20,000 nucleotides of DNA from Atractiella rhizophila (taxonomy: Eukaryota). Shown in pieces: positions 1 through 20,000 of the stretch. The number at the start of each line of letters is the position of its first letter. Positions within the stretch are counted from its first letter, which is position 1. The notes beneath the pieces were generated by a model. The model worked only from the letters and a program-made list of their open reading frames with translations, was not told the origin of the DNA and ran no database searches. The translations under genes were made by a program, and so were the position numbers. The DNA lies in contig MU271395.1 in NCBI GenBank assembly GCA_021432655.1, positions 46,121 to 66,120 on the forward strand, read 5' to 3'.

Positions 1-935
1 TGTAGGTGCAATGGATATGTAGCTTTTAGGATCTTCTACTCTGATAGATGACGACGTAGAAGGCTCAGAGGTATGCCACTCTTGTAAATCCGGATGTTGG
101 TCAAGGTATTCTTTGAGCCTGTTATGGAAAGGCGAGATGAGCAAAGAGAGCGACGGTGATGGGAGACTAACTTCTGTCGCTCTGTAAGCGTGTTGCTTCG
201 GCTAGCTAGCATTCTGCCCAAGCTACCTATAGTACTGACGATAACCGGGACTCAAAAATTGAAGTAATTGAGGTATTTGCACTCGTTTATGTGTGGTGAT
301 CTCAGAATTTGGAAATGGATGATCGAGTTGTCGGCTTTTACCTGTCATGGAAAAGTATTGCGGATTTCTATGTGGCTAGCATCATTTTTCAATTGCCCAA
401 CCAACTCTACATCCTGATCGATGGACAGCGATGGATGGGCAATCTGTGTCCCTGCAGCTCTTATCTACCCTCTAAAATGATGATACAACATCAGAGGGTA
501 GTAGTAGATTGAAAGTCCACTTTGGCCTCCTTGATTGACTTTACGATTTTGTGATGGGGCTGGAAACCGAAGACTCTCCGGTGCTCTCAGCGCGCAGGAC
601 GAGGATGTTGTCGCCCAATATGTCAGGTACCGAGTTATTCCAAGAACAGGGCTATATTCCAACTACATTCACGCTGCACTCTCCCATTTCCTTGCAAGAC
701 AGTTCAGTTCAAATCGGATCCATAGTATGCTTCCAGGACCAGTTCGATGATCGGTGGCTGCTGCAAATATCATCTGCACATCTGCGGTGCAGGCCCAGGC
801 CAGTCTCCATGTTTTCTGTCATTTTCAATTCCGGCCATGGTAGCCGGATAGCACACTTGTCTCATTCTTCTGTTCATGGTAACGCTTAACATTGACTATA
901 CGAACTATGTCCTGTAATTTTACAATTTCAACTAA

Positions 936-1913
936 TCACAATCCATATTTCGTCGTAAACCCCAAAATTTCCTGGCCAATTTCTTCTGCATGCGTTTCAA
1001 GCGCAAAATGGCCTGTTTCCAACAGCTTGACTTCCACATTCTTCGAGTCCTTCTTGTATGCTTCCGCTCCAGGGGGTAGGAAGAAAGGGTCACCGTTACC
1101 CCAGACCGCGAGAATGGGCACATTACTGCTCCTAAAGTAGTCGTGAAATTTAGGGTAGAGCTTGAGGTTGTTCTGATAGTCGTAAAACAAGTCGAGTTGG
1201 ATCTTCTCTTGCCCCGGTCGCTCCATCAGCGCTTGATCTAGCCAATACGCCTCTGGCTGAATAGTCGAAACGAGAGCAGAAGGGACACCTTGTTCGTACT
1301 GATATTTCGTAGTCTCGAACGCCGTCAGTTTCTTTCCTAGCGCCTCGCGTACTTCGGCACCATTTGTCTCCCAGAGAGGTTTCAGGGAATCCCAGAATTC
1401 AGAGAGACCTATGAAATCACATTCCTTCAATGAGTTATGACCGTTGCAGATTGCAGCCGTACCTTCGTTATACGCGTTTCCGTTCTGCGTCACTATGCCC
1501 AACACGTCCCCGGGCCTTTTCAACGCAATCCTCAACCCTACTGGTGCGCCGTAGTCGAAAATATAAAGAAGGAATTTATTGATTTCCAACTTTTGCAAAA
1601 AGGTTCCAATGGTTTCCGCCAGTGCGTCGAAGGTGTAAACGTAGGAGGAAGGCACAGTCGTGAACCCAAAACCCGGCAGGTCTGGCGCAACAACGTAATA
1701 TTTTTCTGCTAAGATACCTATGAGATGCCTATATTGGTGCGAGGACCTAGAAGTTTCGTTCAAGATCATTTTGCTTGTATTCTCACTGATCACTCACGTT
1801 GGAAAGCCATGAAGAAGCAAGAAGGTAGGATTAGAGGGATTGCCCGCCTTGCGGTAGAACACTTCCGTATCAGGGGACACAGGAACTCTGTGGACTGTAG
1901 TTACTGGTGCCAT
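936..1913 (-). CDS. Alpha/beta-fold hydrolase (epoxide hydrolase/haloalkane dehalogenase-like); exons 1913-1798, 1746-1463, 1408-936
   Basis: Splicing gives MAPVTTVHRVPVSPDTEVFYRKAGNPSNPTFLLLHGFPTSSHQYRHLI...VVAPDLPGFG...IFDYGAPVG...GNAYNEGLSEFW...TGHFALETH. This has the HGFP oxyanion motif, an Asp nucleophile motif (FDYG) and a catalytic His (GHF). Introns are GTGAGT..CTAG (1797-1747) and an in-frame 54-nt GTACGG..ATAG (1462-1409). Confidence 0.93.
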
Positions 1914-1991
1914 CGTTCCTCAATACTTGCGATATATTTTGCTTGATGTCGGGAGTGTTTCAGTTTGTGCGGAACCCATCCATGCTTCCTC

Positions 1992-1998
1992 TTTTATA
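1992..1998 (-). promoter_or_regulatory. TATA box (TATAAAA) of the hydrolase gene
   Basis: The + strand reads ttttata, which is TATAAAA on the - strand, about 80 nt upstream of the ATG at 1913. Confidence 0.5.
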
Positions 1999-2312
1999 GC
2001 CTCAGGCTGCCCAGCATATCCTGTGTTGTCGCAGGGAACACTCTGTACTCCATCTCTATTCACTTCCTCTTCCACTACTCACCTTTCCTCGGTGACAATT
2101 GCGGGAACGGGATGAGTCAGCGGCTGAGAACTTCGCTCTCCTCAATTGGCGCTGAGAGGTTGCAGCAGTACCTTTAAGTTCTTCGGCTGTTGGTCAATGT
2201 TGGTCGCTCCACACTCTTTGCATACGCTGGATTAAAGAGAGACCAGTTCGTCAAGCAAGAGATCGCGACAGTTACTGTTTTTGGTGATCGGTGTGCGGGA
2301 GGCATTCCGAGC

Positions 2313-2975
2313 GGTCACTGTTCTGGGTTACCCTACACTTCATTGAGCTTCATCGATGCTTCATCTTCATCTTCAGACTTGACCTCAAAACTTCCAACTC
2401 CCGACCTCCCGCTTAATCTGCTAATCGATATGAATCGATGTCAAATGCCAAATCTTTCAATTCAGCCTGTTGGGATGGGGTGAAATGGATGAAGCATGAA
2501 GCAATTCAAATTGCATGTGCCCTCAGATTCTTCTGAGCTTCGACCATTGGGCGGAGCAATTCACGTATTTCATGTCTGGCTGAATGTCTTTTAGCGCTCA
2601 CCCCCGGGTTAAGGACTGGGTTATTCTGAAAGGCGTGTGGGTGAGGTCACTGTACTGGGTTACCTACACTTCATTGAGCTTCATCGACGCTTCATCGTCA
2701 TCTTCAGACTTGACCTCAAAACTTCCAACTCCCGACCTCCCGCTTAATCTGCTAATCGATATGAATCGATGTCAAATGCCAAATCTTTCAATTCAGCCTG
2801 TAGGGATGGGATGAAATGGATGAAGCATGAAGCAATTCAAATTGCATGTGCCCTCAGATTCTTCTGAGCTTCGACCATTGCGCGGAGCAATTCACGTATT
2901 TCATGTCTGGCTGAATGTCTTTTAGCGCTCACACCCGGGTTAAGGACTGGGTTATTCTGAAAAGCGTGTGGGTGA
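2313..2975. repeat. Direct tandem duplication, two copies of about 331 bp (2313-2644 and 2645-2975)
   Basis: Both copies start ggtcactgt and end gcgtgtgggtga. By eye they differ by about 8 substitutions and one 1-nt indel. The ORF track shows the same peptide (YTSLSFIDASSSSSDLTSKLPTPDL...) twice. Confidence 0.95.
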
Positions 2976-4419
2976 TGAGTCGAGCACTTTTGACATTGTT
3001 TGATAGGGATTACAGTAAGCTAAGTAATCCGAGGAGCAAACAGGAGACGCTGATTGTCATTTTTGGCCGCCATTTTGCTCTCAAGCAGATGAAAATGTCA
3101 AGATATCTAGAGTGCCCTCATTGCAGCAATGAAGGATCGTTTTCGGCCCTTGCCTGGGATCACCTTGATTCCTTCTGGTCTGTCTGGGCTGACTGCGCCA
3201 TGGTGGCCAGACTGCGGTGACGTGAACGTTTCAAGCTTTCGCGCATGAGACTTTCAGAGCACCCTGACTGAAGGTTATGTGGTCTTTTTGAGTCGTTGAA
3301 TGGTGCAGAGCTGGCGCACTGACTCTGAATTCATGAGCTGTTCTTTTGGTCTCGTTTCTTACTTTCCCTTCCATTTCCTCATACGACATGTTGAACACCA
3401 ACAGCGATGTGAATACAAAGGCTCTCATTGCGAATCTGAAAGATGCTCGATTTCAGATCGACCCCAAGTCAATGGTATTCGGGAGCGCCAGCTCCATTTT
3501 GGAAATACAGGTGATTGGAGGGAGATGGAAGATAGAAAATACCAAAATGAAGGAAGCACTGACAACAGCGGGAAAGGTGGCTCATTATCTCTTTCCCAGG
3601 CTTTCTCTCTCAAGGTCCTGGATCGTGATTACAATAATGATTGATGTGGCAGGGATGTGCGGAAAGAAATGAAATAGACGGAAGATACAGGAACTGTCCA
3701 ACATTTTATGTTGGGGTGAAATGAAGTGCTAGTTTATCAGTTATCCGAGCACTTTCAACCCTTGGACCCCCCAAACCTAGCACAGTACTGACACCATAAA
3801 GGGTCACCTCCTCTTCGTCGCGACTGTTGCGACTGGGAGGTCTGGAAAAGAGTCCCAGCCCAGGATCACGGAGAGTCATCCGAGAACCTTATAGTATCTA
3901 GATCTGGCCTGGCCTGTGTTTCAATCAAAAAAGCCCGCGTCCACAGTCAAGGACCCTGTCTCAAGTCCCCAGTCTCCCTCAGCAAAACGACCAGCACAGA
4001 ACACCTTTAGCTACGTCCAGCGCGTTCAACAAACTCCAAAGGTCTGGGGAGCGCAGGAAATTGTTCGACCGGTTTCCGTTTCCAAGTTTGAGAAGAAGAC
4101 TCCGACGCGGACTTGGTTCCTCCCGAGCGCAAGTCTCAAGAGCGTAGAAAAATTCTAGGCTTCGGCTTCAAGATTGTTGCAGGCTGATTTTGGATCCTTT
4201 GATAGCGTTTAAGATTGGGCGTTGGTGAGTTGAACGCGCTTTCCGAACTTGTTTACGTTAGAAGGGGAGGAGTGTCGTTTCTTTCATCTTTCATCTGCCA
4301 TCTGAAGTAGCCTGGAGCTGGACTTCAGCGTTCGATTATCTTTATCATCCTCTTTGCATCCTATGCAACTAGCTGCAGGTGACTGACTACCATTGATTCC
4401 CGTTATTCCTCACGTCTAG

Positions 4420-5062
4420 AACGACGAAATGTCCATTCACAGCTCTCCGTCTTCCTCTTCTCTTCGAGGTGCCGAGAGTCAGAAATCGAAGAACGAGGAA
4501 GGAGAAGATCCAATGACCTCAAAGGATAACACTCTCAAAGCCTCTCAAGTTCGAAAGCTTTCCCTTGGGCCGAGTCCTCAACCTCAACCTCTTCCTGCTC
4601 CCATCCAGTTTCGAAGCCTTCAACAAATTGATTTCGAAGAACCAGCTTCCTCTAGCGTTACCACCGTCAAGATGGCCATCGTGGACTCTCCCCAAAGTCT
4701 ACCTCCCTCAGAACTACCCACGAGACCTACTTCGTTCGCAGACAGCCCTGTAACGGCTGAAGGCGCGACTGGAATATTGGACCTCTATGATTTCAAATCA
4801 GAAGAGGGAGATCTAGCTGCTGAGATGGAAGGGCTTTGGGATAGGAGCATGGAGAATCAGGCTAACGTGGATGCAAGGGAGCATTCTGCTGCGGGTGAGC
4901 ACCTGTTCACTTACGTTTTGTTGTGGCTGGAAAGGCTGGTCGTCTGAGCCGTTAGCATCCAATATCAGAAACCTCGCCATTGGGGCTATTGCTATTTTGT
5001 CATTTGTCGTCCATAAGACGTTTCGAGCTTTTCTCGAGGCTTTGTTCGGCCCTTCTTTATGA
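4420..5062 (+). CDS. Hypothetical Ser/Pro-rich protein with hydrophobic C-terminus; 5' end uncertain
   Basis: The 172-aa ORF at 4429-4947 has a phase-1 intron GTGAGC..TTAG (4895-4955) that splices in frame to ASNIRNLAIGAIAILSFVVHKTFRAFLEALFGPSL*. An acceptor (ctag at 4419) lies in frame just before the ATG, suggesting further upstream exons. No family recognised. Confidence 0.45.
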
Positions 5063-5661
5063 ATGCGCAGTTATATAGGGTCTAGGTCGGACTATCACTT
5101 GCACCTTGGCATTATCCTGCTTTTCTCAGTGCCGTGCCACCTCGCTTTCTGTTTTTGGCGTGTGACGGTGATGATGAAAGCATCAAAGAAAGAGGCAGTT
5201 CAAACCTACCCTCGATCACCGCTTGTGCATGTGAAGCGGGCGGGTTTGGTTCCGCAGTTCGGTGCGGAGGGAGGGAGACGAGTGTCGTGCGTTTGTCCGT
5301 CTCGGTTGTATCGAGGCGGAGGAGAGATGAAACCGACTCAAGGAGCGATCATGGTTTCCACGTTGAATGATTGATGACAAGTTGTAAAAAAAGCATGGCA
5401 TAGAACAACGAAGAGGAGGATCTCATCCGAGGATCTGCACTCTTATGATATCCTTTGTCTCTACTTCCCTTTTCCTCCCCCTCCAGCTCCAAATCTGTTG
5501 AATACCCACAGAGCACCTTAATATCTTTCCGTTTTGTCTCGGTTCGGCAAGAAGGAACCTGGATGTTCTAACTCACTTGTCGTCAACTTGCAGGTCCCTA
5601 CCAACAGGCTTCCTCTACGTCTCGAAGCAGTCCCACCCCCCAATTATCAGACCCTCATCGA

Positions 5662-6554
5662 ATGGCCTCACTCTCGACCAAACGCTCCTACTCAGCTCTC
5701 TCTAATAACAGCATAACCCCTACCCCTCCAACTACAAGTAAAGTCCCTTCCAATCCTGCCTCGCCGGGCTTGGGAGCAACAGCCTCTTCCCCGTGGTTAA
5801 CGTCGAGCACCGCTCACCACCCGAATACGTTGAAGAGCAAGATGTCAGCCACCTCCCTCAGGTCCATCCCCGAAGGCGCTTACCTGCCCAACGAAGCCTC
5901 AGCTGGCGGAAGTCCGCTCTCTCCTTCCGCCTCGTACCAGTCATTGTCGTACGAGAACCATCCCTTTGCCAGACCCCGGGCTGGTATCACACCTGAGCTT
6001 TCGTCAGGCAGTTCCTCCAGCCGGGCTAGTAGCAGCCTTTTCAGCCCAAGCAGCGCTGTGAGGAGCAGTGTTCATTCCACGGATGGGGAAACCGACGATT
6101 CGCAGAATCTTAATAAGAGAACCGTCTATTCAGATTGGATCCCCCCAGCTGGATCACAGCCCTCCTCCGTTAATTATCACAGTCAAGAGGGTTCTATCGG
6201 CGAGGCGGAGGAGGCTCGTCAGGATGGCACTGGCATGGTCGGTCTTGGTATCACCTCGGATGAGGCGGTGGAAAAGGCAGATGATGGCCAAAGAGTTTCT
6301 GCTCAACGGAGAAGGGGTTGGTCGTTGTCCCAGACGGGGGGGATGACCGCTTTGGATATGAGGAGAGCAAGCATTCGCGGTGGATTATCTCAACCACAGC
6401 TCAAGACATTGCAAGCTAGGTTGGAGAAAGCCGAAGAGCAAGCTTTAGGGAAATCTGGATATATTCCGGTCCCCTCATCGAATCTGCAGCCCCTTTTATC
6501 TCCTTTCGTCGAGATGCCGAACGAGAAAGAGTACGACTTCCCGCCGACGATCCC
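5662..6554 (+). CDS. 5' part (true N-terminus) of the LRR-RhoGEF-PH gene, cut off by the N gap
   Basis: ATG at 5662 opens a Ser/Pro-rich ORF that runs to the gap. 5887-6554 is nearly identical to 10716-11383, which continues into LRR, DH and PH domains. Confidence 0.85.
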
Positions 6555-6579
6555 NNNNNNNNNNNNNNNNNNNNNNNNN
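6555..6579. other. Assembly gap (25 N)
   Basis: Run of 25 n characters. Confidence 1.
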
Positions 6580-8011
6580 ATTTGTATGGGCACGGATAGG
6601 CGCCAGGTACCGCCAACTTCTATCCTTGACCACCTTGTAAGTCCTCGAATGGAAGGGGACCACGAGTTACCCGAGGTAGAGGACCCTGTGGGTGTTGACC
6701 TGTTCCGTGATGATACAGAGGCTAAGGAAGTCAACCGAAGGCTGAGGAAAGCTTTAAAGACTTCTACCCTTCAGCACGTTCTATAGTTCGATGTAGTTAT
6801 TAGACCTGGGCTTCTTCATAAGACTTCAGATATTTCACGAGCTCCTGTAGAAGGGAGCAAAGTATGGATACAAACTTTCTCAGAATAGCCTGAATCTCCT
6901 CCGGCACTAGTTCGCCCACCGCCTACCCACATCGCTCTGAGCCAGCCTGCTTCTTCTGCTTCTTCTGCTTCTTCCGCTTCTTCTGCTTTTTCTATTGCTA
7001 CTATTGGTGCTACTAAGACGCCTCCTCCTCTTTCTTCCACTTCTACCACCCCTTCTTCGCAGTCGCGGTGGAGGACGTCGAGGTCGAGCGTTTTCGGAGC
7101 CGCCAAGCCGGGAGCGCGTAATAAAGCTTCCTTCTTGTTCATCTCATGCCAGAGGCGGTAACCCTGGAGTTTATACAGTTCTTTCGACGAGTCCGCCTCC
7201 AGAGGCTACACCCACTTATAGGAAGTCTACCGCAAGTGCGTGCCGTCAAACGGTTGAAAGGTTGACATAGCGAAGCGCCCTAGTGCGAGTTTCAGTAACA
7301 GTTCGAACGCTTGTAGGATGAGTGCGGCCTTTTCGGCTGTATACTACCCCCTTTTACCGTGCATCTCCCATACTCCTTGCTCCGGTAGCAGAGCTGACCA
7401 TAGATAATAATGCTTCTTCTCTTGTAATGCCTCTCGTTCAACTCGAAATCTGCCCGCCACCTACTCCAATCAAGAAAGGAAGGCATAAGATATTCGAACA
7501 CAGTCACGATTAATCGCTTGACTTTTCGGACTTCTAATAGGTGTCTCGCTGTGCCGTCGTCACTACCGGCTCATGCGGAACGCTCCCAGACAGAAAGAGG
7601 AGAGAAGGGAGGAATGGAGGGAGTTTGACACATGTCACTACCTGGCGATTTGGTTGGGGACCCTTCACACCAGTGGTTTTTGTCCCCTCTACGTAGCGGA
7701 AGGGATTGATGTTAGTTGTGACGCAGAGAAGAAAGAGAGAGTAGCTGGGCTGGTTTGGTCCTGTAGCGTTTTATAACCAGAAGAAGGAGCAGCTAGGATG
7801 ATTTCTATTTCAGGGACTATGGAGGTAGCAGGGTGGGGTCGTTCGTCTAACCATATGGGGGCTTCTTAACTTCCTCCAACCTCCTGTTGCTTTCCGAAGC
7901 TTTCTCCTCCGTATATTCACCTCCGACCTCAACTACCTACTCGCATCGCTGAAACACGTGTTCTTGCTACTCAACCAAAAATTACACCCAAAGTTATACA
8001 CACTCGTAACT
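6580..8011. CDS. 3' part of the DUF4246 gene, readable only as the complement of the + strand in the left-to-right direction (minus strand once the block is un-reversed)
   Basis: The complement translates as KHTRAY...SDSFSWLPTPFEISEDGKSCKISSYINNLDPKKYSEVYKVLEDIFPRFIPMFERVLSDL...LRGITLKVIVKLANILLTPEKPTYDGGKWHVEGMRNEAIVSTGIYYYEEENITESKLSFRR...GRCIAFPNYNQHCVSSFSLIDPTKPGHRKILVFFLVDP...FNMCEH*. GT-AG introns lie at 7467-7527 and 7587-7636. About three single-base frameshifts fall at homopolymers. Confidence 0.92.
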
Positions 8012-8148
8012 CGCGACGCAACCCGCCAACTTAGCTTCAACTCGTAAACTGGTACACTTTGGACTACCTAATTCAGAACATGACAATCTGTTGTAGAACC
8101 CTTTATTTAATGTTACGCATAGTAAGACAGTCGGTTTTTCGTTGAACT

Positions 8149-9069
8149 AGTTAGTTCCTGAAGTTAGAAGCAAGGAAAAAAGGGTTGAGGTTAAGGAGGA
8201 GATCAAGGCAAGAGTGGAGGTCGGTGAAGACGACGAAGGTTGGTAGATTTTGTGGTTCCTTTTTGAGCTGAAAGAAAGAGAGGGAGAGGGAAAAGAGTAG
8301 ATGGTAGGTCGAGGTATAGAGCGGGTTAGGAGACGCACGCGCAAGGAAAACGAGCTCATTAGCCATCTCCAGCCACTCCTCCTCTACCTCGTCGACTAGA
8401 AGCCACTAAACACGATACCTCGCCTTCCTCCTCTACCGCTTAAAATCTCTCGGTACCTCCCACGCCAGCCACCTCCTCTTCTCCTTCCCTCGCTCACCCG
8501 CGTCCTCCCCTCCCTCCCCCTCCCTCTACTCGCCACCTATATTTGTATTGTGTTAGACAGGTGGCGTCAGCCAGTCATTCACGAAGCTGCACCATCGTTC
8601 CTTCTTCATGTTATGCATCTCCTATAACATACAATTTACTCCTCGGAGCGCAAGGTTTTAGCGTAGGTAAGGAAGTCCGCTTCTCAACCTGCGAAGGGAA
8701 GAAATAGCAGTTGGGTGGTTCCGAGGTTAAGGAGGGAGAGGAGAGGTCTTCGAAGGCGTTGAGGAGGAGGGGCCGACTCAGAGGACTATCGTAAGCGAGG
8801 GTGGAGAGGGAGAGGAGGAAGCTTTCGTAAGGATCTTCGAGGAGGAGTCAAGGGGGGATAAAGGTGGAGAGCGAGAAGAGGTAGCGGAAGACTAGGGCTT
8901 AGGCTCTTCGCAGGAGCTTAAAAGAAGTTCTATAAGTAGTAGCGGTGGAAGAGGAGAAAGCAGGAAAACGGTAGCAAGAGTTAAAGGGCGCGATAACTTA
9001 GAGCTATCTTTAAGAGACTCGTGAACTCTACAAAGAGAGGGAACTTTGTTCGCTCTCTCGTCATCCCCT
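8149..9069. repeat. Mirror-image copy of the zf-HIT gene 3' part (equivalent to 19103 to about 22 nt past the window end)
   Basis: The reversed sequence matches 19103-20000 and extends it with ...GTKIEVLD* (stop at mirrored 8151-8149). Confidence 0.93.
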
Positions 9070-9664
9070 TATACGATAGGGTAAAGTGACGGATGGACAA
9101 GATTTAGGACTTGATTGTCCGAACGCGGATGCCAATCCTTCTCAGATTCTGGAAGATCTTCGAGTGGGCGAAGGGAGGAGATGAGGGCGGAGCGCGTGGC
9201 GGAAGGTATCAACAAATCGCTCTGCCAGATCCCGTCGATACAGGAAACCTCAATGCCATCTTCGGCTCGAAGTCTGTCGTACTCCTACGGAAACAGATGA
9301 GACAACTTACAAATCAAAGAAAAGAACGAACCTCCAATTCCTTTAGCACCCAGTCGACGGCTGCAGCGCTTAGCTTTCGCTTGATGTAGGCTACAGGTAT
9401 CTCTTGTTCTAAGGCTTCCTCTTTCCACTTCTCGCGGATCGTCTCGTCCTTGTATTTCTGTGTCACAAGGGTTTCAGTCTGGAACCGTTCTTGTGAGAGA
9501 GGTCTTACCTCCCACCATTGCGGTTTGGAGCGAATTGAAGCAGACAAGAAACACATCCTCAGCTCAGTGGTCGAAAAGAGTGAGTTAGATCCCCCAGTGA
9601 AGGGGTTTGGATATTCCTTCGGCGCATTTGGGCCGCTTGGGTCTTCATCCGAGTAGTCTGACAT
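9070..9664 (-). CDS. DUF4246 family protein, 5' part; exons 9664-9509, 9457-9332, 9284-9070
   Basis: Translation is MSDYSDEDP...ELRMCFLSASIRSKPQWWEKYKDETIREKWKEEA...AVDWVLKELEEYDRL...IDGIWQSDLLIP...LEDLPESEKDWHPRSDNQVLNLVHPSLYPIV(Y). The IRxKPxWWxK and DWHPxSxxxVLxLVHPSLYP motifs are typical of DUF4246. Introns are canonical (9508-9458, 9331-9285). Confidence 0.9.
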
Positions 9665-10330
9665 CGCAATCAATGAGGTGCTGATTCTGGGATCTTCTCC
9701 CTTTTAAGGACACACAAAGAGAAGGATGAGTCCTATGACTGCTGTTGAGCGGACGTTCGGCTGAAGGAGCATGTTGCACTACTATGCGCGTGGACTTACT
9801 GCTGTATAGTTCAATATTGAAACAAATCAGAGCAGACGTTGCGCAGAAGACGCGAAGTAAGTCTTGATTGCTGTTTGAACCAGGGAGTTGACAATTTGTC
9901 GACTATGAACTGGATCAATCAACACAATTTTAAGGTAATGTTAATGTTAAAGCGCTATATACCTAGTTTTTATGAACCCCTCCAACTTATCGATGGGAAG
10001 GGACAAGCGATCTTGGAAGTAAACTTGAAGTGATGGAGTTGGAAGGGAGAACTACCAAGTCCGGAAATTTGGTGGGCGGAGTGGGACAAACTGCCCTGGT
10101 GTAACTCTTGTGCTGTCAATATCAATTAAGTCTTACTGCTCAGCAAGTTGTTTTGAGTGTTTTGACATTCGATTTATTTCCTTGCCTAGTATGTATGGTG
10201 AACGTTGCAACTGCCGATTCGGCGAACTGCCATGCCATCTCCGAAGTGAGGGATGGATGCGATTGTGTTTCGTGTTGTCTAAAACCTGCAATTACAAATA
10301 ATCAGATTGTACTGCAGCGTGAATGATCAA

Positions 10331-10715
10331 TCAATCAATCAAATCGTTGTATATGTGGAAAGGCTGGTTAAAACCATCGAATCCGAATCGTGCTTCTGCC
10401 TGACTTCACTTCTTTCATCCATCAACTTCAACCTCCACTGCTCCTTCGAAACCTGTCTTTGTCTATCAACCTCCTTCAACTCTTCCGGAGTATACTTATA
10501 CTAATCCTCCTGCTGAGTAGGAATGATGGATGTATCAGGACTTCGGTCGCTGTAGGATCGACAAGGAAGAAGACCAAATGTTATATAGTCGAAAATGGGA
10601 AAGGCGATACATCTTCCCTCTTTGGTCATCACGCTTCTGAGAGGCTGTTTGAGTCGGCCATCCCTGTGACTGGAGTGTAAGGAGGAGGACGGAGGAGAAG
10701 GGGGTGCGAATTTTA
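10331..10715 (-). pseudogene. Degenerate DUF4246 paralog fragment (last exon plus part of the preceding intron)
   Basis: After a ...gtcacag acceptor it reads DGRLKQPLRSVMTKEGRCIAFP..LVFFLVDPT..PDTSIIPTQQED*YKYTPEELKEVDRQRQVSKEQWRLKLMDERSE. This is collinear with the last exon of the intact gene (DGPLNQPLGSVVTKQGRCIAFP...PDTSIVPPQQADWYTPEELKEV...WRLELMDERSD) but has an internal deletion, frameshifts and a Trp-to-TAG stop. Confidence 0.85.
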
Positions 10716-11383
10716 CCCAACGAAGCCTCAGCTGGCGGAAGTCCGCTCTCTCCTTCCGCCTCGTACCAGTCATTGTCGTACGAGAACCATCCCTTTGCCA
10801 GACCCCGGGCTGGTATCACACCTGAGCTTTCGTCAGGCAGTTCCTCGAGCCGGGCTAGTAGCAGCCTTTTCAGCCCAAGCAGCGCTGTGAGGAGCAGTGT
10901 TCATTCCACGGATGGGGAAACCGACGATTCGCAGAATCTTAATAAGAGAAATGTCTATTCAGATTGGATCCCCCCAGCTGGATCACAGCCCTCCTCCGTT
11001 AATTATCACAGTCAAGAGGGTTCTATCGGCGAGGCGGAGGAGGCTCGTCAGGATGGCACTGGCATGGTCGGTCTTGGTATCACCTCGGATGAGGCGGTGG
11101 AAAAGGCAGATGATGGCCAAAGAGTTTCTGCTCAACGGAGAAGGGGTTGGTCGTTGTCCCAGACGGGGGGGATGACCGCGTTGGATATGAGGAGAGCAAG
11201 CATTCGCGGTGGATTATCTCAACCACAGCTCAAGACATTGCAAGCTAGGTTGGAGAAAGCCGAAGAGCAAGCTTTAGGGAAATCTGGATATATTCCGGTC
11301 CCCTCATCGAATCTGCAGCCCCTTTTATCTCCTTTCGTCGAGATGCCGAACGAGAAAGAGTACGACTTCCCGCCGACGATCCC
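10716..11383 (+). repeat. 668-bp direct repeat of 5887-6554
   Basis: Same sequence at offset 4829. Differences seen: TCC/TCG (Ser), ACC/AAT (Thr/Asn) and GCT/GCG (Ala). Confidence 0.97.
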
Positions 11384-14300
11384 CCGCAAGGCGTTGGCGA
11401 GGTCCAACACCAATCCACACACCACTACCCTCTCTACTCTCTCGAGCGAATCGCAGCGATTGTCGTCCTACTCAGGCAACTCGTACGAGCCTTCATATAC
11501 CTCGTCTCGCGAGCATCATGCAGACGGAGAAACGGATGATGACGACGACATTGATCCCTATCCACCAATTGACCACCTCCCAAATATTGACACGGAGAAC
11601 TATAGCCTCGAAGTTCCTGTGCTCAAGCATGGAGTGATCAAAGCAGAACCCACTGCTGTGGTTGTCGCAGAGGAGGGTAGAGCCGTCATCGCCGACAAAT
11701 CTGGAGAGTCTCTGTTTGGGGTTCGTTTGACTGATGGTACTGTTCCTCTCTTACATGCTTTTTCCGTGTGCTAACGTTCTTACATAGGCACAACGCATTT
11801 GCTGCTTCGTCACACACAAACACCTGATTTGGTCATTCCTTGCTTGATGGATGCTATTCCTTTGATCACTCAAACCCTACTAGTCTTAGACATTTCGTAA
11901 GTGTCTAACTCTTCCGGGCACTGGATCTGACCCAATCCCCTAGCTCCTGTCAGCTTCTGGAAGTCCCCAAGATTCTTTCGTCCTGCCAGGCTCTTGAGGA
12001 GCTAAATGTTTCTTCAAACCCACTCGACTGCCTGCCATCTTTTCTCAACAGAATTACTTCTCTGCGAGTTTTGATGGCCGACAAATGTGGACTGATCACT
12101 CTTTACAACGACCTCAGCGACCTCCAGAATCTCCATACCATCTCACTCAATGACAATGCACTCAGAGCTCTTCCAGCCTGGCTCTGTCAACTAGCATCTC
12201 TAGAGCATCTCTTCTTGGACGGAAACGCGTTCCAGTCGGAATGGCAGAAACTAATCAGACCCGTTCTACTGAGGCGAGACGAGCGCAGTAACTCGACCAA
12301 CACGGATTTTGCCTCCTTCCCTAGCTCTAATACGATGTCATCTGCTTCCTCCATCTCCGACGGTTCGATTTCTCAGGGCGAACAATCGCCTCCACCTTCT
12401 TCTGGTTACCTGGAAAAGCCTGCTTCACCAGCTCGAAGTCGATTGATGTCGTTTGGTCGAGCTAAAGCCCGTCCTGAGCTACCTTCTGTCGCGTCGAGCC
12501 CATCCATAGAGAGGATGCCTGCACCGCAGCCGAAAAGAATGAGAAGTTACGGTGATATGGACCTCAATTTGTCTACGTCCTCTGTCGGCAGCTCGCCCCG
12601 CGAGTCCATGATTGAAGTCAATTCTCAACTCAGCTCAGGGGCTAACTCTCCCATCGCGCCAAGCGCTTCGATACGCTCCCTCAACAACTCGATCCCGTCT
12701 ACTCCGTCTCCTCTCGCTAGCGTGCAACCAATCACATTCGAAGGGGACGAGGGCGATAAGGATGGGAAAAAGCGAAAGTGGGGCTTCCTCAAGAAGATGA
12801 GTATGACCACAATGAACAAGCATCCAGAGCCTCGTTCAGCCAGGCCGCATCGACACAACGATGAAGGTCGAACGGCGTCCGACTCATCTAGCTCCTATCC
12901 TCGTTCTGCCAGAGGAAATGGCTCTTTGCTTGGTCGTCCAAGAGCAGGGAACAGAAATTCACAGCTGATCGTGGAAGAAACAAAGACTTTGAATAAACGT
13001 CGAAGTTTCCTCCTCCTGCACAACAACACTAGAGCTGTCACCCCAGAGCCAGCAACTCCCGACGCTTCTTCAGATAGCAATGTGGTGGATTACAAAGCTG
13101 GACTGAAAGCCATCATTGCTTATCTACAGGATCTCAATGATCTGACTCCAGCTCCTGGAGGACCAGTTCACCGCAACACTCAGGCATCAGCCTCATCGCC
13201 AAACCTTTCCGCATTGGCCTCAGGTAATGCGTCCCAGCCTTTGCTAAGGAATCCTTCTTCCCGTAGAGGCACGGATGCTATGGGCTCTTTCGACAGCTCC
13301 GGAAGGTCCACGCCAACGCCTAACGAAATACAAAAGGAACCAGCGATCAAATGCAAGGAAGATGCAGCACGTAGGGAGAAGATTCTCGAGGAAGTGCTCA
13401 GTAGCGAGCGCACCTATCTTCGCCAACTGAAAGAAATGGTGGATATCTACGTAAAGGAGGCCGAAAAAGAGGTTGCAGTCAGTAGCACTGGCAAGAAAGA
13501 GCCTGTGGTTCCGATCGCAGAGAGACGAACCATATTCGGCAACATCGACAACATCATTCACTTCCATGAGTCTGTCTTTTTGCCGAACCTCGAATCAGCG
13601 GTGGAGATTCTGTTTATAAAGCGTAAAGCGGGCGATACAGTCGATACAGCCTTCATTCGTTTCATGGCGGACCAGGTCGCTCGCGTCTTTACCCAACATT
13701 CTGCCTTTTTCAAGTGCGTATACCACTTCGCTCCGTTTTGTGCTCATAGTGATCACAGGCTCTATGCTCCATACATCAACAACTTTGATCTGGCGCTGTC
13801 CCGTTTAAAGGCGTGGAATGCCCCCAAGTCTCCGCCGCCACCGACATCTTCCAGCAGCTACAGCATGGCAAAATCTGTTTCGTCAATGGGTGCGGCTGTC
13901 AGCTTGGGGATGTCGGGCATCACAGAACAGAACAGCAGCATGCCGTTGTCTGAAAGTCAGAAAAAACGACTCAAGGGATACTTGAAAAAGTGCAAAGCTG
14001 ATCCACGTCACACTCAAGTGTCGTTGGAGAGCTACCTTCTACTTCCCGTTCAACGCATCCCTCGGTACAAACTCCTCCTCGAGAACCTTCTGTCTTGCAC
14101 TCCAGTGGACAACAAATCACTGATGCCTGACCCAGTCATCAAGGAAGCTGCTGATATCATTGCAGAGATCACTGCTGACATGAATGAGAGAAAAAGGGAG
14201 AGTGAATCACGACATCGATTAGTGAGCACGTCGCAATTCTGCTAATCTTGGTTAATGTGTTTCTTCAGCTCTTCTGGCAACAGCGTATTCGCAATAGATT

Positions 14301-14870
14301 CCGCTCACCGCTCGTTCAACCCCATCGACGGATGATGAAAGAGGGCACAGTCGTACTTATGAGGGTGCTAAAACGAAGATCGCAATACGTTGATGTTGGG
14401 CAACAGTCCTCGGCCGGGGACGTGAACTCCAATTCTGGGACCCTCCCAAGTGGCGAGCGAAGCCTTATACAGGTCAACTCGTTGGAAGTGGAAACTGAAA
14501 CTAGACGTCTGGTATGGCCATGGAACCTATTGTGACTTATCTCACGTCGGAGATAGATTGCCCTCTTGTGCAGTGACATTCTTGTTCTGTGCAAAGAGCC
14601 AGAAGATGGAATGGATGGCACTGGTCCCGTCGATCTCTACACCGTCATTCGTCTCAGTCCCACTCCGGGGGTTAAGTCAGTTCCAGCTAGCATGTTTGGC
14701 CCAGCTGGTTCCAGTATGAATCTCATGCCATCTAGCGTATCGCGCAAGCTAACTCTGGTCTCACAGTGATCCGCTTGGTGGATAGCCGAGCGATTTTGTA
14801 CCTCAGCTGTCCTTCCCATGCCGAAGCTCTCACATGGGTCGAGTCGATCAATCTTCAGATGCAATCGTAA
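10716..14870 (+). CDS. Leucine-rich repeat + RhoGEF (DH) + PH domain protein; this copy lacks the first ~75 codons
   Basis: Exons are 10716-11736, 11788-11896, 11944-13713, 13759-14221, 14269-14511, 14557-14713 and 14767-14870. LRRs: LLVLDISSCQL, LEELNVSSNPL, LHTISLNDNAL, LEHLFLDGNAF. DH: RREKILEEVLSSERTYLRQL, IFGNIDNIIHFHE, LYAPYINNF, SLESYLLLPVQRIPRYKLLLENLL. PH-like C-terminus: LLCSDILVLCK...AEALTWVESIN. Confidence 0.92.
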
Positions 14871-15633
14871 TTTAGAACTCCCAATCTCCCATTTCTTTCA
14901 ACTTTCAGTAAAGCATCTAGTTGTTTCAGATCCAAAGCAGCTCTAACGGCCTGTTCAATTCACACATCAGCAGATATCCTTTTGTATCAACAGCTTAAAA
15001 CATCCGATCTTCAAAATTCTTGATTATTTGAGAAAAAACATAGATGATATACTCTTTGGTTATTCACCTTCGGTTTTCAGACTATAGTACCAGTATATCC
15101 ATCCCTGTTCTTGTTTACTCTGTGTTGCGCTACACTCTTTCCTCCCATTTTAGTTTCTGTGGGCTCAGTTGAAACCATATACTATTGGTCCTGAAGTTGT
15201 CCACATATATATTCATTCCGTCTTACACTTTCTTATTTCAAGATTGATACTTACGTTCCTTTTTGTTGTTCGATTTAGCTGTATTCCTCCAAAAGAGGAT
15301 TAACCTTCTCTCTCCTCTCTCTCCTCTCTTGAGTACGCTGTTGACTCGCAACCCAGTCGTCCTTCACTTCTTCCATCCACTCTCCCAGCTTCAGTCCATC
15401 ATTTATTCGACTCTTTTTCAGGTGATGTAGTTGTCTCTCTTTCGGGTGCATGAGATGCAATCAAATCAAGTTCAAAAATCGAGCTTCGAGCTTGGAGAGG
15501 AAGAACTGGAGAGAGTGGAGTGGAGATCGTAGTCATACATTAACATGAGGCTCCCTCGAAACAAAATGGGAGACACGGTGATTTGTTATTCCCAAATATG
15601 TGGTCAGTTTCTGACAACATAACGATCCTGCCT

Positions 15634-16362
15634 TTAGCAACAGGAGGCTCCCACCTCTTGGACTTCTGCTTGGCCTGTGAGAGTGTCTCTGGCGAATGTA
15701 AGATAGCCAAATCCAGCGCCTTAGTGCAAATGTCAACTTGGAGTACGGTAAAGAGAAAACGGACGGACCGAAGAATATTGCGAAGAGGATGATGACGTTA
15801 AAGTACATCCCCAAAAGCATGAGAAGGAACGCAACCGTGAATTGGACCGTGAACAAGAATGCACGGATTGAGTGCTCGAAAAGCGTTGGCTCGAATGTGA
15901 TCACTGATGGGAGATTGCTGTCCCTTGTTGCGTTGAAAAGCTCAGTCCTCATGCCACCACAGAAGGAGAAGCTAAAGCTCACCGCTTGTTGAGGGAAGTC
16001 ACGGAAGATGAATCCTTCACGACGGCTGAGGTGGCGTTCTTCTTCTTTCGCACGATGTAACGATCGAATTCCCTCATCGATCGCCGAACGCCTTCGACGA
16101 GGAATGCCATGAGGAAGATACCGATGAAGGTAAAGGCAAATGCAGCTGTGATCTGTCAGCATGGGATGTCTGCTTGAATGCATTGCGCACTTTTGGAGCG
16201 AATATGCCAATCTCGCGAGAGGAAGCAGGCGTCCTCGACGTACCAGTTGAACAGCATGCTAATCTGTTATCGTCACAATCAATGAGTAATTGACGCTGTA
16301 AATACAGTTGTGGGAAGACTCACTTTGCAGGCATGGCCGCTTCCGTCACCACCCATATCCAT
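15634..16362 (-). CDS. Ctr family copper transporter (Ctr3/Ctr4-type high-affinity), 5 exons
   Basis: Spliced product: MDMGGDGSGHACKISMLFNWYVEDACFLSRDWHIRSKTAFAFTFIGIFLMAFLVEGVRR...EHSIRAFLFTVQFTVAFLLMLLGMYFNVIILFAIFFGAGFGYLTF...GASCC*. It has the CKISMLxNW motif, MxxxM in TM2, GxxxG in TM3 and a C-terminal CC. Confidence 0.93.
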
Positions 16363-16550
16363 TTTGCTACGTGAGAATTTGAGAACTGAGAATTGAGAAC
16401 TGCAGGAGAGGCTGGAGAAACTGTCAGGAGCTTCTGGAGATTGCGCATGCAAGAGGGCCTCTTTTATGGCCAAGTCGAGAAGGTTGGACGCTCCCGGATC
16501 AAGTCAGAACATCGATGTTCCCATCGTTGTTCCGAAACGGAGCTAGCTGA

Positions 16551-16558
16551 TGAGCAAA
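16551..16558 (-). promoter_or_regulatory. Copper-response element (TTTGCTCA, Mac1/Cuf1-type) upstream of the Ctr gene
   Basis: tgagcaaa on + is TTTGCTCA on -, about 190 nt upstream of the Ctr ATG. A near match (agagcaaa) lies at 16658-16665 and a second exact TTTGCTCA lies on + at 17147-17154. Confidence 0.5.
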
Positions 16559-17343
16559 CAATGAATGGAAGGAACGGAGGAGCATAGTCCTCCCTGCTCC
16601 CGTTGAGAGAGGCAAGCAAGTTGTAAAATATCCAGTCTATCATTCGAAATTAGAGCAAGAGCAAAAATGTCTCTCATCTCAAAGAAACAAGAGGCCTTTG
16701 TGCTATTGGAATATCTAATGAAAACTGCACCGCCATCCTGATGAACATCTCCTCTTATCAATGGGTTACATATCATATGACGGGCAATTTATCGGCAACT
16801 CTACTTGGAGAGCAGCAGCCCCGTCACGATCCGTTGTGCGCGCTTCGATCTCATAAGCCATAACTTCTTTCGTTAGTTAGACTTGTCCATTCCGTCCTTA
16901 ACCCAGATGAAGGAAGGGAGAAAGAAACTGCAAACACTAATTGGAGGTGACATCCTATGGCATATTCTATAGCTGTGGATTGAGCTTGAGGCCACCGCAA
17001 AAATCGCGCAGAGGGTCTTCTGCTGCATCCGCCCACTGCAAGCATACGGTGCATCTTCCAACATTTGGCGAGAAGCCTAACCGTCAAAAGGAAAAGCATA
17101 CATCAACGCCGAATGACAGAGAAAATGCAAACCTTCTTTCTCCCCTTTTGCTCAAGCGCCAACCACGACGGTCGTGATGGGTAGACTAAGTGAACGCTTG
17201 GAGGTATAAATATTTAGAGACTATGCGAGTACCGATACAGACACATAAGCTTTATCCTCTTCTATATCAGTGTTCATTCGAGCTGGAGGAAACATTGGAC
17301 GTACCACTTCAATCACTTCACTGAGAGGTAGCAATGGGCTCTT

Positions 17344-18743
17344 CTAAAGGAAATAATCCAGCGGCACCGCTTTCGCCGGTATTTTTCTTGCATCCTAGGA
17401 CCCCCAAAATATCGTCAGTGAGTCGAATGAGAGGAGATTTGGGGAATGAAGAAGTGGAAACGAACGAGAGGAGCTGCATCAAAGGTCTTGAAGGTTTTTT
17501 CGAGGGAATCATCAAACGAGAGAATGGAGGCGACATTCCCACACCTTGCTATCCTTTGTCAGTCATTCATTATTCTGAAGATGAAACAGCCTACCGATAG
17601 CAATAGTTAGGCGCCGACCATACTGTTACAAGGCGACGGTCAAACTGCATCTTATAGCCTTCCATCACCTGTAATCGTCGTCAGGATATGAAAGCATCTG
17701 AAGAAAGAGAAGTGGGAAGAGGAGAGAGCGGCTGACAAGCTGGTGCGCTCGAGCAATTAGTTCTAGATTGTTGTCATGCACGAACTTGTGGCACACATCC
17801 GCTCCAAACACATATCCCGCTCCACGCGGAGAGATGCTCCATCCTTTGATATCTGCTCCAGCACGAGTATCACCATCGGAGAAAGAAGTGCGAGGGAAAA
17901 GATACCTTCTGGGTCTGACCATAGGAGATCACACATTGAGCCGTCGTGTGGAACCTCTTGTTTGCGATCAATGAGGACGATCTATAATCAGTCAGTCACC
18001 ATTAGCACATGAATTCAATCAAGGAAGAGAAGAGCACACTTGATCCACGCTCTGCACGCTCGGGCTCAATCCACCATGGACACATAGCACCTCCTCCTGA
18101 ATCAAGGCCGCAAGTGGTAAGGTAATCGAAGACTTCACAGCAGTACCTCCAGACGCTACTGCTGCCGTATTTTCGAACGCATTCGTCGTAGAACCCATAG
18201 ACTTGCGTTATTTGCCGCGATTCGTGGTTTCCTCTGATGAGTGTCATCCGGTCGGGATAGCGCACTTTGAGGAGAAGGAGGAGGAGGAAGGTCTCGACAC
18301 TGTAGTGACCGCGGTCGACAAAATCACCTGAAGTATATACACATGTGAGCGATGTGAATAGAGGGAAGATGAAGTGAAGATTGACGGACCCATGAATAAG
18401 TAATTGGTATCTGGACACATCCCTCCTGTCCGGAAGAGCTCCATTAAATCCTGAAACTGTCCATGTATATCGCCGCAAATCTATTCGTTCCCTTTCATAA
18501 GCATTCAGACCAGAGGCGCTTAGACCGGAGAAGGGACACGAACAGTGATTGGAGCCTGGACGCGCTCGACATTGCCTTCTTCGATCAAAATCTCCCTCGC
18601 CTTCAGACACAACTCTTTCACCTCCGTCTCCGATATTGGTTCGCAACGCTTCAGCTGTTCTATCTGCCTGTACACCCGCCTCTTCTTCAGAGGCTAGAGT
18701 CTCACAAGGACAAAGAAACTCACCTGTCAATGTCGGAAGACAT
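17344..18743 (-). CDS. PPH3: Serine/threonine protein phosphatase 4 catalytic subunit (PP2A-like PPP family); one apparent +1 frameshift near 18120
   Basis: Spliced product: [34 protein letters not shown]...ICGDIHGQF...GDFVDRG...[39 protein letters not shown]...CVHGGLSP...[22 protein letters not shown]...[10 protein letters not shown]...RAHQLVMEGY...[13 protein letters not shown]...LDYFL*. The DRQIEQL, KYGS..VWRYC and [11 protein letters not shown] segments match PP4 better than PP2A or PP6. Confidence 0.92.
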
Positions 18744-18767
18744 GGTCGCCGTTTTGAGAGGTGGAAC

Positions 18768-18777
18768 ATCACGTGAT
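18768..18777. promoter_or_regulatory. Palindromic E-box ATCACGTGAT in the short divergent promoter between the PP4 and zf-HIT genes
   Basis: Perfect 10-bp palindrome containing RTCACGTG (Cbf1/bHLH-type site) in a ~115-bp intergenic region. Confidence 0.4.
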
Positions 18778-18857
18778 ACGAAGAACGCGAAAATCGCCCA
18801 CACCTTCAATTGTTTGTCAGGTCGATGCTAACTTGAGAGCGCGGTTACAACGCAAGG

Positions 18858-20000
18858 ATGGATGCACGAAAGGGCCCCCAGACGTCACTTCTATCACTTT
18901 CCCTGCGCCCACGAACGGCCATCTCCAGCCAGCGGAACCACATCAGTTTTCTTCTCCTCAACCGCTCGGTTCTTCTTCCTCTGCCACCTCAACATGCCTT
19001 CTGTATGTCATGTTTCTCCCTGGTGTGCCCAGATGCTGACTACAAATAACGCTAAAAGGTGTGCGAAGAACGAGTCCCGATATATCTGCCCAAACTGCAA
19101 CGTCCCCTACTGCTCTCTCGCTTGTTTCAAGGGAGAGAAACATCTCAAGTGCTCAGAGAATTTCTATCGAGATTCAATAGCGCGGGAAATTGAGAACGAT
19201 GGCAAAAGGACGAAAGAGGAGAAGGTGGCGATGATGAATATCTTGAAGAAATTCGAGGACGCTTCCTCTCGGATTCGGGATCAGAAGGCGATGGAGAAGA
19301 GCGAGAGGTGGAAATAGGGGAAAGAGGAGGAGCTTCTAGGAATGCTTTCGAAGGAGGAGAGGGAGAGGTGGGAGCGAATGCTATCAGGAGACTCAGCCGG
19401 GGAGGAAGAGTTGCGGAAGCTTCTGGAAGAGGAGAGGGAGGAATTGGAGCCTTGGTGGGTTGACGATAAAGAAGGGAAGCGTCCAACTCTTCGCCTGAAG
19501 GAATGGATGCGATTTTGGAACGCGAGGCTCCTCATTTAACATACAATATCCTCTACGTATTGTACTTCTTCCTTGCTACCACGTCGAAGCACTTACTGAC
19601 CGACTGCGGTGGACAGATTGTGTTATGTTTATATCCACCGCTCATCTCCCTCCCCCTCCCTCCCCCTCCTGCGCCCACTCGCTCCCTTCCTCTTCTCCTC
19701 CACCGACCGCCCTCCACGGCTCTCTAAAATTCGCCATCTCCTCCTTCCGCTCATAGCACAAATCACCGAAGATCAGCTGCTCCATCTCCTCCTCACCGAC
19801 CTCTACCGATTACTCGAGCAAAAGGAACGCGCACGCAGAGGATTGGGCGAGATATGGAGCTGGATGGTAGATGAGAAAAAGGGAGAGGGAGAGAAAGAAA
19901 GTCGAGTTTTTCCTTGGTGTTTAGATGGTTGGAAGCAGCAGAAGTGGCTGGAGGTGAGAACGGAACTAGAGGAGGAATTGGAGTTGGGGAAAAAAGGAAC
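18858..20000 (+). CDS. HIT-type zinc finger protein (ZNHIT2-like), running past the window end; several apparent frameshifts
   Basis: Removing intron 19003-19058 gives TCLLCAKNESRYICPNCNVPYCSLACFKGEKHLKCSENFYRDSI, resembling the ZNHIT2 pattern RYxCPxCNxPYCSLxC...CxENFYRD. Later segments include LLGMLSKEERERWERML, LEPWW and HLTYNILYVL. The start at 18858 needs a 1-nt correction. Confidence 0.8.

Follow-up and report, generated by a model that had tools for sequence, protein, structure and literature searches.

Mirror repeats of the H-DNA type are short, low-complexity homopurine/homopyrimidine tracts with little or no spacer. The locus described here shares their same-strand mirror symmetry, but it consists of 2.5 kb of complex genic sequence with the two copies 10 kb apart. 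Repeats left by template switching, inversion or transposition also bring a second copy into the "opposite" order nearby; such repeats are reverse complements, whereas the block studied here gave no minus-strand match in a self-blastn search. The reversal of a sequence without complementing it is a known kind of software bug, and one long-read gap filler takes 25 N as its smallest gap. An orientation bug in assembly or gap-patching software resembles our case in several respects: only plain reversal makes the block match genuine sequence, the block is bounded by an N gap on one side and by a contig-like end on the other, its quality is that of a draft, and once un-reversed it restores a gene and fits public contigs.

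Among the marks of false duplications listed in the passages considered of PMC9516828 is a gap between the duplicated pair. The false heterotype duplications treated in those passages resemble our locus in that two almost identical copies share a scaffold and are separated by a gap, as is the case here for 5887-6554 and 10716-11383, and, as in criterion (2) of that paper, the former piece ends at the gap and finds its copy at the latter. The pair formed by T (the block in its true letter order) and 19103-20000 shows the same likeness, and two alleles were seen in one of the public samples described below. At our locus, unlike in those passages of the paper, one duplicated piece is also backwards. 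Read depth is a further criterion of that paper. A long-read gap filler was applied to other fungal genomes, according to the passages considered of 10.1101/166231. A literature search found no published account of reverse-without-complement or mirror blocks in assemblies, and no Atractiella genome paper was among the matches listed.

The window, that is, the whole stretch of 20,000 nucleotides analyzed, holds the features collected in Table 1. Its open reading frames (ORFs) carry eukaryotic, fungal-type families, and a homologue search with them returned the Atractiella rhizophila proteins P0001 (zf-HIT, 353 aa), P0002 (DUF4246, 608 aa), P0003 (DUF4246, 547 aa) and P0004 (LRR-RhoGEF, 1172 aa). 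The contig listed for P0001 and P0002 is 64,578 bases long, and that for P0004 has 74,494 bases. Scans of the window for tRNA and Rfam families found none.

Table 1. Coordinates of the features in the window; proteins P0001 and P0002 are those named above, and X1, X2 and X4 are public sequencing runs described in the text.
Feature	Positions	Strand	Remarks
alpha/beta hydrolase ORF	936-1793	-	family assignment
668-base direct duplicate	5887-6554	+	equals 10716-11383, 99.401%, 4 mismatches, 0 gaps; ends at the N run
Assembly gap	6555-6579		25 N, the only N run in the window; adjoins block 6580-9069
Mirrored block	6580-9069		2490 bases, letters reversed but not complemented; once un-reversed, directly left of 9070
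Mirrored coding sequence of P0002 aa 167-608	6581-8008	minus after un-reversal	tblastn
Mirror scan match 2	7775-7969 / 10387-10577		72% mirror
Mirrored coding sequence of P0001 aa 64-353	8152-9067	plus after un-reversal	reversed-block positions 3-916
Mirror scan match 1	8171-9069 / 19103-20000	same strand, reversed
Mirror scan match 3			single 21-letter match
DUF4246 ORF	9069-9703	-	family assignment
Segment V	9070-10714		genuine, correct orientation, listed on the minus strand; includes the beginning (5') of the DUF4246 gene and a C-terminal piece of a paralogue of it
5' part of the DUF4246 gene (P0002 aa 1-165)	9664-9072	-	cut at the block/9070 junction
DUF4246 paralogue, C-terminal fragment	10387-10662	-	cut at join 10714/10716
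Join	10715-10716		bridged by no aligned contig of X1, X2 or X4
LRR + RhoGEF ORF	12071-14245	+	family assignment
Ctr copper transporter ORF	15533-16210	-	family assignment
Metallophosphoesterase ORF	18002-18772	-	family assignment
zf-HIT ORF	18862-19317	+	family assignment
Forward copy (T')	19103-20000	+	first 898 bases of the un-reversed block, within a zf-HIT gene starting at about 18858

A sequence-only reading of this DNA had proposed that 8171-9069 read backwards equals 19103-20000, that the match stops exactly at 9069, and that the whole of 6580-9069, up to the 25-N gap, is mirrored. The alignment that it suggested was run within the window, with 6580-9300, reversed and uncomplemented, as the blastn query and the 20,000-nt window as the target. 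A single match was returned, between 8171-9069 plainly reversed and 19103-20000 on the plus strand, with 98.013% identity over 906 columns, 3 mismatches and 11 gap openings (bit score 1559, E 0.0), so the first claim holds. Both blastn and the alignment listing place the end of the match at 9069 / 19103, as had been stated, and its other end coincides with the window end. The sharp stop at 9069 arises because the reversal moved the far end of T beside 9070, and 6580-8170 lacks an in-window partner because that partner would fall beyond base 20000. An ordinary self-blastn found no direct or reverse-complement partner of 6580-9069 within the window. As a chance control, the whole window was scanned for mirror matches, and only the three given in Table 1 were detected, the 72% match being there because it is paralogous DUF4246 coding sequence. 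The match between 8171-9069 and 19103-20000 is thus real and far above chance.

Protein alignments tell what the block contains. For P0002 aa 167-608, tblastn matches were found only on the reversed window (positions 13420-11993) and none on the window as written, and in the mirrored block this protein is present as exact segments, broken by two introns and some minor indel faults. When the block was un-reversed in place, P0002 aa 95-343 aligned without gaps across the block/9070 junction, with 100% identity over 249 aa, and the same residues formed one exact segment in a separate exact-segment comparison. As written, by contrast, the DUF4246 frame stops at 9069, in such a way that the ORF 9069-9284 covers only positions 21-85 of the 401 of the Pfam profile. 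The exact segments of P0001 in the un-reversed block extend to aa 353. These protein matches show that T begins with the 3' part of the zf-HIT gene and continues with the DUF4246 gene, of which it holds the 3' three quarters.

Public sequencing data were also used. Logan contigs from four public runs with part of 6580-16579 were aligned to 6580-20000. Two of the runs, X1 and X2, come from one sample (shares of 0.62 and 0.61), and X4, with a share of 0.42, comes from another; the contigs of X4 show intron-like GT..AG / CT..AC skips, and for this reason it is taken as an RNA run. The fourth, X3, has a share of 0.07, gave on the block as written a single 18-letter match (7021-7038), and was excluded from all claims. 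Logan contigs may stem from another isolate, as about 191 positions of X1 over 10.9 kb disagree with the window. When the window was spliced at six introns taken from the X4 contigs, its translation equalled P0004 at 1172 of 1172 residues; the window is therefore from Atractiella rhizophila, and very likely from the same strain as those proteins.

At the 9070 junction, the loose ends that precede 9070 in X2 (96 letters) and X4 (255 letters) gave a 30-letter consensus identical to the reversal of 6580-6609 at 30 of 30 positions. The 2677 letters of X1 record 1 cover 10081-9070 and continue for 1665 more, the last 77 of which fall on 19924-20000; this leaves 1588 letters between 20000 and 9070, to be compared with the 1591 letters of the block that lie beyond the window end. 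In the same record, a weak match of paralogue type begins 1192 letters beyond the junction, to be compared with 1195 predicted from the un-reversed block. No contig of X1, X2 or X4 was placed on 6580-8819 of the block as written, and they cover from 9070 on, an absence of cover that was not counted as evidence. In the DNA of the X1/X2 sample, T runs directly into 9070, and the same is found in X4, in what is taken as a DUF4246 transcript. The un-reversed form at 9070 is therefore supported by two samples, either of which may differ from the assembled isolate.

The composition of the block was also studied, with a strand-symmetric order-4 Markov model trained on the window outside the block and a score defined as the log-likelihood of the written order minus that of the reversed order. 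The block scored -74.5 and 6580-8170 alone -38.7, whereas all 14 control chunks of 2490 bases scored between +63.8 and +99.8. Summed over its three longest open frames, the block gives 330 aa in the written order and 604 aa after reversal; in the control chunks that do not overlap the block, the longer frames were those of the written order (11 of 11). The k-mer make-up of the block is that of DNA of the same genome read backwards. A composition profile along the window showed no mark at the block.

The P0002 alignment, the ends of the contigs at 9070, the geometry of X1 record 1 and the Markov score agree that 6580-8170 is mirrored as well, so that the proposed extent of the mirrored block, up to the 25-N gap, stands. 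These data show that the block is T, the sequence that truly precedes 9070, written backwards, rather than a mirrored duplicate of DNA from far away. The fault lies in the orientation of T, not in its placement relative to 9070.

The quality of the two copies of T was compared. Between the block and 19103-20000 there are 11 indel events, and the claim of the sequence-only reading that these are homopolymer indels applies to 6 of them, which lie within runs of at least three identical letters, but not to the remaining 5. P0001 is not in one frame in either copy; not counting the intron, its frame changes 7 times in 19103-20000 and 5 times in the reversed block, one change, near 19491, being common to both. 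The public contigs agree with the block and against 19103-20000 at three indels (19709, 19751 and 19876), and carry a letter T behind 19489 that both copies lack. The candidate view in which 19103-20000 is a clean original and the block its noisy copy was rejected on the counts of frame changes and on these three indels. Both copies are thus of draft quality, and a cleaner copy elsewhere must have been the source of the P0001 and P0002 predictions.

The neighbourhood of the block is also disturbed. The two copies of the 668-base duplicate differ at 6018/10847, 6122/10951, 6123/10952 and 6351/11180, and the public contigs carry the letters of the left copy (5887-6554) at 10951, 10952 and 11180. 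At 11180 both letters are present in X2, with a depth of 214 out of 314.8 (depths of contigs, not of reads), and at 12483 two letters are found in X1, with a contig depth of 136.9 out of 221.8; the summing depths at these two positions correspond to two alleles in the X1/X2 sample. At 5887-6554, two contigs probably overlap as alleles and were left unmerged. The start of P0004, the RhoGEF orthologue, falls within the repeat (6235 = 11064), its first 106 aa are encoded identically by both copies, and it did not separate 5886/5887 from 10715/10716.

X1 records 1 and 2 cover segment V gap-free, 6 letters being different, and record 20 of X4 shows splicing within it. No contig bridging 10714/10716 was found among X1, X2 and X4: those of X1 and X2 end at 10714 or begin at 10716, and X4 record 21, which begins at 10716, reaches only 5 letters past the join. 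The loose end before 10716 in X1 and X2 (111 letters) corresponds to window 5857-5886, and the one behind 10714 in X1 is 219 letters long, its first 30 being absent from the window. The order in the X1/X2 sample is thus 1-5886, 10716-19102, T and 9070-10714, and then sequence outside the window, where T corresponds to the sequence at 19103-20000 plus about 1.6 kb beyond the window end. This order leaves every gene intact.

Several explanations were weighed for this arrangement. That the organism's DNA really contains a 2.5-kb same-strand mirror copy, made by an unknown copying mechanism, has in its favour that the deposited sequence reads that way, and this is its sole point. The contigs of two samples carry the un-reversed sequence beside 9070, a gene becomes continuous over the junction, at 100% identity, once the block is un-reversed, the k-mer make-up is that of backward-read DNA of the same genome, the block adjoins an assembly gap, and we know of no polymerase that copies parallel strands, all of which make the idea of real mirror DNA extremely improbable. 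Even less credit is due to a natural mirror repeat of the triplex-forming type. Mirror symmetry is indeed the defining property of such repeats, but here the 2490 bases are of coding type, their purine fraction is 0.50, the longest runs of purines or pyrimidines measure 28 and 25 letters, and the partner lies 10 kb away without a short spacer, in such a way that composition and partner distance rule this candidate out.

It would also be conceivable that software reversed the block at a place that is real, if in the assembled isolate a unit of 12.5 kb (10716-19102, T and 9070-10715) were duplicated in tandem and the 25-N gap stood for about 7.7 kb of unassembled first copy, equal to 11384-19102. 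The written order fits exactly an arrangement A-U-U-R with one unfilled gap, in which copy 1 opens with the 668-base repeat and closes with T and V, and copy 2 opens at 10716; the 668-base copies do differ at 4 places, and a duplication specific to the assembled isolate would also yield the join 10714/10716. We consider it unlikely, as X1 and X2 pass from 5857-5886 into 10716, and X1 from 10714 elsewhere, with no break at a branch point; in addition, the join is unbridged by contigs in X1, X2 and X4, a point that holds for those samples only, and the X2 depths of both letters at 11180 sum like alleles, which again speaks for that sample only. A further possibility concerns the step at which the letters were reversed, as manual editing, file conversion or record submission after assembly could have done the same. 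The sequence itself does not show which step it was, and a hand edit would also respect the limits of the block (a gap and a contig-like end); on the other hand, a gap-bounded block with patch-like indel faults is typical material of an automatic patcher, and a later edit is improbable to our judgement, more so than the duplication.

The explanation that we prefer as a whole, with a probability of about 95%, is that 6580-9069 is an artefact of assembly software in which the true left neighbour of 9070 was reversed without complementing. Such a software reversal had been suspected from the letters, and gene continuity, the public contigs, composition and the position beside the 25-N gap all support it. 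That T is reversed and that it truly adjoins 9070 are direct observations from the alignments and contigs. As to the mechanism, a piece of 2490 bases that belongs left of 9070 would have been written into the scaffold in reverse letter order, in such a way that its far end (= 19103) now touches 9070 and its near end touches the gap. T would be a draft-quality extension, probably from long reads, that was added at the left end of the contig starting at 9070 when the gap was patched but left unclosed. A patching or scaffolding program is suggested as the cause by the position of the block at the gap, by its draft quality and by its piece-like limits, and the small indel faults that the block has against P0002 and P0001 are those expected of an unpolished patch, for which a long-read origin seems plausible.

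With less certainty, the whole of 5887-10715 could be a compound scaffolding fault in a heterozygous isolate, made up of the duplicate, the gap, the mirrored T and segment V, the last being a small contig set on the wrong side of 10716-19102. The true order would then be 1-5886, 10716-19102, T and 9070-10714, followed by sequence absent from the window. The misplacement of V is suggested by contigs that may come from another isolate. It is conceivable, though rather doubtful, that the block is one symptom of a systematic patching or scaffolding fault, with similar reversed pieces at other gaps and in other drafts.

The mirror-image block is consequently an error in the database rather than a real feature, and the practical value of the finding lies in an error report and a cheap assembly scan, not in a biological discovery. 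As deposited, the DUF4246 gene is cut at 9070 with its other three quarters unreadable, the zf-HIT gene is in part duplicated, one of the copies being backwards, and the start of the LRR-RhoGEF gene is duplicated. Any ORF called in 6580-9069 is meaningless; the earlier warning that annotation of the block is invalid proved right for the ORF scanned (6816-7142, minus strand), for which a profile scan found no Pfam family. A plainly reversed block looks like unique orphan sequence because ordinary alignment tools miss the reversal, and it can be mistaken for novelty. If the fault were systematic, gene models would be silently destroyed and sequence without read support created, and a cheap scan, in which gap-flanking blocks are reversed and searched or a k-mer orientation score is computed, could clean many assemblies.

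The join between the segment at 9070-10714, which lies to the right of the block written reversed and uncomplemented (6580-9069) and holds the 5' part of a DUF4246 gene, and the sequence from 10716 onward was not bridged by any of the public-run contigs compared. In contigs from X1 and X2, two public runs of one sample, the sequence at 5857-5886 runs on into 10716, and an X1 contig enters, past 10714, sequence that is not present in the window. Base 10715 (A) is compatible with neither of these continuations. A fragment of a second DUF4246 paralogue is truncated at this same join. As listed in the table, the sequence that begins at 10716 is a direct duplicate, whose left copy ends exactly at the N gap (6555-6579). 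This repeat doubles the start of the LRR-RhoGEF gene, and residues 1-106 of its protein, P0004 (1172 aa), read the same from either copy.

Direct duplicate and paralogue fragment in the window (P0002 and P0003, DUF4246 proteins of A. rhizophila)
Feature	Position	Strand	Comparison
Direct duplicate, 668 bases	5887-6554 and 10716-11383		4 mismatches, 0 gaps
Second DUF4246 paralogue, C-terminal fragment	10387-10662	minus	47% to P0002 aa 486-595, 44% to P0003

Elsewhere, a 331-base unit is present twice in tandem at 2313-2975, the copies being 97% alike without indels. No Pfam family was detected in the scanned ORFs overlapping it, and the pair may represent either a genuine repeat or a further false duplication.

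In its forward copy (19103-20000) the zf-HIT gene showed seven frame changes relative to the zf-HIT protein P0001, and small indels against the public contigs at 19489, 19709, 19751, 19876 and 19920; this stretch is likewise draft-quality, or a divergent allele. In the first intron of this gene, positions 19003-19058 are skipped in contigs from X4, a run of another sample. Within that intron the X1 and X2 contigs carry 18 additional letters after 19013; here the window and the X1/X2 sample differ by an indel.

The X4 contigs, through intron-like skips, also defined six short GT..AG introns of 45-53 bases at 11064-14870, and the coding sequence spliced at them matches P0004 in all of its residues (1172 of 1172), which confirms the LRR-RhoGEF gene model.

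Follow-up and report, generated by a model that had tools for sequence, protein, structure and literature searches.

A block of 2,490 nt beside an assembly gap in this contig is written in reverse order without being complemented, and we conclude, with a probability of about 0.96, that this mirror block is an assembly artefact lying over an ordinary gene, a data error rather than a biological feature. The gene is a single member of the DUF4246 family that spans the 9070/6580 join, and the organism very probably carries it in intact form. The window, by which we mean the whole 20,000-nt stretch of DNA analysed, is fungal and has short GT..AG introns. A Pfam scan covered 11 of its proteins, seven of which had hits; in addition to the features given in Table 1, these included a Ctr copper transporter, a metallophosphoesterase, and a zf-HIT gene. 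Toward the left of the window, positions 2313-2644 and 2645-2975 form a 332-nt head-to-tail duplication of 97.3% identity, which could stem from two alleles placed side by side in a further assembly error or from a true tandem repeat.

Table 1 Features of the window, in order of position. Residue numbers are those of P0003, and "complement" denotes the complement read from left to right.
Feature	Position	Strand or reading	Basis or remark
Alpha/beta hydrolase	939-1793		Pfam
668-nt stretch left of gap, part of LRR-RhoGEF gene	5887-6554	+
Assembly gap, exactly 25 N	6555-6579		Sole N run of the window
Mirror block, 2,490 nt	6580-9069	Reversed without complementing	Adjoins the 25-N gap
DUF4246 coding exon 3, remainder	6580-7466	complement	177/177 and 117/118 residues equal to P0003
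Frameshift 1 (+1), 3-base run	7110-7112	complement	Comparison with P0003
His426 and Glu428	7359 and 7365	complement	Within 6580-7466
Intron, GT..AG	7467-7527	complement	Acceptor 7527 or 7515, both in frame
Short coding exon	7528-7586	complement	23/23 residues equal to P0003 over 7516-7584
Intron, 50 nt, GT..AG	7587-7636	complement	Agrees with P0003
Last coding exon, ends FNMCEH	7637-8011	complement	Stop TGA 8009-8011; 13/13 and 107/110 residues equal to P0003
Frameshift 2 (+2), 5-base run	7677-7681	complement	Comparison with P0003
His512 and Arg528	7718 and 7766	complement	Within 7637-8011
Reversed copy, 3' part of zf-HIT gene region	8171-9069	Reversed	Same DNA as 19103-20000
DUF4246 coding exon 3, first part, to false stop at block edge	9070-9284	-	PF14033 positions 21-85 of 401; P0002 (165 aa) ends here
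Intron, 47 nt, GT..AG	9285-9331	-
DUF4246 coding exon 2	9332-9457	-
Intron, 51 nt, GT..AG	9458-9508	-
DUF4246 coding exon 1, ATG at 9664, DUF4246_N domain	9509-9664	-	PF21666; matches P0002 and P0003
5' UTR intron, 67 nt, GT..AG	9733-9799	-	Joint in X3
Second copy of 668-nt stretch, 4 differences	10716-11383	+
LRR-RhoGEF gene	11909-14242		Pfam
zf-HIT domain PF04438	18832-19314		Pfam match
Normally written copy of the block's far end, internal control	19103-20000	+

Plain reversal of the block

Within the mirror block, the true plus strand is the plain reverse of the letters as written, and the true minus strand is their complement read from left to right. When the window was compared with itself, the plain reversal of 9069-8171 matched the normally written copy (887 of 906 columns identical, with 15 gap columns), and this match began exactly at 9069. 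The same comparison recovered no reverse-complement partner of the block within the window; plain reversal alone matched. The initial annotation had placed both ends of a reversed block here, and its right edge is fixed independently by this match and by the loose ends of read contigs described below.

Homology searches gave the same orientation. In a tblastn search with 39 homologues, none matched inside the block as written, and 37 matched its complement read from left to right. We also assessed the block with a home-built DUF4246 profile rather than the Pfam PF14033 model; the profile consisted of 114 homologue rows, with P0003 and P0004 left out. Across 12 readings it matched at 6665-7024 (1.4e-30), 7131-7472 (6.3e-41), and 7676-8011 (3.5e-39), in the complement reading only, and the three matches cover profile positions 198-556 of 558. 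On the normal minus strand it matched 9631-9329 and 9281-9048. The initial annotation had staked its reading on a DUF4246 match in the complement, and both searches found one. A 5-mer orientation score, which is noisy and weak, was negative in all four block segments and positive in six of the seven outside (9701-10300 was negative).

The block carries introns and two genes, all readable only once it has been turned round. A true inversion yields a reverse complement, and we know of no polymerase that writes a plain reversal, which together argue that the mirror block is the product of a software fault. We considered a true biological inversion of 6580-9069 and rejected it because the block has no reverse-complement match and only plain reversal fits. 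Trans-splicing was also rejected.

Continuity of the gene across the join

Two Atractiella rhizophila proteins are 100% identical to the exon at 9072-9284, and they lie on different contigs. P0002 (165 aa; contig of 74,494 nt) is a stub, and P0003 ('hypothetical protein BT69DRAFT_1299897 [Atractiella rhizophila]'; contig of 64,578 nt) is a full-length, 608-aa near-identical twin of the window gene. The minus-strand exons from 9664 to 9070, once spliced, translate exactly to P0002, and the block edge as written supplies a TAA at 9069-9071; the earlier observation that the frame as written ends after HPSLYPIV is thus correct. Because P0002 ends exactly at this TAA, the false stop must already have been present in the sequence given to the public gene caller. 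A reversal of the block during later handling of the record, and not in the deposited assembly, is for this reason highly improbable, since a public protein already ends at the exact residue where the as-written edge makes its stop.

When 9070 is instead joined to the complement of 6580, the codon at the join encodes Tyr, and the resulting translation is identical to P0003 over residues 1-343. Tyr is also the commonest residue in the join column of the family alignment (74 of 116 rows).

To these comparisons we added contigs from four public sequencing runs (X1-X4; 15 runs were found), which were compared with 6580-20000. X1 is DNA, and X3 was taken as RNA by inference from its splicing. X1 and X2 derive from one sample, perhaps not the source of the window; they differ from the window at many sites, and the sample may represent another strain or haplotype. 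In both X1 (DNA) and X3 (spliced), the match of the contigs to the window breaks off at 9070, and the loose ends beyond it are identical to 6580-6609 in reverse order (30 of 30 letters), an agreement expected by chance about 7e-14 times in any of the four readings of the window. It follows that no base is lost at the join, as the initial annotation had proposed from the sequence, and that the transcript continues past 9069.

Record 16 of X3 skips three GT..AG introns (9733-9799, 9458-9508, and 9285-9331) and continues beyond 9070 for 386 letters of the turned-round block. A spliced transcript therefore crosses the 9070/6580 join, and transcripts ending near 9069, which the initial annotation had named as evidence against its reading, were not what we observed. 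Record 9 of X2 (2,677 nt) covers 10081-9070, matches the decayed paralogue fragment (10577-10441) after 1,192 letters, and has last 77 letters equal to 20000-19924, so that a single contig spans the flank, the turned-round block, and the normal copy. X4 gave no cover of the 9070 flank. Depth was zero over 6580-8819 in all four runs, which is no proof alone given that X4 is also uncovered over 8820-11059.

These results bear directly on the possibility that the gene truly ends at 9069 and that the mirror block is real DNA from an unknown copying process. Such an ending would agree only with the window as written and with the annotated 165-aa P0002, which probably derives from the same faulty sequence. 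Both DNA and spliced contigs pass 9070 into turned-round sequence, the introns and two genes of the block can be read only after turning, and the block starts exactly at the gap; we consider a true end at 9069 extremely improbable.

The contigs also bear on the accuracy of the two zf-HIT copies. Several indels that change the frame separate the zf-HIT 3' region of the block from its normal copy, and at three of the block-versus-copy indels (19709, 19751, and 19876) the X1, X2, and X3 contigs agree with the block; the sequence at 19103-20000 carries errors or represents another allele. Both copies are missing one base at 19489 that is present in the X1, X2, and X3 contigs. Given these indels and the shared missing base, neither copy looks error-free.

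Exon structure and reading frame

The window gene and P0003 are identical over residues 1-343 and match at 117/118, 23/23, 13/13, and 107/110 residues in the later segments. There are four residue differences (344, 520, 522, and 527); P0003 is without frameshifts and uses an acceptor at 7515. P0003 and the window gene may be alleles or recently diverged paralogues.

The initial annotation had followed the frame through two introns in the block to a terminal FNMCEH. The FNMCEH ending and its TGA are present, and the intron at 7587-7636 has GT..AG borders and agrees with P0003. The intron at 7467-7527 is also bounded by GT..AG; its acceptor lies 12 nt beyond the one used in the P0003 model. Residue spacing at this intron is 8-9 in 52 of the 76 parsed rows (of 116), and acceptor 7527 gives a spacing of 9 compared with 13 for acceptor 7515. 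Family spacing thus favours 7527, as first annotated, without being decisive.

The uninterrupted frame did not hold, because two frameshifts had been overlooked. The model with both introns comes to 1818 nt, which is a multiple of three only because the +1 and +2 shifts cancel, and when translated as written it contains six internal stops, the first at codon 378. The frame from the ATG to the family C terminus is therefore not open in the window copy and is open in P0003. We tried an intron pair that would absorb the second frameshift and rejected it, as all of the resulting models lose conserved residues.

Several comparisons suggest that the two frameshifts are probably consensus errors of the pasted piece. 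First, the X2 contig falls 3 nt short of the block over two intervals (1192 versus 1195 over 6580-7774 and 1588 versus 1591 over 6580-8170); this shortfall equals the sum of the frameshifts, although it compares lengths and not letters, and another 3-nt difference could explain the offset. Second, all 38 parsable homologue rows have two residues at the second frameshift, like P0003. Lastly, indels between the block and its normal copy are frequent. The statement that the gene is intact thus draws on evidence from outside the window sequence, namely P0003 and the shorter spanning contig, and on these grounds the earlier proposal of a gene that is probably intact rather than truncated is supported.

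It might instead be that the reversal is an artefact and this gene copy a true pseudogene in the source strain, with real frameshifts and with P0003 as the working allele or paralogue. The two shifts in the block, the four residue differences and separate contig of P0003, and a decayed DUF4246 fragment nearby, which indicates that the family decays here, all fit this possibility. We nevertheless consider it unlikely: both shifts fall in single-base runs, the 15 gap columns in 906 between block and normal copy show that small indels are frequent here, the contig of X2 that spans the block comes out exactly 3 nt shorter, and a loose end of X3 behind 10495 starts with letters present in the reversed block at 7851. 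One gene across 9070/6580, intact in the organism, remains the reading we prefer.

The decayed fragment is the frameshifted 3' portion of a second DUF4246 gene at 10387-10671 on the minus strand, 47% identical to residues 486-595 of P0003. It has the same orientation as the main gene and lies upstream of it. Because it is covered by X1 and X2 contigs it is real DNA, and in the true genome the 5' part of this second gene is probably located past 10714. An X3 contig connects the zf-HIT 3' end (20000) with DUF4246 3' sequence (10441). The zf-HIT and DUF4246 genes are convergent and may overlap at their transcript ends, and a contig across both is no proof of a single transcript.

Scaffold order around the gap

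The order of the sequence surrounding the gap is also doubtful. In both X1 and X2, the letters before 10716 equal window positions 5857-5886 (30/30) and not those at 10715, and the X2 letters behind 10714 are absent from the window in all four readings (first 14 letters tested). No piece bridging 10715/10716 was present among the matches listed, bearing in mind that contigs drop rare variants. The junction at 10715/10716 is free of N, has no support from the run contigs, and splits the LRR-RhoGEF gene, whose 5' part probably lies at about 5660-5886. The window is probably mis-ordered around this junction, and the simplest true order is probably 1-6554, 11384-19102, the block turned round, 9070-10714, and then sequence outside the window. 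Under this order, 9070-10714 plus its extension would be misplaced.

Alternatively, the source strain could carry a real 12.5-kb tandem duplication with its junction at 10715/10716, the middle of which collapsed into the gap, so that the reversal alone would be artefactual. The absence of N at the junction is consistent with this, as are the 668-nt and 898-nt repeats, which flank the gap in the order expected of a collapsed tandem copy, and the few bases by which the copies differ. The contig letters on either side of the junction speak against it, those before 10716 matching 5857-5886 in X1 and X2 and those behind 10714 in X2 matching none of the readings, and we regard a real duplication as rather unlikely. 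The question is one of scaffold order, and a duplication would leave the conclusion that the block is an artefact unchanged.

Possible origin of the reversal

In the reading that we favour, the organism has one DUF4246 gene here, whose minus-strand transcription begins at about 9900, passes 9070, and proceeds through the sequence shown as 6580-8011. During assembly, a 2.49-kb piece, probably an extension of the 9070 contig end toward the gap, was pasted in reversed and uncomplemented. The edge of the block creates the false TAA at which gene callers report a 165-aa stub, and the remainder of the gene is invisible to six-frame searches. The pasted piece also probably bears small run-length errors, two of them shifting the frame, as length and P0003 suggest.

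A one-sided gap extension pasted the wrong way fits a block that starts at the 25-N gap, is seamless at 9070, and contains run-length errors. We infer that the reversal arose at a gap-extension step, and a long-read gap filler is a reasonably plausible candidate for that step. In parts of its published description, the long-read gap filler PBJelly treats runs of 25 or more N as gaps and extends contig flanks into them, and 'overfilled' gaps are tied to scaffolding errors (PMC3504050). The window resembles the setting outlined there in its 25-N gap, its extension-like block with small indels, and its doubtful contig order (PMC3504050). Reversal without complementing is not among the behaviours given in those parts of the description (PMC3504050), and the program behind this assembly may differ. 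A literature search for a published account of such a reversal fault or gap-filler artefact, judged by listings, returned nothing on point.

DUF4246 as a predicted oxygenase

The gene encodes both domains of its family. PF21666 scored above its curated cut-off on 9317-9664 of the minus strand (29.6 bits versus 27.4) and reached 41.9-44.2 bits on the spliced P0003 and P0002. PF14033 scored 62.6 bits on the window at model positions 21-85, and 398 bits (6.6e-119) on P0003 at positions 2-399 of 401. The DUF4246 family (PF14033 and PF21666) comprised 4,065 representatives at E values up to 0.001, and shares with this gene both domains, their order, conserved blocks, and a C-terminal ending in ...CEH. 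Within the family, this protein differs notably only in a long acidic insert of low model confidence, spanning roughly residues 285-335. One 1,143-aa Rhizoctonia protein (P0001) appears to contain two full DUF4246 units in tandem, and may be a gene model in which neighbouring paralogues were fused.

An AlphaFold2 model of P0003 built from a 116-row alignment had a pLDDT of 86.8 and a pTM of 0.88. The best match of this model in a Foldseek search of the PDB was to HrmJ (E value 2.8e-5). With VIA-align, the model matched BelL (8jms; Z 13.6, rmsd 3.2, 197 residues aligned), HrmJ (9dq0 and 9dqq; Z 13.3), TqaL (7eeh) and IDO (6lnh; both Z 12.1), and PHD2 (Z about 11). These enzymes have a double-stranded beta-helix core in common with the model (Z 13.6-11, 175-215 residues aligned), whereas identity is 7-15% and DUF4246 is nearly three times longer. 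The top structural rows are tied, so none of these enzymes stands out as the nearest. At the sequence level, searches against solved structures returned no meaningful match (best E values 0.85 and 0.39). A structure search of the Atlas recovered DUF4246 clusters followed by 2OG-Fe(II) families under its naming bar, and an Atlas feature search yielded no usable match outside DUF4246.

Fe(II)/2-oxoglutarate oxygenases are characterised by an H-x-D/E...H iron triad and a distal basic residue. The DUF4246 family conserves an H-x-E...H and a distal Arg that fit this motif: across the 116 alignment rows, His426 is found in 113, Glu428 in 113, His512 in 115, and Arg528 in 113, and all four are encoded in the mirror block. 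His426, Glu428, and His512 are predicted to bind iron and Arg528 to bind 2-oxoglutarate within the double-stranded beta-helix core, and the protein would work by oxidising a substrate with iron held by the His-Glu-His triad and 2-oxoglutarate held by the Arg. On the basis of conserved residues and modelled fold, we consider the DUF4246 protein a likely Fe(II)/2-oxoglutarate-dependent oxygenase, with metal binding, activity, and substrate all at the level of prediction. Domain databases presumably already hint at such a fold for DUF4246.

More tentatively, the hidden gene, intact and expressed, could possibly belong to a family that forms a branch of the Fe(II)/2-oxoglutarate oxygenases not recognised so far and that, by analogy with its closest structural matches BelL, HrmJ, TqaL, and IDO, acts on free amino acids or comparable small metabolites, as opposed to protein or nucleic acid substrates. 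Our search found no literature naming DUF4246, with most subscription papers outside its reach. For 'PF14033' it found, judged by listing, only works on Plasmodium or its relatives, apparently through gene-identifier matches, and alternative identifiers gave none.

Implications

For data quality, the case shows that plain-reversed blocks next to gaps go undetected by BLAST and six-frame searches, conceal genes, and introduce false stubs such as P0002 into public databases. A genome-wide screen of such assemblies for reversed sequence is worthwhile. For the biology of Atractiella rhizophila the finding means little, as the mirror does not exist in the fungus itself and public protein sets already contain a full-length twin: what looked truncated is an ordinary, expressed fungal gene of the common DUF4246 family, made to appear so by a backwards block. 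As a side result, the analysis yields a testable hypothesis for the family, namely that its members are probable Fe(II)/2-oxoglutarate oxygenases.
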